Positions 1-64,000 of a stretch of DNA of 64,000 nucleotides are shown here, in pieces. The stretch comes from Escherichia coli (GTDB lineage Bacteria > Pseudomonadota > Gammaproteobacteria > Enterobacterales > Enterobacteriaceae): assembly GCF_003334255.1 (NCBI RefSeq), contig NZ_QOWU01000010.1. One strand, given 5' to 3'. The position numbers and the translations under genes were made by a program. Under the pieces are notes generated by a model. That model was given only the letters and a program-made list of their open reading frames with translations, did not search any database and was not told the DNA's origin. How positions within the stretch are numbered: position 1 is the first letter of the stretch; the number at the start of each line of letters is the position of its first letter.

Positions 1-548
<548 letters not shown>

Positions 549-565
549 GTTCACAGATAAAACAC

Positions 566-590
566 TCTCCAGGAAACCCGGGGCGGTTCA
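566..590. repeat. Right terminal inverted repeat of the IS629-like element
   Basis: Terminal 25 nt TCTCCAGGAAACCCGGGGCGGTTCA ends in the TG..CA-type terminus typical of IS3 family. The left IR is outside the window, so the pairing cannot be verified here. Confidence 0.55.
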
Positions 591-1077
591 CCGTGGCGAT
601 CACCGCTAAATCAAACGTCTCGCTGGGTAAATCCTGATTTGTAGCGAGCATGACGCCAGCATTTGTAATTTGCAGATCGGTAACCTGGCATGATTCATAA
701 ACAGCCACTGCAAATTTTTGCTGTCGTGCCTGGTCTACTAGTCGTAAAAATTGATCGCGGAAATATTCGCCCAGCAGAATTCGCGGTAAAAACTGACGAT
801 CGTGCAAGGTTTCTTTTTTAACGCCATAACGCTGGAGATGGCTGTCTTCTTGCTTTTGTAGCCATTCGAGATACGTACAATAAATCGGCGGTATTTCAAT
901 ACTGGCAATATTTGCCAGCATCATTTTTGAGTTTTCCTCATCACTGTATGGCATCCCGACACCGGCCTCGTCAGCCTGCTCGAAGATAGAAATAGAAAGT
1001 GGAGTTTGTTGCTGTAGAAGCGAGAATAAGGTGTAGATCCCCGTAGGCCCGGCACCCACAATAGCAATTTTTTTCAT
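591..1077 (-). pseudogene. ydhS: ydhS (FAD/NAD(P)-binding protein) 5' fragment, first 162 codons, truncated by the IS insertion
   Basis: N-terminus MKKIAIVGAGPTGIYTLF.. (Rossmann GxGxxG) matches K-12 YdhS (534 aa in K-12). ORF-track 430..1077 is a chimeric read-through into the IS (..DLAVIAT|VNRPGFPGE..). Confidence 0.9.
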
Positions 1078-1167
1078 TGTTACTTACCTGTACGCATTCT
1101 TTCGAATTTAGTGTTATCAGATAAGTTTGGTTGAGATTTTTAGAATTTGAGAAATTTCAGACAGGGA

Positions 1168-1191
1168 TGAAAAGGGCGCTAACCGCCCTTG
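1168..1191 (-). terminator. Putative intrinsic terminator downstream of ydhR
   Basis: Hairpin AAGGGCG-5nt-CGCCCTT (1172-1190) followed on the - strand by TTTTCAT. It lies 12 nt after the ydhR stop. Confidence 0.55.
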
Positions 1192-1202
1192 ATTAAATTC
1201 TG

Positions 1203-1508
1203 TCAGGCGAGTTTTGCCTGATTGATTTGACTAAGTGGCTCATTGACATCGAAAACTTTGGCGACAACTTCCTCAACGCCGAGATTTTTCAGTCGGGCAG
1301 TATGTTTTTCCAGATAGGCAAGGGCGCTTTTTTCATCAGTGAAAAGGTAGATCCCACCGGCTTCGTGGTTCTTTTCACTTTCTGTCCATACCTTCCACAG
1401 AAAACCAGGTTCCTGATTAATCGACTCAGCAAGTGGTTTAAGCTGCTCAGCCATTGCGTCGCCAAATGGGCCATTAAAAGCAAAATGAAGTTGTAACAAA
1501 GTTGCCAT
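1203..1508 (-). CDS. ydhR: YdhR, putative monooxygenase (dimeric alpha/beta-barrel family), 101 aa
   Basis: ORF-track 1203..1508. Sequence [41 protein letters not shown].. is recognised as K-12 YdhR. Synteny next to valW. Confidence 0.93.
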
Positions 1509-1599
1509 AGCGATTCTCCTTCTGATAACGCATACGAAGACAGTGTAAATCTTTTAACGTATTGGATACAGAGAAGAAACAGAGGGAAAAAGGAGAAGA

Positions 1600-1618
1600 C
1601 CAGATTAAGAAAATCTGG
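1600..1618 (-). terminator. Hairpin plus T-rich tract immediately 3' of valW (possible tRNA operon terminator)
   Basis: - strand CCAGATTTTCTTAATCTGG followed by TCTTCTCCTTTTTCC. The 5' arm includes the tRNA CCA end. Confidence 0.45.
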
Positions 1619-1692
1619 TGCGTCCGAGTGGACTCGAACCACCGACCCCCACCATGTCAAGGTGGTGCTCTAACCAACTGAGCTACGGACGC
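1616..1692 (-). tRNA. valW: tRNA-Val (anticodon GAC)
   Basis: Reverse complement reads GCGTCCGTAGCTCAGTTGGTTAGAGCACCACCTTGACATGGTGGGGGTCGGTGGTTCGAGTCCACTCGGACGCACCA. 77 nt, cloverleaf, encoded CCA. Confidence 0.97.
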
Positions 1693-1696
1693 AGGA

Positions 1697-1773
1697 TGGT
1701 GCGTTCAATTGGACTCGAACCAACGACCCCCACCATGTCAAGGTGGTGCTCTAACCAACTGAGCTATGAACGC
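1697..1773 (-). tRNA. valV: tRNA-Val (anticodon GAC)
   Basis: Reverse complement reads GCGTTCATAGCTCAGTTGGTTAGAGCACCACCTTGACATGGTGGGGGTCGTTGGTTCGAGTCCAATTGAACGCACCA. 77 nt, separated from valW by 4 nt. Confidence 0.97.
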
Positions 1774-2080
1774 AACGTTGTAGGTGACAACGGGGACGAA
1801 TATTAGCGGCAGAGTGGGAAGGTGGCAAGAGGCAAAACGTAATTTTCTGCGCTATTTCGACCGTTTGCAGAGCTTTTAAGCAAATTGGCTATATTTTGTT
1901 GATTTGCAAGGGTGGTTTTTATTCAGGATCGCATTTACATCTGATACAACCCAATAATTCGTGTATCAGAGTTTAAACAGAGTTGTTTGCCACCATCTCA
2001 AATCTGTCGTGGATAAATCCTCCGTAGCCTTTACACTTAGGTAGCAATAAAGGCACACAGATGCAGCAAAGGAATAAATC

Positions 2081-3337
2081 ATGGGATCTGATGCGAAAAA
2101 CTTGATGAGCGACGGGAACGTGCAAATTGTTAAGACCGGCGAGGTCATTGGCGCGACGCAACTTACTGAAGGCGAGTTGATTGTTGAAGCTGGCGGAAGA
2201 GCCGAAAATACCGTGGTCACGGGGGCTGGCTGGTTGAAAGTGGCAACCGGTGGGATCGCCAAATGCACACAGTACGGTAACAATGGCACGCTATCGGTCA
2301 GCGATGGTGCCATTGCCACAGATATTGTTCAGTCCGAGGGAGGCGCAATTAGTCTCTCTACGCTCGCTACGGTTAATGGCCGCCATCCCGAAGGTGAATT
2401 CAGCGTTGATAAAGGTTATGCCTGCGGTTTGTTGCTGGAAAATGGCGGTAACCTGCGTGTACTGGAAGGACATCGCGCGGAAAAAATCATTCTCGATCAA
2501 GAGGGCGGCCTGTTGGTTAATGGGACAACCTCAGCGGTCGTGGTAGATGAAGGTGGTGAATTGTTGGTGTATCCAGGTGGGGAAGCCAGCAATTGTGAGA
2601 TTAATCAGGGCGGCGTTTTTATGCTGGCCGGGAAAGCCAGTGATACGTTGCTTGCTGGTGGCACCATGAATAATCTCGGTGGTGAAGACTCTGACACTAT
2701 TGTTGAGAATGGATCCATTTATCGTCTGGGGACGGATGGCCTTCAGCTCTACAGTTCCGGTAAGACGCAAAACCTGTCCGTGAATGTGGGTGGTCGGGCT
2801 GAAGTGCATGCCGGTACGCTGGAAAACGCGGTAATACAAGGTGGGACAGTGATCCTGTTGTCACCCACCAGCGCGGACGAAAATTTTGTCGTAGAGGAAG
2901 ATCGCGCACCGGTTGAACTGACCGGGAGTGTTGCATTACTGGACGGCGCTTCAATGATTATTGGTTATGGCGCAGAGCTGCAACAATCAACGATTACTGT
3001 ACAGCAGGGCGGTGTGTTGATTCTAGACGGCAGTACGGTAAAAGGTGACAGTGTCACTTTCATTGTTGGTAACATCAATCTGAATGGTGGAAAACTGTGG
3101 CTGATCACTGATGCGGCAACGCATGTGCAACTGAAAGTGAAACGCCTGCGCGGAGAGGGAGCGATTTGCCTGCAAACCAGTGCAAAAGAAATTTCACCTG
3201 ACTTCATCAATGTGAAAGGGGAAGTTACCGGGGATATACACGTTGAGATAACAGATGCCAGTCGGCAAACTCTGTGTAACGCTCTGAAATTACAGCCAGA
3301 CGAAGACGGGATTGGCGCAACGCTCCAGCCTGCGTAA
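2081..3337 (+). CDS. ydhQ: YdhQ, autotransporter-adhesin-related protein (passenger-like beta-helix repeats, no signal peptide or beta-barrel evident), 418 aa
   Basis: ORF-track 2081..3337. Gly-rich roughly 20-aa periodic repeats (..GGxAxxTxVxxGGxLxV..). Synteny between valV and mdtK. Confidence 0.9.
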   Translation: MGSDAKNLMSDGNVQIVKTGEVIGATQLTEGELIVEAGGRAENTVVTGAGWLKVATGGIAKCTQYGNNGTLSVSDGAIATDIVQSEGGAISLSTLATVNGRHPEGEFSVDKGYACGLLLENGGNLRVLEGHRAEKIILDQEGGLLVNGTTSAVVVDEGGELLVYPGGEASNCEINQGGVFMLAGKASDTLLAGGTMNNLGGEDSDTIVENGSIYRLGTDGLQLYSSGKTQNLSVNVGGRAEVHAGTLENAVIQGGTVILLSPTSADENFVVEEDRAPVELTGSVALLDGASMIIGYGAELQQSTITVQQGGVLILDGSTVKGDSVTFIVGNINLNGGKLWLITDAATHVQLKVKRLRGEGAICLQTSAKEISPDFINVKGEVTGDIHVEITDASRQTLCNALKLQPDEDGIGATLQPA

Positions 3338-3343
3338 AAATAC

Positions 3344-3377
3344 AGGCGCAACCCGTGAAGGTTGCGCCTTGTCTTTA

Positions 3378-3379
<2 letters not shown>
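3344..3379 (+). terminator. Intrinsic terminator between convergent ydhQ and mdtK
   Basis: AGGCGCAACC-CGTGAA-GGTTGCGCCT followed by TGTCTTTATT. Confidence 0.7.
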
Positions 3380-4772
<1,393 letters not shown>

Positions 4773-4965
4773 TTATATGAGAGACTAAAAAGCCGCCTGA
4801 ATGGGCAGCAAAAAGAAGAAGCAGGGGAAATTCAGTCTATTGTAGCGAGGATTTATTAATTCTCCAGTGAAAAAATAGCCATTCTTACCCCTTCACTGGT
4901 AAGGGCGTTTTCCACCTGCTATTGTGCTGAACAGAATGTCTTAACTGATTTCAGGAGTTGTAAGT

Positions 4966-5607
4966 ATGTTTACGGGGATTGTACAGGGCACCGCAAAACT
5001 GGTGTCGATTGACGAGAAACCAAATTTTCGTACGCATGTGGTGGAGTTACCCGACCACATGCTGGACGGCCTGGAAACCGGTGCTTCCGTGGCGCATAAC
5101 GGTTGCTGCCTGACCGTGACGGAAATTAACGGCAACCATGTCAGTTTTGACCTGATGAAAGAAACGTTACGCATTACCAATCTTGGCGATTTAAAAGTGG
5201 GGGATTGGGTAAACGTTGAGCGTGCGGCGAAATTCAGTGATGAAATTGGCGGACACTTAATGTCAGGTCATATTATGACCACTGCTGAAGTGGCGAAAAT
5301 ATTAACCTCAGAAAATAATCGCCAGATCTGGTTTAAAGTCCAGGATAGTCAGTTGATGAAATATATTCTGTACAAAGGATTTATTGGCATCGACGGTATT
5401 AGCCTGACCGTCGGCGAAGTCACGCCAACGCGTTTTTGCGTCCATTTAATTCCGGAAACACTGGAACGCACGACTCTTGGGAAGAAAAAACTTGGCGCAC
5501 GCGTCAACATTGAAATCGATCCACAAACTCAGGCAGTGGTAGATACGGTAGAACGTGTGCTGGCGGCACGAGAAAATGCCATGAATCAACCAGGCACAGA
5601 AGCCTGA
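4966..5607 (+). CDS. ribC: Riboflavin synthase (alpha chain), 213 aa
   Basis: ORF-track 4966..5607. [16 protein letters not shown].. has the internally duplicated lumazine-binding fold. SD AGGAG lies upstream. Confidence 0.96.
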
Positions 5608-5613
5608 TCTGAA

Positions 5614-5636
5614 ATCGCCCCCGGAGAGGGGGCGAT
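5614..5636. terminator. GC-rich hairpin between convergent ribC and cfa (likely bidirectional terminator)
   Basis: ATCGCCCCC-GGAGA-GGGGGCGAT. On the - strand it is followed by TTTCAG. Confidence 0.5.
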
Positions 5637-5646
5637 AGAATAGCCT

Positions 5647-6795
5647 TTAGCGAGCCACTCGAAGGCCGTTTTCAACACCGCGTGAGAACACGACCTGCCA
5701 GAGCTGAATATCACGGGCGCGGAAAGCACCTGCACAGGCATTCAGATAATAGGTAAACATTCGTTTAAAGCGTTCACTATAGTTATCCGCAATTTCTGGC
5801 CATGCGGCGAGGAATCGTTCATACCACGCCATCAACGTAGTATCGTAATCAGCACCGAAGTTATGCCAGTCTTCCATCACAAAGTGGGGTTCGCTGGACT
5901 GAGCAATCTGGCGTACAGAGGGCAGGCAACCGTTCGGAAAAATATATTTATTAATCCAGGGATCAACATTCAGATCGGTTTTTTTCGAACCGATAGTATG
6001 GAGCAGGAATATGCCTTCCGGTTTCAAATTACGATCCACCACCGCAAAATAGGTATCGTAATTTTTCGGTCCGACGTGCTCGAACATCCCCACAGAAACA
6101 ATACGATCAAACTGGTCGTTCAGGTCACGATAATCTTGCAGCAAAATGGTGACATCCAGGCCTTCACAGCGTTCCTGAGCCATTTTTTGCTGTTCGGCAG
6201 AAATGGTGACGCCCACCACGCTTACGTCATAATTAGATGCCATGTAGTGTGCCAGTCCGCCCCAGCCGCAGCCAATATCCAGTACGCGCATCCCTGGTTT
6301 TAACTGCAATTTTTCACAAATCATTTTGAGCTTCGCCTGCTGGGCAGATTCCAGATTATCGGCATCTTTCCAGTAAGCGCAGGAATATTGCATGAAGGGA
6401 TCAAGCATGCGGCTGAACAAGTCATTACCCAAATCGTAATGCTCTTTGCCGACTATCCAGGCACGTTTTTTACTCTGCAGATTGAAGAGACGAGCGCCGG
6501 CAATACGCAGCGTGTCTTTGAAATGATGGGGGAGTTGGTTCTCGAGACCTGCGCGTAAGACTTTGCTAAAAAACATATCCAGTCGGTCACATTCCCACCA
6601 GCCATCCATATAACTTTCGCCTAACCCCAAAGAGCCTTCTTGCAGAACGCGTTTAAAAAAATCGGGGTTTTTCACACGAATATCCGCCGGGGCAGAACCG
6701 TTAATGGCTATACCGGCACGGCTAAGTAATTCGTTGGCGATACGGTACCAGTTGTCATCCGGTACACTGACTTCTTCTATACACGATGAACTCAT
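5647..6795 (-). CDS. cfa: Cyclopropane-fatty-acyl-phospholipid synthase, 382 aa
   Basis: ORF-track 5647..6795. SAM-methyltransferase motif VLDIGCGWGG. A long (about 290 nt) upstream untranslated region follows, as in K-12. Confidence 0.96.
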   Translation of the reverse strand: MSSSCIEEVSVPDDNWYRIANELLSRAGIAINGSAPADIRVKNPDFFKRVLQEGSLGLGESYMDGWWECDRLDMFFSKVLRAGLENQLPHHFKDTLRIAGARLFNLQSKKRAWIVGKEHYDLGNDLFSRMLDPFMQYSCAYWKDADNLESAQQAKLKMICEKLQLKPGMRVLDIGCGWGGLAHYMASNYDVSVVGVTISAEQQKMAQERCEGLDVTILLQDYRDLNDQFDRIVSVGMFEHVGPKNYDTYFAVVDRNLKPEGIFLLHTIGSKKTDLNVDPWINKYIFPNGCLPSVRQIAQSSEPHFVMEDWHNFGADYDTTLMAWYERFLAAWPEIADNYSERFKRMFTYYLNACAGAFRARDIQLWQVVFSRGVENGLRVAR

Positions 6796-7085
6796 AGTTT
6801 CTCCATCACTGGTCGGTGATCAGAACCTTAAAACAGCGTAGACGCTTTTTGGGCTTTGTGAGAAATCTCGCAGAAAAAACCGCGAGTCTATAATCCGACG
6901 TAGAACAGAGGGAAAGGAGGAACCCTTGCCGAAATGACTATCCATAGTGAGTCGGGAACGATCCTGTCCCCGTAAAAACATAATATTTATCGTAGCTTTA
7001 ACAACTCGAAATTAGTATAGGCCGCTAATTTCAATCATACAACAAAATTTTGTTAGCAGCCTAAGTATAAGTATATCGATATAGA

Positions 7086-8297
7086 TCAGTGTGATTCGCT
7101 ATGAGCGACTTCGGCATTGCCATGATTCTGGCAGCCAACTTCTTCACAACGTTGCATCATGTAACCCAGCGCGACCAGCACTACTGTTGATAACATCACG
7201 CTGGTGGTGGTGAGCAATGGCGTGCTGATACTGATCAGCCAGGAAACTACCAGACTTGCGAGGAAGCACAGACCCAGTTGAAGAGTGTTCTGCAACGCTG
7301 CGGCGCGACCAGTTGCGTGTGGGAAGGGACGCAGCGCCTGGGCGACAACAATAGGGTAGATCGCGCCATTGGCAATCGCCATCACACAGAATGGGATCAG
7401 GATTTCGACCAGCGACACATGGCTAATGAAGCCCGCAGCCCAGGTCGCAATGACGCTGACAGCAAACAGCACCAGCAACCACGGTAATAACTGCTTGCCT
7501 TGCCATTTCTGCAGCGCGGCGCGACAGCCATAACCACCAATCAGAAACGCGATAGTTTGCGGGACATAACTTAAACCAATAACTGCCGGGCTGTAGCCCA
7601 TTTCACTAAGGATGAACGGTGAACCGGTCAGCCATGCAAAAAAACTGGCTGAACAGGCTGCGTATATCAGCACGTTGCCGCGATAGGTTTTAGAACGTAG
7701 CAGGTCGGTAAAGGTCAGACCATCCTGACTATTGTTACGGGCCTTCGTCGTGGGTTTGAGCCAGAAAATAGGCAGAATCAGCACCACGGTAATGGCAAAC
7801 AGGGTGGCGAAAATCGCCTGCCAGGAAAAATGGACCAGCAGCCAGCTTCCTAACAGAGGAGCCAGTGCCGGAGATAGACCCACCAGCGGCATGATGGTCG
7901 CAAAAATACGGTTAACTTTCTGTGAAGGATAATAATCTGTCACTAATGCTTGCCAGATAACCGCCGCGGCGCAGACACCCACAGCCTGTACAAAACGCAA
8001 TACCAGCAGCGTAGCGGCGTTTTCTACCCACAGCATCCCCAGACTACCTAACGCAAAAATTGTCAGGCCGATTAATAATACCGGTTTACGACCATAACGG
8101 TCGGAGAGCGGCCCCCACAGAAGCTGGGCTGCGGCAAAACCGGCAAGGAACAGACTAAGGCTGGCACTGACAGCAGACGCAGGCGTTTGCAGGTCGGCCT
8201 GTATGGCGGCGAAAGCAGGCAGATACATATCGGTTGCCAGAAAACCGAGTACGCTCAAACCCGCCAGCCAGACTAAAAATCTTTTCCCAGGTTGCAT
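7086..8297 (-). CDS. punC: PunC (YdhC), MFS transporter (Bcr/CflA subfamily, purine nucleoside efflux), 403 aa
   Basis: ORF-track 7086..8297. 12-TM MFS protein, divergent from the LysR gene punR. Confidence 0.92.
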
Positions 8298-8409
8298 GTA
8301 TATTCTCTAAATCTCTCAATTAAACACCGCCGCAAAGTGTAGGGAGTGAAATTAGTGTTGTGAAACGGTAATATTTGATGACTGGTTTCAAAAATTTTGC
8401 AGGCAGACT

Positions 8410-9342
8410 ATGTGGTCAGAATATTCACTCGAAGTTGTTGATGCGGTAGCGCGTAATGGTAGTTTTAGCGCTGCGGCACAGGAGCTGCATCGCGTTCCTT
8501 CTGCGGTCAGCTATACCGTGCGTCAGCTGGAAGAGTGGCTGGCGGTGCCGCTCTTTGAACGACGGCACCGTGATGTGGAGCTGACCGCTGCTGGAGCGTG
8601 GTTTCTCAAAGAAGGGCGCTCTGTTGTCAAAAAAATGCAGATCACCCGCCAGCAATGTCAGCAGATAGCGAACGGCTGGCGCGGTCAGTTAGCTATCGCA
8701 GTGGATAATATTGTCAGGCCAGAACGTACACGGCAGATGATCGTTGATTTTTATCGCCATTTTGATGATGTCGAACTTCTTGTCTTTCAGGAAGTGTTCA
8801 ACGGTGTCTGGGATGCGCTTTCCGACGGGCGCGTGGAACTGGCGATTGGCGCAACACGCGCGATTCCGGTAGGCGGTCGTTATGCCTTCCGGGATATGGG
8901 GATGCTAAGCTGGAGTTGCGTTGTTGCCAGTCACCACCCGCTGGCGTTGATGGATGGCCCGTTCAGCGATGATACGTTGCGCAACTGGCCGTCGTTGGTG
9001 CGCGAAGACACCTCGCGAACGCTACCTAAACGTATTACCTGGTTGCTGGATAACCAAAAAAGAGTTGTCGTGCCTGACTGGGAATCATCGGCAACCTGTA
9101 TCTCGGCAGGATTATGCATAGGGATGGTGCCAACACATTTCGCCAAACCGTGGCTTAATGAGGGGAAGTGGGTAGCATTAGAACTGGAAAACCCCTTTCC
9201 GGATTCGGCATGTTGTCTGACATGGCAGCAAAATGATATGTCGCCTGCGTTAACCTGGTTGCTTGAGTATCTCGGCGATAGTGAGACGCTGAATAAGGAG
9301 TGGCTGCGGGAGCCGGAAGAGACTCCCGCAACGGGTGATTAA
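8410..9342 (+). CDS. punR: PunR (YdhB), LysR-family transcriptional regulator, 310 aa
   Basis: ORF-track 8410..9342. N-terminal wHTH (..[26 protein letters not shown]..). Confidence 0.92.
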
Positions 9343-10364
9343 CGACGATAGTCGCGGAACGGGCCGTCAGCCACGGAGCGGCGTTCAATCAAGCGCGGAT
9401 GCACTTCAATAGACTGCGGTTCTTCACGTTTGTTGACGATACGATCCAACAGCATGTTGAACGCTGTTTCACCCAGCGAATCTTTTGGCTGATGGATCGT
9501 GGTCAGCGCCGGCGTAAAATAGCGCGCGTTGCGCACGTTATCATAACCGATCAGCGAAACATCCTGCGGGACGCGCAGGCCCATTTCATCAGCAGCACAA
9601 AGTGCGCCCATTGCCATGATATCGCCACCACAGAAGACGGCAGTAGGGCGATGCGGCTGCGACAGGATTTGCTGCATGGCGCGATAACCGGATTCAGGTT
9701 CAAAGTCACCCTGCACAATCCAGCTTTCCGGCACCTTGATCATCGCTTCTTCCATCGCCTTCATAAAACCGGCAAGGCGGCCTGCGCCGGTGTTACGTTC
9801 CAGCGGGCCGGGGATGACGCCGATTTCGCGGTGACCGCGTTCAATCAGATAACGCCCGGCCATGTAGCCGCCTTCGAACGCGTTATCAATGACCGCATCG
9901 GTGAAGTCAGCTTTTGCTTCACCCCAGTCCATGACCACCATTGGGATATGGCGATACTCTTCCAGCATCGCCAGCAACGGCTCTGGGTACTCAGAACACA
10001 TCACCAGCAGACCATCGACGCGTTTTTGCGCCATCATCGACAGATAAGCCCGCTGTTTCTCAAGATTGTTCCACGCATTGCCCAGAATCAGGGTGTAACC
10101 TTTCTGGAAGCAATTTTTTTCAACTGCTTCAATGATCTCGGCAAAATAGGCCGCTTCGCTGCTGGTCGCCAGCAAACCGATAGACTTGGTGTGGTTAACC
10201 TTCAGGCTACGCGCCACCGCGCTAGGGGAGTAGTGTAATTCTTTAATCGCTGCCCACACGGCGTTGCGCGTTTCTTCAGCGACGAAACGTGTTTTGTTGA
10301 TCACGTGTGACACAGTTGTAGTGGAAACGTTTGCTCGTTTCGCTACATCTTTTATTGTTGCCAT
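9339..10364 (-). CDS. purR: PurR, purine nucleotide synthesis repressor (LacI family), 341 aa
   Basis: ORF-track 9339..10364. [36 protein letters not shown]... Confidence 0.97.
10321..10336 (-). promoter_or_regulatory. PurR operator O2 (inside the purR coding region)
   Basis: - strand GAGCAAACGTTTCCAC matches the PUR box consensus (a)CGCAAACGTTTnCnt. Autoregulatory operators downstream of the purR start site are established for K-12. Confidence 0.7.
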
Positions 10365-10408
10365 TCCATTTCACTCCAGACCCTAACTTCAGCTCCTGCA
10401 AAATCGCA

Positions 10409-10424
10409 AGGTAAACGTTTGCCT
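10409..10424 (-). promoter_or_regulatory. PurR operator O1 (purR 5' UTR)
   Basis: - strand AGGCAAACGTTTACCT, a 16-bp PUR-box palindrome 45-60 nt upstream of the purR ATG. Confidence 0.75.
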
Positions 10425-10662
10425 TTACACACCTTACGCACAACAAAAGTGTTGCGGTACGCCGGAAAAACGACACGGAGCGTCAGGAAGGGGTCAATGG
10501 CCAGTACGCAAATAGTGTAAGCGTGGAATTTTGGCCGATCTTGACGAAAAGGGGAAGTGGTAAAAACACTTATCATTATAAATGACGGGAGATTTTTTCA
10601 TCACAGTGTGTAAAAATGCGTAATATCACTTTTTGTGTGGTAATAAAAAAGGAGAAAACTTG

Positions 10663-10752
10663 ATGAGCACCGACCTTAAATTTTCACTGGTAACAACGAT
10701 TATCGTCCTCGGTTTGATCGTAGCCGTGGGTTTGACTGCCGCGCTGCACTGA
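10663..10752 (+). CDS. cydH: CydH (YnhF), 29-aa single-TM small protein (cytochrome bd-I accessory subunit)
   Basis: Not in the ORF track (too short). ATG 10663 preceded by AAGGAG (10649-10654). Translation is MSTDLKFSLVTTIIVLGLIVAVGLTAALH*. Confidence 0.85.
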   Translation: MSTDLKFSLVTTIIVLGLIVAVGLTAALH

Positions 10753-10917
10753 TTTCCTCTCGAGGGAGCGCGTTCTCCCTCGCATCTCCTTCCTGTTTGT
10801 TAGCAAAATGGCAAAAGTGTTTTCTCTTTTTGTTATTTTCATTTTTTTGTGATTGCTGTCATGCTTTCGCCACTTTAATGAATATCGCGTAATGACGCGA
10901 AGAGGTGGAGATAAGGC

Positions 10918-12087
10918 ATGAAAATTAACTATCCGTTGCTGGCGCTGGCGATTGGCGCGTTTGGTATCGGGACAACGGAGTTCTCGCCAATGGGCTTGTT
11001 GCCCGTCATTGCGCGCGGTGTGGATGTCTCGATTCCCGCTGCCGGAATGTTAATCAGTGCCTATGCAGTTGGCGTAATGGTTGGCGCGCCGCTGATGACG
11101 CTTCTACTTTCTCATCGTGCCCGCCGCAGTGCGTTGATTTTCCTGATGGCAATTTTCACGCTCGGCAACGTACTTTCCGCCATCGCGCCGGATTATATGA
11201 CCCTGATGCTTTCACGCATTTTGACCAGCCTGAATCACGGAGCATTTTTTGGTTTGGGTTCAGTCGTGGCCGCAAGCGTGGTGCCAAAACATAAACAGGC
11301 CAGCGCAGTTGCCACTATGTTTATGGGGTTAACCCTGGCAAATATCGGTGGCGTGCCGGCGGCGACCTGGTTGGGTGAAACCATCGGCTGGCGGATGTCA
11401 TTTCTGGCAACGGCGGGGCTGGGAGTGATTTCAATGGTAAGTCTGTTCTTCTCATTACCTAAAGGTGGTGCAGGGGCACGACCTGAAGTGAAAAAAGAGC
11501 TGGCGGTATTAATGCGTCCGCAGGTGCTGTCTGCATTGCTGACGACGGTACTGGGAGCTGGTGCAATGTTTACTCTCTACACCTATATCTCTCCGGTACT
11601 GCAAAGTATTACCCACGCAACACCGGTGTTCGTCACGGCAATGCTGGTGCTGATTGGTGTCGGATTCTCTATCGGTAACTATCTCGGCGGCAAACTGGCA
11701 GATCGTTCAGTTAACGGCACGTTGAAAGGCTTTTTGTTGTTGTTGATGGTGATTATGCTGGCAATCCCGTTCCTGGCCCGCAATGAGTTCGGCGCAGCTA
11801 TTAGCATGGTGGTGTGGGGCGCAGCAACCTTTGCGGTCGTACCGCCGTTACAGATGCGCGTGATGCGTGTCGCCAGTGAAGCGCCAGGTCTGTCTTCATC
11901 AGTCAATATTGGTGCCTTTAATCTTGGAAATGCGCTGGGAGCAGCTGCTGGTGGTGCGGTAATTTCCGCTGGGCTGGGATACAGCTTTGTGCCGGTGATG
12001 GGAGCGATTGTCGCGGGACTGGCATTATTGCTGGTGTTTATGTCAGCCAGAAAACAACCTGAAACAGTTTGCGTTGCTAACAGCTAA
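10918..12087 (+). CDS. ydhP: YdhP, MFS transporter, 389 aa
   Basis: ORF-track 10918..12087. 12-TM MFS. SD GGTGGAG lies upstream. Confidence 0.93.
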   Translation: MKINYPLLALAIGAFGIGTTEFSPMGLLPVIARGVDVSIPAAGMLISAYAVGVMVGAPLMTLLLSHRARRSALIFLMAIFTLGNVLSAIAPDYMTLMLSRILTSLNHGAFFGLGSVVAASVVPKHKQASAVATMFMGLTLANIGGVPAATWLGETIGWRMSFLATAGLGVISMVSLFFSLPKGGAGARPEVKKELAVLMRPQVLSALLTTVLGAGAMFTLYTYISPVLQSITHATPVFVTAMLVLIGVGFSIGNYLGGKLADRSVNGTLKGFLLLLMVIMLAIPFLARNEFGAAISMVVWGAATFAVVPPLQMRVMRVASEAPGLSSSVNIGAFNLGNALGAAAGGAVISAGLGYSFVPVMGAIVAGLALLLVFMSARKQPETVCVANS

Positions 12088-12097
12088 TTAAACAAAA

Positions 12098-12121
12098 ACG
12101 CAGAAGGATAACCTTCTGCGT
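12098..12121. terminator. Hairpin after ydhP (A-tract before, so a better U-tract on the - strand). Probable bidirectional ydhP/sodB terminator.
   Basis: ACGCAGAAGG-ATAA-CCTTCTGCGT, flanked by AAAAA on the left. Confidence 0.5.
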
Positions 12122-12150
12122 TACAGTTGCTGACAACGTGCGATTTATCT

Positions 12151-12300
12151 TGCCGGATGCGGTGTTAACGACTCATCCGCGTTGACATGAAAAGACGCGT
12201 TAGGCGTCGTATCATGCAGCGCTTGTCGGATGCGGCGAGTGCCTTATCCGACCTACATCGATGATCCGCGTAGGCCTGATAAGCGTAGCGCTTCAGGCAA
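12151..12300. repeat. REP/BIME cluster (three REP-like palindromic units)
   Basis: TGCCGGATGCGG..CATCCGC, GTCGGATGCGGCGAGTGCCTTATCCGACCTAC and inverted GTAGGCCTGATAAGCGTAGCGCTTCAGGCA match the E. coli REP consensus. Confidence 0.85.
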
Positions 12301-12321
12301 TGCTGCATTTGCCATCAGTTA

Positions 12322-12903
12322 TTATGCAGCGAGATTTTTCGCTACGAATTCCCAGTTCACCAGCGCCCAGAAGTGCTCCAGATAGCCAGGACGTGCATTG
12401 CGATAGTCGATGTAATAAGCGTGTTCCCAGACATCAACGGTCAGCAGCGGAGTCGCATCGGTGGTCAGCGGAGTACCCGCGTTAGAGGTTGAAACGATAG
12501 CCAGTTTGCCATCGCTGTTTTTCACCAGCCAGGTCCAGCCAGAACCAAAGTTTTTGATCGCTGCATCAGTAAACTGCGCTTTGAAATCGGCAAAGCTGCC
12601 AAAAGATGCGGCGATAGCTTCAGCGACTTTTCCAGTCGGTTCGCCACCGGCGTTCGGTGCCAGGCAGTTCCAGTAGAAAGTATGGTTCCAGACCTGAGCT
12701 GCGTTGTTGAATACGCCACCTTCAGAGCTGCGAATAATCTCTTCCAGTGATTTACCTTCAAACGCGGTACCTTTAATCAGGTTGTTCAGGTTAGTGACAT
12801 AAGTCTGATGGTGCTTGCCGTAGTGATACTCGATGGTTTCCGCAGAAATGTGCGGTGCCAGAGCATCTTTAGCATATGGTAGTGCAGGTAATTCGAATGA
12901 CAT
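12322..12903 (-). CDS. sodB: Superoxide dismutase [Fe], 193 aa
   Basis: ORF-track 12322..12903. [36 protein letters not shown]... Confidence 0.98.
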
Positions 12904-12989
12904 TGCTACTCTCCTTTATTATTAATTTGCATACGTACAATAGCCTTATTGTGCGTATGGATAGGGTAGCAAATTAAAAGGTGAGACAA

Positions 12990-13026
12990 AAGATGAACTT
13001 ACCCTGTTGCCGTAACAACAGGGTAA
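12990..13026 (-). terminator. Intrinsic terminator downstream of mepH
   Basis: - strand TTACCCTGTTG-TTACGG-CAACAGGGTAA followed by GTTCATCTTTTGTCTC. Confidence 0.6.
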
Positions 13027-13030
13027 AGTT

Positions 13031-13846
13031 TTAGCGAAGTGTTTTTGGGGTCATTACCCGACGAGCGCCAACATAGTGGCGCTGCCAGTAGTCTTCACTG
13101 AGAGAAGTGATTTGAATTTCCTGACCTGTGCGCGGTGACTGAATAAATTTGCCGTTGCCGACATACACGCCGACATGATCGGCTGTGCCGCGTCCCTGAG
13201 TACGGAAAAAGACCAGGTCGCCGTTTTTCAGTTCACTACGTTCGATTGGCGCTGCATCACGCAGGTGATACATTTCATTCGCCGTACGCGGAATACGAAT
13301 TTTCACCAAATCTTTATAAGCGTAATAAACCAGGCCGCTGCAATCAAAACCGGTACGCGGTGAGCTGCCACCCCAACGATATGGCTTACCAATTTGCTGC
13401 ATCAGTTTATTCATTGCCACTTTCGTAGCTTTTTGCACCTTCGCTTTGTGCGCGTCGGCAAGAGTTCCTGACGCGGCATTTTTGACTTTCACACAATGCG
13501 ATTTATAGCCCTTACGTTTGGTACACTTTTCGGTAAAGCTGGCTGAGGCCGTTTTATTGACGGCGTGTTTGCTGCGAGTTTTGGCGTTTTTAGAAGCGGT
13601 AATGGAAGATTTTTTAACGGAAGAAGCGGTTTTGCTTTTGGTCGTACTTTTACTGGCGGCTTTTTTCGCTGTTTTCTGGGTCTTTTTGGTGGTTGCCGTG
13701 CTTTTCTTTTTATCTGCTTTTTTGGTGATATGAGTGGTAGCAGAACTCTCCCTGGCTTGCTTTGAAGCATGGGCCATAGGCGTTAAAGGCAGGGTGGTAA
13801 AAAGTAAAGCACAGAGCGTGATCGAAATACGGTTTATCCGCGCCAC
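13031..13846 (-). CDS. mepH: MepH (YdhO), NlpC/P60 peptidoglycan DD-endopeptidase with Lys/Ser/Thr-rich N-terminal linker, 271 aa
   Basis: ORF-track 13031..13846. Signal peptide, low-complexity KKxSTxTTKK region, and C-terminal NlpC/P60 motifs (..GFDCSGLVYYAY.. ..HVGVYVGNGKFIQSP..). Confidence 0.93.
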   Translation of the reverse strand: MARINRISITLCALLFTTLPLTPMAHASKQARESSATTHITKKADKKKSTATTKKTQKTAKKAASKSTTKSKTASSVKKSSITASKNAKTRSKHAVNKTASASFTEKCTKRKGYKSHCVKVKNAASGTLADAHKAKVQKATKVAMNKLMQQIGKPYRWGGSSPRTGFDCSGLVYYAYKDLVKIRIPRTANEMYHLRDAAPIERSELKNGDLVFFRTQGRGTADHVGVYVGNGKFIQSPRTGQEIQITSLSEDYWQRHYVGARRVMTPKTLR

Positions 13847-14179
13847 TGAGCGTCCCTCTGTTAAGGCAGGTCTATCATGCCTGCGTCTGATTTACAAAAC
13901 TTGATGATTCTAATGCATAGAAGAAGAGAAAGTTAATAGCTTTTATTGTTAAAAAATACGTTTCGTTGGCGAGCGCAAAAAAATGCAGCAGTGAAAGCTA
14001 AAAATGGTTATAAATACGCCAGTTTGCCGGCATCAGAGAAGAAACGAATATTTGAAATGCAACAAATAGAGCAAAGGGATAAAATAGCAAAAGCGTGATG
14101 AAAATGTTATTTTCCGATGCCGCACTGACCCGCTACAATGTCAGATTACTGCCGTAAAGAAGTTTGAGGAAGCAAGACA

Positions 14180-14527
14180 ATGAGCACCACTATCGAAAAA
14201 ATCCAACGCCAGATTGCTGAAAACCCGATCCTGCTGTACATGAAAGGTTCACCGAAACTGCCGAGCTGCGGTTTCTCTGCCCAGGCAGTCCAGGCGCTTG
14301 CCGCATGTGGCGAACGTTTTGCCTATGTTGATATTCTGCAGAATCCGGACATTCGTGCGGAACTGCCGAAATATGCTAACTGGCCGACCTTCCCGCAACT
14401 GTGGGTTGACGGCGAGCTGGTCGGCGGTTGTGATATCGTGATCGAAATGTATCAGCGTGGCGAACTGCAGCAGCTGATCAAAGAAACTGCCGCTAAATAC
14501 AAGTCTGAAGAGCCGGACGCGGAATAA
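14180..14527 (+). CDS. grxD: Monothiol glutaredoxin 4, 115 aa
   Basis: ORF-track 14180..14527. CGFS active-site motif (..SPKLPSCGFSAQ..). Confidence 0.97.
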   Translation: MSTTIEKIQRQIAENPILLYMKGSPKLPSCGFSAQAVQALAACGERFAYVDILQNPDIRAELPKYANWPTFPQLWVDGELVGGCDIVIEMYQRGELQQLIKETAAKYKSEEPDAE

Positions 14528-14540
14528 TCCGTCCTGCAAT

Positions 14541-14579
14541 ACTGACGGATGCGAACGGGCATCCGTCAGTCCTTTCTCT
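14541..14579 (+). terminator. Intrinsic terminator after grxD (between convergent grxD and lhr)
   Basis: ACTGACGGATGC-GAACGG-GCATCCGTCAGT followed by CCTTTCTCT. Confidence 0.6.
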
Positions 14580-17500
14580 ATCCCCAATCCAGCCCTTGTG
14601 GCGAACTTGAAAATCCCGCCTCACGCAGCAGCGTAAACATCGGCGTTTGCCGGACCGGTAGATCATTCACTTCTGTTAGCGTAAAGCGCAGCCGTGGTTC
14701 GCGACGCAGTGCGGTAGTCAGCGCGTGGAAAACCTCTGGGGCGAGTAATTCCTCTTTTTCCTGCCAGACCAGCATTTTTTTGCCACCTTGCGCCAGATAG
14801 AGTAACAATTTGCCGCCAGAAACGACCACCAGCGCACCCGCCCGACGCGTTGGAACCAGCGTTGCCGGATGTGCAGGCCAGGGCAGAAGATTTCCCCACA
14901 CATTAGCCGGATCGTTGGCAGAGAGCGCCACTGGTGTATAGTGGCGCGTTTGCGTGGCTTGTGTCGCCAGATCGCGCAATCGGTCAATAGTCAGACGTTC
15001 AGCGAATTGCGCGCCACCCAGACCTTCTACAAAACGACCTCGCATAATTCGCCCGGAGTCTTCCATACTTCGACAAAGCGTTTGCATCGATGGAAACCCG
15101 CCAGGGATATTTTCGGCTATCACCGCCTGACGACTGATGATGCCGTAGCGGTCGAGCATATTTTCCGCCAGCGCCAGCATCCTTTCGGTATCGTTTAGTG
15201 GCTCCACCTGCAATAACGACCAGCGTCCAGCCAGATTTGGTGTGTTGTAAGATACCCGCGGCGAGACGGGTTGCGCATAGACAGGACGTCCACGACGAGC
15301 CCGGTGACTGCGGCGAGTTGAGGTGCGTGCGTTGGAACTGCTGCGGGTGAGGGCGCGTAACGGTGCCCAAATGTCGCTGGTGATGACGCCTTGCCAGACC
15401 AGCGCCCATAACGCCTCTTGCAGGGCAGAGAGATCAACCGATTCGCCGATTTTGTCGCGTATCCGTTGGCTGATTTGTTGTGCAAACCAGGCTCCTCCGT
15501 CAGCCAGAACAGCGACTATCGCTTGTTGCAGCGCCGAACGATTCGCCTGATCCGCTTCGGCGGGAGTGAACGATTCTGCAGCATATTCCTGTAGATGCAG
15601 TGCCACCAGGCCGTCATCTTCACCCAGTTTTTTTTGCCCCGACCAGATAACCGCACCGGTTGCCAGTAATTCATCGAGCATTTCTGACGAATAGTCGCGT
15701 ACGCGGGCAGGCAGGATCTGGCTTTCCCAGAGTGAGGCGGGTAAACCGACTCCGGCAAGCTGTTCGATCACCCGCATCACGCCATCTACGCCCTCATAAA
15801 CGCCTGGCGATGTTGAGGCAAAGAGCGCCGGGCTACCATCGGTGGCGGGTAATACGCCCTGACGTTCCAGCAGCAATCGCGCATAGGTCGTGGCTGCAAC
15901 GGGACGCGTCGCTTCTCTGGCGGCTTGCAGCGAGCGCAAACGCAGACGACGAAATACTTCATCGCTCACCCAGATGTCTTGTTGCAGATTCATCACCAGA
16001 CCCTGTTCACGCAGTTGCTGAAGCTGCTCTTCGACAATGGCAATACCGAGACTAAACTCATGAGCCAGTTGTTCAGCCGTGACCAGAGCATGAGCCCGGA
16101 GATAGCGCAGAAAGAGGTCGCGAAGCGGGTAACTGACTCTATGTAAATAAATCTCTGGCAATGACTCTGGTAGTCGTACGCCGAGGGCATCACGCAGCCT
16201 GGCGGCATCATCCATACAGGCAAGACGCTCCTGTCCGCTAATCATCGCTGGGAAGATTCGTTTTACTGCAAGAAGATTTTCCAGATACGACGTAACCTCT
16301 TCACTGCTGCCTGTATGCCGTTGCGCCAGGTCTTCAACGGTCATTGGCCCCAGTTCGCGCAGCAGGTCGAACAATCCTTCTTCACCTTTCGCTCTTCTGC
16401 CAGGAGCCAGTCGTTGCAACTCTTCTTCCACCTGGCGAATGACCTGCGGGTCGAGTAATTCCCCCGGATCGACCTGTCCGAGTAGATTGCGCAGTAACTC
16501 GCTGTCCAGCGACAGTACGGATGCCCGGCGCTCTGCCAGCGGGGCGTCGCTCTGGTACATAAATTCCGCGACATAGCCGAACAATAAACTTGTGGCGAAA
16601 GGCGAGGGCGTAGTGGTCGTTACATCGGATATTTGAATTTCGCCACCGTTCAGGCGACGCATCAAACGTTCCAGTGCGGGAAGATCATAAACATCTTGCA
16701 GACATTCGCGTAGGGTTTCGAGAATGACCGGAAAATCCGGATATCCCTGAGCGATTTCCAGCAACTGACTGGCGCGCAGCCGTTGTTGCCAAAGCGGGGT
16801 GCGATGGCCCGGAGTGCGCCCCGGCATTAATAATGCCCGCGCGGCGCATTCGCGAAAACGGGCGGCGAAAAGTGCCGAGCTGCCTACCGCCTCGCGGACA
16901 ATTTGCAGCAACTTTTCTGGTTCAAACAAAAAAATCGCGGCATCGGGCAATTTACCATCGGTGTCAGGAATACGTGCAACAATGCCGTCATCACTGGCGA
17001 CCACCGACGCGTCAGCGCCCCATAGCGCATGTATTCGCCCGGCAATCGCCACCGCCCAGGGTTCATGCACCCGTCTTCCATAGGGAGAGTGCAAAATAAT
17101 ACGCCAGTCACCAATTTCATCACGGCACCGTTCGAGGACCAGATGGCGACTCCCCGGAACGATGCCCGTCGCGTTGCGCTGCTCCTCAATCAACCCCTGA
17201 ATATTGGCGATCGTATTTTCTTCTGCCAGCCACGGGGGAATAGTCCCGGAAAAGAACGCGCCATCCGCCAGCAAATGAAGAAAATCGCCGATCATCTCGC
17301 CTAATTCAGCCGGACGTCCGTTACCTTCACCACGCCAGAAGGGGAGCCGGGCAGAACGACCCGGAGCAGGAGTCACAATCACCTGATCGCGGGTGATTTG
17401 CTGGATCCGCCATGAGGTAGCGCCGAGAGTGATAATGTCGTTCACCCGCGACTCATATACCATCTCCTCATCCAGTTCACCCACCCGCCGCGAACCGGCC

Positions 17501-19194
17501 TTTTCTTCACCTTCGGGTAATAACACGCTATACATGCCACGATCCGGAATGGTGCCGCCGCTGGTAACCGCCAACAATTGAGCGCCAGGTCGGGCGGTCA
17601 ATATCCCGGTCTCCCTGTTCCAGACCAGTTTGGGGCGAAAAGCAGAAAAATCGCCAGAGGGATAGCGCCCGGAAAGCATATCCAGCGTGGCGTCAAAAAC
17701 ACGTCTTGGCAGATCTTTCCACGGTGCGGCACGGCGTACGCGGGAGTACCATTCGTCTACCTGTAATGCATCCATCGCCGCGGCGGCAACGGTTTGCTGC
17801 GCAAGGACGTCGAGAGGATTATGCGGTGGTGTCAGGTTTTCCAGCCTGCCTGCGAACATACACTCTACAATGACTGCGGAATCGACTAAATCACGCCGGG
17901 TACGGGGGAAAAACAGCCCTTTAGATACACCGCCAACCTGATGTCCGGCGCGACCAATGCGTTGTAACCCACTGGCAACAGAAAGCGGCGTTGCCACCTG
18001 AATCACCAGATCCACCGCGCCCATATCAATCCCCAGTTCAAGACTGGAGGTTGCGACCACGCAGCGTAATTCACCCGATTTCAGCGCCTGTTCGGTGATT
18101 GCTCGTTGTTCTTTAGAGACGGAGCCGTGGTGTGAGCGGGCAATAAAAACGTCGCTACTTTGTACACGGTTAGAGGTTGCGCCGGAGGTCGACTCGAAAT
18201 GGGCCGCATCAACGGCGATAGACGGGGAACGCTGTAAGCGTGCGGCGTAAAGCTCATTTAATCGTGCCGTCAGTTTTTCCGCCAGCCCCCGCGAATTAGT
18301 AAAGACAATGGTCGAGCGATGGCGCAACACTTCATCAAGGATACCCGTTTCAATATATGGCCAGATGGAGCCTTCCCGGCCGGCATGGCTGTCTTCGCCG
18401 GTGCCGCTGGCGACCGATGAGACATCATCCATATTGGCGACCGGTACGACAATTCGTATCTGCGGATGGCGCATTGCGGGCGGGTTGACTACCGTAACCG
18501 GGCGATCGCCACCAAGAAATGCTGCCACATCGCTGGCTGAGCGCACAGTGGCAGAAAGGCCAATTCGCTGTGCTGAGGTGTGGAGCAGCGCATCGAGCCG
18601 CTCCAGACTTAACGCCAGATGCGCACCACGTTTACTGCCCGCTACCGCGTGGACTTCATCAATAATTACCGTTTCGACGCCGCGTAGCGTTTCGCGCGCG
18701 CGGGAGGTCAGCATCAGATAGAGTGATTCGGGTGTGGTGATCAGAATATCCGGCGGATTACGGGTGAGTTTGCTGCGTTCCTGTGCAGGCGTATCGCCAG
18801 TACGGATCCCTACGCGAAGATTGACTTCCGTTTCGCCGCGCCGCCGCCGTTCATCGGCAATACCCTTCAACGGGATCTGCAAGTTGCGCTGAACGTCGGT
18901 GCCCAGGGCTTTTATCGGTGAAATATAGAGGATGCGTGAGGTTTTACGCTTATGCGCCTCGCGGGTATCTTCGCCGCCTTCGCGGAAGAGCCGATCGAGG
19001 GCGTAGAGAAATGCTGCCAGCGTTTTCCCGGAGCCGGTCGGTGCAATCACCAGCGCATGTTCGCTTCGCGCCGCCACATGCCAGGTTTGCGGCTGGACAG
19101 CGGTCGGCTGTTTAAAGGCGCGAAGAAACCAGTCGCGGGTCGCCGGTGAAAACACGTCCGGCAGGAGCGATGAAGGGTCTGGATTATCTGCCAT
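14578..19194 (-). CDS. lhr: Lhr, large ATP-dependent DEAD/DEAH-box helicase, 1538 aa
   Basis: ORF-track 14578..19194. Walker A (APTGSGKT), DEVH box, helicase C motifs, long C-terminal extension. Confidence 0.96.
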   Translation of the reverse strand: MADNPDPSSLLPDVFSPATRDWFLRAFKQPTAVQPQTWHVAARSEHALVIAPTGSGKTLAAFLYALDRLFREGGEDTREAHKRKTSRILYISPIKALGTDVQRNLQIPLKGIADERRRRGETEVNLRVGIRTGDTPAQERSKLTRNPPDILITTPESLYLMLTSRARETLRGVETVIIDEVHAVAGSKRGAHLALSLERLDALLHTSAQRIGLSATVRSASDVAAFLGGDRPVTVVNPPAMRHPQIRIVVPVANMDDVSSVASGTGEDSHAGREGSIWPYIETGILDEVLRHRSTIVFTNSRGLAEKLTARLNELYAARLQRSPSIAVDAAHFESTSGATSNRVQSSDVFIARSHHGSVSKEQRAITEQALKSGELRCVVATSSLELGIDMGAVDLVIQVATPLSVASGLQRIGRAGHQVGGVSKGLFFPRTRRDLVDSAVIVECMFAGRLENLTPPHNPLDVLAQQTVAAAAMDALQVDEWYSRVRRAAPWKDLPRRVFDATLDMLSGRYPSGDFSAFRPKLVWNRETGILTARPGAQLLAVTSGGTIPDRGMYSVLLPEGEEKAGSRRVGELDEEMVYESRVNDIITLGATSWRIQQITRDQVIVTPAPGRSARLPFWRGEGNGRPAELGEMIGDFLHLLADGAFFSGTIPPWLAEENTIANIQGLIEEQRNATGIVPGSRHLVLERCRDEIGDWRIILHSPYGRRVHEPWAVAIAGRIHALWGADASVVASDDGIVARIPDTDGKLPDAAIFLFEPEKLLQIVREAVGSSALFAARFRECAARALLMPGRTPGHRTPLWQQRLRASQLLEIAQGYPDFPVILETLRECLQDVYDLPALERLMRRLNGGEIQISDVTTTTPSPFATSLLFGYVAEFMYQSDAPLAERRASVLSLDSELLRNLLGQVDPGELLDPQVIRQVEEELQRLAPGRRAKGEEGLFDLLRELGPMTVEDLAQRHTGSSEEVTSYLENLLAVKRIFPAMISGQERLACMDDAARLRDALGVRLPESLPEIYLHRVSYPLRDLFLRYLRAHALVTAEQLAHEFSLGIAIVEEQLQQLREQGLVMNLQQDIWVSDEVFRRLRLRSLQAAREATRPVAATTYARLLLERQGVLPATDGSPALFASTSPGVYEGVDGVMRVIEQLAGVGLPASLWESQILPARVRDYSSEMLDELLATGAVIWSGQKKLGEDDGLVALHLQEYAAESFTPAEADQANRSALQQAIVAVLADGGAWFAQQISQRIRDKIGESVDLSALQEALWALVWQGVITSDIWAPLRALTRSSSNARTSTRRSHRARRGRPVYAQPVSPRVSYNTPNLAGRWSLLQVEPLNDTERMLALAENMLDRYGIISRQAVIAENIPGGFPSMQTLCRSMEDSGRIMRGRFVEGLGGAQFAERLTIDRLRDLATQATQTRHYTPVALSANDPANVWGNLLPWPAHPATLVPTRRAGALVVVSGGKLLLYLAQGGKKMLVWQEKEELLAPEVFHALTTALRREPRLRFTLTEVNDLPVRQTPMFTLLREAGFSSSPQGLDWG

Positions 19195-19286
19195 TAACGC
19201 TATTCCCCGTGAATATCATGCAGGATGCGTGGAATAGCCTCACTATAGATGCCTGAATCATTGCATGTCATCAGGCATCGACTCGA

Positions 19287-19934
19287 TTACACCTCTTCGG
19301 CGGCAGATAGCGGCCAGCCTCCCAGACGTTTCCAGCGGTTGACGATTTCACAAAACAGCACAGCAGTGCGTTCGGTGTCGTACAGCGCGGAGTGCGCCTG
19401 GGTGCTGTCGAAGTCCATGCCAGCGGTCTGGCAAGCCTTTGACAATACGGTTTGTCCGAGTGCCAGCCCGGCCAGTGCAGCAGTGTCAAAAGTGGCGAAA
19501 GGGTGGAACGGGTTACGTTTCAGTGAGGCGCGTTCTGCGGCGGCCATCATAAAGCTGTGATCAAAATTGGCATTGTGCGCCACCATAATGGCGCGGTTAC
19601 AGCCGCTCGCTTTAATACCTTTACGTACAACTTTAAAAATTTCGTGCAGCGCCTCGTATTCGCTGACCGCGCCGCGATCGGGATCGTTCGGGTCAATGCC
19701 GTTGAAGGCGAGGGCTTCTGGTTGCAAATTTGCGCCGACAAATGGTTCGACGTGGAAATGTAATGTGGTGTCCGGCATCAGCCAGCCTTGTTCATCCATT
19801 TTCAGGGTGATGGCGGCAATCTCAAGCAGCGCATCGGTTTTGGCGTTAAATCCGGCTGTTTCAACATCGATCACAACAGGATAAAAACCACGAAAACGGT
19901 CGCACAGACCGGTAAGTTGAGCGTTATCGGACAT
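19287..19934 (-). CDS. rnt: Ribonuclease T, 215 aa
   Basis: ORF-track 19287..19934. DEDDh exonuclease motifs (..VVIDVETAG.. ..HNANFDHSF.. ..HSALYDTE..). Confidence 0.97.
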
Positions 19935-20036
19935 CTGATTCTCTTAATACGGATAAATTGCAGCGCGCATTATGACAAATATTACTTGTCGATGCAGTAA
20001 AGATGCGGGCGCGATGAGTTCACGCCCGGCAGGAGA

Positions 20037-20444
20037 TTAGTTGCCCAGACCGCGACCGGCGTCTTTCTCTTCGATTAACTCAATTTTGTAACCGTCCGGA
20101 TCTTCCACAAACGCGATAACCGTAGTACCGCCTTTTACCGGACCCGCTTCACGGGTCACGTTACCCCCGTTTTGACGGATTTTTTCGCACGCTTCAGCGG
20201 CGTTATCTACGCTAAGCGCGATGTGACCATAAGCAGTGCCGAGTTCGTATTTATCCACGCCCCAGTTGTAGGTCAGTTCAATCACCGCTTCTTCGGTTTC
20301 CGGGCCGTAGCCAACAAACGCCAGTGAGTATTTGTATTCCGGGTTTTCGCTGGTACGCAGCAGTTTCATGCCCAGCACTTTGGTATAAAAATCGATGGAG
20401 CGTTGCAAATCGCCAACGCGCAGCATGGTATGAAGAAGACGCAT
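20037..20444 (-). CDS. gloA: Glyoxalase I (lactoylglutathione lyase), 135 aa
   Basis: ORF-track 20037..20444. [30 protein letters not shown]... Confidence 0.97.
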
Positions 20445-20524
20445 CTTTTTATCCTCAAAATGGCTAACAGATTCAAAATGTTGTTTTAGTATAGCGGCGG
20501 CTTTACGCCGCTCGCAATGTTGGA

Positions 20525-21622
20525 TTACAACGTCGGGTAATCGGTATAGCCTTCCGCGCCGCCACCGTAGAAACTTTCGGCACGCTGTGGGTTAAGCTCA
20601 GCTTTGCGCTGCAAGCGGGCGACCAGATCCGGGTTCGCAATCCAGTCACGACCAAATGCCACCGCATCAATTAACCCTTTGCCGATCAGCGTTTCAGCTT
20701 TTTCTACTGTGTATGCACCTGCGCCGATAATCGGACCGTGGAAACGGGCGCGTACTTTTTCGCGGAACGCATCAGTATACGGTTCACCCCCCGCCCAATC
20801 TGGTTCTGACATATGCAGATAAGCAATGCCGCGTTTACCCAGTTGTTCAATCAGATACAGTGCATCGGCTTCTTCATTCGGGCCGTTATCTGTGTTCTGG
20901 AAAGTACCGATTGGTGAAACGCGAATGCCAATGCGATCGGCACCCCATTCTTCAATCCCGGCATCGACCACTTCCAGTACCAAACGTGCGCGATTTTCCA
21001 CGCTGCCGCCGTACTGATCGGTACGATGGTTTGAAGAAGGAGAAAGGAACTGATGCAGCAAATAACCGTGAGCAGAGTGGAGCTCTACCAGATCAAAACC
21101 GGCTTCACGCGCGTTAGCAATGGCCTGACGGAAATCATTGACGATACCTGGAATCTCTTCCAGTTCAAGCGCACGCGGCATGGATGTTTCAACACGGATC
21201 GCCTGACCATTTTCATCGCGCAGAGAAGTACGTGTTCCCGCGCTAAGTGCTGAAGGCGCTACCGGTGCCTGACCGCCAGGTTGCAGGCTGGCGTGAGAAA
21301 TGCGTCCGGTGTGCCACAGCTGCACGGCCATATGACCATTTTCAGCATGAACGCCAGCGGTGATTTTTTTCCATGCGGCAATTTGCTCCGGACTATGGAT
21401 GCCAGGCGCACCTGCATATCCTTTTGCCTGGGCAGAAATTTGCGTGGCTTCACTAATAATCAAACCGGCACTGGCACGTTGGCGATAGTATTCCGCCATC
21501 AACGGGGTAGGAATGTCACCCGGTTCAATACTGCGCAGACGCGTCAGCGGTGCCATAAAAATACGGTTTGCCGCCGTGATCGCGCCCACTTTCAGTGGGG
21601 AATACAGTTTTTCAGATGACAT
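20525..21622 (-). CDS. nemA: N-ethylmaleimide reductase (Old Yellow Enzyme family), 365 aa
   Basis: ORF-track 20525..21622. OYE-type FMN oxidoreductase sequence. Confidence 0.96.
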
Positions 21623-21658
21623 AAAGGCTCCCGGTCGTCTGGTGATAAAAAATGCCTG

Positions 21659-22258
21659 CTAAACGGCAGGCGTCGCAATAATGTTTTTTACATGGGCCAG
21701 CGCGTTTTCCAGTGGCTCGAAACTGCGCGAAATTTTGGCCTGCAGATTCGCGCCAAGCCACAGTGCGTAAAGCACTTGTGCCTGTTGCAGCGGTTCGCCA
21801 CAAAAGGTTAAACAATGGTTCTCACGGCCATTTTCCAGCGCCTGAGAGAGCAGGGCGATCACGCCGCGAGCACCTTTATCCATCGCGCTGCGCATATCTT
21901 CTGACAGATCGCACACTTCGGCAGAGAGTTTTACTGTCAGGCAACCACTGATGGTTCCATGTTGGCAAAACTGGTTCAGTGTTTGCTGGTAATAAGCCAG
22001 TATGCGGTCGCGGTAGTTACCTTCGCCGGATTGCAGCAACTCAGTCAGTCGCTGGTGATATGCGGCGTAATGACGCTCAAGCATGGCAACGCCAAACGCT
22101 TCTTTAGAGCGAAAGTAGTGATAGAAGGACCCTTTCGGCACTTCAGCGGTTTTTAGTAATTCGCTTAGCCCCATCCCGGTGAATCCACGTTGCAGGCAAA
22201 GTTGCTCGCCCGTCGCCAGGAGATGTTCGCGAGTATCATGTTCGGTGTGTTTGTTCAT
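21659..22258 (-). CDS. nemR: NemR (YdhM), TetR-family repressor of nemRA-gloA, 199 aa
   Basis: ORF-track 21659..22258. N-terminal TetR HTH (..RGFTGMGLSELLKTAEVPKGSFYHYF..). Confidence 0.95.
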   Translation of the reverse strand: MNKHTEHDTREHLLATGEQLCLQRGFTGMGLSELLKTAEVPKGSFYHYFRSKEAFGVAMLERHYAAYHQRLTELLQSGEGNYRDRILAYYQQTLNQFCQHGTISGCLTVKLSAEVCDLSEDMRSAMDKGARGVIALLSQALENGRENHCLTFCGEPLQQAQVLYALWLGANLQAKISRSFEPLENALAHVKNIIATPAV

Positions 22259-22272
22259 GCGTTGGAGTGTAG

Positions 22273-22288
22273 TAGACCAGTCGGTCTA
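22273..22288. promoter_or_regulatory. NemR box (operator) in the nemR promoter
   Basis: Palindrome TAGACCAGTCGGTCTA (TAGACC-N4-GGTCTA) 15 nt upstream of the nemR ATG. It matches the published NemR-box form as I recall it. Confidence 0.75.
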
Positions 22289-22360
22289 GTGCAAGCAAAG
22301 TTGCTACTTTGGACATTAACAGCTTCAATAATGGTAATAATCTTATCTGAGGAGGGCGAA

Positions 22361-22600
22361 GTGGCGGAGCAATTAGAGTTCTTTCCCGTCCAGAGCCCGT
22401 GCCGGGGAATTTGCCAGTCTGACGAACGCGGGTTTTGTCGCGGCTGTTTTCGTAGTCGTGATGAGCGTTTTAACTGGAATAAAATGAGCGATGGCGAAAA
22501 ACAAGAGGTGCTGCGCCTTTGTCGGCAGCGATTAATGCGCAAATTACGCGCAAATAAGCCAGCGTCATCAGACGAACCGGAGCAACCATCACTCTTTTGA
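22361..22600 (+). CDS. ydhL: YdhL, DUF1289 Cys-rich small protein, 79 aa (GTG start)
   Basis: Within ORF-track 22190..22600. GTG at 22361 is preceded by GGAGGG. (M)AEQLEFFPVQSPCRGICQSDERGFCRGCFRSRDE... Confidence 0.85.
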   Translation: MAEQLEFFPVQSPCRGICQSDERGFCRGCFRSRDERFNWNKMSDGEKQEVLRLCRQRLMRKLRANKPASSDEPEQPSLF

Positions 22601-22648
22601 ACCTAATCTTGCGTATACTCCTCTCATATCTGATAAGAGGAAGCGATT

Positions 22649-23545
22649 ATGGTTCAGCGTATTACTATTGCGCCGCAAGGCCCGGAGTTTTCCCGTTTTG
22701 TGATGGGCTACTGGCGATTGATGGACTGGAATATGTCCGCCCGCCAGCTGGTCAGTTTTATTGAAGAGCATCTGGATCTCGGCGTGACCACCGTGGACCA
22801 TGCTGATATTTATGGTGGCTATCAGTGCGAAGCGGCGTTTGGCGAGGCACTGAAACTGGCACCTCACCTGCGTGAACGGATGGAAATCGTCAGTAAATGC
22901 GGTATCGCGACGACCGCGCGTGAAGAAAACGTCATTGGTCATTACATCACTGACCGCGATCACATCATTAAGAGCGCCGAACAGTCGCTAATTAATCTCG
23001 CGACCGATCATCTGGATTTGCTGTTAATCCACCGACCAGACCCGTTAATGGATGCCGATGAAGTGGCGGACGCGTTCAAACATCTGCATCAGAGCGGCAA
23101 AGTGCGTCATTTTGGCGTATCGAACTTTACGCCTGCGCAATTTGCCCTGTTGCAATCACGTCTGCCGTTTACCCTTGCCACTAATCAGGTGGAAATATCC
23201 CCGGTGCATCAGCCGTTACTGCTGGATGGCACGCTCGACCAACTACAACAACTGCGTGTTCGTCCGATGGCGTGGTCCTGCCTTGGTGGTGGTCGTCTGT
23301 TTAATGATGATTATTTCCAGCCGCTGCGTGATGAACTGGCTGTGGTGGCAGAGGAGTTAAACGCGGGCTCGATTGAACAGGTGGTTTACGCCTGGGTATT
23401 ACGTTTACCATCGCAGCCGCTGCCAATTATCGGTTCAGGTAAAATTGAGCGCGTACGGGCAGCTGTCGAAGCAGAAACACTGAAAATGACCCGTCAACAA
23501 TGGTTTCGTATCCGTAAAGCGGCACTGGGGTACGACGTACCGTAA
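22649..23545 (+). CDS. ydhF: YdhF, aldo-keto reductase family oxidoreductase, 298 aa
   Basis: ORF-track 22649..23545. AKR motifs (..DHADIYG.. ..HRPDP.. ..GVSNF..). Confidence 0.94.
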   Translation: MVQRITIAPQGPEFSRFVMGYWRLMDWNMSARQLVSFIEEHLDLGVTTVDHADIYGGYQCEAAFGEALKLAPHLRERMEIVSKCGIATTAREENVIGHYITDRDHIIKSAEQSLINLATDHLDLLLIHRPDPLMDADEVADAFKHLHQSGKVRHFGVSNFTPAQFALLQSRLPFTLATNQVEISPVHQPLLLDGTLDQLQQLRVRPMAWSCLGGGRLFNDDYFQPLRDELAVVAEELNAGSIEQVVYAWVLRLPSQPLPIIGSGKIERVRAAVEAETLKMTRQQWFRIRKAALGYDVP

Positions 23546-23625
23546 GCACTTTTAGGAATAGCCGCCGTTCAAAAATGTGTCACTGGTTTACACTTATTCA
23601 GGAATGCACAATGAACGGAGGTCCT

Positions 23626-24147
23626 ATGAAACGTTTTAGTCTGGCTATTCTGGCGCTGGTTGTTGCAACCGGCGCACAAGCTGCCAGTGAAAAAGTCGAG
23701 ATGAACCTCGTCACGTCGCAAGGGGTAGGGCAGTCAATTGGTAGCGTCACCATTACTGAAACCGATAAAGGTCTGGAGTTTTCGCCCGATCTGAAAGCAT
23801 TACCCCCCGGTGAACATGGCTTCCATATTCATGCCAAAGGAAGCTGCCAGCCAGCCACCAAAGATGGCAAAGCCAGCGCCGCGGAATCCGCAGGCGGGCA
23901 TCTTGATCCACAAAATACCGGTAAACATGAAGGGCCAGAAGGTGCCGGGCATTTAGGCGATCTGCCTGCACTGGTCGTCAATAATGACGGCAAAGCTACC
24001 GATGCCGTCATCGCGCCTCGTCTGAAATCACTGGATGAAATCAAAGACAAAGCGCTGATGGTCCACGTTGGCGGCGATAATATGTCCGATCAACCTAAAC
24101 CGCTGGGCGGTGGCGGTGAACGCTATGCCTGTGGTGTAATTAAGTAA
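23626..24147 (+). CDS. sodC: Periplasmic superoxide dismutase [Cu-Zn], 173 aa
   Basis: Within ORF-track 23575..24147. ATG 23626 follows GGAG. Signal peptide MKRFSLAILALVVATGAQA. Cu/Zn ligand motifs GFHIHAKGSC, GDLP. Confidence 0.93.
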   Translation: MKRFSLAILALVVATGAQAASEKVEMNLVTSQGVGQSIGSVTITETDKGLEFSPDLKALPPGEHGFHIHAKGSCQPATKDGKASAAESAGGHLDPQNTGKHEGPEGAGHLGDLPALVVNNDGKATDAVIAPRLKSLDEIKDKALMVHVGGDNMSDQPKPLGGGGERYACGVIK

Positions 24148-26160
24148 TTAAGAGGCCAGCGTACCTTGCGGTGGTGCTTGCTCAAGTTGCGAAAGCGAGC
24201 AGTACAGCCGCCAGACAATTGCCGCCAGCTCACGGGCGGCAGGTTGATGATGACGGGCAAGGCTGTCGCAAATCCGCTGTAATTCTTCAAGTGTGGCCGC
24301 CAGTGATTTTTGCTGAACGCCACGCTCACTCATCACTCCCCGCAACAGTGAAATACAGTTATCCCGTACTCGCGATAACGGATCGGAACGCGATTCCCAG
24401 TCGCGCAATTGCCAGACAACATGAGAACAGTTCAGCAGCACTACACCCCAGCGTAATAACCAACGGCGAGCCAGCGCATCCTGGCTGTTACTCAACTGAC
24501 TGACGTGATGATAAGTGAGCGATTCAAATTCGCTTTCACTCAGTGTTGGATGGCGGCTTAGCTGATCGACAAAATCCCGGCGCAGCGCGCGAATATGGCG
24601 GCGGCTTTTACGAGCATCCGATCCTGGACGCAGAATGGCGAACGCTAACCACGCCAACGCGACGCCAACGATTTTTGCCAGATTATCGTTAAGAAAATCA
24701 GCAAAATCATACACCGGGGGATTAGTGACAGCGATAAAAGAACCCATAAAAACAATCAGTTGCCCCCACAATGCGGCAAATTTTGGCATCTGCAATTTAA
24801 GAAGCTGCATTGTCGCCAGCAGTGGAAAGAGAAACAGTAAAAATTGCCACAGATCGCTAATCTGGACCATCAGACCAAATTTGACCACAAAGCTGAATAG
24901 CGAAAGTAACACCAGCGTGCGCATCAGAAGTGACAACGACTTAAACGGTGCTGCGACGGCGGAGTAGAGTACGCAGCTAATTGCTGCCAGCGTTAATGCA
25001 TTGGCACCGGCATCCCATTGCGAAGCAATACTCCATGCGCCAATCATCATCAACGTACAAAATGTACGCAGCCCGCTCCACATAGCTTCGGCGTTATCGG
25101 TATGACGAGCCAGGCCGGATGTCCGTGGGAGTCTGGTATGATCATCTACACCGCTTTGCAGACGATGTAATTCCTGACTACTTTGCAGATAAAGGCGGCA
25201 AAAATAACGTAGTCGCTGCCAGAAGGCGACGTGCCGATAGTCGGCGACGTTGGTCGGGCGTAGCGGGGCGATAATACGTGCGACGGTGTAAACATCTGTT
25301 TGCGAACTGGCGAGCGCCGTCAGCAACTGTTCGAGAATTTCTCGTGTGGCACCTGGCGGTGAGGGCCAGTTGAGCAACATACGTCGCAGGCTGGAGATGA
25401 CACTGGTCATACGTAATTGCTGGTGGAGCAGCGCATTAAGGCGCGCGTTTTGCTGGCGAAAACGATAGTGGCTCCAGAAAGCCTGGATACGCAGCAAATT
25501 CATGGTCAGTATCTGCCCAATCACCCCTTCATGTGCTGCACGAATGGCATCGGTTGTTTCAGGCTGCCAGAGTAAACTGGCATGTTCCAGTAATCGGGCG
25601 TGCATGTTTTTCAATGCGGTTAAAAGGGCAGTAGCATCGGAACTGCTCGGCAGGATCATCATCATCATGCCGCCGCACAAAATACCGACTATTACCTCGC
25701 AAACGCGCGCCTGAGCGATATCCCACAGCTGGCTGGCCTCAGTAATATTAACCATCGGAAAGGCGATGATGGCAGCCGTGTAGCCCGCCAGTTGAAATGC
25801 ATACGCGACGTTATTCGTGAAGTGCGCACAGGCCCAGGTACAAAAGCCAAGCCACGCCGACATGCTCAATAGAAAAAACCACGGCTCATTGAGCGTATGC
25901 CCGGCAAGAAGCAGTGCCGCAATGGCTCCGAGCAAACTGCCAGCGATGCGTCCGAGGCTTTTGCTGATAACACCGCCAACGGTGGGAAAGCTAACCACTG
26001 CAGCCGAGGTCATCGCCCAATAGGGTTCATCCAGATTTAAATAATAGGCAACCGTCAGCGCCAGACACATGGCAATGGTATTGCGTAACGCATAACGCCA
26101 TTGCGCCAGCGTGGCCCTGAACCAGGGCAAATTGCGCAAGGACCATGACGATGCGTTCAT
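24148..26160 (-). CDS. ydhK: YdhK, AaeB/FUSC-family inner-membrane efflux protein paralogue, 670 aa
   Basis: ORF-track 24148..26160. Two polytopic membrane domains separated by a soluble region. The start overlaps the ydhJ stop (ATGA). Confidence 0.92.
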
Positions 26161-27017
26161 TATTGACCTACGGCAATGCTACAGGTGGTGCCCGACACCA
26201 ACGTGACATCGCCTGGGACTTTATCCAGCGCAAAGCGGACGGGAACGCGTTGGGCGAGTCGAACCCAGGGGACGTTGGGTTTAACATCCGGAATAAGGCT
26301 TGAGTCACTTTCAACGCTCTGATCATAAATCGCCCGACCGATACTGGAAACGTGACCCTGTAACGTTTTGTTATCACTATAGAGGGTAATTTGTGCTGGT
26401 GCACCTTCGCGGATATGGCGCAACTTGGTTTCTTCAAAATAACCAATGACGTAAAACGAGTGGCTGTCGACAAGGGCAAACAGCGGTTTCCCGGTATCAG
26501 CGTAATCGCCGATGCGGGTAGTAAGGTTAGTCACCCATCCACTCACCGGGGCGCGAATTTCCGTTTGCGCCAGTTGCCATTGTGCCTGTTTCAGCGTCGC
26601 CTGTGCGGCATCAACACTGGCCTGCATCGCTTTAACATTGAGGTTAGCGGTATCGAGTTCTTCGGCAGAAATAAAATTTTGTGAGAGATGACGACGACGA
26701 TTCGCTTCGTTATTGGCTTTTGCGAGGTCAGATTGCGCTTTCGCCAGCTGAGCCTGTGCGTTCAGCTCGGCGATCTGAAAGGGCGTTTTATCGATCGTGA
26801 GCAGAAGATCCCCCGCGTTAACCAGCTGGTTGTCTTTTATATTCAGCTCAACAATACGTCCCGACACCTGTGGGGTGATAGAAACCTGTTCTGCGCGTAT
26901 TTTCCCGTCGCGTGTCCACGGAGATTGCATGTAATAATTCCACAGCCACCATCCGGCAAGAACCGCAACTACCGCTACAATGATTGTTGAGAAATACTTA
27001 ATTGTTTTAATTGACAT
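26160..27017 (-). CDS. ydhJ: YdhJ, HlyD/AaeA-like membrane-fusion protein, 285 aa
   Basis: Within ORF-track 26160..27059. Start chosen at ATG 27017 ([17 protein letters not shown]..), just after the ydhI stop at 27020. Confidence 0.9.
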
Positions 27018-27019
27018 AG

Positions 27020-27256
27020 TTACCACGCAATCAGTATTGCCAGAGCAAGGCAAACGCAAATCGCAAACAGCGATAAATCCATTAACAAGGGATGCCAGAT
27101 GTCACCGGCGTAGATCCAGCCACGAAGCAGGCGGTGTACGACAAGCCAGATGACGAATCCAAACGCGAATGCTTTGAAAAACGGAGGAAAGTAGACGGAC
27201 GCACCGAACACCAGATCTTGTAAGGGCAATCCTGTTGCATTGAGCATAAACTTCAC
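27020..27256 (-). CDS. ydhI: YdhI, DUF1656/AaeX-like small membrane protein, 78 aa
   Basis: ORF-track 27020..27256. Two predicted TM helices. First gene of ydhIJK. Confidence 0.9.
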
Positions 27257-27428
27257 AAAGTAGATTCCTTTACGACCGAATATATTGCGTTAGATTAATA
27301 AATATTCTTTAAGTGCGAAAAATTTACGCGCAATTTCTGAAAAATATGTCTGACGGTAACCAAATGCAGCAATACATTTGTTTTAGCAATACAATTGCTG
27401 CACACTATTCTAAAAGCCGCATAATATC

Positions 27429-27440
27429 TTAGCAAGCTAA
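27429..27440. promoter_or_regulatory. SlyA binding site (autoregulatory) in the slyA/ydhI divergent region
   Basis: Perfect palindrome TTAGCAAGCTAA, identical to the published SlyA consensus, 17 nt upstream of the slyA start. Confidence 0.75.
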
Positions 27441-27456
27441 TTATAAGGAGATGAAA

Positions 27457-27891
27457 TTGGAATCGCCACTAGGTTCTGATCTGGCACGGTTGGTGCGCAT
27501 ATGGCGTGCTCTGATAGACCATCGCCTGAAACCGCTGGAGTTAACACAAACCCATTGGGTTACGTTACACAATATCCATCAGTTACCTCCAGACCAGTCG
27601 CAAATTCAACTGGCAAAAGCGATTGGCATCGAGCAGCCATCACTGGTCCGTACTCTGGACCAACTGGAAGAAAAAGGGTTAATTTCGCGTCAAACTTGTG
27701 CCAGCGATCGTCGGGCTAAACGTATTAAACTGACGGAAAAGGCAGAGCCGCTGATCAGCGAAATGGAAGCTGTTATTAACAAAACCCGCGCGGAAATATT
27801 ACATGGCATCTCCGCAGAGGAACTGGAGCAACTGATTACGCTCATCGCAAAACTTGAGCATAATATCATTGAGTTACAGGCCAAAGGGTGA
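27457..27891 (+). CDS. slyA: SlyA, MarR-family transcriptional regulator, 144 aa (TTG start)
   Basis: ORF-track 27451..27891. ATG 27451 abuts the SD AAGGAG (27445-27450) with zero spacing, whereas TTG 27457 has a 6-nt spacing. K-12 SlyA is annotated from the TTG. Confidence 0.9.
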
Positions 27892-27901
27892 AATGAAGGG
27901 G

Positions 27902-27929
27902 GCGTGTGGTCAGTAACCTGACCACACGC
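27902..27929. terminator. Hairpin between convergent slyA and slyB (probable bidirectional terminator, weak U-tracts)
   Basis: GCGTGTGGTCAG-TAAC-CTGACCACACGC, a 12-bp perfect stem. Confidence 0.5.
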
Positions 27930-27937
27930 AAACTTAT

Positions 27938-28405
27938 TTAGCGCGGAGAAACGGTCACCTGACTGCCATTGCTGGCCAGTACGACACGTTGGCCCGGAGA
28001 GAAACGAGTGTTGCCTTGTTTCTGTACCACCATGATGGTATTACCATCGTCTTTACGAATTTCCAGCTCGACACCCTGCGTTTTGTTCATTGCACTCTGT
28101 ACGCCCTGACCAGCTACGCCACCTGCAACAGCGCCTGCTGCAGTAGCCAGAGAACGCCCGGTTCCGCCACCAACAGTATTCCCCAGGAAACCACCAAGAA
28201 CAGCACCGCCAATTGCACCGATAACGTTGGAATCATCACCGCCCTGAATCTGTACCGGACGTACGTTAACGATGGTGCCATAGCTGACATTCTGTACTTG
28301 TTTCGCTTCAGAAGCGGTATAAACATCCCCTGACAGGGTGTCGTTATTAACACAACCGACAAGAGACAGACCTACCATTGAAACAACCAATACGCGTTTA
28401 ATCAT
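27938..28405 (-). CDS. slyB: SlyB, outer-membrane lipoprotein (Gly-zipper), 155 aa
   Basis: ORF-track 27938..28405. Lipobox LSLVGC. Glycine-zipper GAIGGAVLGGFLGNTVGGGTG. Confidence 0.95.
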   Translation of the reverse strand: MIKRVLVVSMVGLSLVGCVNNDTLSGDVYTASEAKQVQNVSYGTIVNVRPVQIQGGDDSNVIGAIGGAVLGGFLGNTVGGGTGRSLATAAGAVAGGVAGQGVQSAMNKTQGVELEIRKDDGNTIMVVQKQGNTRFSPGQRVVLASNGSQVTVSPR

Positions 28406-28528
28406 TGAAAAATCTCCTGTTCACCATGAAACGCCACGCAAGCATCCCTCATGGTCAAAGTATATGGCATATGTGAATCCATGGTTACATGTTCTACCAA
28501 ATATGAGCAAATCATAATGAAAGTAGGA

Positions 28529-28545
28529 TCAACCAATTATAAACA
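28529..28545 (-). promoter_or_regulatory. Putative PhoP box of the slyB promoter
   Basis: - strand TGTTTA-TAATT-GGTTGA (direct repeat (T/G)GTTTA-N5-(T/G)GTTTA) followed 12 nt later by TATGAT (-10; + strand 28511-28516). slyB is an established PhoP regulon member. Confidence 0.55.
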
Positions 28546-28678
28546 AAACATTCATGATGATTATTGATTTGAAGATAATGTTTTACTACCAACGGTAAAA
28601 ATCGGTCATTCCGCATGGTATTCACGAAAAGTTTATGTTTGAGTGGTGCGCAAACGTCAGATTGAAAAAGGATGAACT

Positions 28679-29788
28679 ATGAAATCGGGCCGCTTTATTG
28701 GCGTTATGTCAGGCACCAGCCTTGATGGTGTTGATGTTGTGTTGGCGACAATTGATGAACACCGGGTCGCACAGCTGGCAAGTTTGAGTTGGCCGATCCC
28801 GGTATCTCTGAAACAGGCTGTACTGGATATTTGCCAGGGCCAGCAGCTTACACTTTCGCAGTTTGGACAGCTTGATACTCAACTCGGGCGACTTTTTGCT
28901 GATGCGGTCAATGCCTTGCTTAAGGAACAAAATCTGCAGGCAAGAGATATAGTTGCGATCGGTTGTCACGGTCAAACCGTCTGGCATGAACCGACGGGCG
29001 TGGCACCACACACTTTACAGATTGGCGATAACAATCAAATTGTGGCACGCACCGGAATTACGGTTGTCGGTGATTTTCGCCGTCGCGATATTGCCTTGGG
29101 AGGACAAGGCGCACCGCTGGTACCTGCGTTCCATCATGCGCTGCTGGCTCACCCAACCGAGCGACGAATGGTGCTCAATATTGGCGGCATCGCCAATCTG
29201 TCACTGCTCATTCCTGGGCAGCCGGTTGGGGGCTACGATACCGGTCCTGGTAACATGCTGATGGATGCCTGGATCTGGCGTCAGGCCGGTAAACCTTACG
29301 ATAAAGATGCCGAGTGGGCACGGGCGGGTAAAGTTATTCTCCCACTGCTGCAAAATATGCTCAGCGACCCGTATTTCTCGCAACCTGCACCGAAAAGCAC
29401 CGGACGCGAATACTTTAACTATGGTTGGCTGGAGCGCCATTTGCGCCATTTTCCGGGTGTTGATCCCCGAGATGTGCAGGCGACACTGGCAGAACTCACC
29501 GCCGTGACCATTTCTGAACAAGTTTTGTTGAGCGGTGGCTGCGAACGATTGATGGTATGTGGTGGAGGTAGTCGTAATCCGCTACTCATGGCGCGTCTGG
29601 CGGCATTACTGCCAGGCACAGAAGTCACCACCACCGATGCCGTTGGCATTAGTGGCGATGACATGGAAGCATTGGCTTTCGCCTGGCTTGCCTGGCGGAC
29701 GCTGGCGGGATTACCAGGAAATCTGCCTTCCGTCACTGGCGCAAGCCAGGAGACGGTACTGGGGGCTATTTTCCCCGCTAACCCGTGA
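28679..29788 (+). CDS. anmK: Anhydro-N-acetylmuramic acid kinase, 369 aa
   Basis: ORF-track 28679..29788. [23 protein letters not shown]... Confidence 0.96.
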
Positions 29789-29885
29789 TATCAGAGTTAA
29801 CTGAATTTTTCTTACCGCGTCTGCCGTTACACTTGGAACGTTAGGGAGGGCGTATTGCCCTCCAGACCAGGAAAGTCTTCGGGAT

Positions 29886-30215
29886 ATGACTATGAAAAAA
29901 CTGTTAATTATCATTTTGCCGGTCCTTCTCTCCGGCTGTAGCGCCTTTAATCAGCTGGTTGAGCGCATGCAAACCGATACGCTGGAATACCAGTGTGATG
30001 AAAAACCGTTGACGGTCAAACTGAATAATCCGCGCCAGGAGGTCAGTTTTGTTTACGATAATCAACTACTGCATCTCAAACAGGGCATTTCAGCCTCTGG
30101 CGCGCGTTACACTGACGGAATCTATGTTTTCTGGTCGAAAGGCGATGAAGCGACTGTCTATAAACGCGACCGCATCGTCTTGAATAACTGTCAGTTACAA
30201 AATCCACAGCGTTGA
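29886..30215 (+). CDS. mliC: MliC, membrane-bound lysozyme inhibitor of C-type lysozyme (lipoprotein), 109 aa
   Basis: ORF-track 29886..30215. Lipobox LLSGC. Confidence 0.94.
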
Positions 30216-30273
30216 GATTTTTCCAGGGGCGGCGCACAATAGCGTCACCCACTGACAATCCGTAAAGAAAACC

Positions 30274-30930
30274 ATGTCTGATAACGACGAATTGCAGCAA
30301 ATCGCGCATCTGCGCCGTGAATACACCAAAGGCGGGTTACGCCGCCGCGATCTTCCCGCCGATCCATTAACCCTTTTTGAACGTTGGCTCTCTCAGGCTT
30401 GTGAAGCCAAACTGGCGGACCCTACCGCGATGGTGGTCGCTACCGTGGATGAACATGGTCAGCCTTATCAGCGCATCGTTTTACTCAAACATTACGACGA
30501 AAAAGGCATGGTGTTTTACACCAACCTCGGCAGCCGTAAAGCACATCAAATCGAAAATAATCCGCGCGTTAGCCTGCTGTTCCCGTGGCATACCCTTGAG
30601 CGCCAGGTGATGGTGATCGGTAAAGCAGAACGACTTTCGACTCTCGAAGTGATGAAATATTTTCATAGCCGCCCGCGTGATAGCCAGATTGGTGCATGGG
30701 TTTCGAAGCAGTCCAGTCGCATTTCTGCCCGCGGTATCCTTGAAAGTAAATTCCTGGAGCTGAAGCAGAAGTTTCAACAGGGCGAAGTGCCATTGCCGAG
30801 CTTTTGGGGCGGTTTTCGCGTCAGCCTTGAACAGATTGAGTTCTGGCAGGGTGGTGAGCATCGCCTGCATGACCGCTTTTTGTACCAGCGTGAAAATGAT
30901 GCGTGGAAGATTGATCGTCTTGCACCCTGA
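30274..30930 (+). CDS. pdxH: Pyridoxine/pyridoxamine 5'-phosphate oxidase, 218 aa
   Basis: ORF-track 30274..30930. C-terminal ..[17 protein letters not shown].. motif. Confidence 0.97.
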
Positions 30931-31058
30931 AAAGATGCAAAAATCTTGCTTTAATCGCTGGTACTCCTGATTCTGGCACTTTATTCTATGTCTCTTTCGC
31001 ATCTGGCGAAAAGTCGTGTACCGGCAAAGGTGCAGTCGTTATATACATGGAGATTTTG

Positions 31059-32333
31059 ATGGCAAGCAGTAACTTGATTAAACAATTGCAAGAGCGGGGG
31101 CTGGTAGCCCAGGTGACGGACGAGGAAGCGTTAGCAGAGCGACTGGCGCAAGGCCCGATCGCGCTCTATTGCGGCTTCGATCCTACCGCTGACAGCTTGC
31201 ATTTGGGGCATCTTGTTCCATTGTTATGCCTGAAACGCTTCCAGCAGGCGGGCCACAAGCCGGTTGCGCTGGTAGGCGGCGCGACGGGTCTGATTGGCGA
31301 CCCGAGCTTCAAAGCTGCCGAGCGTAAGCTGAACACCGAAGAAACTGTTCAGGAGTGGGTGGACAAAATCCGTAAGCAGGTTGCCCCGTTCCTCGATTTC
31401 GACTGTGGAGAAAACTCTGCTATCGCGGCGAACAACTATGACTGGTTCGGCAATATGAATGTGCTGACCTTCCTGCGCGATATTGGCAAACACTTCTCCG
31501 TTAACCAGATGATCAACAAAGAAGCGGTTAAGCAGCGTCTCAACCGTGAAGATCAGGGGATTTCGTTCACTGAGTTTTCCTACAACCTGTTGCAGGGTTA
31601 TGACTTCGCCTGTCTGAACAAACAGTACGGTGTGGTGCTGCAAATTGGTGGTTCTGACCAGTGGGGTAACATCACTTCTGGTATCGACCTGACCCGTCGT
31701 CTGCATCAGAATCAGGTGTTTGGCCTGACCGTTCCGCTGATCACTAAAGCAGATGGCACCAAATTTGGTAAAACTGAAGGCGGCGCAGTCTGGTTGGATC
31801 CGAAGAAAACCAGCCCGTACAAATTCTACCAGTTCTGGATCAACACTGCGGATGCCGACGTTTACCGCTTCCTGAAGTTCTTCACCTTTATGAGCATTGA
31901 AGAGATCAACGCCCTGGAAGAAGAAGATAAAAACAGCGGTAAAGCACCGCGCGCCCAGTATGTACTGGCGGAGCAGGTGACTCGTCTGGTTCACGGTGAA
32001 GAAGGTTTACAGGCGGCAAAACGTATTACCGAATGCCTGTTCAGCGGTTCTTTGAGTGCGCTGAGTGAAGCGGACTTCGAACAGCTGGCGCAGGACGGCG
32101 TACCGATGGTTGAGATGGAAAAGGGCGCAGACCTGATGCAGGCACTGGTCGATTCTGAACTGCAACCTTCCCGTGGTCAGGCACGTAAAACTATCGCCTC
32201 CAATGCCATCACCATTAACGGTGAAAAACAGTCCGATCCTGAATACTTCTTTAAAGAAGAAGATCGTCTGTTTGGTCGTTTTACCTTACTGCGTCGCGGT
32301 AAAAAGAATTACTGTCTGATTTGCTGGAAATAA
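31059..32333 (+). CDS. tyrS: Tyrosine--tRNA ligase, 424 aa
   Basis: Within ORF-track 31047..32333. ATG 31059 is 6 nt after GGAG. HIGH (HLGH) and KMSKS-like (KFGKT) motifs. C-terminal S4 domain. Confidence 0.96.
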
Positions 32334-32348
32334 TGCATTAAGTGGAAA

Positions 32349-32381
32349 GGGGGAGTGAGAAATCACTCCCCCTGGTTTTTA
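32349..32381 (+). terminator. Intrinsic terminator/attenuator after tyrS (upstream of pdxY)
   Basis: GGGGGAGTGA-GAAA-TCACTCCCCC followed by TGGTTTTTA. Confidence 0.75.
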
Positions 32382-32391
32382 TACAGGGAAC

Positions 32392-33255
32392 ATGATGAAA
32401 AATATTCTCGCTATCCAGTCTCACGTTGTTTATGGTCATGCGGGTAACAGTGCGGCAGAGTTTCCGATGCGCCGCCTGGGCGCGAACGTCTGGCCGCTGA
32501 ACACCGTTCAATTTTCTAATCACACCCAATACGGCAAATGGACTGGCTGCGTGATGCCGCCCAGCCATTTAACCGAAATTGTGCAAGGCATTGCCGCCAT
32601 TGATAAATTACACACCTGTGATGCCGTATTAAGTGGCTATCTGGGATCGGCGGAGCAGGGTGAACATATCCTCGGTATCGTCCGTCAGGTGAAAGCCGCG
32701 AATCCGCAGGCGAAATATTTTTGCGATCCGGTAATGGGTCATCCGGAAAAAGGCTGTATCGTTGCACCGGGTGTCGCAGAGTTTCATGTGCGGCACGGTT
32801 TGCCTGCCAGCGATATCATTGCGCCAAATCTGGTTGAGCTGGAAATACTCTGTGAGCATGCGGTAAATAACGTCGAAGAAGCGGTTCTGGCAGCGCGCGA
32901 ACTCATTGCGCAAGGGCCACAAATTGTGTTGGTTAAACACCTGGCGCGAGCTGGCTACAGCCGTGACCGTTTTGAAATGCTGCTGGTCACCGCCGATGAA
33001 GCCTGGCATATCAGCCGTCCGCTGGTGGATTTTGGTATGCGCCAGCCGGTAGGTGTTGGTGATGTGACGAGCGGTTTACTGCTGGTGAAACTGCTTCAGG
33101 GGGCAACGCTGCAGGAGGCGCTGGAACATGTGACCGCTGCAGTCTACGAAATCATGGTGACCACCAAAGCAATGCAGGAATATGAGCTGCAAGTGGTGGC
33201 TGCTCAGGATCGTATTGCCAAACCAGAACATTACTTCAGCGCAACAAAGCTCTGA
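32392..33255 (+). CDS. pdxY: Pyridoxal kinase 2 (PdxY), 287 aa
   Basis: ORF-track 32392..33255. Ribokinase-fold PL kinase [22 protein letters not shown]... Confidence 0.96.
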
Positions 33256-33298
33256 AATATCTCATTTCGGCCCACAACGACCTGTGGGCCGATGGCTA

Positions 33299-33904
33299 TT
33301 ACTTTAAGCCTTCCGCTGACAGCGCGTCTTGTACTTCCGGACGTTCAGCCATACGTTGCATAAATGCTGCAATGTGCTCTAACCCTTCCAGATTCAGTTT
33401 CACCGCGTATGCCCAGCGCAGAACCGTAAACAGATAGGCATCAGCAATTGTAAATCTTTGCCCGCAGATCCAGTGCTCATCCTTCAGTGCCTCGTTCACA
33501 TATTGCAGCTTCTTCTCCAGCTGCGCGCGAACTGTCGGTTTGTACTCTTCCGGTGTATCAGGGCGAAACAGAGGTGTGAAACCTTTATGCAGCTCGGTGG
33601 CGATGTAATTCAGCCATTCGATGGTTTTATAGCGGGAAATACTGTTTACCGGTGCCAGCAACTGGCGGTCGGGGACGCTGTCGGCAAGATACTGCATAAT
33701 CGCTACGCCTTCCGTCAGCAAAGTACCGTCATCCAGCAGCAATGCAGGCACCTGCCCCTTAGGGTTAACGGCAAAGTAATCGTCACCGTTTTCGAGACGT
33801 TTTTTCATTAAATCCACACTGACGAGGGTAAAATCCTTTCCGCTCTCACGCAGGGTGATATGGGAAGCGAGAGAGCAGGCACCCGGTTTGTAGAACAATT
33901 TCAT
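33299..33904 (-). CDS. gstA: Glutathione S-transferase, 201 aa
   Basis: ORF-track 33299..33904. [22 protein letters not shown]... Confidence 0.96.
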
Positions 33905-33952
33905 CGGTAACTCCTTTTGTCTGTGGTTTAAAGTATGGTAGTGCGTTGCTGA

Positions 33953-33988
33953 ACAAAAAAAAAGCCGCTAACGAAAAGTTAGCGGCTT
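33953..33988 (-). terminator. Intrinsic terminator downstream of dtpA
   Basis: - strand AAGCCGCTAAC-TTTTC-GTTAGCGGCTT followed by TTTTTTTT. Confidence 0.85.
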
Positions 33989-34009
33989 GTAAAAGAGTTT
34001 CCCTGAATT

Positions 34010-35512
34010 TTACGCTACGGCTGCTTTCGCCGCTTTGTCTGCAGCGTCATCCTGCGTCATGCGGTGCAGTTTCGGCGCGGTCAGCAGCATCAGTACTGCA
34101 ATAACGGCAGTAGCGACACCAATCTGCAAGAATACGCGACCATAGACTTCCAGTGACATCAGCGGATCGGTAACGTTATCCGGCACAGCCATCATACCCG
34201 CAACATAACCACCAATCAGGTTTGCACCGGCAGTGGTCAGGAACCAGCTACCCATAATGAAGCCCATCAGACGCTGCGGAACGAGTTGAGCAACCATTGC
34301 CAGACCCAGACCAGAGATCATCAGTTCCCCGATGCTCTGCAGGCCATAGCTTGCGACCAGCCAGCTTACAGACACGATACCAGCGTCAGACGCGAATTTC
34401 GCACCCAGCGGCAGAATCAGGAACGCACCAGAACACATCACCATGCCGATTGCAAACTTGGTTGGCATCGGCAGGGTATCGCCCATCTTGTTATAGATAG
34501 CGGCCAGAATCGGACTACCGATGATGATCCAGAACGGGTTCAGTGCCTGATACTGCTCAGGTTCTACGGCCAGACCCAGAATGGAGTGCTCAACGTTACG
34601 AATCGCAAAGAAGTTCAGTGACGTTGGCATCTGGCTGTACAGCACGAAGAAGATAATGGCTTCGAGCATCAGGATGAAGGCAACGATCATTTTACGACGC
34701 GCAGCACCTTTCATCGCGAAGGCTTCTTTACCGAAGATAACCACGATACCGAAGGCAACAACGCCCAGCGCCATACGCGCAACTTCCTGATTGTGCAGCA
34801 GCCAGGTGGCGATAGCGATCAGTGCCACAACACCAATAATGGTCAGCAGCAGGTTACGGTAGTTGATAGGCTCGAAGTCTGGTTTTGAACCGTACTGTTT
34901 AACCCAGCGTTGGCAGAAGGCGAAGTTAACGATAGTGATCAGCAGGCCTACAACGCTCAACGCAAACGCAACACTCCAGCCGTATTTCGCGGCCAGCCAC
35001 GGCGTAGCAATCATAGAGAAGAAAGAGCCGATGTTGACGGACATGTAGTACATGGTGAATGCACCGTCCAGACGCGGGTCGTTTTTCTCATAGCATGTAG
35101 AAAGCAGAGAAGACGGGTTAGCTTTAAACAGGCCGTTACCGACCGCAATAGCCGCCATACCCATATAAACGATACCGGCGTCGTGACCAGACCAGGCAAC
35201 CAGAGCATAACCAATCGCCAGCACAATAGCGCCGAGCATAATTACGCGTTTAGTACCCAGTACCTTGTCACCTAACCAGCCGCCGATAGCGACCAGACCA
35301 TAAACCAGGGCACTAAAGGAAGAGAAAAGGGTGATTGAATCCGCTTCAGACATACCCAGTTGTTTAACCAGGTAAACAGCCATAATTCCTTGTAGGCCGT
35401 AATAACCAAAACGTTCCCATAACTCAATCGAGAAGATGAGATAGAACGCCTTCGGTTGTTTGAAAGCGTTCAAACTGACGCTTTCAGTTGGTTTTTGGTT
35501 TGCAGTGGACAC
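34010..35512 (-). CDS. dtpA: DtpA (TppB/YdgR), proton-dependent di/tripeptide permease (POT family), 500 aa
   Basis: ORF-track 34010..35512. POT signature ..[19 protein letters not shown]... Confidence 0.96.
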
Positions 35513-35935
35513 TTTTACCTCTTTTTTTACATCCCATATTAACGGGGGTGCTTTCTCGCGTTATGTATAAAAAACATACGCGCAATTGTTATAGTGGGAG
35601 GGGAAACGGCAGGTAATGTTCACTATCTTGCACTTTCAGACAAGTCCTTTGTAATAATCTGTTACATATAACTGAGGCGGGGAATTCAACCATTCCGGGA
35701 AATGTTATCCAGCGTTAAATTTTTCAAAAAACGTAACGGCAGATTTTTTCACTGCACTGAGAGGGGGGTGATGGCTTAACGGCGATATGTTCTGCTATTT
35801 AGCGTTTTTACTAGTGAGATAGTCCAGTTTCTGAAAAATAGCCAGTGTAATGTTTTGTAGGTCAATATTTGTTGCGTGTGTAAATTTAAATGATTTTAAC
35901 CTGATTCTTGCAATGTTTTTACATTGCGACAGCAT

Positions 35936-35951
35936 CGTGATCTTGATCACG
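35936..35951. promoter_or_regulatory. CRP-like palindrome of unknown role in the dtpA-nth spacer
   Basis: CGTGATC-TT-GATCACG is a perfect 7+7 inverted repeat with GTGA-N6-TCAC core geometry. It contains two GATC sites. Confidence 0.35.
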
Positions 35952-36096
35952 AATGAATAGAAAATTTCGCTATTAAAAAAACAATTAACCTGCATTTTTG
36001 GTTATCCGCAAACGGATTACCTGATGATAACGCTAAGCAATGGCATCATTGACGTTAAAAAGATGTTTTAAAAGAGGATAAAGAAAGGTTATCAAT

Positions 36097-36124
36097 GGGG
36101 TAATCGGTGTTACCCCTTTTCTTC
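36097..36124 (+). terminator. Intrinsic terminator oriented on the + strand, abutting the nth stop codon
   Basis: GGGGTAA-TCGGTG-TTACCCC followed by TTTTCTTC on the + strand. In the nth (-) sense the hairpin is preceded by an A-tract and followed only by ATTGATAACC. Confidence 0.55.
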
Positions 36125-36758
36125 AGATGTCAACTTTCTCTTTGTATTCACAAAGATCTTCAATAATACAAGAGCCACAGCGGGGCTTGCGGGCAATGCA
36201 GGTATAACGCCCGTGCAGGATCAACCAATGGTGGCAGTCGACTTTAAACTCTGCTGGAACCACTTTCAGTAGCTTTTCTTCTACCTGTTCGACGTTTTTC
36301 CCCGGCGCAAATTGAGTACGATTACAAACGCGGAAAATGTGCGTGTCGACAGCAATAGTCGGCCAGCCGAATGCAGTGTTTAATACGACGTTGGCTGTTT
36401 TACGACCTACGCCGGGCAGGGCTTCAAGCGCAGCACGATCTTCCGGAACCTCGCCATTATGCTGCTCCAGCAAGATACGGCAGGTTTTGATGATATTTTC
36501 TGCTTTGCTGTTATAAAGCCCAATCGTTTTGATATAGGTTTTCACCCCTTCAACGCCCAGTTCAAGCATCGCTGCAGGCGTATTCGCCACCGGGTAGAGT
36601 TTCGCCGTCGCCTTATTAACACTGACATCGGTCGCCTGAGCGGAAAGCAGTACGGCAATCAGCAATTCAAAAGGCGAACTGAAATTAAGCTCGGTGGTGG
36701 GATGAGGATTGTTCTCACGCAGGCGAGTGAGGATCTCCAGGCGTTTTGCTTTATTCAT
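36123..36758 (-). CDS. nth: Endonuclease III, 211 aa
   Basis: ORF-track 36123..36758. HhH-GPD motif and C-terminal 4Fe-4S cluster CX6CX2CX5C. Confidence 0.97.
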   Translation of the reverse strand: MNKAKRLEILTRLRENNPHPTTELNFSSPFELLIAVLLSAQATDVSVNKATAKLYPVANTPAAMLELGVEGVKTYIKTIGLYNSKAENIIKTCRILLEQHNGEVPEDRAALEALPGVGRKTANVVLNTAFGWPTIAVDTHIFRVCNRTQFAPGKNVEQVEEKLLKVVPAEFKVDCHHWLILHGRYTCIARKPRCGSCIIEDLCEYKEKVDI

Positions 36759-37453
36759 CAGACATTCCCTGTTTCACCGTTTGGCAATGCACGTTCTGCA
36801 GCTGCTTCAGCACGGCGCTTTTTCATTCTTTCATCAATCAGGTATTTTCCTGCCAGCATCAGTCCCAGGCCAATAAATGCACCTGGTGGCAGCATCGCCA
36901 GCAGGAAAGGGGAGTCGGTGTGGAAAATCTCCACGCGTAATACTTTTGCCCAGCTACCTAACAGCGCATCTGCACCGTCAAACAATGTGCCATTGCCGAT
37001 AATTTCGCGTAGTGAACCCAGCACGAACATGGCGCAGGTTGCGCCCATACCAATTGAAAAGCCGTCCAGTGCCGAAAGCGCCGGACCTTTTTTGGCGGCG
37101 AAGGCTTCAGCGCGGCCCACAACGATACAGTTAGTGACAATCAGCGGAATAAAAATCCCTAATGATTGATACAGGCCAAAGGCGTAGGCGTTGATCAGCA
37201 TCTGTACAGCGCTGACCACCGAGGCGATGATCATCACGTAAATGGGAATGCGGATCTCGGCTGGCGTCCAGTGACGCAGCGTCGAAATGGTCAGGTTGGT
37301 CAGCGTCAGTACCAGCGTAGTCGCAAGTCCTAAACCCAGAGCGTTAGTGGCAGTGGACGTGACCGCCAACAGAGGACAAAGGCCGAGCAACTGGACCAGC
37401 GCAGAGTTGTTTTTCCACAACCCCTGAACAATAACGTCTTTAATTTCGCTCAC
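36758..37453 (-). CDS. rsxE: RsxE, SoxR-reducing (Rnf-type) complex subunit E, 231 aa
   Basis: ORF-track 36758..37453. Polytopic RnfE-like protein. Confidence 0.95.
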
Positions 37454-37456
37454 GCT

Positions 37457-38077
37457 TTATTCTCCACAGGCAGGAAGTTGAGAAAGTTGTGCCGGTAACG
37501 TCTGAGCGTACAATCCGGCGCGTTTTACCGCATTAACCACCGCGCGGGGAGTAATCGTCGCGCCGGTGAACTGGTCGAAATCACCACCATCTTTCTTCAC
37601 CGCCCAGTGCGCATCATCTGCACCACTGATTTTTTTACCCGCAAAATGGGTGATCCAGTCAGAAAGGCGCAGTTCGATTTTATCGCCAAGCCCTGGCGTT
37701 TCGTGGTGCTCTGTCACGCGCGTGCCAAGTACCGTGCCGTTAAAATCGGCTCCCACCAGCAGCTGAATCGCACCGGAATAGCCATCTGGCGCGGTTGCTT
37801 CCAGAACGGCGGCTACCGGTTTGTCATCCTGTTTGGCGATGTAAACCCGATGCTCACCTTTACCTAACTCTGGCGCAGTTACCAGATAGCAACTCTGTGC
37901 CAGCGCATTGTTATAGCGTTCGGCTGGCAGCACCTGATCAAATAACGCCTTTTGTTGCAGACTGGCCTGTTCAGCAATCGTCGTTTTGGTCATCTGGTTG
38001 ATGGCCGCAGTTAACCCTGTTGAACCCGCTGCAAATAGCGCCAACGTAATGCCGTGTTTTCGGATAGTTTTCAGCAT
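37457..38077 (-). CDS. rsxG: RsxG, Rnf-type complex subunit G (FMN-binding), 206 aa
   Basis: ORF-track 37457..38077. FMN-attachment motif ..FTGATIT... Confidence 0.95.
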
Positions 38078-38080
38078 GGT

Positions 38081-39139
38081 TTACCCTTTGCGATGGCCGT
38101 AGACGCGCGGACGCGTGTAGTAATCGATCAGAGGAACCGTGATGTTCGCCAGCAGGACGGCAAAAGCCACGCCGTCAGGATAGCCGCCGAAACTGCGGAT
38201 CAACCAGACTAATAAGCCCGCAAGCGCGCCGAAAATAAGACGACCACGATTGGTCGTAGAAGCGGTAACCGGGTCAGTCAAAATAAAGAATGCGCCGAGC
38301 ATGGTCGCTCCAGACAGCAGATGAATTTGCGGTGCTGCCAGTGTTTCTGGTGAGAACAACCAGCCCAACATTGCGCATAACGCCAGCGTTACTAAGAAGC
38401 TGAGGGGAATATGCCAGCGAATCGCTTTCTGCCATAGCAACCATACGCCGCCAGCCAGCCAGGCGAGATTTACCCATTGCCAACCAGCGCCCGCCAGAAT
38501 ACCGCTGTAGATCGGATATTGCATAATCTGTTCAACCGAATGACCGGCACGGACAGAGGTTTTAAATGTATCCAGCGGTGTCGCCTGACTAATGCCATCA
38601 ATACCTAAGCGTAGTGTGTTCATATCACCACCACTGGCGGTATGACCGCTAAAAATAACCTGGATGGCGTCGATAAAACCAGGGATGTTGACCGCAATTT
38701 CATGTGGCGGTAACCAGCTGGTCATCTGCACGGGGAAGGAGATCAGTAAGACCACATAACCAATCATTGCCGGATTAAACGGGTTTTGTCCCAGACCGCC
38801 ATACAACTGTTTAGCGATGATCACCGCAAACACCGTACCCAGCACGACCATCCACCATGGCGCGAGGGGGGGAATACTTACCGCCAGCAATAAGCCTGTC
38901 AGCAATGCTGAGTTATCTTTCAACGTTGCGGCTACCGACTGCTTGCGTAGTTTGAGTACGAGAGCTTCGGCTAACAGAGCACTAACCGATGCCAACAGGA
39001 TCTGAACGAGAGTACCCCAACCAAAAAACCACAGTTGCGCTGCGATTCCTGGCACGGCTGCGAGCAACACCAACAGCATAATGCGCGATGTCTGGCGCTG
39101 GTTATGGGTATAAGGGGAGCTAGCTATTCTGAATACCAT
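38081..39139 (-). CDS. rsxD: RsxD, Rnf-type complex subunit D, 352 aa
   Basis: ORF-track 38081..39139. Polytopic RnfD/NqrB-like protein. Confidence 0.95.
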
Positions 39140-41932
<2,793 letters not shown>

Positions 41933-41933
<1 letters not shown>

Positions 41934-42514
41934 TACAACTTCACCAAACCACTAAAGCCCATAAAGGCCAGAGACATAAGACCTGCGGTAATTAACGCAA
42001 TGGCATTACCGCGAAAAGGTGCCGGGACATCAGCCACAGCAAGGCGTTCGCGGATGGCGGCGAAGAGCACCATCACCAGCGAGAAACCGACAGCGGCGGA
42101 AAAACCGTACAGCGCCGACTGCAAGAAATTGTGCCCGAGATTGATATTCAGCAACGCCACGCCGAGCACTGCACAGTTGGTGGTGATAAGCGGCAAAAAA
42201 ATCCCCAGCAGACGGTAAAGCACCGGGCTGGTTTTGCGCACCACCATCTCGGTGAACTGCACGACCACAGCAATCACCAGAATAAATGCCAGGGTGCGCA
42301 GGTAAATCAGATTAAGTGGGATCAAAATCCACGTATCGATAAGCCAGGCGCAAATAGACGCCAGCGTCATCACAAACGTTGTTGCCAGCCCCATGCCCAT
42401 CGCGGTTTCCAGTTTTTTGGAAACCCCCATAAACGGACAGAGACCGAGAAACTTGACCAGTACAAAGTTATTGACCAGTACAGTTCCGACAAACAGTAAC
42501 AGGTAGTCAGTCAT
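41933..42514 (-). CDS. rsxA: RsxA, Rnf-type complex subunit A, 193 aa
   Basis: ORF-track 41933..42514. Polytopic RnfA-like protein. Confidence 0.95.
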
Positions 42515-42590
42515 TTTTCGGCCTGAAATAAAAAAGCCGCCTATTATCCGTTAATCCAGAGCAGGCGACAACAGGTTAACTGTAAGGTTA

Positions 42591-43031
42591 TTACGGATTC
42601 ACAAACGTCGCTTTTACCCGCGACGAGCGTTTGAAATAGGGGACGATCAATGCGGTTGCCAACAAAGTAAACAGCAACTGGCGAACGGCTATGCCATCTT
42701 CCACGGGTGAAAAAGCGAATGCTTTTACTGCCAGCAATACGGAAATAAGCAGCCAGATAATATAGTGTTTAGGAACACAACGCCGACGTTTAAAGAAAGC
42801 GATGGTCAACCACAGTGTGTAATACCACAAGGCGATAGCGGTAATAAAAGAAACGCCCCATAAGATTTGTGTCGTCAGTGCTTGTCCGCCGAGCGTTTGA
42901 AATGTTTGCGGAGAAGATAACGCAGCGGTATACAGCAACAACGCCAGCGTCGTACTCAACAGAGCGACTAAAAGCCAGGCCAACGGGCCAAGCAACCAGC
43001 CTCCAATACGTTGTGGCGTTGTGGTGGTCAT
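42591..43031 (-). CDS. ydgK: YdgK, DUF2569 inner-membrane protein, 146 aa
   Basis: Within ORF-track 42591..43055. Start chosen at ATG 43031 (MTTTTPQRIGGWLLGPLAWLL..), preceded by GGAGAA. Confidence 0.88.
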   Translation of the reverse strand: MTTTTPQRIGGWLLGPLAWLLVALLSTTLALLLYTAALSSPQTFQTLGGQALTTQILWGVSFITAIALWYYTLWLTIAFFKRRRCVPKHYIIWLLISVLLAVKAFAFSPVEDGIAVRQLLFTLLATALIVPYFKRSSRVKATFVNP

Positions 43032-43116
43032 AGGTTCTCCAGAATAGCGACGCAAACAGGCAAATCTAATTTTAGGGGCGTTATTATAAGGCTTTTATAA
43101 CCGATCGCTACTTTCT

Positions 43117-43332
43117 TTATTGGACATAGTGCCAGACGGACTTCGGTACCTGGCCGAGGTCAAACAAACGCCCGCCAGAAACCAGCTCTGCGCGACGGTG
43201 ATCGGCAGCACGATACATATTGATCAGTTCCTGATCGTCCGTCAGGGTGTAATTAAGATGGTCGTAGAGTTTTTCCAGACTTTCGAGTGAACTGATTTTG
43301 CGAAATTTTAATAAGTAGTCCTGAACAGTCAT
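43117..43332 (-). CDS. cnu: Cnu (YdgT), Hha-family OriC-binding nucleoid-associated protein, 71 aa
   Basis: ORF-track 43117..43332. [50 protein letters not shown]... Confidence 0.95.
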
Positions 43333-43557
43333 AAAAGGTCCATAAAATAATTAATACCAAAGGGGTAGGTATTATTAGTGATGATAAAATTTCACCAAAA
43401 GTGAACGCTTGTGTTATTACAATAATAAGAATGCACTGATGGCAAATATTCAGGGATGAAAAACTGCTCTGAAAAGAGTAACGCGCTTTACTATCCCTGA
43501 CAATCACCAACAACATCGAACAAGATAATAAATTCCTGGTTTAATATCCGACAAGTG

Positions 43558-43585
43558 AAAACATGCACCCGGACGGGCAGCATGT
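43558..43585 (-). terminator. Putative intrinsic terminator downstream of blr
   Basis: - strand ACATGCTGCCCGTCCGGGTGCATGT hairpin followed by TTTCACTT. Confidence 0.5.
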
Positions 43586-43604
43586 CGCTCCACAAGTGCA
43601 GAGC

Positions 43605-43730
43605 TTACTTGTGTTGTACCGAAGCACTCTGTTCAGGTGGCTGATAGTTGTCAATGTGACTCGCCACGCCAAGAAGAATGACTGAAACGACAAGAACGAT
43701 CCAACCTGTTAATTCAATAAGACGATTCAT
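43605..43730 (-). CDS. blr: Blr, 41-aa single-TM small membrane protein (beta-lactam resistance/divisome-associated)
   Basis: Internal ATG (43730) of ORF-track 43605..43805. MNRLIELTGWIVLVVSVILLGVASHIDNYQPPEQSASVQHK matches K-12 Blr. Confidence 0.85.
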   Translation of the reverse strand: MNRLIELTGWIVLVVSVILLGVASHIDNYQPPEQSASVQHK

Positions 43731-43972
43731 TACAGCCCACATCTCTCTTGATTGATCCATTAACTTCAGGGGGTAAATGTTACTTAGCAATAATAGCTCC
43801 AGCAAGATTTTTACTGAGGTTTTTGCGATATTTAGCTTTTGTCGTTGGAAAATTCGCTATTTTTTTGACTTAAGTTAAACAACATCCCTTATTGCTGGCA
43901 GGTTATTAAACTGTTGAGCGTGGGTAAAGGATAGTGTCAAATAGCCATCATACTTCAATGAGAGGCAATGAC

Positions 43973-45013
43973 ATGAGCGACAACATCCGTGTTGGGTTGA
44001 TTGGGTATGGTTATGCGAGCAAAACCTTCCATGCGCCCCTGATTGCGGGCACGCCCGGGCTGGAACTGGCGGTAATCTCCAGCAGTGATGAAACAAAAGT
44101 AAAAGCCGACTGGCCAACGGTTACGGTTGTCTCTGAGCCGAAGCATCTGTTTAACGATCCCAACATAGACCTGATTGTCATTCCTACACCCAACGATACC
44201 CATTTCCCGTTAGCCAAAGCGGCGCTTGAGGCGGGTAAACATGTGGTCGTTGATAAACCCTTTACCGTGACACTGTCACAAGCGCGAGAGCTGGATGCGC
44301 TGGCAAAAAGCCTGGGGCGTGTGCTGTCTGTATTCCATAACCGTCGCTGGGATAGCGATTTCTTGACGCTAAAAGGTTTACTCGCGGAAGGCGTGCTGGG
44401 TGAAGTTGCTTACTTTGAGTCTCATTTTGACCGCTTCCGTCCGCAGGTGCGCGATCGTTGGCGTGAACAGGGCGGCCCAGGCAGCGGTATCTGGTACGAT
44501 TTAGCACCACATCTTCTTGATCAGGCCATTACGCTTTTTGGTTTACCGGTCAGCATGACGGTAGATTTGGCACAGTTACGGCCCGGAGCGCAGTCGACCG
44601 ATTATTTCCACGCCATCTTGTCCTATCCACAGCGGCGAGTCATTTTACACGGTACCATGCTGGCAGCCGCTGAGTCAGCACGGTATATCGTGCATGGATC
44701 CCTAGGCAGTTATGTGAAATATGGCCTCGATCCACAGGAAGAACGTCTGAAAAATGGCGAGCGTCTACCGCAGGAAGACTGGGGCTACGATATGCGTGAT
44801 GGCGTACTTACCCGCGTGGAAGGTGAGGAACGTGTCGAAGAAACGCTGTTGACGGTGCCTGGGAATTATCCGGCTTACTATGCGGCTATTCGTGATGCGT
44901 TAAATGGCGATGGTGAAAATCCGGTTCCGGCAAGCCAGGCAATCCAGGTAATGGAGTTGATTGAGCTGGGCATCGAATCCGCCAAACATCGCGCGACTTT
45001 GTGCCTTGCATGA
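43973..45013 (+). CDS. ydgJ: YdgJ, Gfo/Idh/MocA-family oxidoreductase, 346 aa
   Basis: Within ORF-track 43934..45013. ATG 43973 follows GAGAGG. MSDNIRVGLIGYGYASKTFHAPLI... Confidence 0.9.
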   Translation: MSDNIRVGLIGYGYASKTFHAPLIAGTPGLELAVISSSDETKVKADWPTVTVVSEPKHLFNDPNIDLIVIPTPNDTHFPLAKAALEAGKHVVVDKPFTVTLSQARELDALAKSLGRVLSVFHNRRWDSDFLTLKGLLAEGVLGEVAYFESHFDRFRPQVRDRWREQGGPGSGIWYDLAPHLLDQAITLFGLPVSMTVDLAQLRPGAQSTDYFHAILSYPQRRVILHGTMLAAAESARYIVHGSLGSYVKYGLDPQEERLKNGERLPQEDWGYDMRDGVLTRVEGEERVEETLLTVPGNYPAYYAAIRDALNGDGENPVPASQAIQVMELIELGIESAKHRATLCLA

Positions 45014-45045
45014 AAAATGGATGGTGCATTTGCACCATCCATTTT
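45014..45045. terminator. Bidirectional intrinsic terminator between convergent ydgJ and add
   Basis: AAAATGGATGGTGCA-TT-TGCACCATCCATTTT, a perfect 15-bp stem with A/T tracts on both sides. Confidence 0.85.
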
Positions 45046-45046
45046 G

Positions 45047-46048
45047 TTACTTCGCGGCGACTTTTTCTCGCAGTGCGCGTTTTTCCTCAGCGCTGAGGAA
45101 AGCCATTTCCAGACCATTAATCTGTGCCTGGCGGATTTGCTCGCGGGATAACCCAGCAGCTGGCGCGGCAACGGTATATTCGTGAATGATATCCACTCCC
45201 TGTACGCCGGGATCGTCAGTGTTAATGCTGGCACGAATGCCATGCTCAAGGAACGTTTTCAGCGGATGTGCAGCCAGCTCTGCTACGGTGCTGGTCTGAA
45301 TATTGGAGGTCAGACAGGATTCAATACCAATTTGTTGCTCGGCGAGAAAATCCATCAGCGCCCGATCTTCAATGGCTTTTACGCCATGTCCAATACGCTC
45401 CGCACCCAGTTCACGAATCGCCTGCCAGATGCTTTCCGGCCCGGCAGCTTCGCCTGCATGGACGGTAATATGCCAGCCCGCATCACGCGCGCGGTTGAAG
45501 TGAGAAAGGAACAGACTTCCCGGGAAACCAAGTTCATCACCGGCTAAATCAAGTGCGGTAATCTGGTCACGGTGGGCTAAAAAGGCCTCCAGCTCTTGCT
45601 GACAGGCGGCTTCGCCGAAGGTCCGGCTCATAATGCCGATAAGCTTCGCCTGCACACCAAAGGTGCGGCAACCTTCACGTACGCCATCGATCACCGCTTC
45701 GACAACACCCGCTACAGGCAGCTGATGTGCCATTGCCATGTAGCCTGGTGAAAAACGCAGCTCGACATAGTGCAGGCCGTGACGGGCTGCATCTTCAATG
45801 TTTTCAAATGCCACGCGGCGACAGGCATCAAGAGAGGCGAGAACTTTAACGCCCCAGTCAAGTTTGGTCAGAAAGCTCACCAGATCGGGTTCGTTGGCAA
45901 TGACCTGAACGTGGGGAATCAGTGTTTCCAGGGATTGTGCAGGAAGCGAGATATTATACTGGCGGCCAAGTTCAAGAATGGTCTGGGGACGAATGTTGCC
46001 ATCAAGGTGGCGATGGATATCAGTTAATGGCAGGGTGGTATCAATCAT
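45047..46048 (-). CDS. add: Adenosine deaminase, 333 aa
   Basis: ORF-track 45047..46048. [28 protein letters not shown].. (HxH metal motif). Confidence 0.97.
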
Positions 46049-46104
46049 GGTCGCACTCTTTTTCTGGATATAAAAGTGCGCACCATTATAAAAACAAAGC
46101 AGGG

Positions 46105-46146
46105 TAAAAATCCACGATTGCGCAACGATTTTTTACGTTGCGCAAT
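46105..46146 (-). terminator. Putative terminator downstream of malY
   Basis: - strand ATTGCGCAACG-TAAAAAAT-CGTTGCGCAAT, then CGTGGATTTTTAC. Confidence 0.55.
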
Positions 46147-46151
46147 TGGGG

Positions 46152-47324
46152 TTAACGAACAGCGCGGATGGCGTTAATTAATCCAGCCACACCTTTTTCC
46201 AGTTTCGAACGTGGGCAGCCGGCATTGAGACGGACAAAACCACGACCTTCTTCACCGTAGGTATACCCCGGCATGATCGCGACTTTTTCTTGTTCGATAA
46301 GTGCTTTTTGCAACGCGTTGTCGTCAATATTCAACGGACGTAAATCAAGCCATGCCAGATAAGTGGATTGTGGGATCTGCCAGTTGAGTTCAGGAAACGC
46401 GGCGTTCATTTTATCTGCGATATACGTCAGGTTATCTTTCAGATAGATGCGTAAGGCATCCAGCCACGGCGCGCCTTGCTGATAGGCGGCGATATGGGCA
46501 GTTAACGCCAGTACCGAAGGGGAAGAAAGCCCATCACGGCCTTTCAGTGCCGATAAATAGGCATCGCGGCTACTGCTATTTTCTATAATCCCGTAAGCAC
46601 CGGTCAGGGCGGGAATATTGAAACTTTTCGAGCCCGACGTTAGCAACGCCCAGTCTCCGCGAGCCACATTACTCCAGGGAATATGCGGCTGCTCGCCCCA
46701 AACCATATCCATATGGATTTCATCGGAAATAACCCGCACACCATGACGCTCGCACAGGTCAGCCATGATCTCCAGCTCATCGCACGTCCACACTTTCCCG
46801 GTAGGATTCTGTGGGCTACACAGGAGCATAATTTTACATTCTGGTTTCGCCAACACGGCTTCCAACTTGCCCATATCGCAAAACCAACCATCAGCCTGCT
46901 TCTCTAAAGCAACGGGCATTACTGTGCGCTGGTTACCTTCAATGGCCTTGTAAAATGCGTCATAGGCGGGTGTGTGGATCACCACGCCTTCACCTGTTTC
47001 AGACCACTGACGAATCAGTTCTGAAACCATATAGATGACAGAAGGGCCATACACCACCGTCTGAGAATCGATGGCGGTGTAATGCTGGGTGGAAAACCAG
47101 TGGGCAATAGCCGCGAGAAACTCATCGTTTTTCCAGCGGCTGTAGCCAAATACGCCGTGCATCAGGCGCTGATTCAGCGCCTCGATAATGCAGGGGGCAG
47201 TGGCAAAATCCATGTCTGAAATCGTGAACGGTAACAGGTCAGCAGTGCCGAAACGGTCAGCGACATAATCCCACTGTGTACACCATGTGCCATGACGATC
47301 CACGACCTTTGAAAAATCGAACAT
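46152..47324 (-). CDS. malY: MalY, PLP-dependent cystathionine beta-lyase / MalT antagonist, 390 aa
   Basis: ORF-track 46152..47324. Confidence 0.96.
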   Translation of the reverse strand: MFDFSKVVDRHGTWCTQWDYVADRFGTADLLPFTISDMDFATAPCIIEALNQRLMHGVFGYSRWKNDEFLAAIAHWFSTQHYTAIDSQTVVYGPSVIYMVSELIRQWSETGEGVVIHTPAYDAFYKAIEGNQRTVMPVALEKQADGWFCDMGKLEAVLAKPECKIMLLCSPQNPTGKVWTCDELEIMADLCERHGVRVISDEIHMDMVWGEQPHIPWSNVARGDWALLTSGSKSFNIPALTGAYGIIENSSSRDAYLSALKGRDGLSSPSVLALTAHIAAYQQGAPWLDALRIYLKDNLTYIADKMNAAFPELNWQIPQSTYLAWLDLRPLNIDDNALQKALIEQEKVAIMPGYTYGEEGRGFVRLNAGCPRSKLEKGVAGLINAIRAVR

Positions 47325-47333
47325 ATCTTATCC

Positions 47334-50129
<2,796 letters not shown>

Positions 50130-50190
50130 TCCTCTCTTTATCTGCTATACCTGGTAGTGTCCTTTCCTCAAGGTTAATGATAAAAAATGT

Positions 50191-50217
50191 GGCACACAGG
50201 CGGTGCCTTTTATTTTT
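50191..50217 (+). terminator. Intrinsic terminator after malI
   Basis: GGCAC-ACAGGCG-GTGCC followed by TTTTATTTTT. Confidence 0.65.
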
Positions 50218-50240
50218 ACTGAAGTTCACAGGAGGTTTAT

Positions 50241-51008
50241 GTGTTTAATTCTGACAACCTGAGACTCGACGGAAAATGCGCCATCATCACAGGTGCGGGT
50301 GCAGGTATTGGTAAAGAAATCGCCATTACATTCGCGACAGCTGGCGCATCTGTGGTGGTCAGTGATATTAACGCCGACGCAGCTAACCATGTTGTAGACG
50401 AAATTCAACAACTGGGTGGTCAGGCATTTGCCTGCCGTTGTGATATTACTTCCGAACAGGAACTCTCTGCACTGGCAGACTTTGCTATCAGTAAGCTGGG
50501 TAAAGTTGATATTCTGGTTAACAACGCCGGTGGCGGTGGACCTAAACCGTTTGATATGCCAATGGCGGATTTTCGCCGTGCTTATGAACTGAATGTGTTT
50601 TCTTTTTTCCATCTGTCACAACTTGTTGCGCCAGAAATGGAAAAAAATGGCGGTGGCGTTATTCTGACCATCACTTCTATGGCGGCAGAAAATAAAAATA
50701 TAAACATGACTTCCTATGCATCATCTAAAGCTGCGGCCAGTCATCTGGTCAGAAATATGGCGTTTGACCTGGGTGAAAAAAATATTCGGGTAAATGGCAT
50801 TGCGCCGGGGGCAATATTAACCGATGCCCTGAAATCCGTTATTACACCAGAAATTGAACAAAAAATGTTACAGCACACGCCGATCAGACGTCTGGGCCAA
50901 CCGCAAGATATTGCTAACGCAGCGCTGTTCCTTTGCTCGCCTGCTGCGAGCTGGGTAAGCGGACAAATTCTCACCGTCTCCGGTGGTGGGGTACAGGAGC
51001 TCAATTAA
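50241..51008 (+). CDS. hdhA: 7-alpha-hydroxysteroid dehydrogenase (SDR), 255 aa, GTG start
   Basis: ORF-track 50241..51008. AGGAGG lies 5 nt upstream. TGAGAGIG cofactor motif and YxxxK. Confidence 0.95.
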   Translation: MFNSDNLRLDGKCAIITGAGAGIGKEIAITFATAGASVVVSDINADAANHVVDEIQQLGGQAFACRCDITSEQELSALADFAISKLGKVDILVNNAGGGGPKPFDMPMADFRRAYELNVFSFFHLSQLVAPEMEKNGGGVILTITSMAAENKNINMTSYASSKAAASHLVRNMAFDLGEKNIRVNGIAPGAILTDALKSVITPEIEQKMLQHTPIRRLGQPQDIANAALFLCSPAASWVSGQILTVSGGGVQELN

Positions 51009-51101
51009 TACACTAACGGACCGGTAAACAACCGTGCGTGTTGTTTACCGGGATAAACTCATCAACGTCTCTGCTAAATAACTGGCAGCCAAATCACGGC
51101 T

Positions 51102-51115
51102 ATTGGTTAACCAAT
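51102..51115. promoter_or_regulatory. Palindrome upstream of uidR (candidate UidR operator)
   Basis: ATTGGTTAACCAAT is a perfect 14-bp palindrome. A near-identical copy lies upstream of uidA. Confidence 0.5.
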
Positions 51116-51228
51116 TTCAGAGTGAAAAGTATACGAATAGAGTGTGCCTTCGCACTATTCAACAGCAATGATAGGCGCTCACCTGACAACGCGGTAAACT
51201 AGTTATTCACGCTAACTATAATGGTTTA

Positions 51229-51819
51229 ATGATGGATAACATGCAGACTGAAGCACAACCGACACGGACCCGGATCCTCAATGCTGCCAGAGAGATTTTT
51301 TCAGAAAATGGATTTCACAGTGCCTCGATGAAAGCCATCTGTAAATCTTGCGCCATTAGTCCCGGGACGCTCTATCACCATTTCATCTCCAAAGAAGCCT
51401 TGATTCAGGCGATTATCTTACAGGACCAGGAGAGGGCGCTGGCCCGTTTCCGGGAACCGATTGAAGGGATTCATTTCGTTGACTATATGGTCGAGTCCAT
51501 TGTCTCTCTCACCCATGAAGCCTTTGGACAACGGGCGCTGGTGGTTGAAATTATGGCGGAAGGGATGCGTAACCCACAGGTCGCCGCCATGCTTAAAAAT
51601 AAGCATATGACGATCACGGAATTTGTTGCCCAGCGGATGCGTGATGCCCAGCAAAAAGGCGAGATAAGCCCAGACATCAACACGGCAATGACTTCACGTT
51701 TACTGCTGGATCTGACCTACGGTGTACTGGCCGATATCGAAGCGGAAGACCTGGCGCGTGAAGCGTCGTTTGCTCAGGGATTACGCGCGATGATTGGCGG
51801 TATCTTAACCGCATCCTGA
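51229..51819 (+). CDS. uidR: UidR (GusR), TetR-family repressor of uidABC, 196 aa
   Basis: ORF-track 51229..51819. TetR HTH ..NGFHSASMKAICKSCAISPGTLYHHF... Confidence 0.95.
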   Translation: MMDNMQTEAQPTRTRILNAAREIFSENGFHSASMKAICKSCAISPGTLYHHFISKEALIQAIILQDQERALARFREPIEGIHFVDYMVESIVSLTHEAFGQRALVVEIMAEGMRNPQVAAMLKNKHMTITEFVAQRMRDAQQKGEISPDINTAMTSRLLLDLTYGVLADIEAEDLAREASFAQGLRAMIGGILTAS

Positions 51820-52149
51820 TTCTCTCTCTTTTTCGGCGGGCTGGTGATAACTGTGCCCGCGTTTCATATCGTAATTTCTCTGTGCAAAAATTATCCTTCC
51901 CGGCTTCGGAGAATTCCCCCCAAAATATTCACTGTAGCCATATGTCATGAGAGTTTATCGTTCCCAATACGCTCGAACGAACGTTCGGTTGCTTATTTTA
52001 TGGCTTCTGTCAACGCTGTTTTAAAGATTAATGCGATCTATATCACGCTGTGGGTATTGCAGTTTTTGGTTTTTTGATCGCGGTGTCAGTTCTTTTTATT
52101 TCCATTTCTCTTCCATGGGTTTCTCACAGATAACTGTGTGCAACACAGA

Positions 52150-55391
<3,242 letters not shown>

Positions 55392-55429
55392 TATTCAATA
55401 AAAATAATCAGAACATCAAAGGTGCAACT

Positions 55430-56695
55430 ATGAGAAAAATAGTGGCCATGGCCGTTATTTGCCTGACGGCTGCCTCTGGCCTTACCTCTGCTTATGCGGC
55501 GCAACTGGCTGACGATGAAGCGGGACTACGCATCAGACTGAAAAACGAATTGCGCAGGGCGGATAAGCCCAGTGCTGGCGCGGGAAGAGATATTTACGCA
55601 TGGGTACAGGGAGGATTGCTCGATTTCAATAGTGGTTATTATTCCAATATTATTGGCGTTGAAGGCGGGGCGTATTATGTTTATAAATTAGGTGCTCGTG
55701 CTGATATGAGTACCCGGTGGTATCTTGATGGTGATAAAAGTTTTGGCTTTGCCCTGGGGGCAGTAAAAATAAAACCCAGTGAAAATAGCCTGCTTAAATT
55801 AGGTCGCTTCGGGACGGATTATAGTTATGGTAGCTTACCTTATCGTATTCCGTTAATGGCTGGCAGTTCGCAACGTACATTACCGACAGTTTCTGAAGGA
55901 GCATTAGGTTATTGGGCTTTAACACCAAATATTGATCTGTGGGGAATGTGGCGTTCACGAGTATTTTTATGGACTGATTCAACAACCGGTATTCGTGATG
56001 AAGGGGTGTATAACAGCCAGACGGGAAAATACGATAAACATCGCGCACGTTCTTTTTTAGCCGCCAGTTGGCATGATGATACCAGTCGCTATTCTCTGGG
56101 GGCATCGGTACAGAAAGATGTTTCCAATCAGATACAAAGTATTCTCGAGAAAAGCATACCGCTCGACCCGAATTATACGTTGAAAGGGGAGTTGCTCGGC
56201 TTTTACGCGCAGCTCGAAGGTTTAAGTCGTAATACCAGCCAGCCCAATGAAACGGCGTTGGTTAGTGGACAATTGACCTGGAATGCGCCGTGGGGAAGTG
56301 TATTTGGCAGTGGTGGTTATTTGCGCCATGCAATGAATGGTGCCGTGGTGGATACCGACATTGGCTATCCCTTTTCATTAAGTCTTGATCGTAACCGTGA
56401 AGGAATGCAGTCCTGGCAATTGGGCGTCAACTATCGTTTAACGCCGCAATTTACGCTGACATTTGCACCGATTGTGACTCGCGGCTATGAATCCAGTAAA
56501 CGAGATGTGCGGATTGAAGGCACGGGTATCTTAGGTGGTATGAACTATCGGGTCAGCGAAGGGCCGTTACAAGGGATGAATTTCTTTCTTGCTGCCGATA
56601 AAGGGCGGGAAAAGCGCGATGGCAGTACGCTGGGCGATCGCCTGAATTACTGGGATGTGAAAATGAGTATTCAGTATGACTTTATGCTGAAGTAA
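55430..56695 (+). CDS. uidC: UidC, outer-membrane glucuronide porin (OprD-like), 421 aa
   Basis: ORF-track 55430..56695. Signal peptide. C-terminal ..YDFMLK. Confidence 0.95.
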   Translation: MRKIVAMAVICLTAASGLTSAYAAQLADDEAGLRIRLKNELRRADKPSAGAGRDIYAWVQGGLLDFNSGYYSNIIGVEGGAYYVYKLGARADMSTRWYLDGDKSFGFALGAVKIKPSENSLLKLGRFGTDYSYGSLPYRIPLMAGSSQRTLPTVSEGALGYWALTPNIDLWGMWRSRVFLWTDSTTGIRDEGVYNSQTGKYDKHRARSFLAASWHDDTSRYSLGASVQKDVSNQIQSILEKSIPLDPNYTLKGELLGFYAQLEGLSRNTSQPNETALVSGQLTWNAPWGSVFGSGGYLRHAMNGAVVDTDIGYPFSLSLDRNREGMQSWQLGVNYRLTPQFTLTFAPIVTRGYESSKRDVRIEGTGILGGMNYRVSEGPLQGMNFFLAADKGREKRDGSTLGDRLNYWDVKMSIQYDFMLK

Positions 56696-56700
56696 AAAAT

Positions 56701-56729
56701 AACGCCGGAGAGAAAAATCTCCGGCGTTT
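56701..56729 (+). terminator. Hairpin terminator after uidC
   Basis: AACGCCGGAGA-GAAAAA-TCTCCGGCGTT followed by TCAG. Confidence 0.6.
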
Positions 56730-56758
56730 CAGATTGTTGACAAAGTGCGCGTTTTTTA

Positions 56759-56857
56759 TGCCGGATGCGGCGTAAACGCCTTATCCAGCCTACAAAAACT
56801 CATAAATTCAAAGTGTTGCAGGAAAAGGTAGGCCTGATAAGCGTAGCGCATCAGGCA
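56759..56857. repeat. BIME: two inverted REP units
   Basis: TGCCGGATGCGGCGTAAACGCCTTATCCAGCCTAC (56759-56793) and inverted GTAGGCCTGATAAGCGTAGCGCATCAGGCA (56828-56857). Confidence 0.88.
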
Positions 56858-56878
56858 ATCTCTGGTTTGTTTTCAGAT

Positions 56879-56911
56879 GAAAACGCCGGAGTGAAAATTC
56901 TCCGGCGTTTT
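56879..56911 (-). terminator. Intrinsic terminator downstream of ydgA
   Basis: - strand AAAACGCCGGAGA-ATTTTCA-CTCCGGCGTTTT followed by CATCTG. Confidence 0.7.
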
Positions 56912-56920
56912 GGCCGTGAA

Positions 56921-58429
56921 TTACTGCTGCGGAATTGCCGGTACAGCCGGAACGTTAAGAGCTGGCATCGCAAACATGCCAACAAAATCTTCTAACGACA
57001 TTTTCTGCCCATTTAACGTTATCTGACCGTTAGCATATTGCAGGCTGGTGGTGATGGTATTGTCCTGCAAGGTGGTCAGACGGAACATCTGCCCCATTGC
57101 TGATGCACCTTCAACTTGCTGTTTCGCCAGTTTTTTCGCTTGATCTTCCTGATAACCTTCCAGCTTCGCTACCTGAGTCATAAACTCAGTTGCCATATCC
57201 ACCGGAATGGTCAGTTTCGCATCCAGAGATTTAACCGAACGATCTACTTCCTGCGCCAGCGTTTGCGGCGCTTCTTTAGTCGTTGCCGGATCTTTCAGGA
57301 ACAGCGACAGATTCAGGGCACTTTCACCCTGACTGTTTTTCCAGCTTAGCGGCGCGATAGTAATCACCGGATCGCCTTTCAGCATCAGCGGCAGGGCGCT
57401 AAAGAAGGCTTCCGTCACTTTCTCCTGATAAAGTTCGGGGTTGTTGGCAATTTCTGGCTGTGCCAGCAGCGCCTGAGTTTGCGCGTTATATTGCTGGCTA
57501 AACTGATGCCAGGCTTCACCATCAATCTGGCCGACTTTTAAAGTCAGCTTGCCGCTGCCCAGATCCTGATTCTGTACCTTCAGGCTGTTTAGCGAGTAAT
57601 CCAGTTGGCTATTGATCGTTTTACCGTCATTGACCAGATCCGATTTACCGCTGATCTCCATGCCTTCCAGCAGTGCCAGTTCTTTGCCTTCCACTGAAAT
57701 GGTCATTTTTTCCAGTGACAGTTTTTGATTTCCTACACGCTCACCAAAACTTGCCAGCGTGCTGGAACCGTCGGTTTTCAGATTATTAAAGGTCAACTGC
57801 ACTTTCTGGTTGTATTCGTTAACTGCGTCTATCCGACCACTTTGCGCCTCCCCGGAAAGGGAGATGGCTTTGCCGTCTCTGTCAGCATTTAACTGGAACT
57901 CGCCGCCGCTAAAGGCGACTTTTTCATCCTTTTGCTCGTAATTCAGTGGCTTGAGCGAAATATCGGAACTGGAATCACCGCTGTAACCAATGCGCGAGTT
58001 AATCTCAAAAGGCGTTTCACCTTTTGCCATATCAAACAGTGGTTTGCTTACTTCGTTATTAACCAGCGTGGTTTGAATTGATGCCATCGACGGGATCAGG
58101 TTCAGTTTTTTAAGCTGGGCAAGCGGGAAGGGACCATGATCAACCGATTCGTTGAAGATGACGCTCTGACCGCTTTTAATCCACGGATTTTCTTTCCCGG
58201 CAATGGGTTTCACCAACAGTTGCAACTGGCTGCTGAATACGCCGCGATGATAGTTTTGATAACTCACTTCCAGGTTGGATTCAGGAGCTGTCAGTTTGAG
58301 TTGCGCGTTCGCCTGCGCGACCATGTCTTCGAGATGGGTTTCAATCTTCTTGCCTGTATACCATGCGCCGCCTGTCCAGACTACGCCTAGCGCAACAATG
58401 ACGCCTACCGCTACCAGCGATTTATTCAT
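56921..58429 (-). CDS. ydgA: YdgA, DUF945 GapA-like exported protein, 502 aa
   Basis: ORF-track 56921..58429. N-terminal signal/anchor MNKSLVAVGVIVALGVVWTGGAWY... Confidence 0.93.
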   Translation of the reverse strand: MNKSLVAVGVIVALGVVWTGGAWYTGKKIETHLEDMVAQANAQLKLTAPESNLEVSYQNYHRGVFSSQLQLLVKPIAGKENPWIKSGQSVIFNESVDHGPFPLAQLKKLNLIPSMASIQTTLVNNEVSKPLFDMAKGETPFEINSRIGYSGDSSSDISLKPLNYEQKDEKVAFSGGEFQLNADRDGKAISLSGEAQSGRIDAVNEYNQKVQLTFNNLKTDGSSTLASFGERVGNQKLSLEKMTISVEGKELALLEGMEISGKSDLVNDGKTINSQLDYSLNSLKVQNQDLGSGKLTLKVGQIDGEAWHQFSQQYNAQTQALLAQPEIANNPELYQEKVTEAFFSALPLMLKGDPVITIAPLSWKNSQGESALNLSLFLKDPATTKEAPQTLAQEVDRSVKSLDAKLTIPVDMATEFMTQVAKLEGYQEDQAKKLAKQQVEGASAMGQMFRLTTLQDNTITTSLQYANGQITLNGQKMSLEDFVGMFAMPALNVPAVPAIPQQ

Positions 58430-58440
58430 AATGATTATCC

Positions 58441-58472
58441 ATAAAATGAAATCAGGCGGACTGGCCGCCTGA
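58441..58472 (-). terminator. Intrinsic terminator downstream of manA
   Basis: - strand TCAGGCGG-CCAGT-CCGCCTGA followed by TTTCATTTTAT. Confidence 0.65.
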
Positions 58473-58529
58473 AGGTGTTATAAGCCTTTAATAAGCTTAG
58501 CAAGAGATGTTAATTTTTTCAGTAAGCTC

Positions 58530-59705
58530 TTACAGCTTGTTGTAAACACGCGCTAAACGGCCGTGGCCTTTGACAGTCACCGGTGATTCGTTGGCGGCAA
58601 TAAACGCTGATTCACCCGGTTTAAGCTGTAACTGCTGAGAACCTTTCCACAACGTTGCATCGCCTTCGACGCAGAACAAAATGGCGGCACTCTGCTGGCT
58701 AATGGTGGTTTCTTTATCACTAAGGTCATGCAGCGAGAAGGCAAAATCATCCACTGGAATCGGGAAGTCCAGTTCTGCACCTTGTTTCACCGGCTGGGTC
58801 AACAACTGGTTAGCCGGTTTGGCTTCGAATTTCACATTGGCAACCAGTTCCGGAATATCAATGTATTTAGGCGTCAGACCCGCACGCAGCACGTTATCGG
58901 AGTTTGCCATCACTTCCAGCGCCACGCCTTGCAGGTAAGCGTGCGGTGTTTCAGCGAACAGGAACATCGCTTCGCCAGGGTTCAATTTCACCACATTCAG
59001 CAATAGCGGGGAGAACAGACCGCTGTCTTCCGGGTAAAATTCAGAAATTAAACGAATCGTTTGCCACGGTTCACCCTGCTGGCTATCGAGGGCCGATTTT
59101 AAAATCGCCAGCGCGCGGGATTTTTCTTCACCCTGCATATTCAACAGGCTGGCGAACAGTTCGCTTAAACGTTCGGCATCAGGCTGTTGTAAAAAGTGAG
59201 CAATCGCCGGATGTGCACCTGCGACCGGCTGGAGTAGGGAGACAATCTCGGAAAATTCACGAAACGCGTTCATCGCAAGGAAAGGCGTCAGCGCAAAAAC
59301 CAGCTCCGGCTTGTGGTTAGGATCTTTATAGTTACGCTCGGCGGCATCCATCGGGATACCTGCGGCATTTTCTTTGGCAAAACCGATTTCAGAATTGTGT
59401 TTGTTTGGATGAACCTGAATGGAGAGTGGCTGTGCTGCGCATAATACTTTGAACAGGAAAGGCAGTTCGCCAAAGCGTTTGGCAACGGCCTCTCCGAGCA
59501 GAGTCGATTTATCACTCTCAATCACATCACGCAGTGAAACGATATCTCCGGCGGCATTCTGCACTCGTGAACTGCTTTTCGGATGTGCGCCCATCCACAG
59601 CTCGGCCATCGGCTGGCTGGACGGATTTTCCATACCATAAAGTTCAGTCAACGCCGTTTTGCTGCCCCAGGCATAGTTTTGCACTGAGTTAATGAGTTTT
59701 TGCAT
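58530..59705 (-). CDS. manA: Mannose-6-phosphate isomerase, 391 aa
   Basis: Within ORF-track 58530..59783. Start at ATG 59705 (MQKLINSVQNYAWGSKTALTELYG..). Confidence 0.95.
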   Translation of the reverse strand: MQKLINSVQNYAWGSKTALTELYGMENPSSQPMAELWMGAHPKSSSRVQNAAGDIVSLRDVIESDKSTLLGEAVAKRFGELPFLFKVLCAAQPLSIQVHPNKHNSEIGFAKENAAGIPMDAAERNYKDPNHKPELVFALTPFLAMNAFREFSEIVSLLQPVAGAHPAIAHFLQQPDAERLSELFASLLNMQGEEKSRALAILKSALDSQQGEPWQTIRLISEFYPEDSGLFSPLLLNVVKLNPGEAMFLFAETPHAYLQGVALEVMANSDNVLRAGLTPKYIDIPELVANVKFEAKPANQLLTQPVKQGAELDFPIPVDDFAFSLHDLSDKETTISQQSAAILFCVEGDATLWKGSQQLQLKPGESAFIAANESPVTVKGHGRLARVYNKL

Positions 59706-59903
59706 GATCAATCCCTGTTTTAATGTGGAAATTAATCCCACTATTAAAGCAAGAATCCTACGGGAAGTAACCTGGAGCCGCAAAAAGTCGTACTAGTCTC
59801 AGTTTTTGTTAAAAAAGTGTGTAGGATATTGTTACTCGCTTTTAACAGGGCAACGGAACACCCGCCCAGAGCATAACCAAACCAGGCAGTAAGTGAGAGA
59901 ACA

Positions 59904-61550
59904 ATGTCAAACAAACCCTTTCATTATCAGGCTCCTTTTCCACTCAAAAAAGATGATACTGAGTATTACCTGCTAACCAGCGAACACGTTAGCGTATCTG
60001 AATTTGAAGGGCAGGAGATTTTGAAAGTCGCACCCGAAGCGTTAACTCTGTTGGCGCGCCAGGCGTTTCATGATGCGTCGTTCATGCTGCGTCCGGCGCA
60101 CCAACAACAGGTGGCCGACATTCTGCGTGACCCGGAGGCCAGCGAAAATGATAAATATGTGGCGCTGCAATTCCTGCGTAACTCCGACATCGCGGCGAAA
60201 GGCGTTCTGCCAACCTGTCAGGATACCGGCACCGCGATTATTGTTGGTAAAAAAGGGCAGCGTGTATGGACCGGTGGTGGTGATGAAGCGGCGCTGGCGC
60301 GCGGTGTCTATAACACTTATATCGAAGATAATCTGCGCTACTCGCAAAACGCGCCGCTGGATATGTATAAAGAAGTGAATACCGGCACCAATCTGCCAGC
60401 GCAGATCGATCTTTATGCCGTTGATGGCGACGAATACAAATTCCTCTGTATCGCCAAAGGTGGTGGTTCGGCAAACAAGACGTATCTCTATCAGGAAACC
60501 AAAGCGTTACTGACGCCGGGGAAACTGAAAAATTACCTGGTTGAGAAGATGCGCACGCTGGGTACGGCGGCCTGTCCTCCGTATCATATTGCGTTCGTTA
60601 TTGGTGGAACTTCTGCAGAAACGAACCTTAAAACGGTGAAACTGGCTTCCGCGAAATACTATGATGAACTGCCAACGGAAGGGAATGAGCACGGTCAGGC
60701 GTTCCGCGATGTGGAACTGGAAAAAGAATTGCTGATCGAAGCGCAAAATCTTGGTCTGGGTGCGCAGTTTGGTGGTAAATACTTCGCTCACGACATCCGC
60801 GTGATTCGCCTGCCACGTCACGGCGCATCCTGCCCGGTCGGTATGGGCGTCTCCTGCTCTGCTGACCGTAATATCAAAGCGAAGATCAACCGTCAGGGGA
60901 TCTGGATCGAAAAACTGGAACATAATCCAGGCAAATATATCCCGGAAGAGCTGCGCAAAGCGGGAGAAGGCGAAGCGGTGCGCGTTGACCTTAACCGTCC
61001 GATGAAAGAGATCCTCGCACAGTTGTCGCAGTATCCCGTTTCTACACGCTTATCGCTTAACGGCACGATTATCGTCGGTCGTGATATTGCTCACGCCAAA
61101 CTGAAAGAGCGGATGGATAACGGTGAAGGGCTGCCGCAGTACATCAAAGATCATCCGATTTACTACGCGGGTCCGGCCAAAACGCCGGAAGGTTATGCCT
61201 CCGGTTCTCTTGGCCCAACGACCGCCGGACGGATGGATTCTTATGTCGATCAACTGCAAGCGCAGGGCGGAAGTATGATCATGCTGGCGAAAGGCAACCG
61301 CAGCCAGCAGGTGACGGATGCCTGTAAAAAACACGGCGGCTTCTACCTTGGCAGTATCGGTGGTCCGGCCGCTGTATTGGCGCAGGGAAGTATTAAGTGC
61401 CTGGAATGTGTTGAATATCCGGAACTGGGAATGGAAGCCATCTGGAAAATTGAAGTGGAAGATTTCCCGGCGTTTATCCTTGTGGATGATAAAGGAAATG
61501 ACTTCTTCCAGCAGATACAACTCACACAATGCACCCGCTGTGTGAAATAA
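59904..61550 (+). CDS. fumA: Fumarate hydratase class I (aerobic, Fe-S), 548 aa
   Basis: ORF-track 59904..61550. [29 protein letters not shown]... Confidence 0.97.
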
Positions 61551-61553
61551 ACA

Positions 61554-61579
61554 GAGCCGCCCTTCGGGGCGGTTTTTTT
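61554..61579 (+). terminator. Intrinsic terminator after fumA
   Basis: AGCCGCCC-TTCG-GGGCGGT followed by TTTTTTTAC. Confidence 0.88.
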
Positions 61580-61692
61580 ACATGGCACGAAAGACCAAAC
61601 ATTTGTTATCAAATGGTAAATAATAAGTGAGCTAAAAGTTGCTTAACGAAAGCAAAACAGAAAGAAAAAATTAATCAGGTGAGGAGCAGGTC

Positions 61693-64000
<2,308 letters not shown>

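What the first reader, a model, noticed from the sequence alone, without database searches (positions are those of the whole stretch)
56701..56910. Near-identical 29-bp terminator hairpins in direct repeat flanking the uidC-ydgA REP pair
AACGCCGGAGAGAAAAATCTCCGGCGTTT (56701-56729) and AACGCCGGAGTGAAAATTCTCCGGCGTTT (56882-56910) differ at 2 positions. They bracket a BIME made of two inverted REPs (56759-56793 and 56828-56857). A TTTCAGAT motif follows the first copy and precedes the second. One copy serves as the uidC terminator and the other, read on the - strand, as the ydgA terminator. The arrangement looks like a duplication of an ancestral shared bidirectional terminator associated with REP/BIME insertion.
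Basis: seen in the sequence. Interest (0 to 1): 0.25.

Follow-up and report, generated by a model that had tools for sequence, protein, structure and literature searches.

The report
Terminator hairpin duplicated by BIME-1 insertion
A 152-bp repeated element (BIME-1) sits in the shared transcription terminator between the E. coli genes uidC and ydgA and is flanked by two copies of the whole terminator hairpin; the same footprint at other BIME-1 sites gives a clue to how these abundant repeats move.

Summary
The 29-nt hairpins at 56701-56729 and 56882-56910 match at 27/29 and are 181 bp apart. The 152 bp between them is one complete BIME-1: end motif, REP-Y, L linker, REP-Z1, end motif.

About a third of 5,426 complete E. 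coli genomes carry this allele (1,751). Sampled genomes without it have a 44-bp spacer with one hairpin and no BIME, exactly 181 bp shorter.

The hairpin-element-hairpin layout recurs at other BIME-1 loci:
- tkt-prohibitin: perfect 22-bp copies.
- rlmC-artJ: 18 bp.
- An acnB-downstream locus in another enterobacterium: 24 bp.
- barA-gudD: one copy decayed.

Single-hairpin empty alleles exist at the uidC-ydgA, tkt and artJ loci. The duplication therefore looks like a structure-defined target duplication equal to the whole palindrome.

At uidC-ydgA the insertion is old, being orthologous in E. whittamii with remnants in two other lineages. Many E. coli empty sites are therefore probably precise excisions. 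Three genomes carry exactly the excision product predicted from the K-12 haplotype.

The enzyme is unknown. I found no published description of the hairpin duplication, but the key 1997 paper was not readable here.

The parts
55430..56695 (+). uidC (glucuronide porin) coding sequence; stop codon TAA at 56693-56695
   Evidence: ORF list; RefSeq annotation of the 100% identical K-12 record
56701..56729 (.). Hairpin copy 1 (11-bp stem, loop GAAAAA), the left copy of the duplicated terminator palindrome. Read on the minus strand it is followed by the original U tract (UUAUUUUUUAC). Read on the plus strand it is followed by UUUC, which runs into the element.
56729..56759 (+). Left end motif of the BIME-1 (TCAGATTGTTGACAAAGTGCGCGTTTTTTAT), an extra-REP motif and terminal inverted repeat. 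It has 16-25 places per E. coli genome.
56760..56793 (+). REP / palindromic unit of Y type (GCCGGATGCGGCGTAAACGCCTTATCCAGCCTAC)
   Evidence: alignment with other BIME-1 copies; sub-threshold Rfam naRNA4 (REP-derived) hit
56794..56827 (+). L linker of the BIME-1, with an IHF-consensus-like motif ATTCAAAGTGTTG at 56806-56818 (1 mismatch)
   Evidence: The motif alone is not above chance. IHF binding of the L linker comes from the literature (PMC3333891).
56828..56857 (-). REP / palindromic unit of Z1 type, inverted relative to Y (GTAGGCCTGATAAGCGTAGCGCATCAGGCA on the plus strand)
56858..56880 (+). Right end motif of the BIME-1 (ATCTCTGGTTTGTTTTCAGATGA), a diverged copy of the consensus AGTTTTGCGTTTGTCATCAGTCTC and the inverted repeat of the left end
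56882..56910 (.). Hairpin copy 2 (12-bp stem counting the flanking A/T, loop TGAAAATT), the right copy of the duplicated palindrome. It is followed on the plus strand by the original UUUUGG and on the minus strand by UUUUCAUCUG from the element.
56921..58429 (-). ydgA coding sequence, convergent with uidC

Best explanation
The ancestral uidC-ydgA spacer held one palindromic, bidirectional intrinsic-terminator hairpin. A complete BIME-1 element of about 152 bp integrated at the foot of that hairpin. The element is end motif, REP-Y, L linker, REP-Z1, end motif, and it is itself a long imperfect palindrome. The joints on the two strands were staggered by the length of the whole palindrome, so repair synthesis left a full copy of the hairpin on each side (H-E-H). 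This is a target-site duplication whose length is set by the target's secondary structure (18-31 bp, depending on the locus) rather than by a fixed stagger.

The geometry fits strand transfer on the same side of the stem-loop on each strand. That could happen across the base of an extruded cruciform or at two single-stranded hairpins.

Afterwards the two hairpin copies, as direct repeats around a palindrome, allow three kinds of event: precise loss of the element plus one copy, tandem amplification, and allele shuffling by recombination within the stems.

Shown here: the anatomy, the matching empty and filled alleles, recurrence at other loci, the age of the insertion, and the existence of the predicted excision products. 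Inferred: the staggered, structure-directed joining and the slippage route of loss. Unknown: the enzyme. The HUH transposase RayT is the obvious candidate, but nothing here ties it to the element's ends.

Functional consequence (inferred): each convergent gene keeps a proximal hairpin with a shortened U tract and gains a distal hairpin with the original U tract. Read-through transcripts would therefore carry the BIME-1 in their 3' UTR.
For: Anatomy:
- The hairpin copies match 27/29 in direct order, with the loops in direct register.
- The 152 bp between them aligns end to end with other BIME-1 copies (87.5% to the consensus).

Empty and filled alleles:
- Among E. coli genomes, 1,751 of 5,426 are filled.
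- Sampled others have a 44-bp spacer equal to the filled allele minus exactly 181 bp, with one hairpin carrying the left flank of copy 1 and the right flank of copy 2.

The same H-E-H at other loci:
- tkt-prohibitin: perfect 22/22 copies in NCTC86, a single hairpin in CUVET21-1780, and H-E-H-E-H in strain A_5.
- rlmC-artJ: 18-bp copies, with a single hairpin in ST131.
- acnB-downstream locus: 24-bp copies with an asymmetric loop that is clearly in direct order.
- barA-gudD: one copy decayed.
- 10 of 13 distinct BIME-1 loci have a stable hairpin abutting at least one end.

Age of the insertion:
- E. whittamii carries an orthologous filled allele sharing locus-specific variants.
- Locus L008 keeps hairpin 2 plus the right half of the element after a uidABC deletion.
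- E. albertii keeps a 15/17 in-register match to the element's right terminus.

Loss of the element:
- Three genomes carry exactly the predicted deletion product on a K-12-type haplotype that is 99.7-99.9% identical over 3 kb on each side.

Literature:
- BIME-1 presence/absence polymorphism is known (PMC1187871).
- The dissemination mechanism is stated to be unknown (PMC8266576).
Against: Not every BIME-1 is flanked by two hairpins. dacB-obgE and one artJ allele are H-E with no second copy and a few bases missing. fepA-entD has no hairpin at all. Duplication is therefore a frequent outcome, not an obligatory one.

Only 13 loci were sampled, and they were found with a left-end pattern, which could bias the set.

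The K-12 rayT gene is flanked by Y/Z2 REPs without the BIME-1 end motifs. The base before the element is C, as RayT's C^T rule requires, in only 7 of 16 junctions, which is not significant.

At uidC-ydgA the two loop differences may reflect recombination between diverged alleles rather than decay after duplication. Z1322 has perfect copies on an HS-type flank.

The E. albertii remnant is short and is not significant in an unconstrained alignment (p about 0.05).
Confidence: 0.78

Rival explanations
1. Duplication came first and insertion second. The terminator hairpin was tandemly duplicated by slippage for reasons unrelated to the BIME, for example selection for separate terminators, and a BIME-1 later landed between the two copies.
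For: Hairpins are evidently preferred BIME-1 neighbours, so a landing next to a hairpin is expected. Tandem arrays do form at such sites (A_5).
Against: No H-H allele without the element was seen at uidC-ydgA, tkt or artJ in the sampled alleles. The element lies exactly between the copies with no spare nucleotide at five loci. The duplication length equals the palindrome in each case.
Confidence: 0.05
2. Palindrome extension. The BIME-1 is a long palindrome, and intrastrand template switching copied the hairpin from one flank to the other in inverted orientation. Because the stems are self-complementary, this would merely look like a direct repeat.
For: The element's two arms are inverted repeats and the whole 225-nt spacer folds strongly (-49.5 kcal/mol, z -6.6). 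A loop inversion with an extended palindrome does occur in one lineage (L010).
Against: The loops are in direct, not inverted, register. AGAAAAAT versus TGAAAATT matches 6/8 direct and 1/8 inverted. The asymmetric loop CCCAAAA at the acnB locus is direct. The outer flanks of the two copies are not inverted copies of each other.
Confidence: 0.03
3. The element never moved into an E. coli site. The long allele is simply the ancestral Escherichia state, the short allele is a deletion between fortuitously similar terminators of uidC and ydgA, and the similarity of the two hairpins is maintained by gene conversion.
For: The filled state is old (E. whittamii, L008 and E. albertii remnants). Precise deletion products exist. 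Recombination within the stems occurs (Z1322).
Against: This explains the direction of recent changes but not why two terminators of unrelated genes share stem, loop and length. It also does not explain why the same layout, with locus-specific hairpins and perfect 22-bp copies, occurs at tkt and elsewhere with matching single-hairpin alleles. It agrees with the best explanation on recent history and differs only on the origin.
Confidence: 0.1
4. The two hairpins are independently evolved terminators, similar by convergence, and the repeat is a coincidence.
For: Intrinsic terminators share a generic GC-stem and T-tract design.
Against: The identity is 27/29 including the loop, and 29/29 in Z1322. 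There are 0 chance matches in shuffles. The length difference to the empty allele is exactly 181 bp.
Confidence: 0.01

Closest known systems
BIME-1 (RIP/RIB) elements of E. coli: Y and Z1 palindromic units separated by the L linker, about 140 bp, present or absent between strains
   Same: It has the same composition, order and size. It is extragenic between convergent genes. It shows presence/absence polymorphism of the whole element (PMC1187871, citing Bachellier et al. 1997; PMC3333891).
   Different: The literature I could read describes BIME-1 by its REPs and linker and states that REPs lack MITE signatures (PMC3184786). Here the unit has conserved terminal inverted repeats about 30 bp outside the REPs, and at 5 of 13 sampled loci it is flanked by a duplication of a whole hairpin.
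REPIN/RAYT systems (REP doublets thought to be mobilised by the HUH Y1 transposase RayT/TnpA-REP)
   Same: There are two inverted REPs forming a long hairpin. rayT is present in K-12. The copy number is low and the elements are old, vertically inherited and slowly turning over. RayT cleaves ssDNA at C^T near a REP (PMC3333891).
   Different: IS200/IS605-type transposition makes no target duplication. The BIME-1 end motifs are absent from the rayT locus. C^T at the junctions is not enriched (7 of 16).
MITEs with terminal inverted repeats and target-site duplications; precise excision of Tn10/Tn5 by slippage between target duplications, stimulated by the inverted repeats (own knowledge)
   Same: It has terminal inverted repeats, flanking direct repeats, empty and filled sites, scarless loss, and tandem amplification.
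   Different: The target duplication is not a fixed length. It is 18-31 bp and coincides with the target's own palindrome. No cognate transposase with matching inverted repeats was identified.
Bacterial group IIC introns, which insert just downstream of intrinsic-terminator stem-loops (PMC1702495)
   Same: The target is chosen by structure: the foot of a terminator hairpin, regardless of its sequence.
   Different: Those are retroelements with a ribozyme and reverse transcriptase, they insert on one side only, and they do not duplicate the hairpin.

Membership tests
BIME-1 | One Y and one Z1 palindromic unit in inverted orientation | tested here: met
   56760-56793 (Y) and 56828-56857 (Z1) align with the corresponding units of the dacB, tkt, barA, fepA and artJ copies.
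BIME-1 | Long, conserved L linker carrying an IHF site | tested here: inconclusive
   The linker at 56794-56827 aligns with other L linkers. The IHF-like motif at 56806-56818 has 1 mismatch, and such matches are not above chance in the window (45 found against 55.6 expected). Binding was not testable.
BIME-1 | Single unit of about 140-150 bp, extragenic, polymorphic as a whole between strains | tested here: met
   The unit is 152 bp in the uidC-ydgA spacer. It is present in 1,751 of 5,426 genomes and precisely absent in sampled others.
Intrinsic (Rho-independent) terminator, bidirectional | GC-rich stem-loop followed by a U tract on the transcribed strand, with an A tract upstream for the opposite strand | tested here: inconclusive
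   The stems are strong. The single hairpin of the empty allele has an A tract upstream and TTTT downstream. In the filled allele only hairpin 1 on the minus strand passes the scan. The proximal copies have UUUC (uidC) and UUUUC (ydgA). No 3'-end data were obtainable.
MITE-like transposable element | Terminal inverted repeats | tested here: met
   The left end TCAGATTGTTGACAAA matches the reverse complement of the right end, TGAGACTGATGACAAA, and this is conserved across loci.
MITE-like transposable element | Target-site duplication with a matching empty site | tested here: met
   uidC-ydgA (29 bp), tkt (22 bp, perfect) and artJ (18 bp) each have single-hairpin empty alleles. The length is variable and equals the palindrome, which is atypical.
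MITE-like transposable element | A cognate transposase whose element carries the same ends | tested here: not met
   The rayT locus of K-12 lacks the end motifs. No other candidate was searched exhaustively.
REPIN mobilised by RayT | REP doublet in inverted orientation, with rayT in the genome | tested here: met
   The Y and Z1 doublet is present, and rayT is annotated in K-12.
REPIN mobilised by RayT | Junctions at RayT cleavage sites (C^T) and RayT-dependent movement | tested here: inconclusive
   The base 5' of the element is C in 7 of 16 junctions, and it is not C at uidC-ydgA (G^T). RayT dependence is not testable with these tools.

The most novel reading that the evidence does not exclude
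BIME-1 elements integrate at the foot of perfect stem-loops, mostly bidirectional intrinsic terminators. In doing so they duplicate the entire palindrome, giving a variable-length, structure-defined target duplication. This would be the first sequence footprint of how REP/BIME elements insert. It implies symmetric strand transfer beside the hairpin on both strands, either on a cruciform or on two ssDNA hairpins. It would also partly explain why REP-type elements accumulate between convergent genes and inside bidirectional terminators.
Probability: 0.4. Interest if true: 0.7.

Novelty: new variant of a known kind. Interest (0 to 1): 0.48.

Why it matters
REP/BIME sequences are the most abundant repeats in E. 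coli, and how they spread is still described as unknown (PMC8266576, 2021). A reproducible insertion footprint, the whole terminator hairpin duplicated on both sides with matching empty sites, turns that question into experiments:
- Offer a bidirectional terminator as a target.
- Test RayT or other enzymes on hairpin feet.
- Measure excision between the hairpin copies.

It also explains part of the enrichment of REPs between convergent genes and within predicted bidirectional terminators (bioRxiv 10.64898/2026.03.23.713779). It further predicts altered 3' ends for the flanking genes in filled versus empty strains.

For the locus itself the result is modest: a known type of repeat at a known place in K-12.

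Tried and rejected
- The K-12 rayT locus was fetched to see whether the BIME-1 end motifs flank the transposase gene. They do not; only Y/Z2 REPs are there. One earlier fetch hit the wrong region because the record has a different origin.
- C^T, the RayT cleavage dinucleotide, was examined at the junctions. It is present at both ends of the tkt, artJ and acnB copies but absent at uidC-ydgA, and overall it is 7 of 16, so it cannot be used as evidence.
- An unconstrained local alignment of the E. albertii spacer to BIME-1 was not significant. Only the in-register terminal match is informative.
- Term-seq supplements for the ydgA and uidC 3' ends are not held.
- Rfam gave only a sub-threshold REP-derived hit (naRNA4, 37 bits against a 59.5 gathering score).
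- The IHF consensus scan was uninformative.
- Literature searches for a description of hairpin or target duplication at BIME/REPIN insertions found none. Bachellier et al. 1997 (PMC1207841) could not be opened.
- Palindrome extension, convergence and duplication-first scenarios were considered and rejected; see the rival explanations.

Full report
**1. The observation**

Reading 56401-57200 and running the repeat finder confirm two 29-nt copies:
- AACGCCGGAGAGAAAAATCTCCGGCGTTT at 56701-56729.
- AACGCCGGAGTGAAAATTCTCCGGCGTTT at 56882-56910.

They are 27/29 identical. Both differences are in the loop, and the start-to-start spacing is 181. The pattern ACGCCGGAG-N(4-12)-CTCCGGCGT occurs nowhere else in the 64-kb window, and 0 matches are expected in shuffles.

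Each copy folds into an 11-12 bp stem on either strand (-20.2 to -23.2 kcal/mol; z -4.7 to -6.2).

The copies lie between two convergent ORFs: 55430..56695 (+, 421 aa) and 56921..58429 (-, 502 aa). RefSeq annotates these as uidC and ydgA in K-12 MG1655, to which this stretch is 100% identical.

**2. What lies between the hairpins**

The 41 nt from 56725 to 56765 lie mostly outside the REP. They have 16-25 places per genome in all 5,426 complete E. coli genomes.

I fetched four other places: dacB-obgE, tkt-prohibitin, barA-gudD and fepA-entD. One metagenome scan with the left-end pattern added more. Together they show a conserved unit of about 153 bp:

TCAGATTGTTGACAAAGTGCGCGTTGTTTAT - REP Y - L linker - REP Z1 - AGTTTTGCGTTTGTCATCAGTCTC

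The two ends are inverted repeats of one another. The window's copy (56729-56880) is 87.5% identical to this consensus over 144 nt.

This is a BIME-1 as described in the literature: Y plus Z1 with a long L linker, about 140 bp, in single copy (PMC1187871; PMC3333891).

The right end is somewhat diverged. It is not a target duplication. The element fills the space between the hairpins exactly.

**3. Empty and filled alleles**

A 501-nt query across the spacer covers at least 80% in 1,751 of 5,426 genomes.

In the sampled remainder the spacer is 44 bp instead of 225 bp, exactly 181 bp shorter. These are HS, O157:H7 Z1814, EC20, MS20657 and MLI114. Their spacer contains one hairpin that carries the left flank of copy 1 and the right flank of copy 2.

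**4. The same footprint elsewhere**

I recovered 13 distinct BIME-1 loci. Four have a clear hairpin-element-hairpin (H-E-H) layout, each with its own locus-specific hairpin:

| Locus | Duplicated hairpin |
|---|---|
| uidC-ydgA | 29 bp |
| tkt-prohibitin | AAGGGCCGCGAAAGCGGCCCTT, 22 bp |
| rlmC-artJ | AAGCCGC-N4-GCGGCTT, 18 bp |
| acnB-downstream (another enterobacterium) | AGCCACT(C/T)CCCAAAAGAAGTGGCT, 24 bp |

The loop at the acnB locus is asymmetric and plainly in direct order. barA-gudD has an intact right hairpin and a decayed left copy (16 of 26 positions, by eye).

At the tkt locus three allele types exist:
- Strain NCTC86 has perfect 22/22 copies.
- CUVET21-1780 has the single hairpin.
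- Strain A_5 has H-E-H-E-H.

At rlmC-artJ an ST131 strain has the single hairpin.

In every case the duplicated segment coincides, within 1-2 nt, with the complete inverted repeat, including its closing A/T pairs. The duplication length therefore varies from 18 to 31 bp with the target's structure.

Ten of the 13 loci have a stable hairpin abutting at least one end. Some have it on one side only:
- dacB-obgE, whose empty allele shows that no second copy exists and that a few bases are missing.
- An artJ allele in GPEC1201.
- The ydhP-sodB spacer in this same window.

fepA-entD has no hairpin at all.

**5. History of the uidC-ydgA site**

ydgA loci from other species were obtained and read.

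- E. whittamii (92% identical overall) has a filled allele. Its BIME-1 shares locus-specific variants with K-12, namely CAGCCTAC in the Y unit, TCATAAATTC in the L linker and the ATGAA terminus. The insertion is therefore orthologous and predates that split.
- Locus L008 (record title "E. coli SCPM-O-B-8794", 92% identical). It keeps hairpin 2 and the right half of the element. It then jumps to uidR, which indicates a uidABC deletion ending in the centre of the BIME.
- E. albertii lacks uidRABC. Next to its hairpin it keeps TTGTCATCAGCCTTAA, a 15/17 in-register match to the element's right terminus. An unconstrained alignment of this spacer is not significant.
- E. ruysiae and Escherichia sp. 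E1V33 are empty. MOD1-EC7003 has a single hairpin with an inverted loop beside a uidC remnant.

The filled state is thus probably ancestral for much of the genus, and many empty sites are secondary.

Direct support for loss comes from a synthetic query representing the precise deletion product of the K-12 haplotype. It finds perfect or near-perfect single-piece matches in only 3 of 5,426 genomes: H9Ecoli, Z1323PEC0010 and 1919D62. Their flanks are 99.7-99.9% identical to the window over 3 kb on each side. Sampled genomes with that ydgA flank are otherwise filled.

Strain Z1322HEC0009 has perfect 29/29 hairpin copies joined to an HS-type ydgA flank. This shows that recombination within the stems also shuffles alleles. 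The two loop differences in K-12 may therefore come from such an exchange rather than from decay.

**6. Mechanism**

The facts that need explaining are these:
- The element abuts the foot of the hairpin on both sides.
- The duplication is direct, as the loops show. This excludes palindrome extension.
- The duplication length equals the palindrome.
- Empty sites are scarless.

The simplest geometry is joining of the element to each target strand on the same side of its own stem-loop. This is equivalent to a staggered cut across the base of an extruded cruciform. Fill-in across the single-stranded hairpins would follow. The final sequence cannot tell a 5' stagger (DDE-like) from a 3' stagger (HUH-like).

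RayT is the obvious candidate, since it cleaves ssDNA at C^T near a REP and re-joins it (PMC3333891). However:
- The K-12 rayT gene is flanked by Y/Z2 REPs without the BIME-1 end motifs.
- C precedes the element at only 7 of 16 junctions, and not at uidC-ydgA.

The enzyme is therefore open.

Loss by slipped mispairing between direct repeats around a palindrome is well established for Tn10/Tn5 precise excision (own knowledge). It fits both the rare excision products and the A_5 tandem array.

**7. Function**

In the empty allele one hairpin has an A tract upstream and TTTT downstream, which is the layout of a bidirectional terminator.

In the filled allele the gene-proximal copies are followed by UUUC (uidC) and UUUUCAUC (ydgA). 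The original tails now follow the distal copies: UUUUGG on the plus strand and UUAUUUUUUAC on the minus strand. The scan flags only hairpin 1 on the minus strand.

Read-through to the distal copy would put the BIME-1 into the 3' UTR. No 3'-end data could be retrieved.

**8. Comparison and novelty**

The element is a member of BIME-1 (see the membership table), and its whole-element polymorphism is known.

The papers I could read do not mention a hairpin or target duplication. These include the main mechanistic papers PMC3333891 and PMC8266576, the REPIN papers and the Delihas review. [quoted passage not shown] Bachellier et al. 1997, who sequenced BIME-1 empty sites, could not be read, so prior description cannot be excluded.

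Structure-directed targeting of terminator feet is known for group IIC introns (PMC1702495), but those do not duplicate the hairpin.

I therefore rate the finding as a new variant of a known kind, with moderate interest. The locus itself is ordinary. The recurrent footprint is a useful and testable clue.

Noticed in passing
window 12096-12321: A second BIME with the same kind of end motifs lies between the ORFs that by map position are ydhP (10918..12087, +) and sodB (12322..12903, -). The terminator-like hairpin AAACGCAGAAGGATAACCTTCTGCGTT (12096-12122) is directly abutted by a diverged left end motif (ACAGTTGCTGACAACGTGCG). An atypical three-REP array follows. The right end motif (TTTGCCATCAGT) runs into the sodB stop codon. 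The hairpin is on one side only.
   Followed up: partly
L211 (E. coli A_5, tkt-prohibitin spacer) 390-830: There is a tandem array hairpin-BIME-hairpin-BIME-hairpin. The three hairpins are identical and the two BIME-1 copies differ at three positions. This looks like unequal exchange between the hairpin repeats, the reciprocal of excision.
   Followed up: partly
L010 (Escherichia sp. MOD1-EC7003) about 4007-4140: The ydgA hairpin has its loop inverted relative to all other Escherichia, and the palindrome is extended (CCAAAACGCCGGAG...CTCCGGCGTTTTGG). It sits directly next to an 83-bp uidC remnant. This suggests a template-switch event associated with the deletion of uidA, uidB and most of uidC.
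   Followed up: no
L008, L010, L011 versus window 51000-56900: uid genes have been lost at least three times with different end points. In L008, uidABC is deleted from the centre of the BIME-1 to just downstream of uidR (uidR retained). In L010, uidA, uidB and most of uidC are deleted, from uidC to the uidR-uidA spacer. In E. albertii, uidR to uidC is absent. The ydgA 3' end also exists as two diverged haplotypes in E. coli (about 2% divergence over ydgA, against 0.1% on the uidC side in HS).
   Followed up: partly
L013 versus L014 (Citrobacter amalonaticus P55 and ku-bf3), downstream of ydgA: Strain P55 has a tandem BIME with related end motifs between the ydgA stop codon and a hairpin. Strain ku-bf3 has only a hairpin there. 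This appears to be an independent BIME insertion at the equivalent terminator in another genus.
   Followed up: no
L213 (E. coli GPEC1201) and L214 (O55:H7 TB182A), artJ 3' region: GPEC1201 carries a diverged BIME-1 (86% identical) with the hairpin on the rlmC side only, and 8 bp (TCTGAATC) are missing. In O55:H7 the neighbour of artJ is a sulfatase gene with a different hairpin. This spacer has several unrelated alleles.
   Followed up: no
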